Shown: positions 1 through 64,000 of the stretch, piece after piece
Position numbering within the stretch: the first letter of the stretch is position 1
Layout of the letters: each line of letters starts with the position of its first letter
Virus record (IMG/VR): IMGVR_UViG_3300024259_001791
Reading direction: 5' to 3' (one strand)
Length of the DNA: 64,000 nucleotides
DNA from: a virus
The notes under the pieces: model-generated
What the model saw: only the letters and a program-made list of their open reading frames with translations
Told to the model about the DNA's origin: nothing
The model's database searches: none
Made by a program: the position numbers and the translations under genes

Positions 1-35
1 TCAAGCATGATTGTCATATCGTTCTAATTTCTCAT

Positions 36-281
36 TTGAATAAGGCTGGTGCAGTAAAGGGTAATTCTGATATAACTTATTATCCTGACCATACTTGTGA
101 ATTGAGACATTTAGAGGCACAAAAAGAAGCACCTGATTTCAGCACAAGAGGAATGTTTTATTGGAAATTTACTAAGAATAGAGGTTCTGCTGACGGAAGT
201 ACCATTTGTTTCAAACACACAGCAGATGGAGTAGATTTCGTGATTTCCCATATTACTGGGTATAACGATAAGGTACGGTAA
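36..281 (+). CDS. hypothetical protein
   Basis: ORF track, co-oriented with and abutting the next gene; no motif; start uncertain. Confidence 0.4.
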   Translation: MNKAGAVKGNSDITYYPDHTCELRHLEAQKEAPDFSTRGMFYWKFTKNRGSADGSTICFKHTADGVDFVISHITGYNDKVR

Positions 282-617
282 ATGTCTGCAACTACACAAC
301 ATAAAGCATTAAGAAAATTACAAAACGAAGGCCGAAAATTTGAAGTACGCTATGCAAAACGGCAGTCAAAATGTTGTATTTGCAAACAACCTATTAAAAT
401 CGGTGAGGTTGTGGTGTTGAGTTCTATAGATACCCAACTCTATAATGCATATGGGCCAAGATCATGGAGAATGGAAAAACCATGTCGTTTTTGTGGAAAA
501 GATGCAATAGAATATCTGACAAAATTACGCATGGAAGTAGATGAAGCCTTTAAGCGATTAGACGCAGAAGGTCTTGATGTCGCTAAGATAGCAGAAGATT
601 TTAAGAAAGGTCAATAA
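282..617 (+). CDS. hypothetical protein with putative Zn-binding motifs
   Basis: CCICK and CRFC CxxC pairs; tight operon packing. Confidence 0.65.
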   Translation: MSATTQHKALRKLQNEGRKFEVRYAKRQSKCCICKQPIKIGEVVVLSSIDTQLYNAYGPRSWRMEKPCRFCGKDAIEYLTKLRMEVDEAFKRLDAEGLDVAKIAEDFKKGQ

Positions 618-618
618 A

Positions 619-825
619 ATGAATTTATTTTGGACTATTCTAGGTTTTGTGGGGTCACTTTGTTGGGCAATTATACTCATTGGTTTTTGTCTCGGAAAAG
701 AAATAAACAAAGCTACAATTATAGTCGCATTTGTCGTGTGCATTTTAACTTGCCTACGTGCTGGTTATGAGAGTTATATGAGATGGCAAGTTGACAAATT
801 GTTTAAGGACAAAAATGGCTCATAG
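619..825 (+). CDS. small membrane protein
   Basis: two hydrophobic stretches; starts 1 nt after the upstream stop. Confidence 0.6.
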   Translation: MNLFWTILGFVGSLCWAIILIGFCLGKEINKATIIVAFVVCILTCLRAGYESYMRWQVDKLFKDKNGS

Positions 826-1003
826 AGAATGGGACGAAGAAATCGACGGAAAAGCAGAAGCAGAGGGTAATGCTTTTCTAAAACAAAAGACCGAACAAAC
901 CGTTCGCAAGATCGGTAAAAAGATTAGAAAACAGAGATCAATGCATAGTCGCGGTAATAATACAAATGAAATGAGAGTGCTTAAACGGCACTTAACGAAA
1001 TAG
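815..1003 (+). CDS. small basic hypothetical protein
   Basis: ATG at 815 behind AAGGA (track start 791). Confidence 0.55.
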   Translation: MAHREWDEEIDGKAEAEGNAFLKQKTEQTVRKIGKKIRKQRSMHSRGNNTNEMRVLKRHLTK

Positions 1004-1012
1004 GAGATAAAT

Positions 1013-2062
1013 TTGAAATTTGACAAAGAAAAAACAAGAAAACTATTGGTAGGATTAGCGACTGGCGATTGTCAAGGCATTACTACTGAGTTTTTCAAGG
1101 ATAGGAACATCTATAAATTGTACAAAAAGTACAAAAAGCGAGGATGGCCCTTTACCCCTGTTGGTAGAGAACAATGGAACATGAAGGCAGGAGAGCATTC
1201 AGACGACACAGATATGGCGTGGGCTGTCGTAAAGTCTGCGTACCAAAAGCAATCGTTTGACCCAAGCGATATCGCTAACAATTTCGTTAAATGGCTTCAT
1301 AGCAATCCCAAAGATATTGGGAATACCACTCATGAAGTTTTAAGCGGAATCGCCAACGGAAGCAGATGGAACGAATCTGGCAGAGCCTTTTATGAGGGGA
1401 ATAAGCAAGGTGCTGCCAACGGTAGCCTTATGCGAAATGGTGTCATTAACGGATTGACAGACGATTTGGACGAAGCGTTTGAAATGTCGTTATTGCATGG
1501 CATTATCACTCACTATGCTCCGCTGCCTGTCATTTGTTGTGCAATTCATACATGGGTTATTCATAAATTGTTTGAAGGCGTAAATCCATTGGAAGATTTA
1601 ATGTGGCAAAAAACATTTTTCTCTGATTGGGAGACATGGCTGAATAACAGCAAAAATGAAGATGTAATTACGTGGAAAGAAACAGTAGGAAAAGAAGATA
1701 TTGAAGAAGAAAAACAAACGATCTTAAAAACAGAATTCCATCATTATGAATTCAATCCGTACATCGGTAATTTCAGTCGTTGTGCTGGCTATTGTTTGCT
1801 AACGCTACAGATCGCTTTGTGGGCATTGCAGTGGGCTTTAGATGATAAGAAATTCTTAGCCCCAATGAATTTGCCAGAAGAAGTATTTGCTAAAAATGGA
1901 GTATGGACATTGGGTTGGGTTTCCTTGATCGGTTATGATGCAGATACCTATGCCGCTGTAACTGGTCCTCTGTTCGCTGCTAAGTTTGGTGAATTGCCCA
2001 AGGAAATGACAAGTAATTTGCAGATTCATGGATGGTGGAATCAGTTAACAAAGGAGCAATAA
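1013..2062 (+). CDS. ADP-ribosylglycohydrolase (DraG/ARH family)
   Basis: GLATGDCQG, SDDTDMA, ANGSLMR and DADTYAAVTG Mg-binding motifs; SD GGAG upstream of TTG. Confidence 0.9.
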   Translation: MKFDKEKTRKLLVGLATGDCQGITTEFFKDRNIYKLYKKYKKRGWPFTPVGREQWNMKAGEHSDDTDMAWAVVKSAYQKQSFDPSDIANNFVKWLHSNPKDIGNTTHEVLSGIANGSRWNESGRAFYEGNKQGAANGSLMRNGVINGLTDDLDEAFEMSLLHGIITHYAPLPVICCAIHTWVIHKLFEGVNPLEDLMWQKTFFSDWETWLNNSKNEDVITWKETVGKEDIEEEKQTILKTEFHHYEFNPYIGNFSRCAGYCLLTLQIALWALQWALDDKKFLAPMNLPEEVFAKNGVWTLGWVSLIGYDADTYAAVTGPLFAAKFGELPKEMTSNLQIHGWWNQLTKEQ

Positions 2063-2063
2063 A

Positions 2064-4637
2064 TTGGCCGACTTTGACACAGGTGCTTTTGTAGCCGAAG
2101 ATACATTAACCAAAAAATTACAGTTGTGCCTTAAGAACGATTGGAATGTATTGTTTATCGGTAGACACGGTGTTGGCAAATCCAGCATTATTAAGAGTTT
2201 ATGGGACAATGAAGGGCTGAACTATCGTATGTTTTCTGCCGCCACTATGGACCCGTGGGTTGACTTTCTTGGGGTGCCAGCACGGGTTGAAGATAAAAAA
2301 ACAGGCAAAGCATATTTGAAGTTGATTAAGCCACGAGAATTTGAAGATGATGAAGTAGAAGCAATTTTGTTTGATGAATTTAACAGATGTTTAACTGGTG
2401 ATACTCCTATTCAATTAGCCGATGGTTATTCGATTCCTATTAAAGATTTAGTTGATAAAAAAGAGTTTTTTGTGTATAGTTATGATCTTAAAAATAAATG
2501 TATGGCTGTTGGAAGAGGTCATTCTGCCAGAAAAACTGGCAAAAAACAAAAAGTTATAAAAGTCACATTAGATAATGGGTTATCTGTACGATGTACTGGT
2601 GATCATCCTTTTCTTTTGACGACTGGTTTATATGTCAAAGCGGGTGATCTCGAACCTGATGATGCTCTAATGGCATTATACAAAAAATATAATAAAAATG
2701 GTTATGAATTAGTTTCTTCAGTACGACCAACTCGTTGGGAATTTACTTATCATTTAGCAGATAAATATAATATTTTAACTAAAATATACAAAAAAAGCAC
2801 TGGTGGTTATCGTCATCATAAAGATAAAAATCGTTTTAATAATTCTCCGTTAAATATCGAGCGGCTTTCAAAAGAAGAACATATTTTTAAACACGCTTCA
2901 GATGGAGGAAAAACTGTACATGAAAAATATCCACTACATTATTTAAGAACGATAGGTAATGCCAATAGTCGTTCTAAAGCCGTCGCAGCATCTATAAAAA
3001 CACGCCAATCAGACGAGCAGTACAAAAAAAATAGGTCGAAAATCTCTTTAAATTTCTGGGACAAACAAAAGAAAAACGAACAGTCTCAACGAGCAAAAAA
3101 AGCATGGGCGAATGGGCAATTTGACAACATAGATAGAGTAACTGCTAATCGTAAAGCGAGACTGTCATACACGATAAAAATTCTAAAAACACAATTAGAA
3201 GAAGGCGTATTGTTGACTCCGGAATTATATGAAACAATTCGTAGTCGAATAAAAAATTTGGCAAAAAATAGTCGTGGTAAATACCTCATGAAAATCAGCA
3301 CTCTCGAAAAACACTTTGGTTCTTTTGATAATTTTGTAAATCATTTTCAAAGTGAATATTCAGAAAACAAAAATCATAGAGTGATTAAAATTGAAGATGC
3401 TGGTTATGAAGATGTTTATGACATCACTGTGGATGATTATAATAACTTCGCAGTAGGACAAGGCGTGTTCGTCCATAATAGCCCAAAAAAAATTAGAAAT
3501 GCTGTGATGGAATTGATTCAATTCAAATCTATTAATGGTAGGGAATTCAAAAACTTGAAAGTAATTTGGGCGGCTATTAACCCAGATGATGATGAAGAAC
3601 TAGATTTCGACGTTGAGAAATTGGACCCTGCTCAAAAAGATAGATTCCAAATCCACATCGAATTGAAATTTGAACCAAGTATGCCTTATTTCATACACAA
3701 GTATGGAAAAGACGTAGCAAATGGTTCTATCGAATGGTGGAAGAAACTAAAAAAAGAGCATCCTGATATCATCACTAAGGTATCCCCTCGTCGTTTGGAT
3801 TATGCTCTTGAGATTTTCTTCAAGGGTGGAAATGTTGGCTATGCATTGCCAAAGGGTTGTAATCCGGCAGAATTGACCAAAATTATCAAAGAAAGACCAA
3901 TCATAGCGAAGCTAGAATCGTTGATGGTAGGAAAAGATGATGATAAAATCAAAGAATTTCTAGAAAATGAGAATAATTTTGATTTGGCAAAACATGAGAT
4001 ATTAAGAGATAGAGTAAAGGTCGATCTTTTTGTCCCATTTATGCCTGCTGAAAAAATCAATATGCTTATCTCTCAAAGCAGTAGCGTAATGATGTGGGCC
4101 TTGAAAAACTATTCTAGGCATAAAACGATCAAAGAAGCTTTGAAAGAAATTGAAAAAGCAGACATGAACAAAGCCTTGGTCAGCCAAATCAGAAAGCGTT
4201 TCTCAGAAGATGGCATGAAACAAATCTCGTCTATGCCGGATTCGCCTGCCGTAAATGATAATAGGATAGACAATTATCAAGTAAAGAAAAAAGAAACAGT
4301 CTCTTTTGGCAAACAACTTGACGATAAAATCGATGGCGATTTCGATTCTACATTTTTCAGAATCGATGCATTCAATGTTATTAAGAATGGAATGCCAAAT
4401 GTTATGTCTAAGGATACGTCTATTAAAGTATTAACAGTGTTGGAAAAAGTGATTAAGATGACTCACAGAGACACAGTAAAGAAATGGACTGAATTACCTG
4501 CCATGATTAATACGTGCATTGATAACCTGAAAACACATGGCTATAAATTCAGTAAATTCAAAGACTCTTTCCCCGCTGTTTTGGCATATGCGGCAGTAAA
4601 GAACGGATTCTATTTTAAGAGCAGAAAGGCATCATGA
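2064..4637 (+). CDS. MoxR/dynein-related AAA+ ATPase interrupted by an intein
   Basis: Walker A GRHGVGKS, Walker B LFDEFNR, WAAINP and LDPAQKDRF motifs; paired with a downstream VWA gene. Confidence 0.85.
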   Translation: MADFDTGAFVAEDTLTKKLQLCLKNDWNVLFIGRHGVGKSSIIKSLWDNEGLNYRMFSAATMDPWVDFLGVPARVEDKKTGKAYLKLIKPREFEDDEVEAILFDEFNRCLTGDTPIQLADGYSIPIKDLVDKKEFFVYSYDLKNKCMAVGRGHSARKTGKKQKVIKVTLDNGLSVRCTGDHPFLLTTGLYVKAGDLEPDDALMALYKKYNKNGYELVSSVRPTRWEFTYHLADKYNILTKIYKKSTGGYRHHKDKNRFNNSPLNIERLSKEEHIFKHASDGGKTVHEKYPLHYLRTIGNANSRSKAVAASIKTRQSDEQYKKNRSKISLNFWDKQKKNEQSQRAKKAWANGQFDNIDRVTANRKARLSYTIKILKTQLEEGVLLTPELYETIRSRIKNLAKNSRGKYLMKISTLEKHFGSFDNFVNHFQSEYSENKNHRVIKIEDAGYEDVYDITVDDYNNFAVGQGVFVHNSPKKIRNAVMELIQFKSINGREFKNLKVIWAAINPDDDEELDFDVEKLDPAQKDRFQIHIELKFEPSMPYFIHKYGKDVANGSIEWWKKLKKEHPDIITKVSPRRLDYALEIFFKGGNVGYALPKGCNPAELTKIIKERPIIAKLESLMVGKDDDKIKEFLENENNFDLAKHEILRDRVKVDLFVPFMPAEKINMLISQSSSVMMWALKNYSRHKTIKEALKEIEKADMNKALVSQIRKRFSEDGMKQISSMPDSPAVNDNRIDNYQVKKKETVSFGKQLDDKIDGDFDSTFFRIDAFNVIKNGMPNVMSKDTSIKVLTVLEKVIKMTHRDTVKKWTELPAMINTCIDNLKTHGYKFSKFKDSFPAVLAYAAVKNGFYFKSRKAS
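2388..3479 (+). mobile_element. intein (364 aa) with HNH homing endonuclease
   Basis: begins CLTGDTPI, block B CTGDHPF, ends VYDITV..NNFAVG.GVFVHN followed by Ser(+1); internal HHKDKNRFNNSPLNI HNH motif. Confidence 0.92.
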
Positions 4638-6055
4638 CGGAAACAGTCACAGCCAAAATAGATAATGATGAATTCTTTGCTATCGCTGATAGTCTGCAAG
4701 ATAAGCATGTGATTTTCCACAAATTTTGGGAAATGGGCAAACCAGGTTTTTCAGATAAAATCCCTACTGCTGGCGTGATCTTCAATAAAGAAGGCGAAGG
4801 GATGATTTTCGAATTCAATCCCAAATTTTGGAATTATCTCGATGATTATAGCCGCCGTTTTGTTATCTGCCACGAAATGCTCCATCTTATTCTGAATCAT
4901 GGAGTTAGGATGAAAGGTGTCAGAAAAAGCAATAGACAAGCAGTTAATGTATGTCTAGACATTGTAGTAAATCATTTGCTTGTTAATAAATTCGGTTTTA
5001 ATAGACACAAGATTAAAGGCTTCGAAAAGGATATGTTGCCAGAAGGTGCTGAACCTCATGGGGATTATCGTGACTTCTGTTGGGTAGATACTGTTTTTGA
5101 TCCAAAAAGACATCCAGAAATGTTGGAGACTTTAAAGGGCAGAATTCCACCCGACAACAAAAGCTTTGAATACTATTATAATCTTCTTCCTATAACTCCT
5201 GGTGGCGGCGGTGGAGAAGGCGATAGCGGAGAAGGTCAAGGACTTGGTAGTGATTCGTTTGACGACCATGATGGATTAAAGGACACAGAGGCATTAAAAG
5301 AAATCATCGAAGAATTAAACGAAGATATGACGGAAGAAGAAAAAAGCGACCTTGAAGATATGATTGATGAACATTTTCAAGAAGAAAAATTGCCCAAGGA
5401 TGGCAGCGGTCAAGGCGATCAAACTGCGGGCGTTGGGGCTGGCGGTTTTTGGTCATTTTCTAAAGTCGATAATGTACCTACAAAGAAAAAATGGGAAACC
5501 ATTATTAAAAAGTGGATGCTAAAAGAAGTTAAGTTTGCTTCACGCGACTTAGAACAATGGGTACGAATAAACAGACGGTTCACCATATTACCAAATGATT
5601 TCTTTTTGCCTACTGAAATGGAAGTAGAAGATTTATACGAAGAAGAAGGCAAAATCAAAGTATGGTTCGTGATTGACAATTCTGGCAGTTGCTCTCATCT
5701 ATTTGATCGTTTTGCTCATGCGGCAGCATCATTGCCTAGCGACAAGTTTGAGGTACGTCTATGGTGTTTTGATACAATGATGCATGAAGTAGTTATAACA
5801 AAAGGAAATATGAAAGCCCTTGGCGGTGGTGGTACGGCTTTTGATTGTATTGAGAGTACGATACAACGAGTTATTAAGAAAGAGAAATGCGAATACCCAA
5901 AAGCAGTGTGGGTATTAACGGATTCGTATGGGAACCATGTAAACCCTCAATATCCTAAACATTGGTTCTGGTTTTTAACTACTAATTATATGGAATACAT
6001 ACCAAAAGAATGTATCGACGCTAAACAAGTCTACGACTTAAGAGACTTCGAATAA
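4634..6055 (+). CDS. DUF2201-type metallopeptidase plus VWA domain protein
   Basis: HEMLH (HExxH) motif; Gly-rich linker; C-terminal MIDAS IDNSGS, GGGGT and LTD; ATGA overlap with the ATPase. Confidence 0.85.
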   Translation: MTETVTAKIDNDEFFAIADSLQDKHVIFHKFWEMGKPGFSDKIPTAGVIFNKEGEGMIFEFNPKFWNYLDDYSRRFVICHEMLHLILNHGVRMKGVRKSNRQAVNVCLDIVVNHLLVNKFGFNRHKIKGFEKDMLPEGAEPHGDYRDFCWVDTVFDPKRHPEMLETLKGRIPPDNKSFEYYYNLLPITPGGGGGEGDSGEGQGLGSDSFDDHDGLKDTEALKEIIEELNEDMTEEEKSDLEDMIDEHFQEEKLPKDGSGQGDQTAGVGAGGFWSFSKVDNVPTKKKWETIIKKWMLKEVKFASRDLEQWVRINRRFTILPNDFFLPTEMEVEDLYEEEGKIKVWFVIDNSGSCSHLFDRFAHAAASLPSDKFEVRLWCFDTMMHEVVITKGNMKALGGGGTAFDCIESTIQRVIKKEKCEYPKAVWVLTDSYGNHVNPQYPKHWFWFLTTNYMEYIPKECIDAKQVYDLRDFE

Positions 6056-7168
6056 ATACTTATATGCCTTATCTTTTTTTCTCTCTAAAAATAATGTAGC
6101 ATTATTGTACATCCAATTATAGATACGTATTTCCTGTAAACGTCCACCATATTCCAATGCATAATTATTAGCTTTTTTGTCATTCGTTTTTTTAGAGTAG
6201 ATTTTGACCATTGACAATCCACAACTAGAACATAATTGTTTTTGTAATCCCAAAATGAAATCACCACTTCCACACGCTACAGAAAAATGTATTCCGTTAC
6301 CATTTTTACCACTTTTTTTCCAACTGCCATCTCCATCAAAGTATCCCCTCACGAAATGATGTATAAGATGTTTTGGAATATTTTTAGTAGTTTTTTGCCA
6401 AGAGATAGTATGAGATTTCTTAGGTGTAATTCCTGATCTGTATAAGTCATTTATTATCTTATTGCTATGAATATCTATCCTCGCTATGCTAGATGGTTTA
6501 CCTCTTGATATATATGTTTTGATTCTAACGGGGTAATTACCAGTAATATGTTTACTAAATTTTTCAAGGTGTTTAACATCGTTTTCATGTATACCAATGT
6601 GGAGACAATTTTTAAATACATTACCATCTGCCCCTATAAATCCTAACCAATATGCTTTTTCTTCTGTATCTATTTTTTCAAAGAAATCAAAATTGCATGT
6701 ATATTTTCTCACTCCTTTAAACTTCCATACTTTGTTTTTAACCAATGTATATCTTATACCTGATGGAGTAACGTTAAAATGCCTTGCTATATCATTGACT
6801 CTTTTCCCTTTTTTATACATCTGTACTGCTTTTTTCTTCTTTTTATCAGTCCAATGTTTTGTCTTTGGGCGACGTTTGCCTATCGTATAAAGTTCCATTT
6901 CAATAAGTCTGTTTTTGATTGCTCTTTCTCCTACTTCAAAATCTTTTGCGATTTGACTGGCGGTTTCGTAATTAAGATAGCGTTGTTTAATTTCTTGGAG
7001 TTCTTCTTCTGTGAATTTCTTTCTGCCTTTAAATGCATTATGTCTCTTTAATAGGAATTGAATAGTCTTTTTGGTACATCCGTGTTCTTGTGCCAATTTG
7101 GGTGTTCCGATGCCAGATTGGTATTCTTTGACTATATGTTTCTCTTGTTCTGTAGTAAATTTGTACAT
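6038..7168 (-). CDS. free-standing LAGLIDADG homing endonuclease with N-terminal HTH repeats
   Basis: YWLGFIGADG and FVRGYFDGDGS; ATG at 7168 behind AAGGAG (track start 7210); opposite strand to neighbours. Confidence 0.85.
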   Translation of the reverse strand: MYKFTTEQEKHIVKEYQSGIGTPKLAQEHGCTKKTIQFLLKRHNAFKGRKKFTEEELQEIKQRYLNYETASQIAKDFEVGERAIKNRLIEMELYTIGKRRPKTKHWTDKKKKKAVQMYKKGKRVNDIARHFNVTPSGIRYTLVKNKVWKFKGVRKYTCNFDFFEKIDTEEKAYWLGFIGADGNVFKNCLHIGIHENDVKHLEKFSKHITGNYPVRIKTYISRGKPSSIARIDIHSNKIINDLYRSGITPKKSHTISWQKTTKNIPKHLIHHFVRGYFDGDGSWKKSGKNGNGIHFSVACGSGDFILGLQKQLCSSCGLSMVKIYSKKTNDKKANNYALEYGGRLQEIRIYNWMYNNATLFLERKKDKAYKYLFEVS

Positions 7169-7271
7169 TTTATCTCCTTTAAGTATCCAACGCTTCTTTC
7201 TATATAGCATGTAATCTATGGAAATTCCTTCTTCTAAAAAAGCTTTAAGCGAAAAAATAAATTACTGTTGC

Positions 7272-7278
7272 CTATAAT
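7272..7278 (+). promoter_or_regulatory. CTATAAT -10-like promoter motif in the array 1 leader
   Basis: same motif recurs in intergenic gaps upstream of many genes; 25 nt before the first repeat. Confidence 0.55.
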
Positions 7279-7302
7279 GTAGTATAAGTTAAAGAATAAT
7301 AA

Positions 7303-7576
7303 GTACTCCCCACGCGTGTGGGGGTGAACCGGACGGATGGCCACAATTTCGACATACTCTTGAAATATTCCCCACGCGTGTGGGGGTGAACCGACGATGC
7401 CGGGATTATCTGTATCTAAAGAAGAGTATTCCCCACGTATGTGGGGGTGAACCGCTTAGACAGCTTGCAGAATAGAAGGGAGTAACGTATTCCCCACGCG
7501 TGTGGGGGTGAACCGACAATGCCAGCTTGAGCAGCATAAGCAGCAATATATTCCCCACGTAAGTGGGGGTAAAAAA
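7303..7576 (+). CRISPR. CRISPR array 1, type I-E repeat, 5 repeats / 4 spacers
   Basis: 29-bp repeats RTAYTCCCCACGYRTGTGGGGGTGAACCG at 7303, 7365, 7426, 7487 and a degenerate one at 7548; spacers 33, 32, 32, 32 bp; CCCCAC/GTGGGG hairpin. Confidence 0.97.
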
Positions 7577-7619
7577 TAGAATTTTTCAATAAAAGTAAGG
7601 TGATTGTCGTAGATTGTTG

Positions 7620-7626
7620 CTATAAT
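7620..7626 (+). promoter_or_regulatory. CTATAAT motif upstream of cas3
   Basis: followed by AAGGA SD and ATG 7644. Confidence 0.55.
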
Positions 7627-7643
7627 GTGTTGAAGGAATAAAA

Positions 7644-10316
7644 ATGAGTAAAGACAAGTTAGATTTATTATTAAAATTGCCTGGTAAAAAAAGCGGTTTA
7701 AATTTGTATCCAACACTTTTTCATTGTTTTGATACTATGTTAGTTGCAAAAGAGATTATCAATTCATACCCAGAAAATGTTAAATTATGGATATCTGAAT
7801 CGCTTGGCATAAAAATCGAAGACTTAATTCCGCTTTTATCATTTATAATTGGACTACATGATATCGGAAAATTAACTCCTTCTTTTCTTCACCGTATTTT
7901 TGGAACAACAGATGACATACCGTTAAATATTAAGAAATATTTTTCTTGTGATGGGAGTAAGCCGGATTATTGGCATGCTCGTTCTAGTCAAGACATATTA
8001 AGAGAAGAAATGTGCGACGTATTTGATCAGTATGGGGAAAATATTTATGATTTTTTTAACATGATTGCCACTTTAACCGGAAATCATCATGGATCAAGTT
8101 CGCCTTTTGAGTCTGAAAAATTACAAAGAGGATCAGGTGCAGAATGGAAAGAAGTACGAAAATTATTTGTTAATTATATTCAAGATTTTTCTTGTATCGA
8201 TTTTTCAACTTTTAAAGACAATTTTTCAGATGAAATACCAAGAAAAATTTTAATTTGGATATTGGGATTTATGGTCGTGTGTGATTGGGTAGCATCCGCT
8301 TCTATCAATATCAATTCAAATTCGCCGTTTGATTATCGGTCATATATACTGGACGTGCCAAAACGAAGTAAAAAAATATCAACATTTTTATGTTCCAATC
8401 ATTTGATTTCAAACTATAAAATTTCTACTGTTGATTGGGAAACAATCATCGGATATCCGTTAAATGAATTGCAAAAAATAACTAAAGATTTTCTTGAGGA
8501 TGGGACAATAACGGCAGATTGCGCAGTGCTGGTTAAAGGCCCAACAGGTTACGGAAAAACCGAAACTAGCCATATGATTAAATATCATTTTTTGAAATCG
8601 GGAAAAGTGATTGGATGTTATACCGCGATGCCGACTCAATCTTCTAGCAACATGTTATATAAGCGTGAGAATATTTTTTTGAATAAAATAGGTGTTCTTG
8701 ATTCTAATTTAATTCATGGTCATGCTTATCTTGTAGACGATTTTACAAAAGTTGTTGCATTGTTGCCCAAAGAGGCAAGACAATGGTTAACCATGAAAAA
8801 AGTAGCGATGTTACAACCTCATGGTGTTGGCACAGTAGATCAGTTATTGTTTTCTATTTTGCCAGTAAGACATTTTTCCTTAAGGACTTTCGGTATCGCC
8901 CACAAAGTGATCACTTATGATGAGATTCACTCTTATGATTCTTTTACTGGTGCATTAAATTTAGAATCCATTTCTTGGTCTGCGAATACGGGTTGTCCTA
9001 CAGTCCTATTGTCTGCTACTATGTCTGATAAATTACAATATGACATTGTTAGTTCATATTTGGGTAAACATGATATCGATAAATTTTCTACTGGTTACGG
9101 TATTACTGTAATTAACCGTATAACAGGAAAAATTACTCATAAACCTCTACGGCTCGATAAAAAAGATGAAAAGAAAATTTCAATAGATTTTATTTCAGGA
9201 AAAAAAAGTATAGATAAAATAATATCTTCTGCAAACAACGGAGGATGTGTTTGTGTATATAAAAATACTGCGAAAACCGCAATAATAACACGCAAAAAAA
9301 TCAAAAAGACTCTCAAGAAAAACAATATTAATGATATAGAGGTTTATATTATTAGAAATAGATTTTCTCCACAAAAAAGACAAGAAATTGAAAATGATAT
9401 TGACAAAAAGTTTGGAAAAAATGGGCAACGGCCCAAAAAAGCAATTGTTATATCTACTCAAATTCTCGAACACAGTTTAGATTTGGATTTTGATGAAATA
9501 TTTACTGATTTGTGTCCGATTGATCACTTATTACAGCGTGGTGGGAGATTGCATCGATTCAATATAATTAGGCCGCTTGGAAAAGAAAAGCCACGCATGA
9601 ACATAATACTAGTTTCAAAAAATCCTGTTTATTTAAAATATTTTTGCATAAAAACTGAATTAGTTTTAAAAGATAAAAATGAAATAATTATTCCCACCGA
9701 TGTATCATCTCTTATAAATAAAGTTTATAATTTTTCGAATCATGATACGATAACTAATGACAAAAATCAAATTTTAGAATTAGATAAATTACAAAAAAAG
9801 GTAGAAAAAAGTGAGAAAAAAGACTCTCGTGAATCTACATTGCAAATAATTGGAAAACCGTCATCGTTGATAGATGATGCAAAAGAAATTATTTTAGAAC
9901 GTAATTTATATTCTATAAACGGAAAAGACATAGAAAAAGAAATAGAGTTGGGAATTACTCAAATACCACTTACTAGAAAAAAATCTTTTTCCGCTAGTTT
10001 GATTTATATTTTCAAGATCAATGGAAAGTGTTATTACGACAATTTAGGAAAACAAGAAATTGATATTAATGATTCTGAATTGGTCAAAAATTTAATAGAA
10101 AAATGCTCCATTAGTTCTATTTTCGCTTTTGAAAAGATTTTTGAAGAAAATAAATCAATTTTTAAAAGGATTAGTAATTCTAAAAAATGGGAAACTATTT
10201 GGGACGATACCTGTCTCCAATATTACCATTTAATTGTATTAGAAAATAACGAATCTAATATCGGGTGCGGAAAAAAAGTTACCTTTGATCCGGAAGTTGG
10301 AGTAGACATCGAGTGA
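7644..10316 (+). CDS. cas3: Cas3 HD nuclease-SF2 helicase
   Basis: LFHCFD, LHDIGK, NHHG and CDWVAS HD residues; GPTGYGKT, AMPTQ, GTVDQ, DEIH, LSAT, STQILEHSLDLDFD and QRGGRLHR helicase motifs; adjacent to the array. Confidence 0.95.
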   Translation: MSKDKLDLLLKLPGKKSGLNLYPTLFHCFDTMLVAKEIINSYPENVKLWISESLGIKIEDLIPLLSFIIGLHDIGKLTPSFLHRIFGTTDDIPLNIKKYFSCDGSKPDYWHARSSQDILREEMCDVFDQYGENIYDFFNMIATLTGNHHGSSSPFESEKLQRGSGAEWKEVRKLFVNYIQDFSCIDFSTFKDNFSDEIPRKILIWILGFMVVCDWVASASININSNSPFDYRSYILDVPKRSKKISTFLCSNHLISNYKISTVDWETIIGYPLNELQKITKDFLEDGTITADCAVLVKGPTGYGKTETSHMIKYHFLKSGKVIGCYTAMPTQSSSNMLYKRENIFLNKIGVLDSNLIHGHAYLVDDFTKVVALLPKEARQWLTMKKVAMLQPHGVGTVDQLLFSILPVRHFSLRTFGIAHKVITYDEIHSYDSFTGALNLESISWSANTGCPTVLLSATMSDKLQYDIVSSYLGKHDIDKFSTGYGITVINRITGKITHKPLRLDKKDEKKISIDFISGKKSIDKIISSANNGGCVCVYKNTAKTAIITRKKIKKTLKKNNINDIEVYIIRNRFSPQKRQEIENDIDKKFGKNGQRPKKAIVISTQILEHSLDLDFDEIFTDLCPIDHLLQRGGRLHRFNIIRPLGKEKPRMNIILVSKNPVYLKYFCIKTELVLKDKNEIIIPTDVSSLINKVYNFSNHDTITNDKNQILELDKLQKKVEKSEKKDSRESTLQIIGKPSSLIDDAKEIILERNLYSINGKDIEKEIELGITQIPLTRKKSFSASLIYIFKINGKCYYDNLGKQEIDINDSELVKNLIEKCSISSIFAFEKIFEENKSIFKRISNSKKWETIWDDTCLQYYHLIVLENNESNIGCGKKVTFDPEVGVDIE

Positions 10317-10323
10317 TGCATGA

Positions 10324-10330
10324 CTATAAT
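10324..10330 (+). promoter_or_regulatory. CTATAAT motif upstream of cas8e
   Basis: intergenic, followed by GGAG SD and ATG 10351. Confidence 0.55.
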
Positions 10331-10350
10331 GGTATACGAAGCAGGAGAAA

Positions 10351-11955
10351 ATGATGAGCGATAAAGCTTACAATTTATTAGATGAACAATTTATTCGTTG
10401 TTGCTGTAATGATGGCGGTGTTAAAATGCATTCTCTTAAAAGCATTTTTGAAGATTCGCATTCTGTGATAGAAATCATTTGCAAAAATGAGTGGGAAAGA
10501 ATATCTCTTTTGAGATTGATGCAATCCGTATTGTATTGCTCATCTTTATTTTTGACATTAAAAGACTGTAAGACATTGTGGAAGCAAACCAAATTTAACG
10601 ATCAAGATGTCAAAAAAATTCATAATTATTTAGAATCGTGTCGAGAAAAATTTTATCTTATTCACCCAAAATATCCTTTTTTGCAGACTTCTGAAGATAT
10701 GGATGAAAAAACTATATCTCACATTTATTGTTTGGGATATGAAGGCGAATCTTCAATGCCATTTTTTAATCATACGACTAATAATAGCGGCCCAATTGAT
10801 GCTATTGATACTGTTGTACAGCTTATCTCTATGCAATTCATAGTCCCGGCGGGAGGTAGGGGATATATCACTTCGGAATTATCAGGTAAAAATATTTATT
10901 TAATTGGGGGTAACAATCTTTTTGAAATAATTTCATTAAATACTATTCCGTATAAAACATTTGCTGCATCATTTGGAGAGGATACGGTTGATTTAAGTGA
11001 CGATTTACCTTCGTGGGAAAGTGAAGAAAAATCTATTGCAAAAAAAATCGGTCCCATTAATTATATGACTACGACTCATAGAAAAATAAAATTGATCCCT
11101 GATGGTGGTGACACGCTGAAATTTAAGAAAATGTATTTTTCTGCAAAGAATAGAACTGAAATAGGGTATAAACAATATGAAGATACAATTATAGAACCTT
11201 TATTTTGTTACAGCCGCAAATTAGTGACTGATAAAAAAGTCGACAAAAAAATATCGAAGTGGATTCCTTTTAACGTAGACAAAAACAAATATCGAAAACA
11301 ACTTTCTTGGATTAATTGCCATTCACTAATTAATTATAAAAACCAAGATATTAAATGTCCAAAAAATATAAAACACGCCACTGAATTACTTAAAAATAGT
11401 TGTAGTTTTTCGTATCCTATTGAAGTATCAATTAGCGGCGTAAAGTCAGCTTCAATTCGCTATATATACAGGTCAAAGCTTCCGATAGAATTAACTTCAA
11501 ATTTTTCTTTGGAAGATAATATGGAAATATTTTCTGATGAAATTCGATGCTTATGCGACGAATTTATAAAAGAAGAAAAATCTTTAAAAAAAGTCATAAA
11601 CGATAACTTCGATTTTGTACAAGGTAAGAAGAAAGAAAAAAATGACAAGAAAAGTAGCAACAGTACAGTCACTGAAAAATATTTGTTTTCATATTGGTCT
11701 AATGTCAGCCAGAAATTTAAAAATATAATGGTTAAAGATATTGAAAAATCAATACTATTAAAAAAGATTACCGAATGTAGAGAAAAGAACATTAAAATAT
11801 GTCATGGTATATCAGATCGTATCTTGAAATCTATCAGAAAAGATGTTGGAAAAAGATACTTGGAGAATTGGGTAAAAGCTTCTAACTCATTGAAGAAAAA
11901 AAGAAATTATAAAAAAGGAGTTGTAAAAAATGAACGAAACAAAACAAAAAAATGA
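10351..11955 (+). CDS. cas8e: Cas8e (Cse1/CasA) large subunit
   Basis: YNLLDEQFI N-terminus, PFLQ, GNNLFEIISLN and GPINYMT..RKIKL motifs; position after cas3. Confidence 0.8.
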   Translation: MMSDKAYNLLDEQFIRCCCNDGGVKMHSLKSIFEDSHSVIEIICKNEWERISLLRLMQSVLYCSSLFLTLKDCKTLWKQTKFNDQDVKKIHNYLESCREKFYLIHPKYPFLQTSEDMDEKTISHIYCLGYEGESSMPFFNHTTNNSGPIDAIDTVVQLISMQFIVPAGGRGYITSELSGKNIYLIGGNNLFEIISLNTIPYKTFAASFGEDTVDLSDDLPSWESEEKSIAKKIGPINYMTTTHRKIKLIPDGGDTLKFKKMYFSAKNRTEIGYKQYEDTIIEPLFCYSRKLVTDKKVDKKISKWIPFNVDKNKYRKQLSWINCHSLINYKNQDIKCPKNIKHATELLKNSCSFSYPIEVSISGVKSASIRYIYRSKLPIELTSNFSLEDNMEIFSDEIRCLCDEFIKEEKSLKKVINDNFDFVQGKKKEKNDKKSSNSTVTEKYLFSYWSNVSQKFKNIMVKDIEKSILLKKITECREKNIKICHGISDRILKSIRKDVGKRYLENWVKASNSLKKKRNYKKGVVKNERNKTKK

Positions 11956-12427
11956 TTTAAAGGTTAATTTCATAAAACACTTAAATCAATTGCTTGTTAA
12001 AGATAATGTGGAAGCAATTAATTGCTATAGGCGCTGTTTGAAATTAGAGGATAAAAATGCTCGTCGGCAAACATGCGAGTATAAAGGGTGTACCCCTTAT
12101 AAATTCATGAAAGAATTTTTCTTTATTGGTGGGTTATTTATGGAATATAAAAATAATACAGATAAAGAATATAAGAATTTTGGAGATTCTTGTCGTGAAT
12201 TATATTTTGCGATGGACAAGGCTGATTTGATAAACAATTATTTTCGCAATTTATTGACTCTTGACAACATTGATACAGTTCTTATAGAAATCAAAAGATT
12301 AATTAGTCGAATGACAGAATATTCTATAAAAATTAATTATTCCAATATGTTATCTGATATAATGAATTGGCATCATAAAGATGAGTTTGTGCAAGACAAA
12401 TTAGCGCTATCTTTTTGGAAGAATTAA
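11930..12427 (+). CDS. cse2: Cse2 (Cas11/CasB) small subunit
   Basis: helical 165 aa; FGDSC, FRNLL, INYSNMLSDIMNW and VQDKLALSFW resemble Cse2; position between cas8e and cas7. Confidence 0.75.
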   Translation: MNETKQKNDLKVNFIKHLNQLLVKDNVEAINCYRRCLKLEDKNARRQTCEYKGCTPYKFMKEFFFIGGLFMEYKNNTDKEYKNFGDSCRELYFAMDKADLINNYFRNLLTLDNIDTVLIEIKRLISRMTEYSIKINYSNMLSDIMNWHHKDEFVQDKLALSFWKN

Positions 12428-12460
12428 TATAACATAATTATAATAAAGGAGAACAAAATT

Positions 12461-13633
12461 ATGACGATGGAAATCGAAAAAGATGTATTAAGAAAAAACA
12501 GAGGAAACAATTTTGGGGCACCGCACCTTGTCTTAGATATGATTTGGAACAGTCCTGGTGCTAATTTCGTTCGTGACGATATGAATCACCCCAAAAACAC
12601 ATTTTCGGCAGCATTGCTACGTGCAGTTCGAGAAAATTCCAGTAGCCCAGTTAGAATTACTGCCAGCAGAACTGAAGCTATTGATTTTATTAAGAATCAC
12701 GTTCGTGAAATACTGAAAGATAGTGTTGAAATTGATAAAGAAACATTAGATGAAAAAACAGAAGATATCTATGGCAGATATTTTCAAGGTAAGAAGAAAG
12801 AAGAAAAAAATAACAAGAAAAGTGATAACAAGAAAAGTGATAACAAGAAAGATCAACAATTTTTAGGATTTAAGGAAGAATTGCAACATATCGGGAATCA
12901 TATAGCATCGTTGTATGTCGGTAAAGACGAAAAATTGACTCAATTTATTCCTATAGATATTTGGAGAGGCAACCCGGCTTTAGTTAAGACGGAAAATGTT
13001 GATGGGACAAATCAATTACACTGTGATGGTTGTCTGCGCATGAATGGTTATAAACTTGGGTTGCCTACTGCAAAAAGCGAATTTATTGTAGCTAAAGATG
13101 ACTTATGCCTTACTCAGTCTAAAGGTTCTTTTATGGGCATTCGTTACGCACACAGTGATTCACTTTACTATGTTAGTGCTTGTATAGAACTTGTACGTCC
13201 TTTTGAATTAAGTGGTTTGCACAAAAGAGATTTTGAAGATGACTTCAAAGAATTAATTACGAATATAATTTATTCCCGTCCAAACGGCATGACCGAAATT
13301 TACAATAACGATCAGATTACGACAGAATTTATAACGGCACGAATTAGACATGGTGGACAACGTACTTATGGGTGTGGTGGAGTTTATGGAAAAACCACCC
13401 CACAAGGAGCGGAGTCTACAGGAGAGGTTGTAGATCATCTAATCTCATATTTGGATTATCAGTTGGCAAATCATGGAGATTATGAGAATAATAATGTAGA
13501 ATGTTTTTATGTTCCTTTATGGAATTGGAAAACACAATATCCAGATCGTTGGGAATCTTGTAAAAATCATCCTTCTTTCGTGGAAAAACTAGCGAAAACA
13601 AGTATCGAAGCAATTGATAAACATTTAGGATAA
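12461..13633 (+). CDS. cas7: divergent Cas7e (CasC)
   Basis: RDDMNHPK, LLRAVR, EFIVAKDDL and LYYVSAC motifs; size and position. Confidence 0.7.
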   Translation: MTMEIEKDVLRKNRGNNFGAPHLVLDMIWNSPGANFVRDDMNHPKNTFSAALLRAVRENSSSPVRITASRTEAIDFIKNHVREILKDSVEIDKETLDEKTEDIYGRYFQGKKKEEKNNKKSDNKKSDNKKDQQFLGFKEELQHIGNHIASLYVGKDEKLTQFIPIDIWRGNPALVKTENVDGTNQLHCDGCLRMNGYKLGLPTAKSEFIVAKDDLCLTQSKGSFMGIRYAHSDSLYYVSACIELVRPFELSGLHKRDFEDDFKELITNIIYSRPNGMTEIYNNDQITTEFITARIRHGGQRTYGCGGVYGKTTPQGAESTGEVVDHLISYLDYQLANHGDYENNNVECFYVPLWNWKTQYPDRWESCKNHPSFVEKLAKTSIEAIDKHLG

Positions 13634-13638
13634 TAATA

Positions 13639-14994
13639 ATGGCAGGAATTATATTAAAGATGGAAGGACAAAGACAATCGTATGGTATTCAAAGTCATTA
13701 CAGCGTTCGTGACACCGAAAAATTTCCAACGAAATCAGCAGTTGTGAACATGGTACGTGCCGCTGCTGGTATTGGTCGAACAAATGAGAAATTGATTGAA
13801 TTGAATGATACAAAAATGACGGTTAGGATTGATTATCCAGGTGAATATAAAGAAGATTTTAGAACAGCACAATTTGAAGATCGCCTAACAAGAGGAGAAA
13901 AACCATCAAAAAATAAAACTATAGTTCAATATAAACACTATTTATGCGATGCGAGTTTTTTAGTGTTATTAGATTCACCTGATTCGGAATTGATAGAGTG
14001 GGTAGCTGGTGTTGTTAAGAGTCCAGAATGGTATCCATATCTTGGAAGGAGAGAATACGAACCATCTGCACCTATATATGTGAGGCATTGGTCTGATAAG
14101 TCTATCGGAAAGGATATCCTAGAAAAAGAACCGTGGTTTTATCGTGGTGATGTTAAAAAACCTGAAAAATTGGAATATATTCAAGAAATACCAAACAATG
14201 ATAAAGATGGTATTTTAATCAAGGATGTAATGATTAATTCTGCCGATAGAATTTTTAGTTATCGAAAAATTAAATCAGTTGAAAAGCCATTAAATGCTGA
14301 ATTGATTAAAGAAACTCCTAGTTTTACGGTATCTCATGGACATATGCCCGCTATCAAAAAAAGAAAAAACCAAATTATTTTCGAGAACAAATGTGATCAA
14401 AATGCAGATGAATACATTACTATTTTAAAATTTGAAAATGAAAATTATGTTTATCAATTCGCAAATCATCCTCATGACTTTTTTCATATAATTTGTAAGT
14501 CTCTCCCGTCTATAGATGATGGAGGAAAGGGAAGATGTTTATTCTCTGTACAAGAATCTCATATAATAGTTAAAACTGAAAAAAAACCTGATTGGTCTTT
14601 TTTAAACGAATACAATAAAGGAATTATAAAGTGTTGTATTCATCCTGTAATATATGACAAATGGGATCAATTAAATCATCTCCGTTGTTGGTTACGGTAT
14701 AATCCAGTTAAAAGACTAGACGGAAAAAATGTATTATTAAAAACTGAACGAGAACGATTGGAATGGTTGAATAAAAGAAGTAAAAATTATGGTTTGAAGA
14801 TTTTGAATTGTAATATATCACATACTGAAAAAGTCGAAGGTAAACAGCATAATATTATTGTCGCTGATGTAGAATTAGAAATTAAAGTTGTTGACAAAGA
14901 GTTGTTTGTTGAAGCATGTAAAAATGGTATCGGTAGAGAGAAAAATGCAGGATGTGGTTTATTGTTATTCGAAAATATGATTTTTAGGTCGTAA
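13639..14994 (+). CDS. Cas5e-Cas6e fusion protein
   Basis: N-half: LKMEGQRQSYG, RDTEKFPTKSAVV and PYLGRR (Cas5e); C-half: RYNPVKR, EWLNKR and G-rich loop GIGREKNAGCGLL (Cas6e); no stop between them. Confidence 0.85.
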   Translation: MAGIILKMEGQRQSYGIQSHYSVRDTEKFPTKSAVVNMVRAAAGIGRTNEKLIELNDTKMTVRIDYPGEYKEDFRTAQFEDRLTRGEKPSKNKTIVQYKHYLCDASFLVLLDSPDSELIEWVAGVVKSPEWYPYLGRREYEPSAPIYVRHWSDKSIGKDILEKEPWFYRGDVKKPEKLEYIQEIPNNDKDGILIKDVMINSADRIFSYRKIKSVEKPLNAELIKETPSFTVSHGHMPAIKKRKNQIIFENKCDQNADEYITILKFENENYVYQFANHPHDFFHIICKSLPSIDDGGKGRCLFSVQESHIIVKTEKKPDWSFLNEYNKGIIKCCIHPVIYDKWDQLNHLRCWLRYNPVKRLDGKNVLLKTERERLEWLNKRSKNYGLKILNCNISHTEKVEGKQHNIIVADVELEIKVVDKELFVEACKNGIGREKNAGCGLLLFENMIFRS

Positions 14995-15067
14995 TGTGAT
15001 CAACACTTATATCTGCAAAACTACCATATATAGTGTTTTTGTTGATTATGTCATACAGGATGTTAGT

Positions 15068-15590
15068 GTACTCCCCACGCGTGTGGGGGTGAACCGGCCT
15101 CGTGCCCTCTGAGACACTGTTGTATAGACGTACTCCCCACGCGTGTGGGGGTGAACCGACTACAGAAAAGATATGAACATATCATAGAACGTACTCCCCA
15201 CGCGTGTGGGGGTGAACCGATTGGAGACAAGATAGTTTGCAGAAACGCACTGGTACTCCCCACGCGTGTGGGGGTGAACCGGAATAGTCAATTTTTTGCG
15301 GAAAGAATACATCACGTACTCCCCACGCGTGTGGGGGTGAACCGGTGACGGGTTTTGTATTATGTTTGCAATAGTTGTACTCCCCACGCGTGTGGGGGTG
15401 AACCAGAGGAATTTGTAGACAAGTGAGGCGATCATAAGTATTCCCCACGCATTGTGGGGGTGAACCTGCTGCTGGACAAACTGTATTCAGAGGCGTACCA
15501 AATTCCCCACGCATGTGGGGGTGAACCGCAATACCGCCACGCCAGTAACTCTACTATTTGGTATTTCCCCACTCGTGTGGGGGTGAACAT
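15068..15590 (+). CRISPR. CRISPR array 2, type I-E repeat, 9 repeats / 8 spacers
   Basis: GTACTCCCCACGCGTGTGGGGGTGAACCG at 15068, 15130, 15191, 15253, 15316; variants at 15377, 15438, 15500, 15561; spacers 32-34 bp; degeneration toward the 3' end. Confidence 0.98.
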
Positions 15591-15658
15591 GGACGTTAGA
15601 ACTTGGTGATAACAACCAACGATATAGTTGACTAACAATCTATATAAGGAGAATCACA

Positions 15659-16144
15659 ATGGCTGAAAGAGTACATTTTACGATTAGTCACACAAACAGA
15701 GAAACAGTAGAACGATTTTTAAACTATGCAAATGAAAAACACGTATTTGAAGAAAAAGACGGATACTTAGCAGGAGTAGGCGACGAACTGCTTGACGGAC
15801 AAGGAGTTGGTTTCTTTGAGATTCTAAATGCTGAATGGTTCTATAAATTGGCAGGATTGATTACAATTTTAGGAATTGAAGGAATGACTGCCGTAGCACG
15901 ATTTAGTAGTGAATGCTATACAGAGGCACATGTGTTTATCTGTAGCGATTCTAAATGGCATGAAATATATGTATCCAATGTAGAAAGTGATTTTTGCAAC
16001 AGTTTACAATTTTATGGAGACGGAATAAGAAGACGTTTAGAAGAAATTGCTGTATACATGGACGAAAGGCAAGAGAAAATGAAAAAAGAACGAGCAGAAG
16101 AAGTAAAAGTAAGAGAGGCAGCAAAAATAAATTCAGGAGAATAA
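15659..16144 (+). CDS. hypothetical protein (paralog set A)
   Basis: SD AAGGAG; shares a GxxG...W.EIY segment with the next two ORFs. Confidence 0.75.
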   Translation: MAERVHFTISHTNRETVERFLNYANEKHVFEEKDGYLAGVGDELLDGQGVGFFEILNAEWFYKLAGLITILGIEGMTAVARFSSECYTEAHVFICSDSKWHEIYVSNVESDFCNSLQFYGDGIRRRLEEIAVYMDERQEKMKKERAEEVKVREAAKINSGE

Positions 16145-16146
16145 TT

Positions 16147-16755
16147 ATGGCAAGTTCAATTTTTGTTTGTTTAATGCATCATGACGACGAGAAGCTGGAA
16201 AAGCTTTTAGAGGTAGTAAAGAATTGGTTAAAAGAGTATGAGGTTAGCTGGTCAGCAAATAACAATGATACGTTAGAGATCAGCAATTGGGAAGAAGGAA
16301 GAGAAGAAGGAGATAGGTGTGCAGATGTTAATAGTATTAACTTCCGTCTACTGAACTCTGGTAACGCAAAAGGCTTGGCAGAACTTATTAGTGAAAACGG
16401 CTTAGACGGAACCATAATGAGAGCAAGCCTAGAAAGAGACAGGTATACAAGGAAATATATCGAAATGTGCATCGACGGTGAGTGGCGTGAAATATATTCC
16501 TCACAACCGGAAAACGACTTTATTGAAGAAGTCAGAATATCTTTTTGCGACGACGAATACCTTAAAGTATATTTAGACAAAATAAGAAAAAAGATATCAC
16601 AAACATTATCATCAGGGAAACGCCACAAACCGGCTGATGGTGATAAAGGACAACTTACACTTAATGGAGGAATTCGAGAGACACAACGAATATTTAGTCG
16701 TATATGCGAAGTATTTGATAAGGCGAAACGACCAAAGACAACGAGGAATTCATGA
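16147..16755 (+). CDS. hypothetical protein (paralog set A)
   Basis: ATG 16147 behind GGAG (track start 15994); GLDG..MR...GEWREIYS. Confidence 0.75.
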   Translation: MASSIFVCLMHHDDEKLEKLLEVVKNWLKEYEVSWSANNNDTLEISNWEEGREEGDRCADVNSINFRLLNSGNAKGLAELISENGLDGTIMRASLERDRYTRKYIEMCIDGEWREIYSSQPENDFIEEVRISFCDDEYLKVYLDKIRKKISQTLSSGKRHKPADGDKGQLTLNGGIRETQRIFSRICEVFDKAKRPKTTRNS

Positions 16756-16790
16756 TATAGTATAAAGGTTTTTTATAAAGGAGTTTAATT

Positions 16791-17150
16791 ATGGGACGTT
16801 TAATGAGAACAAAGTTTTTTAATGCAGATGAAGAAATGTTGAAAAAGTTTATTGATAGCCTTCCGCCAAAGGACTTAGTAATAACAGATGGAGTTCCATG
16901 CAGAGATATCGAATTTCCAACTAAATTTGTGGAAGAGTCGGTCTGGAGCCAGTATTTCTGGTCTGATATGGTAAGATACTTAAATAAAGATGGCATTACT
17001 GGCATGGTAGCGGTTGACCATGGATGTTTTCAGGATACTGTTTTTATTCAAGGAAACTCTCAATGGGTTCCAATTTATAGTATTGCATATGCAAGAAACA
17101 ATGGTGAAAAGGTTAAAGAAGGTGGCGTACATTTAGAACAAAGAAGTTAA
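16791..17150 (+). CDS. hypothetical protein (paralog set A)
   Basis: SD AAGGAG; GITGMV...SQWVPIYS. Confidence 0.7.
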   Translation: MGRLMRTKFFNADEEMLKKFIDSLPPKDLVITDGVPCRDIEFPTKFVEESVWSQYFWSDMVRYLNKDGITGMVAVDHGCFQDTVFIQGNSQWVPIYSIAYARNNGEKVKEGGVHLEQRS

Positions 17151-17177
17151 AAATATTTTATAAATAGGAGAATAACC

Positions 17178-17588
17178 ATGTCAAAAGAAATTTATATAGA
17201 AGCGACTCCAGATCGTGACGCAAATGATCGTGCTGACCGACCAGACGACTTTTTTGGTCTATGCCCCAAATGTAAAGAAGAACCAGGCATGGAAAATTTA
17301 GGACGCGACCATTGGTGCGTGTGTGGTAAATGTAAAACCAGATGGCATTATGGTTCTAACCTATTTTCTACTTGGCGTCCAGATGGACATTTGCCTAATG
17401 ATGCCCCTCAAGAAGAAATAGATAAAATATGGAAAGAATATGAAGAAGTAATATGGCCAGAATTAGCGAAAAAACTTGAAGGGTATGAAGAAGTAGAACC
17501 ATATTTTTATCACTTAGATACTAAAGGTAACGTATCTAAAGACGATGAATTTTCTGCGTTTGAATGTAATGACGAATTAGATTTTTAA
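17178..17588 (+). CDS. hypothetical protein with CxxC motifs
   Basis: CPKC and CGKC; SD GGAG. Confidence 0.7.
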   Translation: MSKEIYIEATPDRDANDRADRPDDFFGLCPKCKEEPGMENLGRDHWCVCGKCKTRWHYGSNLFSTWRPDGHLPNDAPQEEIDKIWKEYEEVIWPELAKKLEGYEEVEPYFYHLDTKGNVSKDDEFSAFECNDELDF

Positions 17589-17635
17589 TCATTTTTAACT
17601 CGACGCTATAATGAAATAACAGAAGGAGAACGAAC

Positions 17636-18073
17636 ATGAATATCATTGCTTTTATTTTGATTTTAGTATTGTGGCCGATTGTTTATGGTTTGACAAAAAT
17701 TGTTTTAACAGTTTTATTAATGGGCATATTTAATTGTATACCGAAACCGGTACAATTTATAGCAGACATCTTTCTCTTTATAGTTTGTGCAGCATCTCAA
17801 TTTTCTTCGATATTAATGGCAATAGGAATCTGTTTGTTATTCGGATTAGAAGTTACATTTTGGATGATTCTTCCATGCATTCTTTGGATATCGCCTGGGA
17901 TAATTGCGTCTTTTGAAACAGACTATGAGAAAATGGATAACATAGAAAGAGAATGCGGAATGCTGCTGCCGAATGGTAATACATTTGCTGACACGAAAGC
18001 ACATATTGATTGGAGTACACACTGTGGTAATTTGGCTGCTTCTATCACCGGATTACTTGTGTTTGTTCAATGA
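17636..18073 (+). CDS. membrane protein
   Basis: several hydrophobic segments; CTATAAT at 17606 and SD AAGGAG. Confidence 0.7.
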   Translation: MNIIAFILILVLWPIVYGLTKIVLTVLLMGIFNCIPKPVQFIADIFLFIVCAASQFSSILMAIGICLLFGLEVTFWMILPCILWISPGIIASFETDYEKMDNIERECGMLLPNGNTFADTKAHIDWSTHCGNLAASITGLLVFVQ

Positions 18074-18131
18074 TGAATTATAAAAAAGAAATAATTCACT
18101 TGACGCTATAATGAAATAGAAGGAGAAACCA

Positions 18132-18713
18132 ATGTCAAAAAAAGATAATACTATTAAGTGGAAAAAAGAATTGAAGAAACGCGGTTGGCCAAGTAATTTC
18201 AAATTCAATTTTGATGTAAATCGATGGGGAAGTTGTCAATATTCCAGTGCTTTAGCGACGTATGACCTTTATTTTAAAATGCGCGAAACATTAAGCATGA
18301 AAGATACACTTGATTTACTAGGGGTTAAATTCGCATTTGATAGAAAAAATACTTTTACAAATATTCGACAGAGTTTTGTTGATGAAATTGAAAAAAATTA
18401 TGCAGACTATGATTGGTATACCGAAGAAGAAGTAAAAGAAAGAGTGGAAGCAGCAAAACGAGCAAAGAATTTTGATGATATGTTTGAAACAGTTGCAAAC
18501 AATTCATGGGATTTGTGGAGTGCTGCCCCATTCGTCGCTGGATACGCATTCGAGAATTATACACTAGAAGGTGCCCCGGAATCTCCCGGCACTGGTCCCA
18601 TTCTTAATGTCGCTGTCCAATCAGTCAATCTTAAAATTGGATTGCTTTGTGCGTTGTTGAAGGACTATAAGCAAGTAAAGGAAGAGAAATCGTTTGTCGG
18701 TTTCGACACATAA
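18132..18713 (+). CDS. hypothetical protein
   Basis: CTATAAT at 18106 and SD AAGGAG. Confidence 0.7.
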   Translation: MSKKDNTIKWKKELKKRGWPSNFKFNFDVNRWGSCQYSSALATYDLYFKMRETLSMKDTLDLLGVKFAFDRKNTFTNIRQSFVDEIEKNYADYDWYTEEEVKERVEAAKRAKNFDDMFETVANNSWDLWSAAPFVAGYAFENYTLEGAPESPGTGPILNVAVQSVNLKIGLLCALLKDYKQVKEEKSFVGFDT

Positions 18714-18714
18714 A

Positions 18715-19338
18715 ATGGATAGACTAAAAGAAATCAAGAAACGCACAGCAGCAGCTATGAGCGGGCCGTGGGAAGCAAAAGACGTACCAAGTGCTGGCTT
18801 GCAGATTATGGCGAAAGTGCCGTTCCACGCCTACGGAAAGGGGTGGGAACTCAAAGAGGATGGGATATACACGATTTTCCGCACGCCACAAGCGAGTGAT
18901 ATGCACGCCACAGTCGCCAAAGACGGAACACTAACTTTTCTTCTTGCATACGAAGATTGGGTTCAGTTCCCGTGTAAAGAATGGGACGACATACAATCCG
19001 CTAACGCCCAATTTCTTGCCCATGCCCGTGAAGATGTAGAATGGTTGATAGAAGAATTAAAAAAAGCAGAACAAGAAAAAGCCAGATTAAGACAAAAATG
19101 CGATTGTAACATGAACGACAGAGATACTTTACAAGTTAATTATGACAAGTTGAAAAAAGAAAAAGCACCACTTTATACTGACAGAATTAAAGACTTGGAA
19201 AAACATATCAAGAAGATGAGTCATCGTCGTTGTTTTGAGTGTAAGCACGAAGATTATTATGTATTAAATACACTTCCACACTGCAAATGTTCTAAATGCG
19301 GAAGTGCAGATACGAGACTAATTAAGGAGACAAAATGA
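18715..19338 (+). CDS. phage hypothetical protein (Ead/Ea22-like segment, coiled coil, C-terminal Zn ribbon)
   Basis: GPW..., ANAQFLAHAREDVEWLIEEL; CFEC/CSKC. Confidence 0.6.
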   Translation: MDRLKEIKKRTAAAMSGPWEAKDVPSAGLQIMAKVPFHAYGKGWELKEDGIYTIFRTPQASDMHATVAKDGTLTFLLAYEDWVQFPCKEWDDIQSANAQFLAHAREDVEWLIEELKKAEQEKARLRQKCDCNMNDRDTLQVNYDKLKKEKAPLYTDRIKDLEKHIKKMSHRRCFECKHEDYYVLNTLPHCKCSKCGSADTRLIKETK

Positions 19339-19496
19339 GTAAATTAGATGCTAGGAAGAAAGAGTTGTCTGAAAATTTTACAAAGCTGAAAGATACAAAA
19401 GATGAAATCCGTAAGTTGGTTATGGCAAAAGAAATTACGATCAAACAGTTCAAAGAATTGATCGTTTGGGCAGAAAAATACTATAAAGGTCAATAA
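19335..19496 (+). CDS. small hypothetical protein (53 aa, not in track)
   Basis: SD AAGGAG, ATG 19335, TAA 19494-19496. Confidence 0.55.
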   Translation: MSKLDARKKELSENFTKLKDTKDEIRKLVMAKEITIKQFKELIVWAEKYYKGQ

Positions 19497-19564
19497 AAAG
19501 ACCACCATCTCACCTATAATAAATTAGCAAGGGGCCAGTGTGTCCCTATAATCGGAGATTTATT

Positions 19565-20611
19565 ATGAAATTCCAACGTTTTAGTTCCATTGACAACAGC
19601 TATCGCAGCAAGACTGTTAACCTTTTCATTGAGAAGGGTCTTTCTGATGGTGAGTGGACTGTTGGAGAAAAAATACATGGTTCGAATTTTTCTTTGTGGT
19701 GTGATGGAGAAGAGTTGATTTGTGCTAAGAGAGGAAGTTTCCTAAAGAATACTGACAACTTCTTCAACAACCACAAGGTTATGAGTGACCATAGAGAGCG
19801 TATGAGCGATCTTTTTGTGATTCTTGACAAAGAGGCTCATGGCGGATTTGATTGGGCCACGGAATTAGAGATCACGGAAGTAGACGATTTCGTAGTCTAC
19901 GGAGAAATCTTTGGTGGGTGGTATCCTCATCCTGACGTAGAGAAGGTCGAAGGGGCCGTTAAGGTTCAGAAGGGTATTTACTATAGCCCTAGAAATGAAT
20001 TCTATGCCTATGACATTAAGGTTAATGGACAGTTTATCAACGACGATGATTGCCAGAGGCTCTTGAAGGTTGTAGGGATTTTCAATGCAGAGCCTTTGTT
20101 CCGTGGAACTTTCAGAGAGTGCTTGGATTATCCTAACGAGTATCAATCTACTATCGCAAAGAGACTTGGTTTGCCAGTAATCGAAGACAATATCTGTGAG
20201 GGTAATGTGATTCGTCCTGTTCATGCTAAGTATCTCTCTTGTGGTTCTAGAGTTATCTTGAAGAACAAGAACGATAAGTGGTCTGAGAAGATGAAGGGAG
20301 AGCCGAAGGAGAAGAAAGAAGTTATTCTTTCTGAGGCGGCTTCTCAGTTGTTTGGAGAGATTAGTTCTCTCGTTACAGAGAATAGATTGAGAAACGTTCT
20401 ATCTAAGACTGGTCCGATTACTCAAAAGGAATTCGGAAAATTGCTTGGCTTGCTAATGCAAGATGCGTTTGAAGAGTTCAATAAGGATTGGGCGGAAGAC
20501 TTTGCGAAGTTGGGTAAGGACGAGTCTAAGACCATCAATAAGATGGCTAACCAGTCAGCAGCGGGTTTGATTAGAACCAACTTCTTGAATATTATTGACG
20601 AAACTTTTTGA
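19565..20611 (+). CDS. RNA ligase 2 (Rnl2 family)
   Basis: motif I EKIHGSNFS, GEIFGG, VQKGIYY, FYAYDI, EGNVIRP and ILKNKN. Confidence 0.92.
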   Translation: MKFQRFSSIDNSYRSKTVNLFIEKGLSDGEWTVGEKIHGSNFSLWCDGEELICAKRGSFLKNTDNFFNNHKVMSDHRERMSDLFVILDKEAHGGFDWATELEITEVDDFVVYGEIFGGWYPHPDVEKVEGAVKVQKGIYYSPRNEFYAYDIKVNGQFINDDDCQRLLKVVGIFNAEPLFRGTFRECLDYPNEYQSTIAKRLGLPVIEDNICEGNVIRPVHAKYLSCGSRVILKNKNDKWSEKMKGEPKEKKEVILSEAASQLFGEISSLVTENRLRNVLSKTGPITQKEFGKLLGLLMQDAFEEFNKDWAEDFAKLGKDESKTINKMANQSAAGLIRTNFLNIIDETF

Positions 20612-20644
20612 AAGGTTCATTCAACTTTAGTTTGAATTAATAAG

Positions 20645-21376
20645 ATGAACGAAAAAGAATTCAAAAACAGAGGACTCTCGATCATCACCAATTTCGGATG
20701 CGATACTGGTTGTAGTTATTGCATTTGGAAAGATCACATAATGATTAATACGCCCACAACTGTAATGTCTACAGACTGGGGTAAATTAAAGAAAATATTA
20801 TCTTTTTTCCCTCAAGATAAAATCAGCGTATCAGGTGGTGGTGATCCTCTCTTTAATTTTGAAAAGAATAAAAATTGGTGGAAATGTTTTTTTGCCATTT
20901 GTCATAAGTACGATAAAAAGATTGATGTCCATACGTCAAAACTTACGGAAGATGAATGGTTTTTGAAACACATAAATAGATATGTTTTGCATTTAAATTG
21001 GAATCGATTTATAGGCGGTGGTCGCTCAATTATGCCACAATTATTGGCATTACCCACAAAAATTAGATTAACATTTGTGGCAGTACCTCCAGAATCCACG
21101 GCAACTCCACACTTGCATCACGAAGCGGTTCTCGACATTCTTGAACAGTCAAGAAAAATAGAGGAATGTCAGGTCAGTTTTCGTGAATTATATGGTAGCA
21201 GTAGAGAGGAATGTGACGAATTTCAATATAAAAGATATTTAAGGGAACTAGACAGATTAATTCGAGTAATAGATAATAATAAAATCAAACTTGTCCGGCA
21301 GAATGACTATAATGTATACTACATGCCGGATAATAATTTATACACTGATTTTATGGGTTATGACAAAATATGCTAG
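20645..21376 (+). CDS. radical SAM protein
   Basis: CDTGCSYC (CxxxCxxC) and SVSGGGDPL. Confidence 0.85.
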   Translation: MNEKEFKNRGLSIITNFGCDTGCSYCIWKDHIMINTPTTVMSTDWGKLKKILSFFPQDKISVSGGGDPLFNFEKNKNWWKCFFAICHKYDKKIDVHTSKLTEDEWFLKHINRYVLHLNWNRFIGGGRSIMPQLLALPTKIRLTFVAVPPESTATPHLHHEAVLDILEQSRKIEECQVSFRELYGSSREECDEFQYKRYLRELDRLIRVIDNNKIKLVRQNDYNVYYMPDNNLYTDFMGYDKIC

Positions 21377-21385
21377 GAACATTAT

Positions 21386-21925
21386 ATGACTAAAGATAAG
21401 AAAAATACAACCGACAATGGGACTCTTTTGGCTGAAAAGAACAATATGTCTGTTGAAAAATATAAGCATTTGAAATCGCTTTTGAGACATATCAAAAACG
21501 TTCAAAGTGCTGCTGAATTATTGGGAGAAAGATTGATGGAAAAAGGCGAAGTCCAATTTGCTATCAATCTTATTAAGAATAGCATGGAACACGATCAAAG
21601 CAAATTCCATGGTATTGAGTGGGAATCTCTTACAAGAGTAGAAGAGGATAAAGAGCTACTCAAATTGTCTCTAAAACAACACGTTGAGGTTAACGAGCAT
21701 CATCCAGAGCATTGGGGTGGAATTGCAGAAATGCCACGAATCTTTATTGCAGAAATGGTGTGCGATTGTTTTGCTCGTTCTACCGAAATGGGAACAGATT
21801 TAAGACAGTGGATTAAAGACGTTGCTATGAAAAAGTATGAAATGACACCTAGAGGTAAATCATATAAAATTATCAAAGAATTTCTTGATTTGCTTTTAGA
21901 CGATCCGTTTGGAAAGGTGAAATAG
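21386..21925 (+). CDS. HD-like phosphohydrolase (DUF5662-like)
   Basis: RHIKNVQ, HDQSK, HHPEHW and EMVCD. Confidence 0.7.
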   Translation: MTKDKKNTTDNGTLLAEKNNMSVEKYKHLKSLLRHIKNVQSAAELLGERLMEKGEVQFAINLIKNSMEHDQSKFHGIEWESLTRVEEDKELLKLSLKQHVEVNEHHPEHWGGIAEMPRIFIAEMVCDCFARSTEMGTDLRQWIKDVAMKKYEMTPRGKSYKIIKEFLDLLLDDPFGKVK

Positions 21926-21943
21926 AAGTAGTTTATTTTCAAA

Positions 21944-22456
21944 ATGACGAAATACATTCGACAAACTAGACGAACGACTTGTGGACCGGTGGCAGTCCTA
22001 AATGCCTTGAAGTGGGCAGGTTACAATTTTACTCGTGAATCTCATTTCAATAAATTATGCAAAGAACTACAATGGTCGCCTTATCATAAAATGGGTTATG
22101 TGGGAACGCATCCTTATTACATTAGAAAAACGTTAGAAAAATATCCTAAGATAAGAACATTATATACTAGCAATTGTATTGATATAAAAGATTTAGATAG
22201 ATGTTTAGACTTCGATGATTTTTCTTTTATTATACGATATTTTTATAAACTAGGCAAAGAAACCATCGGTCATTATGTTTTTTGTCCGAAACGTACACTT
22301 AAAAAATATATATTTATTAATGATAAATATGGCAAGACTATAATGTATCGATCACGGAGTACAATGTCAAATAGGTTAAAGCAAACAAGCGACTGTGGTT
22401 TTACTTTACATCAACCTTATGTTTGGTTACTTCAAAGGTCTATAAAAAGGATATAA
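21944..22456 (+). CDS. papain-like / C39-like peptidase
   Basis: Q....CGPVAVLNAL, GHYVF and IND. Confidence 0.65.
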   Translation: MTKYIRQTRRTTCGPVAVLNALKWAGYNFTRESHFNKLCKELQWSPYHKMGYVGTHPYYIRKTLEKYPKIRTLYTSNCIDIKDLDRCLDFDDFSFIIRYFYKLGKETIGHYVFCPKRTLKKYIFINDKYGKTIMYRSRSTMSNRLKQTSDCGFTLHQPYVWLLQRSIKRI

Positions 22457-22457
22457 T

Positions 22458-23597
22458 ATGAGCGACTTAAAAGATTTTGATAAACCTGTCTCGCCACTTG
22501 GCGTACATTCTAGGGAAGATTATCAAGAGACAAATAAAGATTTAGAACACTTGAATATTACAAGTTATGGCAATCCAATTCTACCGCCATACCCATCGAA
22601 CCTGATATTCAAGGATGCTTTCTATCTTCCAAGCGGAAGAGTGTTTCTATTAGAATCAGGTGACGGTTATCCTCTTGAGTGTACTGAAATGAGGGACGTT
22701 TCAATCGGTGGAAAGCAACACCAAGAAGTGCGTACAAGTCTTGACCCGCACGTTATTTGGAAACACTTGGTTTCCTATCGAGACAAGTGGCTTTTGACGG
22801 TTTCAACGCAGAAAGGATGCCAGCATTTTTGCCATTTTTGCGATTGTGCATCATTGCCCTTTAAAGGCAACTTGACTACGTTAGAAATTATAGATCAAGT
22901 TAAGTTCATCTTAGAATCTACACCGTATGTAAAAACATGCAATAAGGCAAAAATCGGTTTTGCTCGTATGGGAGAGCCAGCACACAACTTGGAAAACGTT
23001 ATCGCTGCTATTAAGCACCTTCCTGTTATGACAAAAGCGGCTGGAAAAAGATTTAAATGGCTTCCATGCTTTAATTCTATTTTGCCAAGAAAAACTGTGC
23101 CTGACAAATATTCAGGCCATTATGTAATCTATGAAGTAATGAAAACCAAAGAAAAAGATTTCAATGGATTTCTTCACTTCCAGATTTCTTGTAATTCGAC
23201 TGATGAAGATAAGAGAAAAGAATTGTTCGGCGGTGCTGACGTTTTGACGATGAAAGAGATTATTACTGCGGTTAATGAATGCGATGTGACCAATCGTACA
23301 GTTACTCTTAATTTCATCGCCATGAAAGGCGTTCCTGTTGACGTTGAATATCTGATGAAGTTGGGATTAAATCCTAAAAAGTTTATGGTCAAATTGATCC
23401 CATTGAATGCAACTAATAACGCTGGTGAACACAAGTTGGAAACGGTTGCGAATTACGAGAATTACGAAGACTTGGTTGAATTAGGAAAAAGGTTCAATCA
23501 CTACGGTATCCCGACATGTGTGGATGCAATTGCTAAGTGTGAGGAAGCTGGACTATGTTGTGGGCAATTAGCCCATATTTTTGCGAATGGAGAATAA
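22458..23597 (+). CDS. RlmN/Cfr-like radical SAM enzyme
   Basis: VSTQKGCQHFCHFC, MGEP and C-terminal CCGQL. Confidence 0.8.
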   Translation: MSDLKDFDKPVSPLGVHSREDYQETNKDLEHLNITSYGNPILPPYPSNLIFKDAFYLPSGRVFLLESGDGYPLECTEMRDVSIGGKQHQEVRTSLDPHVIWKHLVSYRDKWLLTVSTQKGCQHFCHFCDCASLPFKGNLTTLEIIDQVKFILESTPYVKTCNKAKIGFARMGEPAHNLENVIAAIKHLPVMTKAAGKRFKWLPCFNSILPRKTVPDKYSGHYVIYEVMKTKEKDFNGFLHFQISCNSTDEDKRKELFGGADVLTMKEIITAVNECDVTNRTVTLNFIAMKGVPVDVEYLMKLGLNPKKFMVKLIPLNATNNAGEHKLETVANYENYEDLVELGKRFNHYGIPTCVDAIAKCEEAGLCCGQLAHIFANGE

Positions 23598-23598
23598 G

Positions 23599-24123
23599 AT
23601 GGAAATGTCAGCAGGAACAGAAGAAGCTGTAAACTTGTATAAAATGCTCAGAACTGCAAGGTCACTTGCGGAAGAAAAACACTTTGGTCAAAAGGATTTA
23701 CGTGGAGAAGATTATATCGGTCATGTTTATCAGGTGTCGTTGCCTTTTAAAGAAGCAGTTTTGGGCATGATTCCATTACGTACTAAAAAAGCCATTGTTG
23801 CATGGCTACACGATATTCTCGAAGATACAGATGTGACTGTAAACGATCTACGTGAACTTGGATTCACCGAAGATATTATTGAAGCTGTTGTGGCTATGAC
23901 CCACGTAAAGGGAGAACGTTATACCGATTATATTATTAGGGTTGGAGATAACGAAATCGCTCGTGATGTGAAAAAGGCTGATTTGACTCACAATATGGAT
24001 TTGCACAGAATCGCGTATAATTTCAAAAACCCCAGCAGAGATATGAAAAGAATCGAAAAGTATATCAGAGCATATGAATATCTTTTTGGAAGAGCGACTA
24101 AAGAGGAATATCTAAATCAATGA
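23599..24123 (+). CDS. HD-domain hydrolase (RelA/SpoT-hydrolase-like)
   Basis: HFGQKD..GEDYIGH, AWLHDILEDT and VKKADLTHN. Confidence 0.85.
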   Translation: MEMSAGTEEAVNLYKMLRTARSLAEEKHFGQKDLRGEDYIGHVYQVSLPFKEAVLGMIPLRTKKAIVAWLHDILEDTDVTVNDLRELGFTEDIIEAVVAMTHVKGERYTDYIIRVGDNEIARDVKKADLTHNMDLHRIAYNFKNPSRDMKRIEKYIRAYEYLFGRATKEEYLNQ

Positions 24124-24605
24124 AAATTTATGTAGCAAGTAAAGGCACTGTTAATAAAATGAGTAGACATCTTGATGTCCCTCATGTGCTTATATCTATG
24201 AAAGGGTCTGACGAAAGACGACCTTTTTTGATGCCAAATGCAAAAAGGATTGTCACACAATATTTTCTTTTTGATGATATCGATCTGTTCCAATTGGACA
24301 ATGAAACTGCTAGAGCCAAATTGCAGAAAAAGATCATAGCAGACGGTACGGGGATATTGTTTGACGAAGATAAGGCTGATAGGATTGTCAGCTTTGTCAA
24401 TTCATTCAAAGATAAAGTGGAAGCATTTATCTGCCAGTGTGACGCTGGTGTTTCAAGAAGTTCTGCTGTTGCTGCGGCAATAGCAAAGGAATTCGATATA
24501 ACAGATATAGACTATTTTAATCACGCATTATATTACCCAAATAGATGTGTGTATAAAATGGTTACGGAAGCCTTTGAGAAGGCGAGAAGGGAGACAAATA
24601 GATGA
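24120..24605 (+). CDS. protein-tyrosine/dual-specificity phosphatase-like protein
   Basis: CX5R P-loop CDAGVSRSSA. Confidence 0.8.
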   Translation: MKIYVASKGTVNKMSRHLDVPHVLISMKGSDERRPFLMPNAKRIVTQYFLFDDIDLFQLDNETARAKLQKKIIADGTGILFDEDKADRIVSFVNSFKDKVEAFICQCDAGVSRSSAVAAAIAKEFDITDIDYFNHALYYPNRCVYKMVTEAFEKARRETNR

Positions 24606-25102
24606 TATATGTAGAGTCACCTAAAGAGTTTAATTTCGATAATAAAAAGGATCATGTCAGCTTTTTTCTAGCAGGGGGAATTACAGATTGTCCAGATTGG
24701 CAACAAGAAATTAGAGGATTGCTTAAGGACGAAAAAGTTATTCTAGTAAATCCACGTAGGAAACATTGGGATATGAGCGGCGGCGATGAAGCCTCTCGTA
24801 AACAAATCACATGGGAATACAACAATCTAAGAGCAGTAGATATGATTTTGTTTTGGTTCCCAAAAGAAACGATGTGTCCCATTGTTTTGCTTGAATTAGG
24901 TTCATGGTTAGTAAAAAGGGAAACTCCTATCTTTGTTGGAGTCCACCCGAAATACGAAAGAAAATTAGATGTAGAAACTCAAACCAAACTTGCTAGACCT
25001 AATGTTGAAATCGTTGATTCATTAGAAGATTTGGCAGAACAAGTAAAGAAATCACATCCGCTTTTTGGAGCATTTTCTTTTACAACACCAGGCAATAAAT
25101 AG
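24602..25102 (+). CDS. nucleoside 2-deoxyribosyltransferase-like protein
   Basis: FLAGGIT..DWQ, NPRR, QITWE and PIVLLELG. Confidence 0.8.
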   Translation: MIYVESPKEFNFDNKKDHVSFFLAGGITDCPDWQQEIRGLLKDEKVILVNPRRKHWDMSGGDEASRKQITWEYNNLRAVDMILFWFPKETMCPIVLLELGSWLVKRETPIFVGVHPKYERKLDVETQTKLARPNVEIVDSLEDLAEQVKKSHPLFGAFSFTTPGNK

Positions 25103-25177
25103 CATAGTTGGTGATAACAAAGACGATAGAATGGTTGCAGATGATATGCAGTCAAATTTAGACAAAGGAGATTTATA

Positions 25178-25591
25178 ATGACTGAATTTAACAAAGTAAT
25201 TGTTGTAGGTAATTTGACTAAAGACCCCGAAGTAGTTGAAACGAAAAGTCCTACGACTTCCATCACAAATGTAAGAATAGCTGTGAACAGGACTTGGAAA
25301 TCACAAGACGGTGATCGTAAAAATGATGTTTGTTTCGTTGATGCTAAAGCATTTGGCAAAAATGCAGATAACATCGCAAAATATTGCCAAAAAGGAAAGT
25401 CCCTTCTCATCGAAGGTCGTCTTTCTATGGACGAATGGGAAGCAAAAGATGGTGGCGGAAAACGCAGTAAGCATTATATCACTGTAGAACGCTTTGAATT
25501 CCTTGGAAGTCCCCCAAGTAGCGATAACGCAGATGCGACAAGTAACGCAACTCCTGTTGCTGCTGGCGGTGAAGATAAATTAGATTTTTAA
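25178..25591 (+). CDS. ssb: single-stranded DNA-binding protein
   Basis: NKVIVVGNLTKDPE, IAVNR and IEGRL; acidic C-terminal tail ending LDF. Confidence 0.93.
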   Translation: MTEFNKVIVVGNLTKDPEVVETKSPTTSITNVRIAVNRTWKSQDGDRKNDVCFVDAKAFGKNADNIAKYCQKGKSLLIEGRLSMDEWEAKDGGGKRSKHYITVERFEFLGSPPSSDNADATSNATPVAAGGEDKLDF

Positions 25592-25595
25592 ATTT

Positions 25596-25725
25596 AAATA
25601 CTCATCCCTAGAACGATAAATAAATGGGACGACTGGATGGTTACGACCAAAATGGTGTCATATGATATGGTTTGACACGGCACGGTTGTCAGCGGTGGAG
25701 AATCGGGAATCCGCTATGAGTATTT
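25596..25725 (+). ncRNA. candidate structured ncRNA (unassigned)
   Basis: GC-richer intergenic stretch with four nested or abutting stems inside a closing stem AAATACTCAT/ATGAGTATTT; strand assumed from neighbours. Confidence 0.45.
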
Positions 25726-25729
25726 TATA

Positions 25730-25939
25730 ATGAAAGGAAATACTATGAAAATGATAGTTGCGAGATTGGATATTAGCGGTGAAAATGAGGATTCGGCGGT
25801 AAAAAAAGTTGCAGAGGCTCAAGCCAAATTGACAGAAGCAGTTGGTGATGATTGTCCCGTAACTGTTTTTCCATATAAAGGCAATACATCAGGTTTTATT
25901 AATGTGGATGTATTAGATTTAGATAATACAATAGCATAA
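25730..25939 (+). CDS. small hypothetical protein
   Basis: ORF track; SD AAGGA before ATG 25745 suggests a shorter start. Confidence 0.55.
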   Translation: MKGNTMKMIVARLDISGENEDSAVKKVAEAQAKLTEAVGDDCPVTVFPYKGNTSGFINVDVLDLDNTIA

Positions 25940-26019
25940 TTTTTTAGAAAGTTGTTTTTTCTTTCGCCACAAAGACTATAATACATAGAAGCAGAACTGA
26001 CGAGGCAGGGGAACGAAGT

Positions 26020-27348
26020 ATGGCAATGGAAAGAGACTCAACCCCTAGCGGCAAACGAACGGAATATCACAAGTTTGTCCTATCAGACGTAGACAATAAC
26101 AACAACAAGTTTTGGAATGTCGGTCTTTATGATAGCGGTGATGTAGAGATCGAATTCGGTAGAGTTGGCGTTACGAGAACACAAGGCGTACACAGAGGGG
26201 CAGGAAGCCACAAAATGACCTCTCTAATCAATTCTAAGGAGAAAAAGGGCTACAGAGAGTCGAAAGTGCTTGACGGCGATTTCGGTGCTTCTACAACCTC
26301 AAGTACCCAAAAGGTGAGTTCTTCTAAGTTAAAGAACATTGCTAGAGATCAAATTCAACATACTTCACCAGCCACTACAAAACTGATTGAATGGCTGGCA
26401 GAAGTTAACCGTCATAATATCGTGAAGGCTACTGGCGGATGCATCACCTATAACTCTAATAAAGGATTATTCCAAACAGAGCAAGGTATTGTTACGCCAG
26501 TAGCTATTTCCGAAGCTAGACTCCTATTGGACGATATTAGTGATTATATCGCTAAAGGCCAATATGATAGTTCTGTATTGAAACGTAAATTGGGCAGCTA
26601 TTTAATGCTTATTCCTCAAAATGTAGGCATGAAATTAAATGTAAGGAAATTCCTGCCTGACTTGCCAGCCGTACAAAGCCAAGGACAAATTCTTGACGCT
26701 TTGGATGCGTCTTATGTAAGTGCGACCTCACAACCACAAGATACGAAGAAGGCTACAAAGGTTGACAAAACGCCTAAGCTGTTTGAGACGAAGTTGATTA
26801 TCGTTTCCAAGGGCGATGTGTTTGATCGAATTAGAAAATTCTATGAGCGTTCTCGCAATAGAAGTCATTATAACGTATATGACTTGAAGGTGAAGAAAAT
26901 TTGGGAAGTCGAAATTGCTCATATGAAAGCAGCTTTTGAATTAATGGCCAAGAGGATTAAAAACGTAAATGAATTGTGGCATGGAACACAAGCAAGTAAC
27001 CTATTATCTATTCTAAAGGGTGGTCTTGTGATTCCTCCATCAAGTTCTTCCCATGTAACTGGCAGAATGTTTTATAATGGTATCTATTTTTCTGATCAAT
27101 CTACTAAAGCATTAAATTATGCCACAAGTTTTTGGGGAAGCAGTGATATCGGACGTTATTTCATGTTTATGGCAGATGTATCTATGGGCAAATATTATGT
27201 TCCATCAGGACCAAGAAGTTGCCTTCCACCTGCTGGTTATGATAGTTATTTCGCCCAGGGTCGTAAAAGCGGCGTACAAAATAATGAAATGATTGTGTTC
27301 AAAACATCTCAAGTTAATTTGCGTTATTTAGTGGAATTTGGTAAATAA
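26020..27348 (+). CDS. WGR-domain plus PARP-like ADP-ribosyltransferase
   Basis: N-terminal NNNKFW...IEFGRVG (WGR); C-terminal LWHGT, GIYFS..STKALNYA and NNEMIVF (H-Y-E triad); CTATAAT at 25976. Confidence 0.9.
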   Translation: MAMERDSTPSGKRTEYHKFVLSDVDNNNNKFWNVGLYDSGDVEIEFGRVGVTRTQGVHRGAGSHKMTSLINSKEKKGYRESKVLDGDFGASTTSSTQKVSSSKLKNIARDQIQHTSPATTKLIEWLAEVNRHNIVKATGGCITYNSNKGLFQTEQGIVTPVAISEARLLLDDISDYIAKGQYDSSVLKRKLGSYLMLIPQNVGMKLNVRKFLPDLPAVQSQGQILDALDASYVSATSQPQDTKKATKVDKTPKLFETKLIIVSKGDVFDRIRKFYERSRNRSHYNVYDLKVKKIWEVEIAHMKAAFELMAKRIKNVNELWHGTQASNLLSILKGGLVIPPSSSSHVTGRMFYNGIYFSDQSTKALNYATSFWGSSDIGRYFMFMADVSMGKYYVPSGPRSCLPPAGYDSYFAQGRKSGVQNNEMIVFKTSQVNLRYLVEFGK

Positions 27349-27400
27349 GAAAGGATTTTTTATAGTAAACTCCGAACATATAGGTAATGGAGTATACTGT

Positions 27401-28213
27401 ATGAAAAGAAAAATTGCACAATCTAAATACAAAAAATTAAATGACAGACAGTGGCTATATGAACATTATATTGATAAAAAACTTGGAACAAAAAAAATAT
27501 GCAAGTTGGCTGGGGCCAAAACACCTAATTCTGTTCGCCAATCTCTTATAAGGTTTAATATGCCGCTAAGATCAATAAGCGAAGGATTAACATGCAACAG
27601 AGAAGATGATGGATTTATATTTGATCAGGAAATACTAAATGGGTGTTTATTGGGTGATGGTTTTTTAAGGTCATATAATAAAAAAAGTGATCATTCTTAT
27701 CCTTATTTTTCCAAGAGAAATATACATTATGATCATGTGCTTTTCGTGGCCGATCAAATATTTAGTAATAACCACGAAAAAAGAATACAAGAAAGTAGCG
27801 AATTGTTTTTAGGGAAATATAGAACCATATTCCAGTTAAGAACTTTATCGCACAAAAAATTATTAAGGTATTTTAGAGAATGGTATCCACCAAATAAGAA
27901 TTATAAAAAAACCATACCAGATAGTTTAGTTTTAACGCCAACAGTATTATTACATTGGTTCCTGGATGATGGATGTTCTTATAGAAGGAAAAGAAAAACT
28001 AGACAAATTATAATTACTTTTTGTTCTGAATGTTTTTCTCTTCAAGAACAGAACAAAATACAAGAACAGTTTCAGTCTCGTTTTGGTATTAAAACATGGT
28101 TACACGAAACTAAAAGTGGACACAGAATAGAAATGAGTCAAAGTTATGCAGACAAGTTCTATAATGTTGTAGGAAGATGTCCTGTGCCTAGCATGGCATA
28201 CAAGTGGAAATAA
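27401..28213 (+). CDS. LAGLIDADG homing endonuclease
   Basis: GCLLGDGFL and HWFLDDG; ATG 27401 behind GGAG (track start 27338). Confidence 0.85.
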   Translation: MKRKIAQSKYKKLNDRQWLYEHYIDKKLGTKKICKLAGAKTPNSVRQSLIRFNMPLRSISEGLTCNREDDGFIFDQEILNGCLLGDGFLRSYNKKSDHSYPYFSKRNIHYDHVLFVADQIFSNNHEKRIQESSELFLGKYRTIFQLRTLSHKKLLRYFREWYPPNKNYKKTIPDSLVLTPTVLLHWFLDDGCSYRRKRKTRQIIITFCSECFSLQEQNKIQEQFQSRFGIKTWLHETKSGHRIEMSQSYADKFYNVVGRCPVPSMAYKWK

Positions 28214-28233
28214 TAAATAAAGGAGAAGTAGAT

Positions 28234-28446
28234 ATGTCTGAAACAGTTATTGTCAAAAGTGGCGGCGTTAGCTTGGGTGTTGTATTGTTTGTCGTCTTTT
28301 TGGTTCTGAAACTCGTTGGAACCATTGACTGGTCGTGGTGGTGGGTAACTGCCCCGTTGTGGATTCCGGCAGCTTTGGGGATCAGTATTTTTATTGTCAT
28401 TTTTGTTTTTGTCGTAATCGGATTAATCATAGCTAAATGTTGCTAA
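28234..28446 (+). CDS. small two-TM membrane protein
   Basis: LVLKLVGTIDWSWWWVTAPLW, a common phage membrane-protein motif; SD AAGGAG. Confidence 0.75.
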   Translation: MSETVIVKSGGVSLGVVLFVVFLVLKLVGTIDWSWWWVTAPLWIPAALGISIFIVIFVFVVIGLIIAKCC

Positions 28447-28517
28447 CGAAAGGAAAGAGTAAAATGATTCTATTTATAGTCGACAATGTTGATGGAGATA
28501 TAACGAAAGGGAAAACG

Positions 28518-29237
28518 ATGGATAGTACGAAACTAACACAACTTGTAAAGGATGTTGTTGCAGATTTTATTGCTGACGAAAAGCTGTTCAGTGCCTATGA
28601 CATTACAAAGACACTTCGCAGCGATGGTAACGATGTGAGGCATTTTGAAGTAAAAGACATCGTGCATGGTCTGTTTGCTAATTACGAAATGGACACTCAA
28701 ATGATCCGTACTGGCAAGCGTCTTTCTGGTGGCAGATGGACATTGGTATACCATCTAAATTGGCAAGACGTTTCCAACTATGACCCCAACGATGTTGCAG
28801 AAGTTGCAAAAGTTACTGATGATGGAACTTCTGGTCAAGATCGTGATAGCTACTCGGATACGCAAGATCGTGATAGCTACGATGTAGATGTAGACGAAGA
28901 GGACGAGGAAGATGATGATGTCGTTGACGTTAGCTATGTTGATGCGACCATCAATGACGACCATATTACTTTGTATAAAGATAATCGTCGTCGCGTTTGT
29001 ATCCCTGCTGAAAAGTTAAGAACAATCGGAGCGTATGTTGGTGAAGTGGTATACGCATTGCCTACCGCCGACAAGATTTCCATTACACAGACAGATACCG
29101 TTAATTCGCACCCTTATATCGTTGATAAGGATAATAACGTTCGTATCGGCAATCTTGTGCTAAACAAAGCTGGTCTTGGCTCTGTGGATGAAGTTGACTG
29201 TGCTGTACGTTGTGGTGACATCGTAATCATTCGCTAA
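28518..29237 (+). CDS. hypothetical protein with acidic linker and possible AbrB-like C-terminal domains
   Basis: DNRRRVCIPAE and DKDNNVRIG segments; Asp/Glu-rich middle. Confidence 0.55.
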   Translation: MDSTKLTQLVKDVVADFIADEKLFSAYDITKTLRSDGNDVRHFEVKDIVHGLFANYEMDTQMIRTGKRLSGGRWTLVYHLNWQDVSNYDPNDVAEVAKVTDDGTSGQDRDSYSDTQDRDSYDVDVDEEDEEDDDVVDVSYVDATINDDHITLYKDNRRRVCIPAEKLRTIGAYVGEVVYALPTADKISITQTDTVNSHPYIVDKDNNVRIGNLVLNKAGLGSVDEVDCAVRCGDIVIIR

Positions 29238-29251
29238 GAAAAGGAGACGAA

Positions 29252-29782
29252 ATGTTATTCTGGATATTTATAGGATTATTGGTTATTGGTTTGACGTTAC
29301 TCTGGTGGGATGAGATACGTTCAGGTTTCCGCTTTGGAATAGGAGACACGCTTGGTTCATCAATATCTGGTGCAATTGTTTACTCAATAGTAACAGTTAC
29401 GATATTATTTATTTGCTCTATGCCAAGTTGTGCTTGGGAAGATATCGGAGAAATAGATCATCAAAGTGGAGAATTAATATCTATTACTCGTGATCAAAGC
29501 ATAAGCGGAAGTTTCTTTCTAGGTTGCGGAAGTATAGGTAGTAGCAGTTATTATGTTTTCTATCAGAAAAATGGTAACGGTGGATATAGGCTAGAAAAGA
29601 TCAGAACAAATAATGCAGATATCTATATGTCCAATGACGAAACCCCTCGATGGGGCAGAAGTTATCACGGTAAAAACTTGGGATGGTGGGTTGTTCCATG
29701 GAAGATGCAGAGAAGAGTTGGACAGAGATATTACATCTTTGTGCCAGAAGGTACAATTATACAGGACTTTAGATTGGAGTAA
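29252..29782 (+). CDS. membrane-anchored protein (paralog set B)
   Basis: two TM segments; SISGSFFLGCGSIG motif; SD AGGAG. Confidence 0.75.
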   Translation: MLFWIFIGLLVIGLTLLWWDEIRSGFRFGIGDTLGSSISGAIVYSIVTVTILFICSMPSCAWEDIGEIDHQSGELISITRDQSISGSFFLGCGSIGSSSYYVFYQKNGNGGYRLEKIRTNNADIYMSNDETPRWGRSYHGKNLGWWVVPWKMQRRVGQRYYIFVPEGTIIQDFRLE

Positions 29783-29785
29783 ATC

Positions 29786-30329
29786 ATGTTATTTTATGCA
29801 TTAATTGTTGCAGTTGTGATTGTCGCATTAAGAGTGGTTTTGTGGATTGTGGGGGAAGATAAAGATGTAGGATGTAGGATGGGGTATACCACTCGCTTTT
29901 TCTATAGTGATCGCTTTATTCACAGCATTGCTTGTGAGTGCAATTATGTTAATTGTCACAAACATTTGCGCAAACAATGGTGTAATAGAAATTGAAGATT
30001 CTATTATATCAGAGACAAAAATAATTTCTTTAAAAAATGACTCAAGCATATCTGGTTCATTCTTCCTCGGTTGTGGATCGGTGGGATCAATTGATTATTA
30101 TGTGTATTACAAGGCTGTTGGAGAGGGATATTCATTGGGTAAATGCAGAACCAATGATACAATAATAATCGAATCGGACACAGAAACTCCCAAAAGAGTA
30201 ATCTACCGAAAAACAACCAAAGATTCAATTTGGTGGTTGGGGCCAAAGGGCATCTGGCTTCAACCAAAAAGATTAAGGAAGATTTATGTTCCTAAAGGCA
30301 CAATTATCCGGAATTTCAAATTGGAGTAA
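29786..30329 (+). pseudogene. frameshifted paralog of 29252..29782
   Basis: 7-bp tandem duplication GATGTAG at 29864-29877 splits the ORF; removing one copy gives a 178-aa ORF with SISGSFFLGCGSVG. Confidence 0.75.
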
Positions 30330-30389
30330 AAGGAGTTACTCCAATTTGTCCGAATAGTAAAGTAGCTATTAACCCCCCCCTCAAGTATT

Positions 30390-30611
30390 ATGAAACCTAA
30401 AGATTTCTCTAACATTATCTCTCGTCGTGATTTGGATAGACTTCTGGCTAAGTATCCCGAAGATTCTCCACAATCCTTTAAGATCATCTACAGAGGGAAC
30501 AAAAAATGGATTGATTTAGAATCTATTGATGAAATAGATTTTGACAAAACAAAACGCATTATTGTTATATTTAAGAAAAACAATCCTAAATTTGTCTCTC
30601 GCTTTCGATAA
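30390..30611 (+). CDS. hypothetical protein
   Basis: ORF track only. Confidence 0.45.
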   Translation: MKPKDFSNIISRRDLDRLLAKYPEDSPQSFKIIYRGNKKWIDLESIDEIDFDKTKRIIVIFKKNNPKFVSRFR

Positions 30612-30646
30612 CTTCACTACTATAATGTAGTGGAAGGAGAAACAAG

Positions 30647-31051
30647 ATGAAAAAAGACCCCGCACAAAGATTGATGAATCTTATGACGGAACTTTCTACC
30701 CTCATGGAGAGCAATATCGATGTCAAAAGCCAAACGTATCATCACTTGGCTTTGGCTAAAACGGAATTGCGTTATGGAGTAGAAAACCTAAAAAGAGAAG
30801 GGGATAACGCCTTATTGCCAGATAGAGATGCCTTGTTTTATCTTATTTTAGGACTGTTAGGGGCAAGAGCTAACGAGGGCGATACTATTCCTTACCACAG
30901 ACAGACATTAGCGAAATCGACTGTATTAAACAGTCTTCCAGATAATTGGGATGAGAAATTGATTAAGACGAAAATCGACAAAATGATTAAAGCACGTTAC
31001 ATTCTAGAAGCAAGCAATGGAATGTTGGCTTTGCCTCGTTTGGATGATTAA
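30647..31051 (+). CDS. hypothetical protein (possible C-terminal winged helix)
   Basis: CTATAAT at 30620 and SD AAGGAG. Confidence 0.65.
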   Translation: MKKDPAQRLMNLMTELSTLMESNIDVKSQTYHHLALAKTELRYGVENLKREGDNALLPDRDALFYLILGLLGARANEGDTIPYHRQTLAKSTVLNSLPDNWDEKLIKTKIDKMIKARYILEASNGMLALPRLDD

Positions 31052-31053
31052 TT

Positions 31054-32415
31054 ATGAGCAAGTATAAAAACACCAATTTAATATGGAAAGAAAAACAAGC
31101 GCAGGATCGCATTCAAGCTGACGCTGTTTTGAAACAACACGCAAAAGGGCGCAAGAGAAAAATTGATACTCTCATTGAAGAAGCATATCAATATATACGT
31201 GATCAAAAAAATAACAAATACAACAAAGACAATTTCATCATGTGGGTATTCACAAAATCACATCCGACTTATCGAGCGGTTAAACCTGATGAACACAAAA
31301 ACCTTTATCGGCTTCTAAAAGTCGTAAAAAGATGCAAAGGCTTTTTCGACAAAAATCCCCACAACAAATATCTTACCGCATTGAAGGAATTAGCCTATTG
31401 GGGAGACAGTTGGATTAGAGAGCCAGAAGATTGGAAAACCAATTTCCACAATGTAGATCGGCAGCTTTCTTCTCTAGCAAGGCACCTGTTGGCTAAATAC
31501 AAAGTTCCTACGTTCATGGATGAAGCATGGACCGAGGGCAATTTCATTCCTCAAAAATGGTTTGTGCATATTGGAAAAGGACTTAATATCAGAAAAGCTT
31601 CTGAATTTCCAATTGTGTACACAAAAAAAATGGCTCATCACTTTGTAAATGTTCCAAAAGATTTGACTGTTGACAAAGCCGTGCGTTTTGCTCAGATTAT
31701 TGGTTTTAAGGGAAGTAAAAACTTGGCACATGCTTTGGTTAACAGCAAAGTCGGTTACAATATAAATAACGGAAAAGTATACTCTAGTTTACAAGAAGAT
31801 TTCATCACAACAGTTATACACTTTTTCATCAATAACGACCACATGCTTGATTACAAACAGATAGGTCATATTCTAGATTACGTTTGGGATAGAAAATACT
31901 ACCGTGACTACGGTTGGGTTGGCGGAAACAGAGTTCAACTAGACGCTGCCCAACCTAATTTTACCATGAAAGGTAGAACTATCGAAGACCTAATTGACCA
32001 GGCCGACAACTGGCAAAAAGAATTGCATAAAGTTCAAAGGAACCATTACAAAAAATGGGACAGTTGTGGCATCGCTGGTTTTGAACGGTTGGAAGGCAAA
32101 AAAGACAACCAAAGGTTCTGGTCTATCAAGGAGTTATGTGATAGTAGTTCCCTTCGTAATGAAGGACAGAAAATGAATCACTGCGTTTATTCTTATAGTT
32201 ACTCTTGCGGTACAGGGCAATGTGCAATTTACTCGTTAACAAGAGAGCGTAACAGTTCTATAAACGAACGATTGACTATAGAGGTTCATCCTCGCACAAG
32301 AGAAATCACACAAATGAGCATGAGATACAATAAGCCGCCTAATAAACAGGTAATGCGTATTGTTCATCTGTGGGCCGCTAAAGAAAAATTAACAGTAAGG
32401 AAATATTCATGGTAA
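31054..32415 (+). CDS. PcfJ-domain protein
   Basis: C-terminal LRNEGQKMNHCVYSY...LTIEV...QMSMRYN pattern. Confidence 0.75.
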   Translation: MSKYKNTNLIWKEKQAQDRIQADAVLKQHAKGRKRKIDTLIEEAYQYIRDQKNNKYNKDNFIMWVFTKSHPTYRAVKPDEHKNLYRLLKVVKRCKGFFDKNPHNKYLTALKELAYWGDSWIREPEDWKTNFHNVDRQLSSLARHLLAKYKVPTFMDEAWTEGNFIPQKWFVHIGKGLNIRKASEFPIVYTKKMAHHFVNVPKDLTVDKAVRFAQIIGFKGSKNLAHALVNSKVGYNINNGKVYSSLQEDFITTVIHFFINNDHMLDYKQIGHILDYVWDRKYYRDYGWVGGNRVQLDAAQPNFTMKGRTIEDLIDQADNWQKELHKVQRNHYKKWDSCGIAGFERLEGKKDNQRFWSIKELCDSSSLRNEGQKMNHCVYSYSYSCGTGQCAIYSLTRERNSSINERLTIEVHPRTREITQMSMRYNKPPNKQVMRIVHLWAAKEKLTVRKYSW

Positions 32416-32744
32416 AAGAATATAGTATATTTGATAGCATATCCAAACATGTTATAAAAAAATTTAATAGATTGAAAGATGAATGGAAAGCGGCTACAAA
32501 AGACTCTTATTCCAGTAGCACCAGAGATTTATGTACAGAGCCATCATATCAACATATCATTGGAATGGGGCCAGTGGCAGTCCCTTTGATTCTAAGAGAA
32601 TTGGAGACAGAAGTTGATCATTGGCATTGGGCATTAAATGCTATTACAGAAGAGAATCCTGTGCCAGCAGGAGATGAAGGTAAGTTATCGAAAATGACAG
32701 AAGCATGGCTAAAATGGGCAGAAGAAAAAGGTTGTTATAAATAA
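32409..32744 (+). CDS. conserved hypothetical protein
   Basis: YQHIIGMGPVAVPLILREL..HWHWAL.AITEENPV, resembling a widespread bacterial hypothetical family. Confidence 0.65.
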   Translation: MVKEYSIFDSISKHVIKKFNRLKDEWKAATKDSYSSSTRDLCTEPSYQHIIGMGPVAVPLILRELETEVDHWHWALNAITEENPVPAGDEGKLSKMTEAWLKWAEEKGCYK

Positions 32745-32797
32745 ATTTTATCTGCTTAGAAGGATAATAGTAAAAGTAGTACAACTTATATAAGTAT

Positions 32798-33229
32798 ATG
32801 ACAGATAACAATAATCCATATTCTGAAAAGGTTCTAGAATTCGTTGAGAATCCTAAAAATGTTGGTTCTCTTAACGAAAATGATGAAGATGTAGGGACTG
32901 GCGTAGTAGGTTCGCCAGTTTGTGGTGATATCTTTAAAATTCAAATCAAAATAGATGAAAAAACAAGAGAGATCATCGATGTTAAATTCCGCACATATGG
33001 TTGTTGTGCAGCTATCGCTTCTGCCTGTTTGGCTACAGAATGGTTAAAAGGCAAAACGATAGAGGAAGCAGAAGAAATCACAGACAAAGCTATCGCCAAA
33101 GAATTAGAACTTCCGCCTATCAAGGTGCATTGTTCCTGTCTAGCAGAGGATGGTATTATGTCGGCCCTAAAAAATTGGAGATCGAAACATCAGTCAATCA
33201 GTGATACCGAACAATCGGAGGGCAAATAA
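32798..33229 (+). CDS. iscU: Fe-S cluster scaffold IscU/NifU-N
   Basis: YSEKV, GSPVCGD, FRTYGC.AAIAS and LPPIKVHCS with all three ligand Cys and the conserved Asp. Confidence 0.93.
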   Translation: MTDNNNPYSEKVLEFVENPKNVGSLNENDEDVGTGVVGSPVCGDIFKIQIKIDEKTREIIDVKFRTYGCCAAIASACLATEWLKGKTIEEAEEITDKAIAKELELPPIKVHCSCLAEDGIMSALKNWRSKHQSISDTEQSEGK

Positions 33230-33349
33230 TGTTTACAGATTTTTTAACTTGGTTGGGAGTTGTAACAATCGGAATTGTATTTATCGCAACGATGATAGCT
33301 TGTGCGTAATAAAAAGAATTGACGTTCGACTATAATGATAAGAGGTAGT

Positions 33350-33772
33350 ATGAAAAAGAAAACTCTAAGCTGTGGTGGACTTATATTCTGCGGGAAAGAA
33401 CTACTTATCTGTAGACCTCGTTGGGATAGTGATGATTGGAATCTACCTAAAGGCATGAAGGAAGAGGGAGAAGAGGACTTAGAAACAGCGTTAAGAGAGA
33501 TACAAGAAGAAACCAATATTGTCATTGATCGTAATTGCAAAAAAATTGATCATGGTATTAGAAAATGGCATAAGACAAAAAATGTTCATTTATATAGTTT
33601 TTTCTTGTGTAAAAAGCCGACAAATATTAAGTGTAATTCATATTTCGAGAGAAACGGAAAAAGCATCTTGGAAATGGTTGATTTCGATTGGATACCGATT
33701 GATGAGATTAAAAGCTATTTTTCTCCGAAATTAGGAAAAGTGGTTTACGAGTTAGCAAAAAGGAGCATTTAA
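33350..33772 (+). CDS. NUDIX hydrolase
   Basis: Nudix box KGMKEEGEEDLETALREIQEETN. Confidence 0.88.
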   Translation: MKKKTLSCGGLIFCGKELLICRPRWDSDDWNLPKGMKEEGEEDLETALREIQEETNIVIDRNCKKIDHGIRKWHKTKNVHLYSFFLCKKPTNIKCNSYFERNGKSILEMVDFDWIPIDEIKSYFSPKLGKVVYELAKRSI

Positions 33773-34143
33773 TGGTCAAATTGACACAAGGTGCAATTGA
33801 TGAAATTAGCAAAATATTTGAGACTCAAAATATGCCAGAAACATCTTGTTTTCGTGTCGAGGTTTCGATAAAGGATGGTACGTTGCAGCATAAGATAAGT
33901 ATAGCAGATCGTCCCTATTCAGATGATCTCGTTGTCAAAGACCCAAGTGGACTAATCATAGCATATGATTTTACTAATTTGATTATAGGAACAGTGATTG
34001 ATTATGTAGACGAGCCAGGCAAAGGATTTATTTTTGACAAATCTACGCGCATTTTTAGTACACCAATGGAGCGGTATGAAATTCCTTTTAAAGACATAGA
34101 AGAAATTAGAAAAAGAGAAGCTGAAAAAGAAACTGAACAATAG
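33772..34143 (+). CDS. degenerate IscA/HesB-like protein
   Basis: VKLTQGAI, FRVEV, GTVIDYV and GFIFD resemble HesB; the GCSG and CGCG cysteines are absent. Confidence 0.55.
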   Translation: MVKLTQGAIDEISKIFETQNMPETSCFRVEVSIKDGTLQHKISIADRPYSDDLVVKDPSGLIIAYDFTNLIIGTVIDYVDEPGKGFIFDKSTRIFSTPMERYEIPFKDIEEIRKREAEKETEQ

Positions 34144-34151
34144 GAGTTAAA

Positions 34152-34502
34152 TTGATGCATTACTTGTGGTGGGTGCCAGCCGTAATAATCTACTTTGTTC
34201 TCTATGCGTGGATTTCCAAAAACAATAATGATTTTGGTGGCAAATGGATGCTATACACATTTCTTGCTGGTCTATGGCCAGCTTGGATGGTTATTAGCCG
34301 CATTTCAAAAAATATCATCTTCGATGGTATGCTCTATGACATCTTAATGTTTATGACGTATACAGTTACGATGACTTTGCTTGGAGCAGGAGCAAAATTT
34401 ACTAACCTACAATGGATAGGAGTTGGTGTAACTGTCGTCGGCTTCACTATAATGCACATGAACGGAGAGACGCTAAAAGCTATAGGAAAGGTTTTCTCAT
34501 GA
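34152..34502 (+). CDS. membrane protein (four TM segments)
   Basis: hydrophobic profile; SD GGAG. Confidence 0.65.
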   Translation: MMHYLWWVPAVIIYFVLYAWISKNNNDFGGKWMLYTFLAGLWPAWMVISRISKNIIFDGMLYDILMFMTYTVTMTLLGAGAKFTNLQWIGVGVTVVGFTIMHMNGETLKAIGKVFS

Positions 34503-34597
34503 TTGATTTATTGCCTGAATATTTCGCTGGTGAAATTATCAAAACGGTGTTAATTGTCGGTGGTATTGCGATGGGAATTGGCGTTGGTATAGGATGG

Positions 34598-35566
34598 TTA
34601 ATTTGGGGATAAACTTATGATTTTATTTTTTGATAATATCTTTTCTATATTATTTATTTCATAAAACGGTATTCTCAGTAATTTAATATTATTTTTTTTG
34701 CAGTAGTCAGTTTTGATTTTGTCGTGTTTTTTGGTTATCAAAAATTTTCTTTTTCCCCCGAAATATTTAACCGGATAAAAATGTTGTTGTCCATCGTACT
34801 CGATACAAATATACAATTCTGGTATATAAAAGTCAAAAGAAAGACGTTGTTTATTTTTGCAATCATCAAATCTTTTTTCATATTCATATTTTACCCCATG
34901 AGATTTGAGATATTTTTCAATTATAATTTCTCCCTTGGATAAACAACACCTTGGGCATCCCTGCCCTTTCAATAAATGGGCATTTGCTTCTTGAAAAAAA
35001 TATTCTTTATGTTTTTTGCAATATATTTTGATTTTATACCTCAGACCTTTATAGTCTTGGTTATAAACGTATCTGTTATCGTGCATTTTTTTACATCTAG
35101 ATTCAAAAATGGTAATATCCATCGGTTTATTTTGTGGTAAATTGGAATATTGACATTTTGGGCACCCGCACCCATCAAGATGGCTATGTGGCATTTGCTC
35201 GAATGTATTTCCACAATCATTACATTCAATTTTTATTTTTACCTTAGAATTTATATATTTTGATAAATATTCATATTTATTATTATGGATTTTTCTTGCT
35301 CTTCTCAAAAATTGCTTGTGTGATATAGGTTTATTTTGGGGCAATATTTTATATTGACAAAATTTACAACCCACAATGTTTTTTCTGTTTTTAAGATGAT
35401 TTTGCGATAAGACATAAACAATATTCCCACAATCTTTACACTTTAATTCTATTTTTGTTTTACAATTAACAAACACAGCATTAGAATAATCAAATTTATC
35501 TTTATATATTTTTTGGGATTCTTTAATGAAATTTTCAGTAGTGTGCTTTGTATATTTTCTAGTCAT
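34598..35566 (-). CDS. homing-endonuclease-like protein with Zn-ribbon repeats and a PD-(D/E)xK-like C-terminus
   Basis: three repeats (FDYS...KIELKC..CG / GCPKC); YEKRF, FDFYIP and IEYDGQQHF; SD GGAG. Confidence 0.8.
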   Translation of the reverse strand: MTRKYTKHTTENFIKESQKIYKDKFDYSNAVFVNCKTKIELKCKDCGNIVYVLSQNHLKNRKNIVGCKFCQYKILPQNKPISHKQFLRRARKIHNNKYEYLSKYINSKVKIKIECNDCGNTFEQMPHSHLDGCGCPKCQYSNLPQNKPMDITIFESRCKKMHDNRYVYNQDYKGLRYKIKIYCKKHKEYFFQEANAHLLKGQGCPRCCLSKGEIIIEKYLKSHGVKYEYEKRFDDCKNKQRLSFDFYIPELYICIEYDGQQHFYPVKYFGGKRKFLITKKHDKIKTDYCKKNNIKLLRIPFYEINNIEKILSKNKIISLSPN

Positions 35567-35682
35567 ATAACTCTCCTAATCATATTGGGATTACTGAACT
35601 TATTGATTCTGTCTGCCAGATAAAATTCCTTCTTTGAAATACAAATAAAATGCTGATGACTATAATGATATGGAGGATTACT

Positions 35683-36150
35683 ATGTTAAAGTTAAAAAAG
35701 ATTTTGAGCGGAGGACAAACGGGAGCAGATGTAGATGGCCTAAAAGCCGCTAAAAAGTTAGGACTTGAAACTGGTGGCATGATGCCCAAAGGGTTCAGAA
35801 CGCTTGACGGCCCTCGTAAGGACTATGCTGACCTATATGGTATCGAAGAGCATACATCTTGGTCTTATCCTCCCAGAACGGCAGCAAACGCCAAGAATAG
35901 CGATGCTACGATCCGTTTTGCTGCGAATTTTGATAGTGCAGGAGAAAAATGTACGTTAAGATTTATCAACCAATACAAAAGACCATATTTAGATATTGAT
36001 GTAACTTCTCCATTGCCTTTGCAATATGTTCGTGATTGGTTAGAGAAAAATAATATTTCTACTTTGAATATCGCAGGCAATAGTGAGAAGAGTTCGCCTG
36101 GCATAGAAGAATTTGTATTTAATTATTTAGTCGAACTTTTAGAGGGATAA
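35683..36150 (+). CDS. SLOG-family / putative molybdenum-carrier-like protein
   Basis: ILSGGQTGAD, GGMMPKG, RTAANAKNSDAT and LNIAGN. Confidence 0.8.
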   Translation: MLKLKKILSGGQTGADVDGLKAAKKLGLETGGMMPKGFRTLDGPRKDYADLYGIEEHTSWSYPPRTAANAKNSDATIRFAANFDSAGEKCTLRFINQYKRPYLDIDVTSPLPLQYVRDWLEKNNISTLNIAGNSEKSSPGIEEFVFNYLVELLEG

Positions 36151-36186
36151 TGTGTTTCCCCTACTATAATGTTATAGGTGGACAGA

Positions 36187-37128
36187 ATGAGTAATAAATC
36201 AGTGGAATATGAGTTCAAACCGATTAGGCGTTATGTCACACCGGCCCCTCTTCCTTACATCTTAAGCGAAGAAGATTTACCAAAGAATCAAAAGATAGTT
36301 GTATTCCTTCCACACTCAGATGATGGAAGATATTTCGGAGTTTGTCTTTATTTGCTCAATAAGAACAATGATGTTAAAATCGTTGTTATGTCTCCCGGCG
36401 ATCACGGTGTTGACGGAGAAATGACGAAGAGTGACAAAATCAGAAAAAGGTGGGGAGAGGCTATTTGTTGGGCAGAGATGTTGGGGTACACAGAGAAACA
36501 AATAGTTGCATTTAGAGCAGACGCAACATATAATTCTCAAAAGATGCATGAAGCTGATATGCAAAAAATGCATTGGCTATTAGAGTATGAAAAGCCGACT
36601 ATGGTTTTCGTTCCGCATATTAGCGATACTGCACAAGCAATCAATTTCTATACCAATAAAATGGTTATTCATGCTTCTGTATGTAGACTCAAAGACGCTC
36701 ATAAAGAAAACAATAGAAGTAAACCTTCTATTTTGGTGATAGAGTATCCGACTAATCACGTTCCGATTCTACCACCATCAGATAAAAATCTTATTGTCGT
36801 TTTTAGTAACCCTTCTTTGGCAGATATTAAGCATGAAGCGAATAAGGCCCATGAGAGCCAAAGTACATTGGGTTTTGAAATAGCCGAAAAATTCGTAGAA
36901 GCTATTGATGCTACAACAGAAGCTGAAAGACTACACCAGTTGAACAAGCAACGTCGCCACGCTAGGTATTTGTCTAATATGGATACCGAAGTAGATGCAT
37001 CAACGTCGCGTGGAGAACACTTCGGTATTACAAAAATCGGAGTGAAGGGAATACCTTTCAGAGTTATACAAGAGAGGGTTAAATTCCCGCTATCAAAGAA
37101 AGACCAGAAGTTATGGGAGAGGAAATGA
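36187..37128 (+). CDS. PIG-L/LmbE-family deacetylase
   Basis: FLPHSDD, R..EA..WAEMLG and HESQ; CTATAAT at 36164. Confidence 0.75.
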   Translation: MSNKSVEYEFKPIRRYVTPAPLPYILSEEDLPKNQKIVVFLPHSDDGRYFGVCLYLLNKNNDVKIVVMSPGDHGVDGEMTKSDKIRKRWGEAICWAEMLGYTEKQIVAFRADATYNSQKMHEADMQKMHWLLEYEKPTMVFVPHISDTAQAINFYTNKMVIHASVCRLKDAHKENNRSKPSILVIEYPTNHVPILPPSDKNLIVVFSNPSLADIKHEANKAHESQSTLGFEIAEKFVEAIDATTEAERLHQLNKQRRHARYLSNMDTEVDASTSRGEHFGITKIGVKGIPFRVIQERVKFPLSKKDQKLWERK

Positions 37129-37346
37129 AGACAGCAGAAGCTGCGGCAATTGAAATAGAGAAATTTGGCAGCAGAATAATTGAGTCTGATAGTGATTATG
37201 AAACAGTAGCCAAATTCATCGATGAAATAATCTTATATGAACTAAATAAAAAACAATGGAGTTGGCTCTATAATTTACAAGAACAAGTCAATGAGTACGA
37301 GAAGAAAATTTGGCCTTCTGGAAGCACAGACATTGGTGATATCTAA
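37125..37346 (+). CDS. hypothetical protein
   Basis: SD GGAGAGG; operon packing. Confidence 0.6.
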   Translation: MKTAEAAAIEIEKFGSRIIESDSDYETVAKFIDEIILYELNKKQWSWLYNLQEQVNEYEKKIWPSGSTDIGDI

Positions 37347-37741
37347 TGGAAGATGAAAAACCTAATCCTTTCGATAATGAAGAAGATAAAAAGCAAGACG
37401 AAAAAATTGCTAATCTAAGATGTCAACTTATCGAAGCGGAAATGAATAAGTGGATGAAATTCGCTTTTGTAGAAGAATTGTTAACCACTTTGGTTTATGC
37501 CATCAATACTACTCACGACGATTGTGCGAATGGGGCAAAAATAGCAAAAGAATTATTGCATAGGCTTGAAATAGGACAAATTGACACAACTAGCGAAACC
37601 TTTCGGACCCCAGAGAGCAGACAAATGTTTATTGATGCTCTTAGAACAGGTCGAAAGAAAATCGCAGAAAATAGAGACAACCTTTATGCTATCAGCCAAG
37701 GGCTGTTAGACTTAGAAAAGAAAGTAAGGAGTGATGGATAA
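37346..37741 (+). CDS. hypothetical protein
   Basis: overlapping stop/start with both neighbours. Confidence 0.65.
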   Translation: MEDEKPNPFDNEEDKKQDEKIANLRCQLIEAEMNKWMKFAFVEELLTTLVYAINTTHDDCANGAKIAKELLHRLEIGQIDTTSETFRTPESRQMFIDALRTGRKKIAENRDNLYAISQGLLDLEKKVRSDG

Positions 37742-37965
37742 TGGGAATTAAGATGGAAGTATCAGACGCGGATCAATCTAGTTCGGATAGGTTCAGCCAA
37801 TTTACGAGGAAGTTTTTCAAGATTCTAACTCGATCTGGAATGCCGAGAGAATACCAGAGAAGCAGAGTTTATGAAAAGCCTTCTGACAGAAAGAGGCGAG
37901 AACACGCAAGATGTGTTGCGAACACAGCGAAGCGTGAACGCGAAAGACGACAAGGACAACAATAA
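37741..37965 (+). CDS. rpsU: ribosomal protein bS21-like
   Basis: 74 aa, basic; FTRKFFK...SGM.REYQRSRVYEKPSDRKRR matches the bS21 YEKPS signature. Confidence 0.75.
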   Translation: MGIKMEVSDADQSSSDRFSQFTRKFFKILTRSGMPREYQRSRVYEKPSDRKRREHARCVANTAKRERERRQGQQ

Positions 37966-37977
37966 AGGAGAAGTAAT

Positions 37978-38463
37978 ATGTCTGTAGCGATACTCGCTGT
38001 ATTTTTGATAATGGCTTTGGGTTTTTTGCCAATTGCTATTTATGAGTGGAAAAAACATGATTGTCATGGCGGTAAAGTTTTTTCTATTATACTTTCGATT
38101 TTTATCGGCGGGTCAGTGTGTTGGTCATATATATCTTTAAAAAATTTCCCTGGCGATACAGAAATAGGTTATTTTTACGTAGAAACTGTACAAAAGAAAA
38201 ATGGAGCATCTATTTCTGTAATTACATATGATGGATGGGAGAAGGTCAATCTCACTCCTATATTGGGTGAAGTGTTGCCAGAAAAAACTATCGTATATGT
38301 ATATGATAAAAATTATTTATCATGCGGTCTTCTCTGGAAAGAACCACCGCTTAATAAGAGTACGGAAAGAAGATATACTATTTTCACGCCAGACAACGAA
38401 ACGTATGAGGAAATCAAACGGAAATTTGATATGAAAGATTTTACATCGAAAGATGGCAGTTGA
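37978..38463 (+). CDS. membrane protein
   Basis: two N-terminal TM segments; SD AAGGAG. Confidence 0.7.
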   Translation: MSVAILAVFLIMALGFLPIAIYEWKKHDCHGGKVFSIILSIFIGGSVCWSYISLKNFPGDTEIGYFYVETVQKKNGASISVITYDGWEKVNLTPILGEVLPEKTIVYVYDKNYLSCGLLWKEPPLNKSTERRYTIFTPDNETYEEIKRKFDMKDFTSKDGS

Positions 38464-38935
38464 TAATACCGAAAAACATCAACGAGTATATAAATCGCTA
38501 GTTGCTTCACAAGGATTCGCACAAAAGGCTTTTGATAATATAAAAAAAGCAATCGAAGAATTGGATGAAGTGGTTAATTCTCGTATAGGTGGTGAAGATG
38601 AAACCATACAATCTGTCGTAGATGAAATAGAGAGTTGCTGCAACGATCATGTCGGAGAGTTAGAATTTCCCAGAAACAATATAGACGAATTGATTAAAAA
38701 ACTACAAAGATACATCAAAGACTATAATGGTGTTTTAACTCAAAAAGGTATTGAGGCAACAGTCGTAGGTTCCGAAGTGCAGCAATTCGGGTTTTCTGCT
38801 CCGAAAAGTTCTAAAGGTGTCACTCTGTCTGAACAATTCGGTCAAGGTGGTGACTATAAGGACGAATATTCAAGCAAATCTTTAACTTCACAAGATTTTA
38901 AAGATATTAAAAGAAAGAGATCGTCATTGCCGTGA
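38453..38935 (+). CDS. hypothetical protein
   Basis: ORF track; overlap with upstream gene. Confidence 0.65.
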   Translation: MAVDNTEKHQRVYKSLVASQGFAQKAFDNIKKAIEELDEVVNSRIGGEDETIQSVVDEIESCCNDHVGELEFPRNNIDELIKKLQRYIKDYNGVLTQKGIEATVVGSEVQQFGFSAPKSSKGVTLSEQFGQGGDYKDEYSSKSLTSQDFKDIKRKRSSLP

Positions 38936-38965
38936 GTCGTCTATAATGTAGCAAAGGAGATCATT

Positions 38966-39424
38966 GTGCCCAAGCTTACCCCTGAACAAATTTCGAGTTT
39001 ACAATTATTGCAGCAAGAGAGCCAACTGAATTCGTGGTTGTGTGACAGCTACAAGGACGTTATTCAAATGGGTCTTGCATGTGAATGCGAAGACATTATG
39101 ACTTCATTCGATGATGAAAAAATGTCTGAACTGGTGACCAATTCTCTTGGTCTATCTCTATTGACACTCATACGTTATGATGAACGTTTCCCAGAAAATG
39201 AAGAGGAATGTCGCAATTGGGTAGTCAATATGTCATACAAAGATGGTATGCTTGCTATCATGCACGATGCTGGTGAAGAGATTGTTGAAATGGTAGAAGA
39301 TTTCAATGAAGGTGTTCCCCCAGAGGATGACAGAAGTAGAGAACTGTTTAGAATGTGCATTTTGCTGGCGATTGTTTTAGCGAACGAAAAGGCTGCTAAA
39401 ATCGCTGCAACAGAAGAAAAATGA
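38966..39424 (+). CDS. acidic hypothetical protein
   Basis: CTATAAT at 38941, SD AAGGAG, GTG start. Confidence 0.7.
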   Translation: MPKLTPEQISSLQLLQQESQLNSWLCDSYKDVIQMGLACECEDIMTSFDDEKMSELVTNSLGLSLLTLIRYDERFPENEEECRNWVVNMSYKDGMLAIMHDAGEEIVEMVEDFNEGVPPEDDRSRELFRMCILLAIVLANEKAAKIAATEEK

Positions 39425-40332
39425 TGAATACAGTTTTTGTGGAAAATCAATATTTACGTCGTGAACTATGTGATTTTTTTAGACGCTTCTTTATCTATCC
39501 TTCTCGCATGATATCTAAAACTAACAAAATTATTCATTCAATTGATTTTGTCCAAGGCGGATTCAATGACTTCTCAGAAGTTCTGAGAAACAAAAGAGAA
39601 ACTGTTGTAACCGCGATGACGGAAATGCAATCTAGGTTAGATGAAGTCGAATCATCGTTGGGTGCTAACCGTTTGGTATTAAATGACTTACAATTAGAGT
39701 GGAAAGATAAAAATTTCCCTCATTCTCCTATTATGGAGAATACCAGTTTGAATAATTTCTTGTTATTTGCTGATTGGAGAATAGAATATGCCAAGCATTT
39801 GCAAGGCAAAGATGAATGGGTAAAAAACATTGCTTTCTATTTAGGTTGTATAAAGTTTATCAATAAATTGACTACTACATATATATGGTACAGGAGTCCG
39901 TTGTTAAAAAATCATTATAAAAAAACATGTAAACATTTGCAAAGTTTGATCGATTTGGAAAGAAAGGATTCTTTTGCTATCAAAAAATATTTGCCATTTC
40001 CAACTGATGAACAGAAAGAGCGTTTTGAATTCGTTGCCGCACAATTTGATGAGAGTGTTATCGAAGCCGAACCTCAAATTAAATGTTTACAAGAACAGTG
40101 CTTGTGCTTAGAAGGAATCAGAAAAGAGATATTGACAAAAATAGCTTCTAAATTAGAGGGCGATGGTTTTGTGGAGTTTATAGCAACAAGAATGGGTGAA
40201 TTGATTTATGAACAATGTGCTGATACTGATACGAGGCATAAAGTTAGTTTAGATGAAAGCGGCTTATTAAAAGGAAAACTGATGAAAAAATTTTCTGCCT
40301 CACATCAATATATATGGGAAGAAGCGTTATAA
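39421..40332 (+). CDS. hypothetical protein
   Basis: 303-aa ORF with ATGA overlap. Confidence 0.7.
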   Translation: MMNTVFVENQYLRRELCDFFRRFFIYPSRMISKTNKIIHSIDFVQGGFNDFSEVLRNKRETVVTAMTEMQSRLDEVESSLGANRLVLNDLQLEWKDKNFPHSPIMENTSLNNFLLFADWRIEYAKHLQGKDEWVKNIAFYLGCIKFINKLTTTYIWYRSPLLKNHYKKTCKHLQSLIDLERKDSFAIKKYLPFPTDEQKERFEFVAAQFDESVIEAEPQIKCLQEQCLCLEGIRKEILTKIASKLEGDGFVEFIATRMGELIYEQCADTDTRHKVSLDESGLLKGKLMKKFSASHQYIWEEAL

Positions 40333-40420
40333 TGGTTAGAAGGAGAATGATACAATGACGACGACAATATTCATTTTTATCCCCACCTTAATTTTGGTTA
40401 TACTAATGGGTTGAGCAGTT

Positions 40421-40822
40421 ATGGCTGCTCTTTGTTTTACCATAGAAGCATTAGATGCATTATTTGTCAATAACATTAGGGACTGGTGGGCAGATTTTAA
40501 ATTAAAGAGATGCATATCTAATATCAAAAGGAGTTTTTTGGGTTCTCCCATATGGAGTAAGAAAGGACTTTTCGGCTCTGGGTGTTTCTTAATAGGAGCA
40601 GCATTATTCTTGTTCCAAACATCTTTAATGGTATTTTATGGAGTATACATCTGGTGGCATTTAATGACAATCCCGGCAGTAGGATTTTTATTTGCTGGTT
40701 CTGGACTTATGATACTTTCAGAAGTATATGAAGATAGAGGATACATTAGTGGTTTTGATGTCGGACAGTATTACGATGATGAGGAACAGATAGATAAGGA
40801 TAAAGAAAAATCAAATGAGTAA
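40421..40822 (+). CDS. membrane protein
   Basis: hydrophobic segments; start uncertain. Confidence 0.55.
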   Translation: MAALCFTIEALDALFVNNIRDWWADFKLKRCISNIKRSFLGSPIWSKKGLFGSGCFLIGAALFLFQTSLMVFYGVYIWWHLMTIPAVGFLFAGSGLMILSEVYEDRGYISGFDVGQYYDDEEQIDKDKEKSNE

Positions 40823-41504
40823 TTATAAACCGTTAGATCAAGATCGTTTAACAGACGTAATCAGTCAAATAGCTACATTGAAAAGATTTCTTTCAATGTT
40901 TCTTAACAAAATTAAAAACATTTCAACTGATGCTAATCTAATGCTCGATAGTTTTCAGTCTACAGATTTGGAAAAAGAAGAGAGAGATAGAGTTCAGCAG
41001 ATTAAAGTTGCAATAGGTCAAACTCTTTATGATTTCAGAGAAATACAAATGAAAGCGATAGAAAACATTCAAGAGTCTTGTGCCAATTTGGATGAATTGA
41101 ATGCTGATATATGTCAAAATCATAAAGCATTGATTGAAGAGACTCGTGAAAAAGATGAGAAGATCATAGCGGAGTCTAGAGAACAAATATCGGGTATGAT
41201 AGAGCAGTCGGAAAAAGTTCACGATAATCCATTCCAAACTGCATTGTTTGAAATGGAGAAAGAAAAGGTAGAGGCTTTGATCGATGTGGCTGTAGGAGAA
41301 TTGGAACAAGAAAATGAAAATCTTGAGAAGGTGGGGAATTGGGACGTAAGTGAATTAGATTTAAAAGAGGGGCCAGAACGTCCTCCTATTGTAGATGTTA
41401 AAGAAAGTGATTTAAAAATAACAGAACTGAAACCCAAAGTGGAATCCAAAGAAAGTTTGTGGCGTAGAGTTGTAAATTATTTTGATTTGAGAGAGGAAAA
41501 ATAA
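40815..41504 (+). CDS. coiled-coil protein
   Basis: heptad-rich, acidic. Confidence 0.7.
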   Translation: MSNYKPLDQDRLTDVISQIATLKRFLSMFLNKIKNISTDANLMLDSFQSTDLEKEERDRVQQIKVAIGQTLYDFREIQMKAIENIQESCANLDELNADICQNHKALIEETREKDEKIIAESREQISGMIEQSEKVHDNPFQTALFEMEKEKVEALIDVAVGELEQENENLEKVGNWDVSELDLKEGPERPPIVDVKESDLKITELKPKVESKESLWRRVVNYFDLREEK

Positions 41505-42856
41505 TGTCAGATTCAAGACCTGTTTTAAGCAATGAGATTTATGGAGAAAGCAATCTTCACCTTACTGGCGTTGTCCATTATCTTTTGGAAGATTTAGAAA
41601 AGGCTACTGATGAAAAATGGATTTACTTTGACAAACAAGGTGGCGGCTGTGGACCGCCAGGGGCCGGAGAAAATTTTTCGTTAGACTTTATTAAACATAG
41701 AGTTGAAAATTACCCTGAATTCATTCCCATTACTCTTCGTGGTTTGGGTGTTGATTTTCCTATAAAGTACAGTATATCTTCTCATTGTGATGTCGAAGAC
41801 ACGAATAACATGACTTCTCCCGCACCTTCTCTCAGCGAGGTCAATCTTAGCGATGTTAAAGACGATTATGGCATTGTTTCTCCTGGCGAGGGAATATTCG
41901 AAATAGGAGGTTTTAGATTTCCTTGGAATCACGAAGTCCTTCTAGAGCCTGTTGCTAGGGCTTCCATTTCTATTGGACGATATAATAGTCCATGGTCTTT
42001 TAAGTTTATTAGAGAAAAAGATAAAAGCATTTTAAATGAGTTATATGCGGAATGGTTTAAAAATGATAAATGCTTTGTAGACGTAGAAATTTTTCCAAAA
42101 GCATCATATGCTTTGTTGGAAGTGATATCTAATACTTTCAATCCTGAAAAGATATCATTTTTGAGAAAAAGAGCATTGCCGTGTCAGTTGGGCGGATTAA
42201 TTAGTGGTCTTCCTGGAACTGGCAAATCGATGTTTGTAAAATTCTTAAAGAATGAGATACAAAGGCAAAAAATTGATGTTCTTTATAACACGTTTGAATA
42301 TTCAGCTTCGTCAATTGTGGACAATGCAAACCAAAATGTTCCATTGCCGCAAAGAGGATTAATTATTTTTGATGACATTGAAAGTGTTATTCAGCAGAGA
42401 GTACAGGGGGAACCCTTTAGTGCGAATAACGCCACTTTATCTTGGTTACTGAATGAGTTAGATAGCGGAGATAAAAACGTATGTCGCTTGATACTATTAA
42501 TTACTAATTACAATGACAGTATTGACGAGGCCATGATAAGGGCAGGACGCCTAGATTTGCATATGACTTTCGAAGAACCTGATCCAGCTAAACTCTTACA
42601 TTTGCTTGAGTTCCATACAGAGGATGATATTCCACCGGCACTTCGACCTAAAATTATTGAATTAATGAAAAACAAAATGGATGTTTTGAATTTCGGAAGT
42701 ATATCTTTACTGTGTCGTTTGGCTTATACTATGACTGACCAGTATTTTAAAAGTATAAATTTTTGGGAATTGGTTATTGATCAAATGCTCAACATGAATA
42801 TGAGTAGCGGAAAAAGTGAATTTGGATTTCAAGTTCTAAAGAAATATGAAGAATAA
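41504..42856 (+). CDS. AAA+ ATPase
   Basis: GLPGTGKS, IFDDIE, LITNY and arginine finger IRAGRLD. Confidence 0.88.
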   Translation: MSDSRPVLSNEIYGESNLHLTGVVHYLLEDLEKATDEKWIYFDKQGGGCGPPGAGENFSLDFIKHRVENYPEFIPITLRGLGVDFPIKYSISSHCDVEDTNNMTSPAPSLSEVNLSDVKDDYGIVSPGEGIFEIGGFRFPWNHEVLLEPVARASISIGRYNSPWSFKFIREKDKSILNELYAEWFKNDKCFVDVEIFPKASYALLEVISNTFNPEKISFLRKRALPCQLGGLISGLPGTGKSMFVKFLKNEIQRQKIDVLYNTFEYSASSIVDNANQNVPLPQRGLIIFDDIESVIQQRVQGEPFSANNATLSWLLNELDSGDKNVCRLILLITNYNDSIDEAMIRAGRLDLHMTFEEPDPAKLLHLLEFHTEDDIPPALRPKIIELMKNKMDVLNFGSISLLCRLAYTMTDQYFKSINFWELVIDQMLNMNMSSGKSEFGFQVLKKYEE

Positions 42857-43240
42857 TGGAGGACAAAATGGAAAAAAAAGATAGTAAGTTATTCAAAGAT
42901 TTAAAAGAAGGCATAACTATGGCTGCTATTCTTTTCGAAATAGGTGATCTCATGGGTGGCAAAGCAGTCGTAAAGAAATTAAACGAGTTAGTCGAAGAGG
43001 ATTTGGATAAAGAATTAAAAAAGGAGTAGAATTACAATGGGAGTATGTTTGTTTACAGACCGCTTAAAAACTGTAAATCCCAGCATAACATGCTTAATAT
43101 CCTATATATACTATTTGTCGCAAATCCGTGGAATATCATTACCGTAGGTGTCGTGATAGTTCCCCCGCTACTTCTATGGAGTGTCGAAAGAGATAAAAAA
43201 CGCCGCAGAAAAGAGAAAGAAGATAATACCAGGAGATAAA

Positions 43241-43567
43241 ATGATTAATACATATGTTCTAATCAGACCTAATAAAAAAGCCTATATTATTGCAGCAGAG
43301 GATGAATCTCAAGTAATGACAATGGGTAACAACGAAGATGGACTCGATGAATGCGAGTGCATTGTAGAAATGGTGCCAGCACCAGATGAGTACGCTTTTA
43401 CAATCGACACAATAGATTATGAAGATGCTCAAAGACTTATCAAGATAAAAGAAGGCGGCATTGAGTACGCTAAGTTATGTAAAGAAATAGTAGAGATAAA
43501 ACAATTAGAAAAAGAGACTAAAGAAGAAATAAAAGAATTGGAAGATGATCTCGACAACGCTCTATAA
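43241..43567 (+). CDS. hypothetical protein
   Basis: ATG 43241 behind AGGAG (track start 43181). Confidence 0.65.
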   Translation: MINTYVLIRPNKKAYIIAAEDESQVMTMGNNEDGLDECECIVEMVPAPDEYAFTIDTIDYEDAQRLIKIKEGGIEYAKLCKEIVEIKQLEKETKEEIKELEDDLDNAL

Positions 43568-43586
43568 TGGGGTGTAGGAGAGAGCG

Positions 43587-44252
43587 ATGAAAACAAAGAA
43601 GAACAAGAAAAGCAAAGACGGTCTTTGGTGGTTTTTCATTAGCATGATGATCTTGTTGAACATGAACTTGTGGACATTTACTTGGTTCAAAAATGTTCAT
43701 GACTGTGAAACAAGCAGAACCATATTGGCAAGTATACCTGCGACGTTTGCCAAGATAGCAACATACCGTGACGATTATAAGGCAGACGAAGTTACATACC
43801 AAAAAGGACCAGAGGGCAATATCTATGCCATTAAAGCAGATGAAGCGGTAACGCTTTTAAAGGCTTTGTTCCCTAATGCCAAAGTCCTTGTGACAGACAA
43901 ACAATATGCCATTTTTTCTAATGATTGGTTTTGGCAATGTTATTCTCCGTGGTTACAGAAAAACATTCACGGAAAATATGTATATACAAACAAATTTGAT
44001 TGCGAGAACTTCGCTGTATACGCTTGCCACAAACTAAATGAAATTCACAGATGGTCGCAAGATACAGAAGCAGGAGGCATCGCTTTTGGGGAACTTTATT
44101 ACGAAGTAGACTCTACTATGTCTCACGCTATTAATTTCTTTTTGACAGTAGAGGAAGGTCAATATAAATATTGCTGTTATGAGCCTCAATCTGGCAATGC
44201 TATGGTCTTTGATAAAGAAGCAAGAAATAAAGTAGTCTATATCAGACTCTAG
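43587..44252 (+). CDS. membrane-anchored papain/transglutaminase-like cysteine protease
   Basis: N-terminal TM; FDCENFA (Cys), SHAINFF (His), YEPQ (Glu); CTATAAT at 43562. Confidence 0.65.
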   Translation: MKTKKNKKSKDGLWWFFISMMILLNMNLWTFTWFKNVHDCETSRTILASIPATFAKIATYRDDYKADEVTYQKGPEGNIYAIKADEAVTLLKALFPNAKVLVTDKQYAIFSNDWFWQCYSPWLQKNIHGKYVYTNKFDCENFAVYACHKLNEIHRWSQDTEAGGIAFGELYYEVDSTMSHAINFFLTVEEGQYKYCCYEPQSGNAMVFDKEARNKVVYIRL

Positions 44253-44261
44253 GAGATCGAA

Positions 44262-44579
44262 ATGACAGGATTACAAATCTTTATTCTTATTTGTGTGATT
44301 AATGCCGTATTCGCTGCGACAACGCAGTGTGTGACAATATGGTATTTTAATCATCATTTTGATACGCTTGCAAAACTTGCGAAATTCGGTAGTGACAAAA
44401 CTCCTAGTATGGCTAGGCTATACCTCAATATGTTTTTTGCGTGGCCCCTTATACTCTTGTTTCTATATATAATTCATTATCATCCCGACAATGTGTTTGA
44501 TAATGACCATGAAGCAGCTAGAAAGCAGTTTGACGAAAAATTTGAAGAATGGAAGGAAGATAACGATGAAGATAAATAA
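44262..44579 (+). CDS. membrane protein
   Basis: two TM segments; SD GGAG. Confidence 0.65.
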   Translation: MTGLQIFILICVINAVFAATTQCVTIWYFNHHFDTLAKLAKFGSDKTPSMARLYLNMFFAWPLILLFLYIIHYHPDNVFDNDHEAARKQFDEKFEEWKEDNDEDK

Positions 44580-45741
44580 AATCAGATACATTTTGATTGG
44601 ATTGATTTTTGCGTTTTTGTGCCCAACAGCAGTAGCGGAAGAGAAAACGATTGTTGATGCAGAAATCGCTGCCGTTAAGGGAGAGTATACGGCTGCGTAT
44701 ATCATTGCGTTTAGATTATATCAAGCCGCTAAAGACCCACAATCGAAAAAAGAAATGGCCGCGTTGTATCAATACTACGTTGCTCGTGGAAAATTGCAAA
44801 CTAATCCAAAAGATGCTAATTCTAGAGCAAAGTGTCTGACATACCTTGTTGTCGAAAAAGACAATTTGAAAGAAGCACAAGGGTTATTGACAGAAGATGT
44901 ATGGGAAGTGTGGAATACATATATTCCTCTTGCCATTAAACCATTAGCAGAAATCGACGCAGTTGCTTCTTGGGAATTGGCAAATTGGTATAATGAATTG
45001 ATGTCCAAATCGGTAAACCCCACTGTGTGTAAACAGCGTTCCATATTGTATTTACAACATTTTTTGAAATTGCACACAAAAGATGATAAACAGAAGCAAC
45101 TGGCAGAATTGATGCTCATTAAGCTTGTAGAAAAAGGAAAATTAACGCTCGGAGAAAACGGAGAATGGGTTGATTTATTAAAATTGATAGATGTCAAAAA
45201 ACATGCCATACACGGATCATGGAAAATAATTAATTCTGAGCTTCACGGCAGCTATGGTACTAGTTCAAAGGGAGCCATAGTCATCCCTGTTATGCCACAA
45301 GGTGATTATGAACTTTCTATTGGTTTCACAAGAGTAAAGGGGGGTAATCAGATACGCATATTACTTCCTGTCGGCAGTGGAGAGGCATCCATGTCAATAG
45401 CTAATTTGGGTAAATATTATGGATTAACCCTAGTTGATAAAAAAGACATATCTAAAAATGGAACTAGAAAACTTGGGATGAAAATCTTGAATGGACATAA
45501 TCATTCATTAAAGTTCACGGTTCATTTGAAAAACGATATGGCGGATATCGCAGTCTATTTTGACGACAAAAAAACGCTAGAGTGGAAAGGTAAGCAATTA
45601 TCGCTATCGATTCCGACAGCAGGTTTTTGTGCATTCCCTCTTAAGGGGCGTTTGGGATTAGTAAATTATGACCACTTTATTTTCACGGAAATTAAACTAC
45701 GTATGCTTTCAGGAGAACTAAAGAATGCCACAGAAAAATAA
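44566..45741 (+). CDS. secreted protein with helical N-half and ConA/lectin-like beta-sandwich C-half
   Basis: signal peptide ending AVA-EE; WVDLLKLID, GDYELSIGFTRVKG and alternating beta strands. Confidence 0.6.
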   Translation: MKINKIRYILIGLIFAFLCPTAVAEEKTIVDAEIAAVKGEYTAAYIIAFRLYQAAKDPQSKKEMAALYQYYVARGKLQTNPKDANSRAKCLTYLVVEKDNLKEAQGLLTEDVWEVWNTYIPLAIKPLAEIDAVASWELANWYNELMSKSVNPTVCKQRSILYLQHFLKLHTKDDKQKQLAELMLIKLVEKGKLTLGENGEWVDLLKLIDVKKHAIHGSWKIINSELHGSYGTSSKGAIVIPVMPQGDYELSIGFTRVKGGNQIRILLPVGSGEASMSIANLGKYYGLTLVDKKDISKNGTRKLGMKILNGHNHSLKFTVHLKNDMADIAVYFDDKKTLEWKGKQLSLSIPTAGFCAFPLKGRLGLVNYDHFIFTEIKLRMLSGELKNATEK

Positions 45742-45827
45742 TTCCAATTTAGGTACTACGATAGCGATAACAGGAACAGTGTTTTTTGTCATAGCTATAA
45801 TTCTGTTTTTAGCGAGTCATTTATAAA

Positions 45828-46040
45828 ATGGGACAAAAGAAAAAATACTGTAAGCACAAATGGCAATTGATTAAAGTCCAAAGATACGGACCACAATTCC
45901 GACAATGCAATAAGTGCAAAGTAATTATGAAGAGATCAAAAATCATGACAGATAAAAAAGTTAGAAGTGAACGTCATGGAGAAAAAATAACATTGTTTAT
46001 TTGGGACAAATGGAGAAAGGCCACATTAGAAGATGAATAA
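45828..46040 (+). CDS. small basic Zn-ribbon protein
   Basis: CKHKW and CNKC; CTATAAT at 45795. Confidence 0.55.
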   Translation: MGQKKKYCKHKWQLIKVQRYGPQFRQCNKCKVIMKRSKIMTDKKVRSERHGEKITLFIWDKWRKATLEDE

Positions 46041-46245
46041 CGGATGGCTCAATGGCAAACATATCGCTGTAAGTATTCGTGTGAATCATGTTCCTCAATA
46101 TGTCCCCTATACAATAGATTTAGTAGAATATCGTCGTCGTGAAAGAGTTATATCCCTTAACCGATGGCTTTTTTTTGAGTGTATTCCTCCGACTGATAAC
46201 GAAAGTTTGTTAAAAGACTCTACGGAAACCCCATACGATCTATAA
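46033..46245 (+). CDS. hypothetical protein
   Basis: ORF track; overlap with upstream gene. Confidence 0.45.
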   Translation: MNNGWLNGKHIAVSIRVNHVPQYVPYTIDLVEYRRRERVISLNRWLFFECIPPTDNESLLKDSTETPYDL

Positions 46246-46345
46246 TGTATCATGGATAAGATATTCCCAATCATCGCGTTGTGTGGAGTAGGAGTATATC
46301 TTATTTATGTCGCAATAGAAACTCATATTAATAGGGAAAAAGAAA

Positions 46346-47122
46346 ATGACTGAATTTAAATATAAAGGCATTCGTAATAACGGTTGTTTGGTCAAGGGTA
46401 AGGTCGATGCTGAAAATGGCGGCTATGCCTCTTATCAGTTGAGACATATGGGTATTTGGCCTCTATCTATTAAAAACGATGATAATGTTCATATCGCCTA
46501 TAGACTTCCAAAGAAAGCTGTTTATGCTGGCAGTTTTGATCCTTTAACTTTTGGTCATATTTGGGTGATTAAATACGGTCTTAAATTATTCGATGAACTT
46601 ATTATCGCTGTTGGAGAAAATCCTGATAAGAAATATACATTTTCATTAGAAGAACGATTAAAGATGATCGATGAAACTATTGATAAGGAATACATGGGAG
46701 ATTATTTCCGTGGAGAAGAAAGCGAATTTCATCTTGGTTCTTGTTATAATTTCTCAGACGATGGTGATAAAAAAATAATGATAGAAGAAGTACATTCATC
46801 ATTTTCTGTCTGTCCTTTAGGGAATCGATTTCTTGTTGATCTAGCAACAGAAATTCACGCTCAATTCATCTTAAGAGGAATGCGAAACGAAAGTGATTTC
46901 GTATTTGAGCAGGAAATGGCTCATTTCAATTCTGAGCAAGAATGTCGAATAAGTACCATCTGGGCACCTTGTCCAAGACATTTAACTGGATTAAGTTCTA
47001 GCATGGTTAAGGGGCTGTGTGGGCCTAAGTATTGGGAAGATAGAGTAAGAGACATGGTGCCAGAGCCAGTTTTCAAAAGATTGGTTGAATGGCAAAAAGA
47101 GAAGGATAAACAAAATGGCTGA
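46346..47122 (+). CDS. coaD: phosphopantetheine adenylyltransferase with N-terminal PilC/GspF-like extension
   Basis: YAGSFDPLTFGH, NPDKKYTFSLEER, ILRGMR..SDF..E and SSSMVK; first 42 aa match the PilC N-terminal pattern. Confidence 0.85.
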   Translation: MTEFKYKGIRNNGCLVKGKVDAENGGYASYQLRHMGIWPLSIKNDDNVHIAYRLPKKAVYAGSFDPLTFGHIWVIKYGLKLFDELIIAVGENPDKKYTFSLEERLKMIDETIDKEYMGDYFRGEESEFHLGSCYNFSDDGDKKIMIEEVHSSFSVCPLGNRFLVDLATEIHAQFILRGMRNESDFVFEQEMAHFNSEQECRISTIWAPCPRHLTGLSSSMVKGLCGPKYWEDRVRDMVPEPVFKRLVEWQKEKDKQNG

Positions 47123-47645
47123 TAAAATTGCCGTTGAAGCATTGACCGTAGATTTAAAGTTCGTTAAAGAAATGGAAAGATTTCTTAATGATTGTTTGGT
47201 AGATATAGACAAAATCAATGTATCAGAGTATGTTGAAAAAGATAGGGTAACTATATTTCAGACAAGTAGTTATGGGGGCGACGGTAAGGAATTTCGTATC
47301 AATCAAGGCAATCATACTATTGGAATAAAAAGGAAAAGGGATTATAGCCTGTTCCAATATAGTGTTGGCTATGTAAGCACAAAAACAAAAAATGAACATA
47401 GTGTTTGTTCTAAGTATAAGAGTTCTACTTCGTGGTTAGAGAGCGTATTCTATAAAGAAAAATCTTTAGAAAATCAAATCTGGACAATACAAAACAAAAT
47501 GTTTAAAAACATTGAGGACATTTTGCGTCTTAAAAAGAAAATGGAAGAAAAAGTATCAGCAGAAATATGTCTATCAGAAATAACTCCGAAGGAAGAACCA
47601 AAACGCAAGAAATCGAAGAAGCAAAAATCTAAAGATACTACATAA
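47115..47645 (+). CDS. hypothetical protein
   Basis: ATG 47115 behind AAGGA. Confidence 0.65.
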   Translation: MADKIAVEALTVDLKFVKEMERFLNDCLVDIDKINVSEYVEKDRVTIFQTSSYGGDGKEFRINQGNHTIGIKRKRDYSLFQYSVGYVSTKTKNEHSVCSKYKSSTSWLESVFYKEKSLENQIWTIQNKMFKNIEDILRLKKKMEEKVSAEICLSEITPKEEPKRKKSKKQKSKDTT

Positions 47646-47674
47646 AACCATTCACAACTGTTCTATAATTAGTT

Positions 47675-48646
47675 ATGATGACTAAGGCATTAGAACAAAT
47701 CGGATTCTACACCTTGTGCGATAACCGTGCATGTAACGTGTCAGCCACTTCTCCAATGTGGCGTTGCGAATTGATTATCACACCTGAATGCAACTTTAAT
47801 TGCCCTTACTGTAGAGGGTTACGTGAAGATTGCAGAGAGGTTATCTCATTAGAGAAGGCTATTAAGATCATCGATTGGTGGGCTGATGATGGATTAAAGC
47901 ACATCAGATTAAGCGGTGGAGAGCCTACAACTCATCCTGATTTGGCTAAGATGATTGCACACGCCAAGAGCCGTGGAATTGAGCGTATTGCTATCTCTAC
48001 AAATGGTTCAGCAGAGATGGACGTATACAAGGATTTGGTAGAGAAGGGCGTTAACGATTTTTCTATTTCCTTGGATGCCTGTTGTGCATCTTTTGCTGAC
48101 CGTATGGCTGGAGTCGGCAAGCAATTCGAACGTATTGTTACAAGCATCAGAGAATTGTCTAAGTTGACCTATGTTACAGTAGGTGTTGTTATTACAGAAG
48201 ATACAGTAAAGACGTTGGTGGATATCGTAAAGTTCGCTGACAGTTTAGGTGTAGCAGATATCCGTATTATTTCTGCTGCTCAGTTTAATGCAGTATTAGA
48301 TGCTGCCAAGGATATCCCTCAAGATATTTTGGACAGACATCCTATTTTGAAGTATCGTGTTAATAACATCTTGAATGGAAGAAATGTAAGAGGATTGACA
48401 GACGAGGATTCTCACACTTGTCACTTATTGTATGATGACAGTGTAATTGCAGGGAATTATCACTTCCCTTGTGTGATCTACATGCGTGAAAATGGTGACG
48501 CAATCAGTGAAATCGGACCAAATATGCGTCAAGAACGTATTGAGTGGATGAAGAATCACGACGCATTCGAGGACGAAATTTGTCGTAAAAATTGTTTAGA
48601 TGTTTGTATCTCATATAATAATAAGTTCGAAGAATTAAGAAGATAA
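47675..48646 (+). CDS. radical SAM protein (MoaA/SPASM-twitch-like)
   Basis: CNFNCPYC, LSGGEPT, ISTNG and SISLD; C-terminal Cys cluster (CRKNCLDVC). Confidence 0.88.
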   Translation: MMTKALEQIGFYTLCDNRACNVSATSPMWRCELIITPECNFNCPYCRGLREDCREVISLEKAIKIIDWWADDGLKHIRLSGGEPTTHPDLAKMIAHAKSRGIERIAISTNGSAEMDVYKDLVEKGVNDFSISLDACCASFADRMAGVGKQFERIVTSIRELSKLTYVTVGVVITEDTVKTLVDIVKFADSLGVADIRIISAAQFNAVLDAAKDIPQDILDRHPILKYRVNNILNGRNVRGLTDEDSHTCHLLYDDSVIAGNYHFPCVIYMRENGDAISEIGPNMRQERIEWMKNHDAFEDEICRKNCLDVCISYNNKFEELRR

Positions 48647-48664
48647 AGTTGACGCTATAATATA

Positions 48665-48847
48665 ATGAAGGAGCAAGAAATGGGACTTTTTTTCAGTTGT
48701 CTAGTGGTCGTTGCGGCAGCGTGTTTGGCCGCACAGGAGATGGATCACATGTCATGTCCTCGATGCGGAAGCGAACATATACTACACGCTGACCCTTCAA
48801 TAATTACGGACACAATGATGTGTAATGATTGTGACAATATTTGGTAA
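48665..48847 (+). CDS. small Zn-ribbon protein
   Basis: CPRC and CNDC; CTATAAT at 48655 and SD AAGGAG (true ATG probably 48680). Confidence 0.5.
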   Translation: MKEQEMGLFFSCLVVVAAACLAAQEMDHMSCPRCGSEHILHADPSIITDTMMCNDCDNIW

Positions 48848-48933
48848 AAGAGAATAAGATGACTATTTTCACAATTATAATTGGAATAGCATCAGTGTTC
48901 TTACTTATCGTATTATTCCCAAAGAAGCAATAA

Positions 48934-49809
48934 ATGAAAAAAACTCAAGATAAAGTTAACAAGACATTTGTAGAAACATTCGGCAATACGCCGCTTGCTC
49001 AACGCCTAGATGATATCTTTGGTGAGGCGTTAGAGTTACGTCGCTTCGTTAGCCTAAAGAATATCAAAGAAGAGGCTGGTGATCTTCTCGCCTCTACTCT
49101 GCAATTATGTAATGAATGCGGATGGGATGCTGACGATCTAGTACAGGCGACATTGGATAAGATCAAGTACAGAGAATCACAGTATAAAAGTCTTGGTCGC
49201 AAAACGAATGTAGCATTGCTTGGTGGAGCATTTAATCCTCCGACAAAAGGGCATATCCAATTAGCAAAATACGTACTTGATACTAGCAAAACATTTGATG
49301 AAGTTTGGTTAACCCCCTGCTATAAACACATGTATAATAAGGAGTTGGCATCATCAGAAGATAGACTTGCGATGTGTGAATTAGCAGCAGCAGAAGATGG
49401 AAGAATTAAAGTATTCGATTACGAAATCAAGAACGAATTAGCTGGAGAAACCTATCAGTTAGTTAAGAGATTGTTGGACGAAGATTTTGCTAAAGACCGT
49501 TATGATTTCTCAATTATTGTTGGCATGGATAATGCTAATACGTTTGACAAGTGGGTTAATTATGAATTCTTAGAAAAGATGATACGGTTTGTCGTCGTGC
49601 CAAGAAAAGGTGTAGAGCAAGATAGAAAAGTTACATGGTATTTGAAACCTCCGCATATTTATCTTGGTTCGCCTGATACGGAAATAATGGAAATATCTTC
49701 TACGAAAGTTAGGGAATCGATAGATAAACCGTTTTCAAATCCCCTTCATAGATATGTAGGTTTAAAAGTGGAAAAATATATTATAGACAAAGACCTTTAC
49801 TGGGAATAA
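48934..49809 (+). CDS. MazG-like domain fused to NadD-type nicotinate/nicotinamide-nucleotide adenylyltransferase
   Basis: N-term GEALEL, KEEAGDLL and TLDKIKYR (MazG-like); C-term LLGGAFNPPTKGH, IIVGMDN and EISST (NadD). Confidence 0.85.
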   Translation: MKKTQDKVNKTFVETFGNTPLAQRLDDIFGEALELRRFVSLKNIKEEAGDLLASTLQLCNECGWDADDLVQATLDKIKYRESQYKSLGRKTNVALLGGAFNPPTKGHIQLAKYVLDTSKTFDEVWLTPCYKHMYNKELASSEDRLAMCELAAAEDGRIKVFDYEIKNELAGETYQLVKRLLDEDFAKDRYDFSIIVGMDNANTFDKWVNYEFLEKMIRFVVVPRKGVEQDRKVTWYLKPPHIYLGSPDTEIMEISSTKVRESIDKPFSNPLHRYVGLKVEKYIIDKDLYWE

Positions 49810-49813
49810 AATT

Positions 49814-50242
49814 ATGTGTACTCAATACAGAAAACCGATAACAGAAAAAGTCAAAAAAGAGTTTGAGAAATCAGGCAAACTCATTGGTTATAAAGTGGTT
49901 ATGAAACGATCATACCCGCCGTTATTCCCAAATACATTTCAATCATACAATTTCTCTCACATATGGGAAAAAGGTGTGAATCATTCGACAAGAGTAAGCA
50001 CAGAAGAATTAGACAGTAGGGAATTAACGCCAATAGAGCATGCGACATATGAAATCATTAAAGGTTTCCATGTCTTTCTGTCAATGAAATCAGCACAATT
50101 AGAATACAATAGAATCGCTGACATATATGGTAGTAACAATGTAAAGATATTGGAAGTTGAATGTAGCCGTATGGATTTCGTTGCTGCTGGCATTCATAAC
50201 TCATTTGAAACTGCTGTGTTTACAGATGTTTGGGTGAAATAA
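49814..50242 (+). CDS. hypothetical protein (paralog set C)
   Basis: MC..., GYKV, KGFHVF, FVAAG and TAVF shared with 53461-55336. Confidence 0.75.
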   Translation: MCTQYRKPITEKVKKEFEKSGKLIGYKVVMKRSYPPLFPNTFQSYNFSHIWEKGVNHSTRVSTEELDSRELTPIEHATYEIIKGFHVFLSMKSAQLEYNRIADIYGSNNVKILEVECSRMDFVAAGIHNSFETAVFTDVWVK

Positions 50243-50255
50243 TAAAGGAATAATA

Positions 50256-50570
50256 ATGAGCGAATTAGATTTCATCATAAGAGAACCATCAGAGAATGCA
50301 GACCCTATGCCCTGTAAAGTGTGTGGGGAATTGATGGAAGTAAAAAGGTCAGTTATGGGCCGTTGGTCTTTGGGTGCTGCTATGAGTCATATCCCAAAAA
50401 TACCAAGAGACTTATTTACATGCCCTCACAGAGACGAAGATTGGCATAATCAAGCTATTGCGATTATGAGAGCAATACAAGAAACTCCAAGTGAAAAGAT
50501 GGCATCAATTATGCAGTCGGAATTAGCTGAAATTATAAAATACAAACAGACATCAAAAGTCAATTATTGA
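50256..50570 (+). CDS. Zn-ribbon hypothetical protein
   Basis: CKVCG and TCPH; SD AAGGA. Confidence 0.65.
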   Translation: MSELDFIIREPSENADPMPCKVCGELMEVKRSVMGRWSLGAAMSHIPKIPRDLFTCPHRDEDWHNQAIAIMRAIQETPSEKMASIMQSELAEIIKYKQTSKVNY

Positions 50571-50588
50571 TAAAGAAAGGGTAGCATT

Positions 50589-51200
50589 ATGATCAAAGGA
50601 ATTTTAGTGGTTGTACTTCTTGTCGCAGCTTTTTTGTTTGGCCCATTACTTAGTCTTTACGGCCTAAACCATCTCATCATCAATCCGTGTGAAGGAACTG
50701 AATTATCTTATTCGTTATTCAGTACAGAATGGGTTGCTATGAGTATTGCTCATGGTTTAATAGGGATGATGATATTCGGCCTAACTGCTCTGATATTGGT
50801 CGGATTTTTCTTCTTGGGTATTATATCAGAAGAATTGGGTAGCAAAATACTTCTTTATGGACTGGCGATTGCTGTTATAGTTGTCGCTCTTATTTTCTTA
50901 CCGCTATTAACATTATGGTGTACAAATGTTTTGTTCTTAGGTCCACTTGGCGGAACTCTACTCGTAGTTAAGTTATTTACATTCCAATGGTTCGTTGCCC
51001 TTATCGCTGGTGGTGTGGTAATGGGTAATTGTAGAAGTTGTAAGACGTTTACGGATGAGTGGAAGAAGAAAGATAAAGATTCTAATAAAAGAGATTTATT
51101 GAAAAAGTCTTTTGAAAAAGCTTTGAAGAATACTCAAGACGATAACTATCTTGGACCGCGTGGCTATAAAGCTTATGACAGAAAAAACGACGATAGATAG
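50589..51200 (+). CDS. multi-pass membrane protein
   Basis: four or more TM segments. Confidence 0.7.
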   Translation: MIKGILVVVLLVAAFLFGPLLSLYGLNHLIINPCEGTELSYSLFSTEWVAMSIAHGLIGMMIFGLTALILVGFFFLGIISEELGSKILLYGLAIAVIVVALIFLPLLTLWCTNVLFLGPLGGTLLVVKLFTFQWFVALIAGGVVMGNCRSCKTFTDEWKKKDKDSNKRDLLKKSFEKALKNTQDDNYLGPRGYKAYDRKNDDR

Positions 51201-51211
51201 GGAGAAATCTG

Positions 51212-51547
51212 ATGAAGATCAAACTGTACGAAGTTAAAGTCTACGAAGATATAGAAGATTTTGTTGGCGGTGACGCTAAGACTATAGAAGAATTTTGCAT
51301 ACCAGAATTGCTTCTGTTTATTAATGATAAACATATTTTTATCGCCGAAACAAAAGAAAAAATGGAACAAAGGCTTGAAGGAGTAGACGGATTGGTTGAG
51401 ATCAATGCTCCAAGAGATATCAAAAAGTATCTCTATGCATTGGTTAAAAACCTTGATGAAAACAAAAAACTGGTTAAAACTCTGAGAGAACAGTTATTCG
51501 ATTCCGAAAGGATAGAAAAATTAGTTGCTGCGTTGACAGAAAAGTAA
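51212..51547 (+). CDS. hypothetical protein
   Basis: SD GGAG. Confidence 0.65.
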   Translation: MKIKLYEVKVYEDIEDFVGGDAKTIEEFCIPELLLFINDKHIFIAETKEKMEQRLEGVDGLVEINAPRDIKKYLYALVKNLDENKKLVKTLREQLFDSERIEKLVAALTEK

Positions 51548-51593
51548 TAACGTATTATTTGTTGTCTTCTATAATATAGTGAAGGAGATAAAG

Positions 51594-51872
51594 ATGGCTG
51601 AAAGACAAACGATAACAGCGGAATGCGGAAACTGTGGTGGAACTGGTCTTTACCGTGGATTTGCAGAACCAGAAGGCGTTGCCGTTGTCTGTATCAGTTG
51701 TCAAGGCACCGGCAGAGTCGAACTTACTTATACTCCTTTTACCAAACGAAAAGGGAAACGTGATATTCACACCGTTCGCCTCTCTAGAGGTTCGTTTATT
51801 GGTACTGGCGTAGGACCAGCGGGTGGGAGTGTCACATACAAAGAATTCCAAGACGGAAAAATGCCGCAATAA
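51594..51872 (+). CDS. DnaJ-type zinc-finger protein
   Basis: CGNCGGTG and CISCQGTG; CTATAAT at 51569, SD AAGGAG. Confidence 0.75.
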   Translation: MAERQTITAECGNCGGTGLYRGFAEPEGVAVVCISCQGTGRVELTYTPFTKRKGKRDIHTVRLSRGSFIGTGVGPAGGSVTYKEFQDGKMPQ

Positions 51873-51884
51873 AGGAGATGGATT

Positions 51885-52364
51885 ATGCCATGCAGATGCG
51901 ATGATTATCCAACTGACCCAACTGTTCCCGAAGTGTATTACGAGAAAGTGAGAAGAGAGCTAGATCGAGTTACTCAATTCCTGTGTTTTATGTGTGGGGA
52001 GACAGAGTATGCTCATTATTTCGGTTCCAAATCAGATCAAGCTATCGATTTGCCTGATAGACTTCAAGAGTGGCGGGAAAAGCATCAAGAGAGTGATAGG
52101 ATTCGCGTAGCAAGACAGATGAAAAAAGATTTGGGTGGCAAACGTAAATATAAGGATTCCGCGACGATGGCAGAGGCTTATATTAAAAAGGCAGAAAAAG
52201 TTCATCCTGTTAGTAGGTTCCATAAAGCGTGGTTCCAAAAGTTGGCTCACGCTGCTTTTGCTATCGATGATGCAATACGAGAAAAGAAAAAGAGCAAAGC
52301 AGAACTTAGGAGAGCCGCTTTGAATAAGTTGACACCAGAAGAAAGAGAATTGTTGAAAGTATGA
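51885..52364 (+). CDS. hypothetical protein
   Basis: MPCRCD start, CFMC; SD AAGGAG. Confidence 0.7.
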   Translation: MPCRCDDYPTDPTVPEVYYEKVRRELDRVTQFLCFMCGETEYAHYFGSKSDQAIDLPDRLQEWREKHQESDRIRVARQMKKDLGGKRKYKDSATMAEAYIKKAEKVHPVSRFHKAWFQKLAHAAFAIDDAIREKKKSKAELRRAALNKLTPEERELLKV

Positions 52365-52669
52365 AAATAGATATAAACAAAATAGATAAAGACGAGGTTG
52401 CTGTAGCTACCTTTATCGATTGGGAAGGGTATTCGTTTTGGGATGTAAAAGACTACGATAATAAGGATACTCAAAGAGAACTGGCAGACAAACTATACAA
52501 TAATGAGGCAGAATTATGCATCATGTTGCCGAAGGATGAGAAAACGATTAAGAAATTGTTTGGCAATCAATTGTGGGAGTTCTATCAAGAACATGTTACT
52601 AGAAAACAAAGGCAAAGTGAAGCTGCTAAAAAGGCATGGGCGAAGCGAAAAGCAGCAAAGGAAAAATAA
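52361..52669 (+). CDS. hypothetical protein
   Basis: ATGA overlap; basic C-terminus. Confidence 0.65.
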   Translation: MKIDINKIDKDEVAVATFIDWEGYSFWDVKDYDNKDTQRELADKLYNNEAELCIMLPKDEKTIKKLFGNQLWEFYQEHVTRKQRQSEAAKKAWAKRKAAKEK

Positions 52670-53091
52670 TGGAATTACGACCAAAAGTAGGTGTTAGTCT
52701 AATTATCAGAAAAGGCGATCAAGTTCTTATCCAAAAGAGAATAGGTAAACATTGTCATGGACAAATCGGATTCCCCGGTGGGCATTTGGAAATGTTTGAA
52801 AACTTTGAAGATGCCGCATTAAGGGAATTAGCAGAAGAAGCTGGCGATATACAAGTAACTACACCGAAGCTACTTACATGCTCAAATACCAAATTCTTTT
52901 ATGAGAACAAGCATTATGTTGTTGTCTTTATGGTTTGCGATTGGGTTGGGGGCGAAGCAGAAGTAACAGAGCCAGAAAAATGTGAATATTGGATATGGTG
53001 CAAATGGGACGATCTGCTTAAAATGCCCATTATGAAAGGCATCATAGATTTAATTGATAGAGAAGTTAATCCGTTTGACGTTGAACTATAA
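52669..53091 (+). CDS. NUDIX hydrolase (MutT/Nudt15-like)
   Basis: PKVGVS, FPGGHLEMFENFEDAALRELAEEAG, HYVVVF and EPEKCEYW. Confidence 0.9.
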   Translation: MELRPKVGVSLIIRKGDQVLIQKRIGKHCHGQIGFPGGHLEMFENFEDAALRELAEEAGDIQVTTPKLLTCSNTKFFYENKHYVVVFMVCDWVGGEAEVTEPEKCEYWIWCKWDDLLKMPIMKGIIDLIDREVNPFDVEL

Positions 53092-53112
53092 TGCAGTTGA
53101 AGGAGCATCAAG

Positions 53113-53457
53113 ATGAATGACGAAGAAAATGACATAATTGTATTGGAGCATTATGGGGTTTTTCTGTGTTGTCTTTTAATATGCTTGATTCCATTAGTTA
53201 CGTTATCAATCGTTTCAAGTGTAGATTTTGGGTCAAGTCATATATGGCCTGATATCGTTGGTGAATATGGTAATTCTAATTGGGCAACATATACTATATG
53301 GTGCATCATAGCAGTATTCATGTGTATCTTGGTGGGAGCATTAATAACATTTCTGGTCGGATTTTTTATAGGTGTACCTTCCGCATTCGTATTATATATG
53401 ATTGTATTATTGTTCGCAAAAATATTTAAAATAAAACTTCCAAGAAATGGAGACTGA
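53113..53457 (+). CDS. membrane protein
   Basis: three TM segments; CTATAAT at 53086, SD AAGGAG. Confidence 0.7.
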   Translation: MNDEENDIIVLEHYGVFLCCLLICLIPLVTLSIVSSVDFGSSHIWPDIVGEYGNSNWATYTIWCIIAVFMCILVGALITFLVGFFIGVPSAFVLYMIVLLFAKIFKIKLPRNGD

Positions 53458-53460
53458 ATA

Positions 53461-53940
53461 ATGTGCTTAAAATATGACAAAGAACTGACAACAAGTGTGC
53501 TAAAAAGATTTGAAAAAGGTCCGATTAAGGCATATAAGGTACTTAGGATCGACAAAAAAGATGTTTGTTCTTCCTATAGTCATTTGGCTGAGACGACTTT
53601 ATGGGAAGCGGGATGGAATGAATCAAATAGAAAAAATGTTCAACTCACTGCGGCAGAATTAGGACGAAAAACAATCACAAAAGGATTTCACGTATTTCTT
53701 ACAAGAGAAGGTGCGAGGGAAGATTTCAGTTATTTCAACACCGGGAGTGATTCGATCTATGCTATTGTTCCTGTTTACGGTTATGCAGAGCATTTCGTAG
53801 CTGCTGGTTTTTTTGAACCGTATTCTTATGGGGGATGGCCTACAGGCAAAAAAGGAACGGTAAGTTCAAAAACTGCTGTTTTTAAAAAGCTATTGGTTAA
53901 AGAAGAAGATATAGAAAAAGCTAGGAACAAAAGGAGATAA
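53461..53940 (+). CDS. hypothetical protein (paralog set C)
   Basis: MCL, YKV, KGFHVF, VPV, FVAAG and AVF. Confidence 0.8.
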   Translation: MCLKYDKELTTSVLKRFEKGPIKAYKVLRIDKKDVCSSYSHLAETTLWEAGWNESNRKNVQLTAAELGRKTITKGFHVFLTREGAREDFSYFNTGSDSIYAIVPVYGYAEHFVAAGFFEPYSYGGWPTGKKGTVSSKTAVFKKLLVKEEDIEKARNKRR

Positions 53941-53943
53941 ACG

Positions 53944-54414
53944 ATGTGTCTATTTTGCAGCAAACCGGCAACGAAAAAACTAGAAGAACGGTTCGAGAGA
54001 CATAATGACACCATTACTTGTTACAAGGTATATGGTTGCGAATTGGGAACATGGGAAGGCAGAAAACGCAAAAGGGTTTTAAGGTCTTTCTTCCACAATA
54101 ACAAAAAAGGTGGTTGGATAAAAAAACCTGGTATGGTAATTTCTGATCGCAGATACAAAAAGATGAATGAAGAAGAAAGAACTGCCGGGATAATTAACAA
54201 AGGCATACATGTATATCTATCAAAGAAACCTGCTGATGCTCTGTGCGCAAGATACAAAAATCACGTTGTCGTTCCAGTTAAATGCAGAAAAGAAGATTTA
54301 GTAAAAGCCTCTTTATCAATTCCTAAGTATCGTTCGGCACAAGCAGTATTTATGAAGGTCGAAATTACCCAAAAGAATTGGGATAGATTGGTAGAGAAGA
54401 AACGAATTAGATAA
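53944..54414 (+). CDS. hypothetical protein (paralog set C)
   Basis: MCL, TCYKVY, KGIHVY, VVPVKC and AVF..VEIT..NWD. Confidence 0.8.
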   Translation: MCLFCSKPATKKLEERFERHNDTITCYKVYGCELGTWEGRKRKRVLRSFFHNNKKGGWIKKPGMVISDRRYKKMNEEERTAGIINKGIHVYLSKKPADALCARYKNHVVVPVKCRKEDLVKASLSIPKYRSAQAVFMKVEITQKNWDRLVEKKRIR

Positions 54415-54431
54415 TAAAAGGAGAATAAATA

Positions 54432-54869
54432 ATGTGCTTATATAGTAACGAAAAAGGAACCAAGAGATTTAAAGAAAGACTTGACAGAAATGATGGTTAT
54501 GTCACTTGTTATAAAGTGTATACAGCCGACAAACAGAAAAAGATTTTATCATCTATATTCAGCCCCAATTTAAAAGGCGGAATCATAAAAGGATATGGTA
54601 ATGTTATTTCTACTCGCAAAAAAGCGTCAATGACCGCTGTTGAGAAAAAGATAGAGACAGTCAATAAGGGCATTCATGTCTATTCTACAAAAGAGGCTGC
54701 TCAATCTCAAGTGCAATACAACTACAAAGCAGTTGTTGTGCCTGTCAAGTGTAGAAAACAACACTTTGTGGCCGCTTCTCATCCGTCTGACTCATATTGG
54801 CTAGAAGCGGTATTTACACAAGTAGAAATTACCAAAAGAAACTGGGATAGAATTATGGGAGATAAATAA
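54432..54869 (+). CDS. hypothetical protein (paralog set C)
   Basis: same motifs as the previous ORF. Confidence 0.8.
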   Translation: MCLYSNEKGTKRFKERLDRNDGYVTCYKVYTADKQKKILSSIFSPNLKGGIIKGYGNVISTRKKASMTAVEKKIETVNKGIHVYSTKEAAQSQVQYNYKAVVVPVKCRKQHFVAASHPSDSYWLEAVFTQVEITKRNWDRIMGDK

Positions 54870-55336
54870 TGTGTTTGTTTTACGACAAAGAAGGGACCGA
54901 AACTCTTAAAAAAAGATTCAACAAAGATGATACCATTACTTGCTACAAAGTCTATGGAGTAAGAATACAACGTCCTTATGACAATGATGGTGAAACAAAG
55001 AAATATTTAGTCAGTCCATATTTTCCTAACAAGAAAGGCAGTGTCATTGATGAGCCTCAAGTCGTCACCGCTGATAGAAGTGGAATCAAAATGACAGCGA
55101 GAGAAACAAGAAAAGGTCACGTAGACAAGGGTATTCACGTATTCGTTAATAAAAAGGCAGCGAAACACTCTGCTGCTCTTTTGTGGATTCATAAAGGAGT
55201 CGTTATGCCTGTCAAATGCAAAAAGAAAGATTTTGTGGCTGCATCTAAAAAACATAACCAATCCGCCTGGGAAGCAGTATTCAAAAGAGTGGAAATTACC
55301 CAAGAAAACTGGGACAAACTAGTGGAGAGGAAATGA
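54869..55336 (+). CDS. hypothetical protein (paralog set C)
   Basis: same motifs as the previous ORF. Confidence 0.8.
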   Translation: MCLFYDKEGTETLKKRFNKDDTITCYKVYGVRIQRPYDNDGETKKYLVSPYFPNKKGSVIDEPQVVTADRSGIKMTARETRKGHVDKGIHVFVNKKAAKHSAALLWIHKGVVMPVKCKKKDFVAASKKHNQSAWEAVFKRVEITQENWDKLVERK

Positions 55337-55646
55337 AGTTAAGATAGGCGAGTACAACAAAGATGGATATGTTGTTCTTGGAACTGACCCAAATCAAAGA
55401 AAGATTACTGGGAGCATGGCTATTGAACGTGGTTTCGGCCATGTCGTCAGTATCCAATTGGTTGTATTTAATCCATTCAATTTTGACCTTAAAAGCTTAT
55501 TGATTGAAGTGGGAAATGGACAAAAATTACGTCTTGATATAACCTATCATAGCAATGAGTGGACAAAAGTTAAAGTTGTAAGGATATATGGATACAAACT
55601 TATAGATACAGATTTCCTAGATATTAAAGTGATCGGAGCAGAGTAA
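55333..55646 (+). pseudogene. probable gene with a 1-nt frameshift after codon 2-3
   Basis: SD GGAGAGG and ATGA overlap give M-K-L-R-stop, but another frame is open from 55323 (KIGEYNKDG...) to 55646. Confidence 0.5.
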
Positions 55647-55978
55647 TGAAAGACGGTTATAAGACTTTTATTCAACTAGTAGAATTTCTAATAATGATTG
55701 TTTTTTGTGTTTTTCTATTCTTTGTAATATTACGTGGTTCTGATAACGTTTTGGGAATCTCTAATTTTATAAATAAAATTTATTTGGAGGGGGAACATAA
55801 TTACAGAGAATCCTTGGGAAGAGCTTATGAAGAAGGGTTTATTAAAGATGAATTTGAGGGGAGAGAATGGCTAAAGTCTTATCAAGAGGAACATTTGCTG
55901 GGTTATGTGACAAGCATAGTAATACCTTTGGCAATTTTTGTTAGTTCCATTCTCTTGGCTTTTTTTTACAACAAGTAA
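55646..55978 (+). CDS. membrane protein
   Basis: two TM segments. Confidence 0.65.
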   Translation: MKDGYKTFIQLVEFLIMIVFCVFLFFVILRGSDNVLGISNFINKIYLEGEHNYRESLGRAYEEGFIKDEFEGREWLKSYQEEHLLGYVTSIVIPLAIFVSSILLAFFYNK

Positions 55979-56035
55979 TCTTTGGAAAGCATATTTACGG
56001 TTGCCGTTTAGGAAGCCGTGGACAGGAGAATAAAA

Positions 56036-56632
56036 ATGGGTATTATACAAAAACTAAAAAAGTGGTACGGATGTGATCCGATTAATACAAAGACACCCTC
56101 TCAAATAGTCGCGTCTATTCCAACTGTGTGGGCTAGGGTTCCTTTGGAAATTTTTGGATATTATTATGAAAATAAATCTACAGAAGAAGGAGTGGTCGAT
56201 TATAAAACCATAAAGTCCGCAATGTCGTGGGTTGATAAGTTAGTATATGGTCGTGATTGCAGTATCGGAGAATTCTATACCGGAAAACCGGAGATTGATA
56301 GTCCATTATGGTATGCTTATAATTTGTTCTCGATTATGAAAGATGGAAGTGAAAAAGAAAAAATTCAACATGCTACTTTGGCATTGCTCATGTGCGAATT
56401 AGCTCATGGCGGAACAAGAATATCTTTAAAATTGGGAATGAAATCTGGTAATTTTGGGTTTGAGAAATATTCAAAACCAATTATTGAAAAACTATTCTCT
56501 GTTGGATTTCCCACGCCAGATAATGTTATGGCTGATATCATAGATTCACTGGTGAAAGAACTGAAGGAAGAAGATGGATTCCCATCAGGAGAAGAAATAT
56601 ATAATGACATAATGGGAAATAGCAACAGTTGA
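56036..56632 (+). CDS. hypothetical protein
   Basis: ATG 56036 behind AGGAG. Confidence 0.65.
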   Translation: MGIIQKLKKWYGCDPINTKTPSQIVASIPTVWARVPLEIFGYYYENKSTEEGVVDYKTIKSAMSWVDKLVYGRDCSIGEFYTGKPEIDSPLWYAYNLFSIMKDGSEKEKIQHATLALLMCELAHGGTRISLKLGMKSGNFGFEKYSKPIIEKLFSVGFPTPDNVMADIIDSLVKELKEEDGFPSGEEIYNDIMGNSNS

Positions 56633-56684
56633 TAAAAAGCGACAAAAGCGAAAAATTGATAAAAGGCTGATTAGGTAAAATAAT

Positions 56685-56897
56685 ATGAATAAACGAGAAA
56701 AGAAATTAAGTATTCGTTCTGAGAAATTCGCCATTCTTCGTGAATTACAGCAAGTAAGACAGGAATTACGCAAAGAACAGGAACATTCAATGGCGTGTCT
56801 TAAAGAGGCGAATATAGAATGTGGAAAGCGAAAAAAATTAGAGAAAGAAATTGCTAAATTGAAAATCGACAAAGAGTATGAGGAAACATTTGGATAA
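56685..56897 (+). CDS. coiled-coil small protein
   Basis: ORF track; overlap with the next gene. Confidence 0.6.
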   Translation: MNKREKKLSIRSEKFAILRELQQVRQELRKEQEHSMACLKEANIECGKRKKLEKEIAKLKIDKEYEETFG

Positions 56898-57487
56898 TGA
56901 AGAATAAAGATTTTACAATTGGATGGTCTGACTTCGCAAAAGAACGAAATGTTCGTGGAAAAGGCTTCTCTTTTTCTACTTTAACGAATGATCAAGTTCT
57001 AGAATTAGTCCGTGAGAATTGGGATAAAGCGATTCCAGGCACAGGGGAAAAAGACTTAAGTAGAAAGATTCTTATTCCTGTTGATTCAGATTCGTTTTTT
57101 ACCTCTACAGCCATACTTCGTGATGATATGCCATTGGCGGCGATGGTAACAAAACGTCGTCCAGAAGAAGATTCATATGTTCAGAATTTTATTACGCCCA
57201 ATCAGGCGTATATGAACGATATTAAACCAGAAGAGGCTAATTTTGTGAAAATTGTTTGCTATTCTGCCGAAGCGTTGGACGAGAATAACGAACGATCTAC
57301 AGATTGCGATTGGGAAATCATTGCAATCGTTGGGAGTACCGTCGAAAACGAACCAATGACACCGTTAGCTATGGCTCGTAATATGCTAGATAAAGAAGGT
57401 GGAACTAAGAGCGAATATACAGCAGAAGAATTTGCAGAAGCAGTCTATTATTGGTCACAAAGAGTTAGGATAATGGAATATAAATAA
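56897..57487 (+). CDS. DUF3228-like protein
   Basis: SDFAKER, DCDWEIIAI, EPMTPLAMARN, EGGT and FAEAVYYW recalled as DUF3228 motifs. Confidence 0.65.
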   Translation: MKNKDFTIGWSDFAKERNVRGKGFSFSTLTNDQVLELVRENWDKAIPGTGEKDLSRKILIPVDSDSFFTSTAILRDDMPLAAMVTKRRPEEDSYVQNFITPNQAYMNDIKPEEANFVKIVCYSAEALDENNERSTDCDWEIIAIVGSTVENEPMTPLAMARNMLDKEGGTKSEYTAEEFAEAVYYWSQRVRIMEYK

Positions 57488-57539
57488 AGATATGATACCT
57501 AATTTTTCCGCCAAAAATCAAAACATCAAAGGAATAACA

Positions 57540-57839
57540 ATGAATGAAGAAATTAAAGTAGGTAGAATAATAAGAGTATATCGTACAGATGGACAAGTAG
57601 CAGGATCACACGGAGAAATATCACATATCTGTCCAGGTGGAGAATCAGTAATCGTTCATATACCTCCAATGCAAAGCGTTAAAGTATTAGTAAAGAATAT
57701 AGGTCCAGCATCACCAAGATACTTTGAAGCAGGAGAAAGACTAGATGCTCTACATAAAGCAATGAGAGATGAAGAAGAACTAGCAGAAACCAATAAACAA
57801 GAACAATTAGCAGAATATCAACGTTCAAAGATATTGTAA
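57540..57839 (+). CDS. hypothetical protein (possible SH3-like N-terminus)
   Basis: IKVGRIIRV...GEI; SD AAGGA; strongly A-ending codons. Confidence 0.6.
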   Translation: MNEEIKVGRIIRVYRTDGQVAGSHGEISHICPGGESVIVHIPPMQSVKVLVKNIGPASPRYFEAGERLDALHKAMRDEEELAETNKQEQLAEYQRSKIL

Positions 57840-58062
57840 CACTATATGGAGATATTACTGACAATCGTTGCTATAGGATTACTGTTCCTCGCTCTTGCTA
57901 TGATTATGGAAGGAAGTGAACAACTAAAATTTCATGGCAAGAGTGGTAGGAACTTCATTCTAGGGGGAATAACGATACTTATTGTATGCACTATATTAAT
58001 AATAATTGTGGTAGAATAACCAATTTTTCCGCCTATAATCAAACCAAACCAAGGAGAAATCA

Positions 58063-58287
58063 ATGAGCAATAAAGTAGTATTCGTGTCCAGTGAGTCAGG
58101 AGACTGGCAAGGTGTATATGTAGATGGAGTATTAAAGAGAGAAGATCATGTATTATGTATAAGTGATGTCCTCTCTATATTAGATATATCAGTTGAACAG
58201 ATAACAGTAAGTGAAGAATGGTTCGGAGAAGAAGTATCTATCCTCCCGAAAACATTAAAAGAAATACCTAAAGATAAAGTATTGTAA
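58063..58287 (+). CDS. hypothetical protein
   Basis: CTATAAT at 58033, SD AAGGAG; GDWQGVYVDGVL. Confidence 0.7.
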   Translation: MSNKVVFVSSESGDWQGVYVDGVLKREDHVLCISDVLSILDISVEQITVSEEWFGEEVSILPKTLKEIPKDKVL

Positions 58288-58310
58288 CACCAAATAAGGA
58301 GTATATCATT

Positions 58311-58619
58311 ATGTCTTACCATTCTAGCTTTACATGGGAATTTGAAGATGAAGTTACTGATGAACTGATAGACGAACTTGTATATGGTCTTAAAGAGAAT
58401 AAACTGTATAATGAGGATGGTAAATTTGCATGTGGCTGCTATATGACAATCACAATGGCAGATATGCTGATAGACAACATCGGAGCATTCTTAGATAAAG
58501 AAGATAAAGAAAGAACGCTAGAAGAAGCAAAACTCTTTGCAGATCAGGCTCCAAAACCTGAAAAGATACTCGATATGGTGGTTAAAGTGGCTGCAAAATT
58601 AAATGTTAAAATAGGGTGA
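58311..58619 (+). CDS. hypothetical protein
   Basis: SD AAGGAG. Confidence 0.7.
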   Translation: MSYHSSFTWEFEDEVTDELIDELVYGLKENKLYNEDGKFACGCYMTITMADMLIDNIGAFLDKEDKERTLEEAKLFADQAPKPEKILDMVVKVAAKLNVKIG

Positions 58620-58898
58620 AATAAGAGCATTTATAACACCATTTTGAGATATATTGGCGACATTATATAAGTTTGCTATTTTTCTGGATATAGCTGTTTT
58701 ATAACACCGAATAGGAGTATATGATAAATGTTGTTTTTTTCTGGATACGTACAATTGATAAAAGAAGAAAACTTCTGGATACGACCAGCGTTTTTATTAC
58801 ATAAAATACCCCAATGAAATCTGAACATAAACTTTTAAATTATTATAACACCAAATAGTTATTTTTAATATCAATAATAGATATTTCTATAATGTAGT

Positions 58899-59093
58899 AT
58901 GGCAGAAGAAGAGAAGAAATCAGTTAAAACTGTTGGTGATTTACGCAGAATGCTTCGTTATTCAGAAGATGAGGAACCTCTTGTATGTTATGTTGTAGAG
59001 GGTGACAATGATATTGATTTAGATTGTAGTTGTGCTACTTCTACTGCTGGTGGTAGAGCCACAATATTATGGTTTAAATATAAGGATAAATAA
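58899..59093 (+). CDS. hypothetical protein
   Basis: CTATAAT at 58887; KTVGDLRRML. Confidence 0.6.
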   Translation: MAEEEKKSVKTVGDLRRMLRYSEDEEPLVCYVVEGDNDIDLDCSCATSTAGGRATILWFKYKDK

Positions 59094-59184
59094 TGGATAA
59101 AGTAGATAAATCACGTAGAGCATTTCCTCGTGCTGCTGCTAGATATAAGTTTGCTGATCAGATGTTAATAAAGAGGGGTAAATA

Positions 59185-59433
59185 ATGACTACAGGAGCTA
59201 TTATAGCACTATTTGGATGTATTTACATTTCAAGTGTATTTTGTAATTATTTCTTAGTCCGCGAAAATTTTAAGAGGGATACAGGTCCAAGTTGGACCTT
59301 AAGAGACAGGTGGATATGCATAGGCGTATCATGCTTAAGTCTTATTGTAACATTGATGATGTTGTGGGATTTATTAATAATGAATATTGGCAAGATGGGA
59401 CCAATTGATTGGGATAAGGAAGTAAAGTGGTAA
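59185..59433 (+). CDS. small two-TM protein (paralog set D)
   Basis: TM - WTLRDR - TM - GP..W. Confidence 0.7.
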   Translation: MTTGAIIALFGCIYISSVFCNYFLVRENFKRDTGPSWTLRDRWICIGVSCLSLIVTLMMLWDLLIMNIGKMGPIDWDKEVKW

Positions 59434-59589
59434 AAAGATATTTATACGGGGGGAAAACATAGTTTTTGCATGAATGTGGATTTTTGGGCTAGAAACAAAC
59501 GTTGCACCAAATACGCCTAGTAGAAAGATATTTCTTCGGGGGGAAAAGTAATCTTTCTGCGTTTTTGAGCTAATAATGGAGGTTTTAAA

Positions 59590-59808
59590 ATGACGCTAGC
59601 ACTAGTTATAGTAGGATATTTAGTATGTTGTGTATGTTCTTATTTATTGGGAAAACATACGTTGTTACGTAATTTACCTTCGTGGAAGATCAGTGATAGA
59701 CGACAAGCTATAATTTTAAGTTTGTTTGGTCCTATATCTTTAATAGCAGTAATTGCGTTTTTCCTATCAGAAGTATCAGAACGAAATGATGGACCAGCCA
59801 GATGGTAA
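59590..59808 (+). CDS. small two-TM protein (paralog set D)
   Basis: TM - WKISDR - TM - DGPARW; SD GGAGG. Confidence 0.7.
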   Translation: MTLALVIVGYLVCCVCSYLLGKHTLLRNLPSWKISDRRQAIILSLFGPISLIAVIAFFLSEVSERNDGPARW

Positions 59809-59818
59809 GGAGACGATA

Positions 59819-60028
59819 ATGTTACCTTTTTTGATTTTAGTTGCAATACATATTATGTTGGGAATTTGTGCTTATTTATTGTTGAAAAAAGATCATGATA
59901 AAGACGGTTATGATTGGACACAAGGGGATAGATTCTTTGCTTTGATGGTATCCGCCATGGGTGGTATCGGTTTGGTCATAGCTATCGTATGTTATTTTTT
60001 GAATGATGACGGACCAGCAGGTTGGTAA
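59819..60028 (+). CDS. small two-TM protein (paralog set D)
   Basis: TM - WTQGDR - TM - DGPAGW; SD AAGGAG (track start 59753). Confidence 0.7.
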   Translation: MLPFLILVAIHIMLGICAYLLLKKDHDKDGYDWTQGDRFFALMVSAMGGIGLVIAIVCYFLNDDGPAGW

Positions 60029-60086
60029 TAAAAGAAAACGGCACTATATAGCACCGTTTTCGATTTTGTTGCACCGAATGTATTAT

Positions 60087-60344
60087 TTATTTGGGAATAA
60101 CTTCTACTACAGGTTCTACCACTTCAATTGCTTGAAGAGCAGTTAGTTCGGCATCGATCAGTTGTTTTTTGCCTTCTAGATAGGTGATCCTACGGTCTTT
60201 ACGTAGGGCACTGATATCGATAAGAATCTCATCTAATTTAGGCATAAGAGCATCTAAATCGGATGACAATTCTGCGACACCTTGCAATTTTAGAATATTG
60301 TTCCGTATTGCTGAAAGTCGTAGATATTGTCCTTTTGGAATCAT
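60087..60344 (-). CDS. hypothetical helical protein
   Basis: SD GGAG upstream; no competing + ORF. Confidence 0.7.
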   Translation of the reverse strand: MIPKGQYLRLSAIRNNILKLQGVAELSSDLDALMPKLDEILIDISALRKDRRITYLEGKKQLIDAELTALQAIEVVEPVVEVIPK

Positions 60345-60486
60345 TTTTTTCTCCTAGTTAAAGTTAATGTTGTCCAGTGACTGAAAGGGTTCTTGTACTT
60401 TCGCATGTCTTGTGGACTTAATAGTATTATATTGTTTATTTATCGGAAAAATCCCTGGTGAAGGATAGAAAGTTTATAATTGTGGA

Positions 60487-61149
60487 ATGGCCAAATGTAA
60501 TTATGATATGGGTATAGATTTTGCGGCGATTTCTAAATCGATGGAAGAGGATCATAAACGCAAAGAAAAAGAGAGTAAAAAGTTTGCATCTATGATCAGT
60601 GGTGGTCCTGTTATTATCGATGGATATTTATATACATATATTGGTGATGGATGGGTGTCTAAAATCGACGACAATACAAATAAAGTAGTTGATCATATAA
60701 AAAAAGCAGATTTTATGAAGTTGGCCAAATTAACAGCTAAAAAGTCTGAAAATGTCGATAATAGTGATATGAGAAATATCACGAGTATACGGCAATATGC
60801 CAAAAGAGTTGATGATATCTTAAGCAAACCACGGAATTGGATGCAACAAATTCAGAAGCATATAAAAGCCATGGAGACGATGGATGAGGATGTTGATGAA
60901 TTCGTTCGAGAAGAGATGGAATATAATTTTAATGAAGCTTTAGATAATTTTAACTCTCTTTATGATAAAATGGAACAGGTTGCTAGAATTGCTAAGGAGC
61001 TAGTTGGAAGACCAACTCCCAAGAACGAGCGGACATTGAAAGCAATCGAGGAAAAAGTGGACCAAAAGATGGAAGAGATGACGGCTGAACCCGTGAGGAC
61101 TGAAGTTAAAGGACCAAAAAAGAAACGTTTGGCTCAGTGGCATCGATAG
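60487..61149 (+). CDS. hypothetical coiled-coil protein
   Basis: 220-aa ORF. Confidence 0.7.
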   Translation: MAKCNYDMGIDFAAISKSMEEDHKRKEKESKKFASMISGGPVIIDGYLYTYIGDGWVSKIDDNTNKVVDHIKKADFMKLAKLTAKKSENVDNSDMRNITSIRQYAKRVDDILSKPRNWMQQIQKHIKAMETMDEDVDEFVREEMEYNFNEALDNFNSLYDKMEQVARIAKELVGRPTPKNERTLKAIEEKVDQKMEEMTAEPVRTEVKGPKKKRLAQWHR

Positions 61150-61417
61150 TTTATTCGGGACATAATTGTGGTATCCCGACAATAAAATAGATGATTTGAA
61201 ATGGTCTTTTTAAATTCGGGACGGCTTAAATGCATCCCGAATAATTAGTAAAAATAAAAGGAGGAATTTAATTCCTACTTATCGTAATTAATAGTATTGG
61301 AGCTTTACGATGACGATTTTTTGGAAAATTCTTGTTGGCATGTTGATAGTATTGATAGCATAGATATCCCGACAAAATAAAAGTTTTAATAAAGTAGTTG
61401 AAAAGTTGTTCCGATGA

Positions 61418-61424
61418 CTATAAT
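61418..61424 (+). promoter_or_regulatory. CTATAAT motif upstream of a small ORF
   Basis: intergenic; CTATAATGTAGT identical to copies at 7272, 30620 and 58887. Confidence 0.55.
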
Positions 61425-61457
61425 GTAGTGAGGATTGATTCATAAAGGAAAGTTACT

Positions 61458-61532
61458 ATGGCTAAGACAAGAATACATACATTTGATAATAACGTCTGGC
61501 CCATTCGCCCATTTGGGGAGAATGACCGGTAA
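61458..61532 (+). CDS. candidate 24-aa peptide MAKTRIHTFDNNVWPIRPFGENDR
   Basis: promoter motif, SD AAGGA, ATG, TAA and a strong terminator in series. Confidence 0.45.
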   Translation: MAKTRIHTFDNNVWPIRPFGENDR

Positions 61533-61557
61533 TTTTCTGTTAATATATAATAAGCAG

Positions 61558-61590
61558 AAAAAGGGCCGGTCAAATGACCGGCCCTTTTTT
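61558..61590. terminator. intrinsic terminator, possibly bidirectional
   Basis: AAAAA-GGGCCGGTC-AAAT-GACCGGCCC-TTTTTT. Confidence 0.85.
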
Positions 61591-61651
61591 CGTTGTACAT
61601 ATTTGGTGATGAGACTGAATGATATACTTTGATAAATGAATACGGGAACAT

Positions 61652-61724
61652 GGTGACTATGGTGTAATCGGCAGCATGGGAGGTTGTGAGCTTCTCGGTG
61701 CCAGTTCAAATCTGGTTAGTCACC
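61652..61724 (+). tRNA. tRNA-His(GTG)
   Basis: G-1, acceptor GTGACTA/TAGTCAC, loop TT-GTG-AG, T-loop TTCAAAT, C73; CCA not encoded. Confidence 0.88.
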
Positions 61725-61793
61725 CGTTAAGAAGTTAGTAAGTTGGATCGTTGAGGATTTGACTGTTAAAGTTGATAAGTAAATATAGAATAT

Positions 61794-61869
61794 GCGGGCG
61801 TAGCTGAATTGGAGCAGCGGTGGCCTACGAAGCCATGTCATTATGTAGGTTCGAGTCCTACCGTCCGTA
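61794..61869 (+). tRNA. tRNA-Arg(ACG)
   Basis: acceptor GCGGGCG/CGTCCGT; GTGGC-CT-ACG-AA-GCCAT; T-loop TTCGAGT; 8-nt variable region. Confidence 0.88.
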
Positions 61870-61944
61870 GTTAATATTTTTACATTTTTATTAAGAAGGA
61901 TTTTCCGAACCTTTATAGTATTATATATAACAGAGGTTTGAATT

Positions 61945-62841
61945 ATGAAAAGAGATATTAAACATAATTGGAAAGTTATTCAAAAATATTATAGTGATGG
62001 GCATACCTGGAAGGAATCTGCTATAAAGTTTGACATCACTGAATCAAGTATTAGATATGCCTTAAAACAAAAAGAATTGATTAGTCATCATTCTAAAAAA
62101 GAAACAGGGAAATTGATTTCTGAAAAACTTTCAAAAATTATGAAAAAAGTCCATGAAGAAGGGAGACATCCTGGTTGGTTATCTGTTAATCTTAATAAAG
62201 AAAACAGGACATATGCTGAACAATATTTTTTGGATATGATAAATTTTAATAAAAAGATATTTAATAAATGGACTATTTTAGAAAAAGTACAATTTAGTAA
62301 ATATGTTTTAGACTTTGCAATATTAGAATTAAAATTAGATATAGAAATAGATGGGCAATTTCATATTACAGACAAAAAAACTATTGCCAAAGATAAAAAA
62401 CGTAATCGATTTTTATTAGAACAGGGTTGGCGTGTATTTCGTATAGGATGGCCTGAACTTAAAGATAATAGAGAAAAAATTATTAAAGAATTGTGTGAGT
62501 TTATACAAACAATTGACATAGAGGATGATAGTGAGATCAATATCGTTATAAAAAAAGATATTGGTTTTATACGTTGTTTTCGTGCGGCTAATTTTATTAT
62601 CAATCCAAAACGTAAACTTAAAAAGTTTAAAACTAAAGTTGATTATAATAAATACAGGAAAGAGAATTATATTCCTAGAGAAAATACAAGAAAAGTTAGA
62701 AGACCAAGTAGTCAACAATTATTAGAAGATTTAAAAACAATGTCGTATTGTGCTGTAGGAAGAAAATATGGTGTTTCTGATACATGTATTAGAAAATGGT
62801 TAAAGTATTATAAAAAACAAAAACATACGCCTATGGTGTAA
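61945..62841 (+). CDS. DUF559/Vsr-like homing endonuclease with HTH segments
   Basis: YVLDFAI, IEIDGQFH, DKKRNRFLLEQGWRVFRI and C-terminal VGRKYGVSDTCIRKW. Confidence 0.82.
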   Translation: MKRDIKHNWKVIQKYYSDGHTWKESAIKFDITESSIRYALKQKELISHHSKKETGKLISEKLSKIMKKVHEEGRHPGWLSVNLNKENRTYAEQYFLDMINFNKKIFNKWTILEKVQFSKYVLDFAILELKLDIEIDGQFHITDKKTIAKDKKRNRFLLEQGWRVFRIGWPELKDNREKIIKELCEFIQTIDIEDDSEINIVIKKDIGFIRCFRAANFIINPKRKLKKFKTKVDYNKYRKENYIPRENTRKVRRPSSQQLLEDLKTMSYCAVGRKYGVSDTCIRKWLKYYKKQKHTPMV

Positions 62842-62897
62842 CAGCAGCATGGAAGATTCCAAATCTTTTGGCGAGGGTGCAAATCCTTCTAGGCGTG
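62827..62897 (+). tRNA. tRNA-Trp(CCA), non-canonical D/T loops
   Basis: acceptor ACGCCTA/TAGGCGT; GAAGA-TT-CCA-AA-TCTTT; T-loop TGCAAAT; G73. Confidence 0.8.
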
Positions 62898-62898
62898 G

Positions 62899-62970
62899 TC
62901 ATGAGTAGTGTAGTAGTGGCACACCACCCCTATTAGGGTGGCAGCATAGGTGCAAGTCCTGTCTCGTGAG
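62899..62970 (+). tRNA. tRNA-like gene (Asn-like) with 6-nt anticodon loop
   Basis: acceptor TCATGAG/CTCGTGA, D-stem GTGT/ACAC, CACCC-CTATTA-GGGTG, T-arm ATAGG-TGCAAGT-CCTGT, G73. Confidence 0.6.
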
Positions 62971-62973
62971 TTT

Positions 62974-63043
62974 CGTGCGATGGTGTAATATTAGCACACT
63001 GCCAAGTAGGGCAGGAGTAAAGGTGTGAATCCTTTTTGCACGA
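62974..63043 (+). tRNA. tRNA-like gene, undetermined isotype, 6-nt anticodon loop
   Basis: acceptor CGTGCGA/TTGCACG, D-stem GTG/CAC, CTGCC-AAGTAG-GGCAG, T-arm AAAGG-TGTGAAT-CCTTT, A73. Confidence 0.55.
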
Positions 63044-63046
63044 CAA

Positions 63047-63119
63047 GGGCTGGTAGTTTAACAGGCAAAACACTCGACCGATAATCGAGAGAGTGGCGGT
63101 TCAAGCCCGCCTCGGCCTA
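63047..63119 (+). tRNA. tRNA-Ile(GAT)
   Basis: GTTT/AAAC D-stem; CTCGA-CC-GAT-AA-TCGAG (C at position 33); T-loop TTCAAGC; A73. Confidence 0.85.
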
Positions 63120-63188
63120 TTTGTTTCGACGATGGTGATGGAAGTTATCCTTATAATGTTGTTTCATAACATTAAGAAAGGATATACT

Positions 63189-63617
63189 ATGAAAAGAATG
63201 GTTTATATCATTGGTTCTTTGGCCAATCCACAAATCCCCATCATCGGCAATAAATTACGTAAAGTATTCCCAGATTGGGAAATATTTGATTCTTGGTATT
63301 CGCCTGGTCCCGAAGCGGATGAATATTGGAGAAAGTATGAAAAAGCTAAGGGTGTCACTTATAAGCAGGCACTGAAAGATTGGTCAGCGACTCATATTTT
63401 CGAATTTGACAAGTATCATATTGAGAGAGCCACTGATGTTGTAATGGTTATGCCATGTGGCAAATCGGGTCATTTAGAGCTTGGTTGGTCGTTAGGCAAG
63501 GGCAAAAAGGGTTATGTATTATTTGATAAAGAACCCAAGAAATGGGATATTATGTATCAGTTTGCCACAGATGTATTTTTTGACTTTGATGAGCTTGTAA
63601 AGGAATTGAAAAAATAA
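63189..63617 (+). CDS. nucleoside 2-deoxyribosyltransferase-like protein
   Basis: VYIIGSL, IFEFDKYHI and GKSGHLELGWSLG; ATG 63189 behind AAGGA. Confidence 0.75.
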   Translation: MKRMVYIIGSLANPQIPIIGNKLRKVFPDWEIFDSWYSPGPEADEYWRKYEKAKGVTYKQALKDWSATHIFEFDKYHIERATDVVMVMPCGKSGHLELGWSLGKGKKGYVLFDKEPKKWDIMYQFATDVFFDFDELVKELKK

Positions 63618-63632
63618 GTTATATGTAAAACA

Positions 63633-63706
63633 CGGAACGTGGGAAAGCTTGGTAATCCGTCCGGTTTGGGACCGGAAAATCGCCAGTTCGAATCTGGCCG
63701 TTCCGA
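63633..63706 (+). tRNA. tRNA-Pro(TGG)
   Basis: CGGAACG/CGTTCCG; TCCGG-TT-TGG-GA-CCGGA; T-loop TTCGAAT; A73. Confidence 0.92.
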
Positions 63707-63777
63707 TTTGAAGTATTCTTCAAAACGAGTTGTTCCGATAAAAATATTGGAACTACAAGTTTGAAAGGAGTATTTCA

Positions 63778-64000
63778 ATGAAATCAATTAATTTAGATGA
63801 TGTTGAAAATTTAGATGAAATTATCAAAGACAGTTATTCTTGTACAGAAGTAGCAAAGAAAATTGGGCACACATCGATAAGTGGTCAGTTGATCAAAAAA
63901 ATACGTAAAGAGATTTCATCGTTTGATACTAGTCATTTTCGCAAAAATGGTAAAAGTACAGTAAGATATCAAACAATAGAAAAAAAATGTCCTGTATGCG
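63778..64000 (+). CDS. partial ORF, probable HNH homing endonuclease N-terminus
   Basis: SD AAGGAG; SCTEVAKKIG...DTSHF...KKCPVC, typical of phage HNH N-termini; runs off the window. Confidence 0.5.
   Translation, partial: MKSINLDDVENLDEIIKDSYSCTEVAKKIGHTSISGQLIKKIRKEISSFDTSHFRKNGKSTVRYQTIEKKCPVC

Follow-up and report, generated by a model that had tools for sequence, protein, structure and literature searches.

Substitutions in the anticodon loops of phage tRNAs are predicted to confer resistance to VapC, PrrC, and colicins D and E5 (van den Berg et al. 2023, PMC10264068), and phage tRNAs are reported to counter retron effectors and PARIS (PMC11555353, PMC11464382). The counter-defence tRNAs published so far have 7-nt loops and a working anticodon, and they replace depleted tRNAs. 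The two tRNA look-alikes that are the subject of this study, referred to as unit 1 and unit 2, resemble nuclease-evading phage tRNAs in being array genes whose anticodon loops depart from the host-type consensus, in an array that also includes a tRNA-Ile with C33. The selective agent that we propose is likewise the same, namely host enzymes that attack tRNA. The units differ from the published tRNAs in having 6-nt loops (the homologue of unit 2 in a relative has 7 nt, without U33) and in probably being non-decoding, such that they would act as mimics or decoys. Instead of loop substitutions in a decoding-competent tRNA, they have an altered loop length and no normal anticodon. No description of non-decoding phage tRNA mimics or decoys was found in the literature searched.

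Almost all tRNAs have anticodon loops of standard size. Among the few natural exceptions, none of which is known to cause frameshifting, are a yeast mitochondrial tRNA, “tRNAs in a phage that has many relatives”, and a glass-sponge mitochondrial tRNA (Atkins et al. 2016, PMC5009743). The units share with such tRNAs a complete tRNA body combined with an anticodon loop of a length other than 7 nt, and unit 1 can formally be drawn with a loop of 8 nt. Loops of 8 nt are also found in the laboratory +1 suppressors sufD, sufA6/SufB2, and sufJ, and Bruce, Atkins and Gesteland reportedly carried out loop-replacement experiments on doublet decoding in 1986. The known non-standard loops are mostly enlarged, and the laboratory suppressors are matched to frameshift sites, whereas the loops described here are contracted to 6 nt. 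In the literature searched, no paper on a six-nucleotide anticodon loop was found, and the only related work concerned doublet decoding by ordinary tRNAs.

Some tRNAs and tRNA-like RNAs take no part in ribosomal decoding. Staphylococcal cell-wall tRNA-Gly is a non-proteinogenic tRNA that is aminoacylated and has a normal 7-nt anticodon loop, with UGC in its T loop and not T-psi-C. The stable RNAs C and D of phage T4 are encoded in the T4 tRNA region. The units would share with these RNAs a tRNA fold, complete or partial, made beside real tRNAs and not for decoding by the ribosome. In both units and in the tRNA-Trp of the same array, the T loop has U54-G55 and resembles the staphylococcal UGC T loop, but the units have no sequence relationship to staphylococcal tRNA-Gly or to T4 RNAs C and D. 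Lastly, tRNA pseudogenes and fragments occur beside free-standing homing endonucleases in phage tRNA clusters, T4 SegB being one example (PMC2330249). The setting here is similar, with at least four homing-endonuclease-like genes among the tRNAs and undoubted tRNA fragments in the array. Unlike tRNA pseudogenes in such clusters, however, the units are full length, have no broken pair in the strain studied, and are conserved where the adjacent endonuclease gene is absent.

Two tRNA look-alikes in a phage tRNA array

The DNA that was analyzed, referred to here as the window, is a 64,000-nt stretch of a phage-like contig with 36% G+C, and a tRNA array begins at its 3′ end. The order of genes within the window is His(GUG), Arg(ACG), an endonuclease gene (DUF559/Vsr-like with an HTH), Trp(CCA), unit 1, unit 2, Ile(GAU), a nucleoside-deoxyribosyltransferase-like gene, Pro(UGG), and an HNH gene (Table 1). 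Contigs of the same strain (L003-L009) carry the array past the end of the window, adding at least 13 more tRNA genes and further endonuclease-like genes. From Trp through the two units to Ile, the spacers are 1-3 bases, with 1 base between Trp and unit 1 and 3 bases between unit 2 and Ile. The last 15 bases of the DUF559 endonuclease gene overlap tRNA-Trp. The array also contains an ORF for a TacA1-like antitoxin; TacT toxins acetylate charged tRNAs. No gene for a Pth2-like peptidyl-tRNA hydrolase or other tRNA-acting protein was found among 26 array-region ORFs from this array and that of a relative, all of which were searched against Pfam and six also against PHROGs.

Table 1. Features of the tRNA array within the window
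Feature	Coordinates	Strand	Evidence
tRNA-His(GUG), first gene of the array	61653..61725	+	ARAGORN; Rfam 50.5 bits
tRNA-Arg(ACG)	61793..61870	+	ARAGORN; Rfam 53.1 bits
Free-standing homing-endonuclease-like gene (DUF559/Vsr-like nuclease + HTH)	61945..62841	+	Pfam PF04480 5.5e-11, PF18741
tRNA-Trp(CCA), T loop UGCAAAU (G55)	62827..62897	+	Rfam 54.6 bits
Unit 1, tRNA look-alike, 72 nt	62899..62970	+	ARAGORN tRNA-???(at); Rfam 41.0 bits
Unit 1 anticodon arm: CACCC (62925-62929) / CTATTA (62930-62935) / GGGTG (62936-62940)	62925..62940	+	Sequence, folding, ARAGORN
Unit 2, tRNA look-alike, 70 nt	62974..63043	+	Minimum-energy cloverleaf; ARAGORN 80% threshold; Rfam 40.9 bits
Unit 2 anticodon arm: CTGCC (62999-63003) / AAGTAG (63004-63009) / GGCAG (63010-63014)	62999..63014	+	Sequence, folding
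tRNA-Ile(GAU), anticodon loop CCGAUAA, C33 not U33	63047..63119	+	ARAGORN; Rfam 58.6 bits, alignment
tRNA-Pro(UGG)	63633..63706	+	ARAGORN; Rfam

In their overall architecture, both units are canonical: each scores above the gathering cut-off of 29 bits for the Rfam tRNA model RF00005, and each forms a cloverleaf with stems of 7, 4, 5, and 5 bp and a T loop of 7 nt. A 7-nt anticodon loop with U33, a purine at position 37, and a three-base anticodon is found in neither. Unit 1 has a 7-bp acceptor stem with U1-A72 and discriminator G73, a D stem of GTGT/GCAC, and a T stem of ATAGG/CCTGT that closes the T loop UGCAAGU; all 21 of its stem pairs are standard or G-U. Its anticodon loop keeps U33 and A37, and the anticodon that ARAGORN assigns to it has two bases. 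Reading of the sequence at the elbow indicates that one D-loop G can pair with C56 and that U54-A58 is present, with G at position 55. A sixth pair can form between C62924 and G62941 and would extend the anticodon arm to 18 nt. Folding of this arm gives 6 bp with a 6-nt loop (frequency 0.92), and the Rfam alignment gives 5 bp with an 8-nt loop. We take 5 bp with a 6-nt loop to be the conserved form, because a relative of this phage has A at the position of G62941. A loop of 8 nt is possible only if the conserved C-G pair that closes the loop is opened.

Unit 2 has C1-G72, discriminator A73, and a variable region of 4 nt, and its anticodon arm, at 16 nt, is one base short of the standard 17. 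All 21 pairs are formed and are standard or G-U, and the minimum-energy fold is a perfect cloverleaf (z -2.65). Unit 2 was missed by ARAGORN at default settings and by an Rfam run on the whole window. With the ARAGORN threshold lowered to 80%, it was called as tRNA-?(Thr|Tyr)(gt), and its RF00005 score was obtained with the speed filters relaxed (E 4e-8). The anticodon loop lacks U33, the D loop (AATATTA) has no GG, and the T loop (UGUGAAU) has G55 and U56; read by sequence, a D loop free of G and a U at position 56 are features of the elbow in both lineages described below. A preliminary description of this DNA had reported intact arms, perfect 5-bp anticodon stems, and 6-nt loops for both units; it also gave U1-A72/G73 for the first of them and, for the second, C1-G72/A73 and a short variable loop. 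Each of these features is present in the sequence. Calls of two- or four-base anticodons are rare in phage arrays: ARAGORN made 3 such calls among 640 tRNAs from 59 other phage or metagenome loci.

Errors of sequencing or assembly in otherwise ordinary tRNA genes can effectively be excluded as the source of the six-base loops. The one point in favor of such errors is the prior that homopolymer-type indels happen. The block from Trp to Ile, however, is letter-identical in ten independent assemblies, which derive from Logan, JGI, and ENA samples and from three pipelines, with overall identities of 99.8-100% among same-strain contigs. Moreover, the 6-nt loop of unit 1 recurs in three assemblies of a second lineage, and both loops are more than one indel away from any canonical loop.

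Three further ideas about the units were considered and rejected. For recent duplication of an array member, the best identity, which is that of the units to each other, is only 64%, at about the 95th percentile of class I pairs. A kissing interaction between the two loops could involve four pairs in the window strain; these are not conserved in the relative. Strict covariation of A18 with G55 is contradicted by unit 1 of the relative, which has U55 with an unchanged D loop.

Conservation of both units in a second lineage

A single diverged relative of the units was found. INPHARED phage records gave no match with the array in blastn or with 25 kb in megablast, and pattern scans of IMG/VR (for either unit and for tandem T loops with G55) and of GTDB genomes gave no homologue of the units. 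A pattern scan of metagenomes returned 31 loci, all of them unrelated, and 58 unrelated phage arrays from the IMG/VR scan contained no homologue of either unit by blastn-short or nhmmer. Neighboring genes were also used as anchors. The nucleoside deoxyribosyltransferase-like gene has 753 homologues, which lie in other contexts with no tRNAs, and the DUF559 endonuclease has three distant homologues, each in an unrelated tRNA cluster. The only anchor to yield a relative was a 220-aa protein encoded upstream of the array, through which a second lineage (L110-L112) was identified; no third one emerged when the same protein was used in an exhaustive HMMER search. Gene order in the second lineage is the same, His-Arg-Trp-unit 1-unit 2-Ile, and the flanks of this lineage have a mean identity of 77.9% to the window strain where they can be aligned. 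The DUF559 endonuclease gene lies between Arg and Trp in the window lineage only; in L110, which lacks it, Arg and Trp are 3 bases apart. The tRNA-Ile has C33 in both lineages.

The statistics that follow compare two lineages only, so that each of them is a single comparison. Unit 1 is 93% identical in the relative, with differences at 5 of 72 positions (P ~5e-4 at the flank rate of 22%), and the homologue scores 40.4 bits against Rfam. One change converts U4-G69 to C4-G69, another introduces a U50/U64 mismatch in the T stem of the relative, and the remaining three are unpaired: A9G, G55U, and the substitution at the position of G62941. The 16-nt stem-loop that includes CTATTA is unchanged at 16 of 16 positions (P ~0.02). 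The placement of the five changes as a whole is indistinguishable from random (p 0.24). It had been suggested that relatives be checked for retention of the six-base loops and for compensatory changes in the stems, and on this point unit 1 behaves as expected of a retained loop: the relative has the 6-nt loop and the 5-bp stem.

Unit 2 gave a mixed answer to the same question, with a compensatory change in the stem and a loop that is not kept at 6 nt. Ten alignment columns differ, comprising eight unpaired positions and both sides of one pair in the anticodon stem, where G29-C41 is replaced by A29-U41. No pair is broken, an outcome matched by only 0.17% of random placements of ten changes (p ~0.002). 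The acceptor, the D stem, and the whole T arm, amounting to 42 nt, are unchanged (P ~3e-5). A stretch of 29 bases across the junction of units 1 and 2 (62963-62991) is likewise common to the two lineages. The loop, on the other hand, differs in 4 of 7 columns and in length, which exceeds the expectation at the flank rate (P ~0.05), and the D loop and variable region also differ. The anticodon arm of the relative is CTACC/CATTGGG/GGTAG, with a loop of 7 nt, and ARAGORN at a lowered threshold calls the homologue tRNA-Gln(ttg) (Rfam 43.6 bits). This loop is not an ordinary one, having A33 and G37, with C32 and G38 able to pair. A33 and the lack of G18-G19 and C56 are common to both lineages, so unit 2 was already non-canonical before the lineages split.

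The same arrays provide internal controls, in which working tRNAs change in the way expected of them. The tRNA-Trp is 97% identical in the relative, and its two changes form one compensatory pair; L112 has a divergent Trp allele, which keeps the CCA loop, next to units that are identical. Real decay can also be seen. In the window strain, a second tRNA-Val, which the relative has in full, survives only as a 5′ piece of 43 nt beside an HNH gene, and in the relative, a tRNA-sized remnant with several mispaired stem positions follows Ile. Truncation and stem-breaking changes of this kind, as would be expected of pseudogenes, are not seen in the units of the window strain. Nor do the units show change at a neutral rate with no compensation, as judged from a single comparison of two lineages with recombining arrays. 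The earlier argument that preserved stems speak against simple decay stands, in that both units have been kept in a relative whose flanks have diverged by ~22%, and the 21 pairs of unit 2 have survived ten changes. A caveat is that identity between the lineages ranges from 50% to 100% for individual tRNAs, which indicates that the arrays are recombination mosaics, and the high identity of the units could partly reflect recent exchange rather than constraint. On these sequence comparisons, the units appear to be non-canonical members of a phage tRNA array for which the evidence of conservation is real but thin.

Relics, unusual tRNAs, or retained mimics

A possible, if somewhat doubtful, explanation is that the units are tRNA genes that lost decoding through indels in the loops, now serve no function in themselves, and have been kept either by linkage or as a scaffold for processing. 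The linkage version, in which the units travel with a recombining block driven by homing endonucleases, draws on the endonuclease-like genes and tRNA fragments in the array, and on the absence from the relative of the endonuclease gene next to Trp, which shows recent turnover of the block. The scaffold version proposes that a misfolded unit between Trp and Ile would spoil RNase P cleavage and 3′-end processing of its neighbors, and it is consistent with the short spacers, by which the ends of the units define those of the neighboring tRNAs. Furthermore, variation in the loop of unit 2 but not in its body is what a purely structural “spacer” constraint predicts, and a fold kept only for the processing of Trp and Ile would give much the same pattern in unit 2. 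That neither loop can show a normal triplet, and that unit 2 lacks U33, G18-G19, and C56, also accord with loss of decoding. However, if a dead unit were deleted, Trp and Ile would simply adjoin one another, as is the case for other array members, and so a need for processing does not explain why two units have been retained in both lineages. The anticodon arm, moreover, is not read by RNase P, yet it is the loop and stem of unit 1 that are fully conserved and the anticodon stem of unit 2 that carries the compensatory change. The true relics in these arrays are, in addition, truncated or mispaired.

It is quite improbable that either or both of the units work as tRNAs, albeit unusual ones. In that case, unit 1 would be an Asn-type tRNA with AUU on a contracted loop that reads AAU, or a tRNA that promotes frameshifting by reading doublets or an offset triplet, and unit 2 would have an anticodon that differs by lineage, GUA-like in the window and UUG in the relative. 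Anticodon loops of non-standard size do occur in natural tRNAs, one case being in a phage (PMC5009743). The homologue of unit 2 has a 7-nt loop that can be called as tRNA-Gln, neither array has a tRNA for Tyr or Gln in the part that was sequenced, and the tRNA-Ile of the array tolerates C33. For unit 1, the retention of U33, A37, U54-A58, and G19-C56 is consistent with a working tRNA, as are U1-A72 and G73, which are features of bacterial tRNA-Asn; AAT is the commonest Asn codon in the window, at 36.7 per thousand compared with 14.3 for AAC. On the other hand, the window lineage has a tRNA-Asn(GUU) with an extended variable arm and a second tRNA with a GUU anticodon and a long variable arm, and the relative has an ordinary class I tRNA-Asn(GUU) as well as the same long-arm GUU tRNA. 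The acceptor of unit 2, with C1-G72 and A73, presumably does not conform to the bacterial identity rules for Tyr or for Gln, and thus matches neither of the amino acids that its loops suggest. Working tRNAs do not typically change the amino acid specified by their anticodon between close lineages, and unit 2 is without U33 and the elbow bases in both lineages.

The frameshifting version of this explanation, which had been raised in the preliminary description, found nothing in its favor. Neither unit has a loop of 8-9 nt with an extra anticodon base, and the closing C-G pair of unit 1 is conserved. No split or frame-shifted gene, no gene requiring a frameshift, and no evident frameshift site was found among the 82 plus-strand ORFs of the 64-kb window; five long open-frame overlaps on this strand involve ORFs that each have their own start codon. 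A further proposal, that the units are relics of religated tRNAs, does not fit the loop sequences: removal of base 34 from Asn or Tyr loops, as would follow from RloC-type excision of the wobble base and religation, does not give the loops of the units.

The explanation that we favor, at a probability just short of even, is that both units are genes for tRNA-shaped RNAs whose fold is under selection and which do not decode normally, possibly serving as decoys for tRNA-targeting enzymes. On the evidence of the sequences and their comparison, the units look like retained tRNA mimics rather than sequencing errors or plain dead genes. A fixed loop in unit 1 alongside a fast-changing loop in unit 2, the C33 of tRNA-Ile, and the TacA1-like ORF are compatible with conflict over tRNA or with tRNA mimicry.

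A possible role in tRNA mimicry

If the units are retained mimics, they would be co-transcribed with the rest of the array and freed by RNase P and 3′ processing in the same way as the neighboring tRNAs. Release by processing is suggested by the 1-3-base spacers, which tie the ends of the units to those of Trp and Ile. CCA would then be added to the processed units, an expectation based on the observation that the tRNA 3′ ends inspected here do not encode CCA, and the products may be stable L-shaped RNAs. Their six-base loops would bar them from normal triplet decoding, and in unit 2 the lack of U33 and of the contacts between G18-G19 and C56 would be a further obstacle. The most likely job for such RNAs would be to act as tRNA mimics that occupy a tRNA-binding protein. 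As the partner, we would favor an enzyme or toxin of host defence that acts on tRNA, an anticodon nuclease for instance, to which unit 1 would present the fixed loop CUAUUA on an Asn-type acceptor with U1-A72 and G73, and unit 2 a fast-changing loop. A decoy role against a host defence enzyme that targets tRNA is, taken alone, an unlikely proposition. Similarly, we consider it rather unlikely that counter-defence is the dedicated role of the units, as decoys that bind a tRNA-attacking host enzyme and block or titrate it, with the loop of unit 1 fixed and that of unit 2 shaped by an arms race. One conceivable target of such a decoy is a nuclease that acts specifically on tRNAs of the Asn/Tyr/His/Asp group.

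Current explanations of phage tRNA genes take them either to supplement codons or to stand in for host tRNAs in a nuclease-resistant form. The units, as tRNA bodies preserved in diverged lineages but with loops unsuited to normal decoding, fit neither explanation. Default tRNA finders label such genes “???” or, as with unit 2, miss them, such that they are under-counted in phage annotation. If the units are decoys, they would constitute a class of phage counter-defence RNA whose description we did not encounter in the literature searched. If they are expressed and selected, they would exemplify, in nature, the conservation of an anticodon loop with six members, and they would point to a third way in which phages use the tRNA fold, through tRNA mimicry directed toward some protein.

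The endonuclease gene, recombination and relics in the array

In the window lineage only, a gene encoding a DUF559/Vsr-like endonuclease with a helix-turn-helix (HTH) domain lies between the Arg and Trp tRNA genes, and its 3′ end shares 15 bases with tRNA-Trp. Three homologues were detectable (41-48% identity), one of them on a 590-kb contig. Because the window gene and all three homologues are located within tRNA clusters, those of the homologues in unrelated phages, these data suggest a homing-endonuclease family that is specialized for tRNA arrays.

The second lineage has two tRNA-Trp alleles. The allele of contig L112 is strongly divergent from that of contig L110, with many compensatory changes and an unchanged CCA loop. 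Since this divergent allele directly adjoins units 1 and 2 (the tRNA look-alikes with 6-nt anticodon loops in the window strain), whose copies are identical, the comparison shows recombination in the second lineage with breakpoints at tRNA gene borders.

Both lineages also carry genuine tRNA relics. A second tRNA-Val of the window strain persists only as a 43-nt 5′ piece, located where an HNH gene ends, and is intact in L110 (8417-8490). The other relics are a 5′ half-tRNA (Rfam, 28 bits) and, in the relative, a tRNA-sized remnant 3′ of tRNA-Ile with mispaired stems, the start of which is similar to the window's tRNA-Pro.

Coordinates of the array features. L003 is a contig of the window strain from another sample that continues past the window end (subtracting 53188 from a window coordinate gives the position in L003); L017-L074 are IMG/VR phage contigs from a pattern scan; L075-L078 are loci concerning the DUF559 gene.
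Feature	Location	Strand	Remarks
Hairpin, 14 bp	window 61558-61589		strong; A and T runs on its sides
DUF559/Vsr-like + HTH gene	window 61945-62841	+	see also L075, L076, L077, L078
tRNA-Trp alleles	L112:3825-3898; L110:5984-6057		
U54-G55 T loops	window 62875-62886 (Trp), 62948-62959 (unit 1); L003:12211-12283; L017-L074		
tRNA-Ile(GAU)	window 63047-63119 (anticodon loop 63078-63084); L110:6206-6278	+ (window)	
Long-variable-arm tRNAs	L003:12115-12205, 12290-12373, 13543-13632		window strain, past window end
TacA1-like ORF	L110:9017-9229; L003:12387-12515		70 aa; 42 aa; Pfam PF08681 (6e-7 in L110)
tRNA relics	L003:11142-11184, 14676-14731; L110:6298-6360		

Variant loops and arms of the array tRNAs

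The T loops of Trp, Thr(GGT) and unit 1 read U54-G55 (GGTGCAARTCC) rather than T-psi-C, and in the window strain they are accompanied by a D loop with A-G instead of G18-G19. The Thr(GGT) gene of this strain was not called by default ARAGORN. Tandem pairs of U54-G55 T loops were found in 58 IMG/VR phage contigs; the variant is therefore widespread in phage arrays. In tRNA-Ile(GAU), position 33 of the anticodon loop (CCGAUAA) is C and not the near-universal U; C33 is common to both lineages, and the remainder of the gene is just 71% identical between them.

Three tRNAs of the window strain have long variable arms with unexpected anticodons, one UAU and two GUU, and the tRNA calls included none for Leu, Ser or Tyr. 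The top Rfam match of the UAU tRNA is tRNA-Sec, at 32.5 bits, under the cut-off. The relative has counterparts of this tRNA and of the second GUU tRNA at 96-98% identity. Where the window strain has the first GUU tRNA, the relative has an ordinary class I tRNA-Asn; the GUU tRNA looks like that tRNA-Asn with an insertion of ~12 nt in the variable region.

Array expression and a possible anti-toxin function

The hairpin that precedes tRNA-His by ~60 bases resembles a bidirectional terminator. The array is therefore probably transcribed from a promoter of its own, in the short gap past the hairpin, where no convincing sigma-70 match was found.

In both lineages, a short ORF within the array encodes a TacA1-like antitoxin domain. 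TacT toxins acetylate charged tRNAs and are neutralized by TacA antitoxins, so this ORF may serve the phage as a counter to a toxin of this kind.
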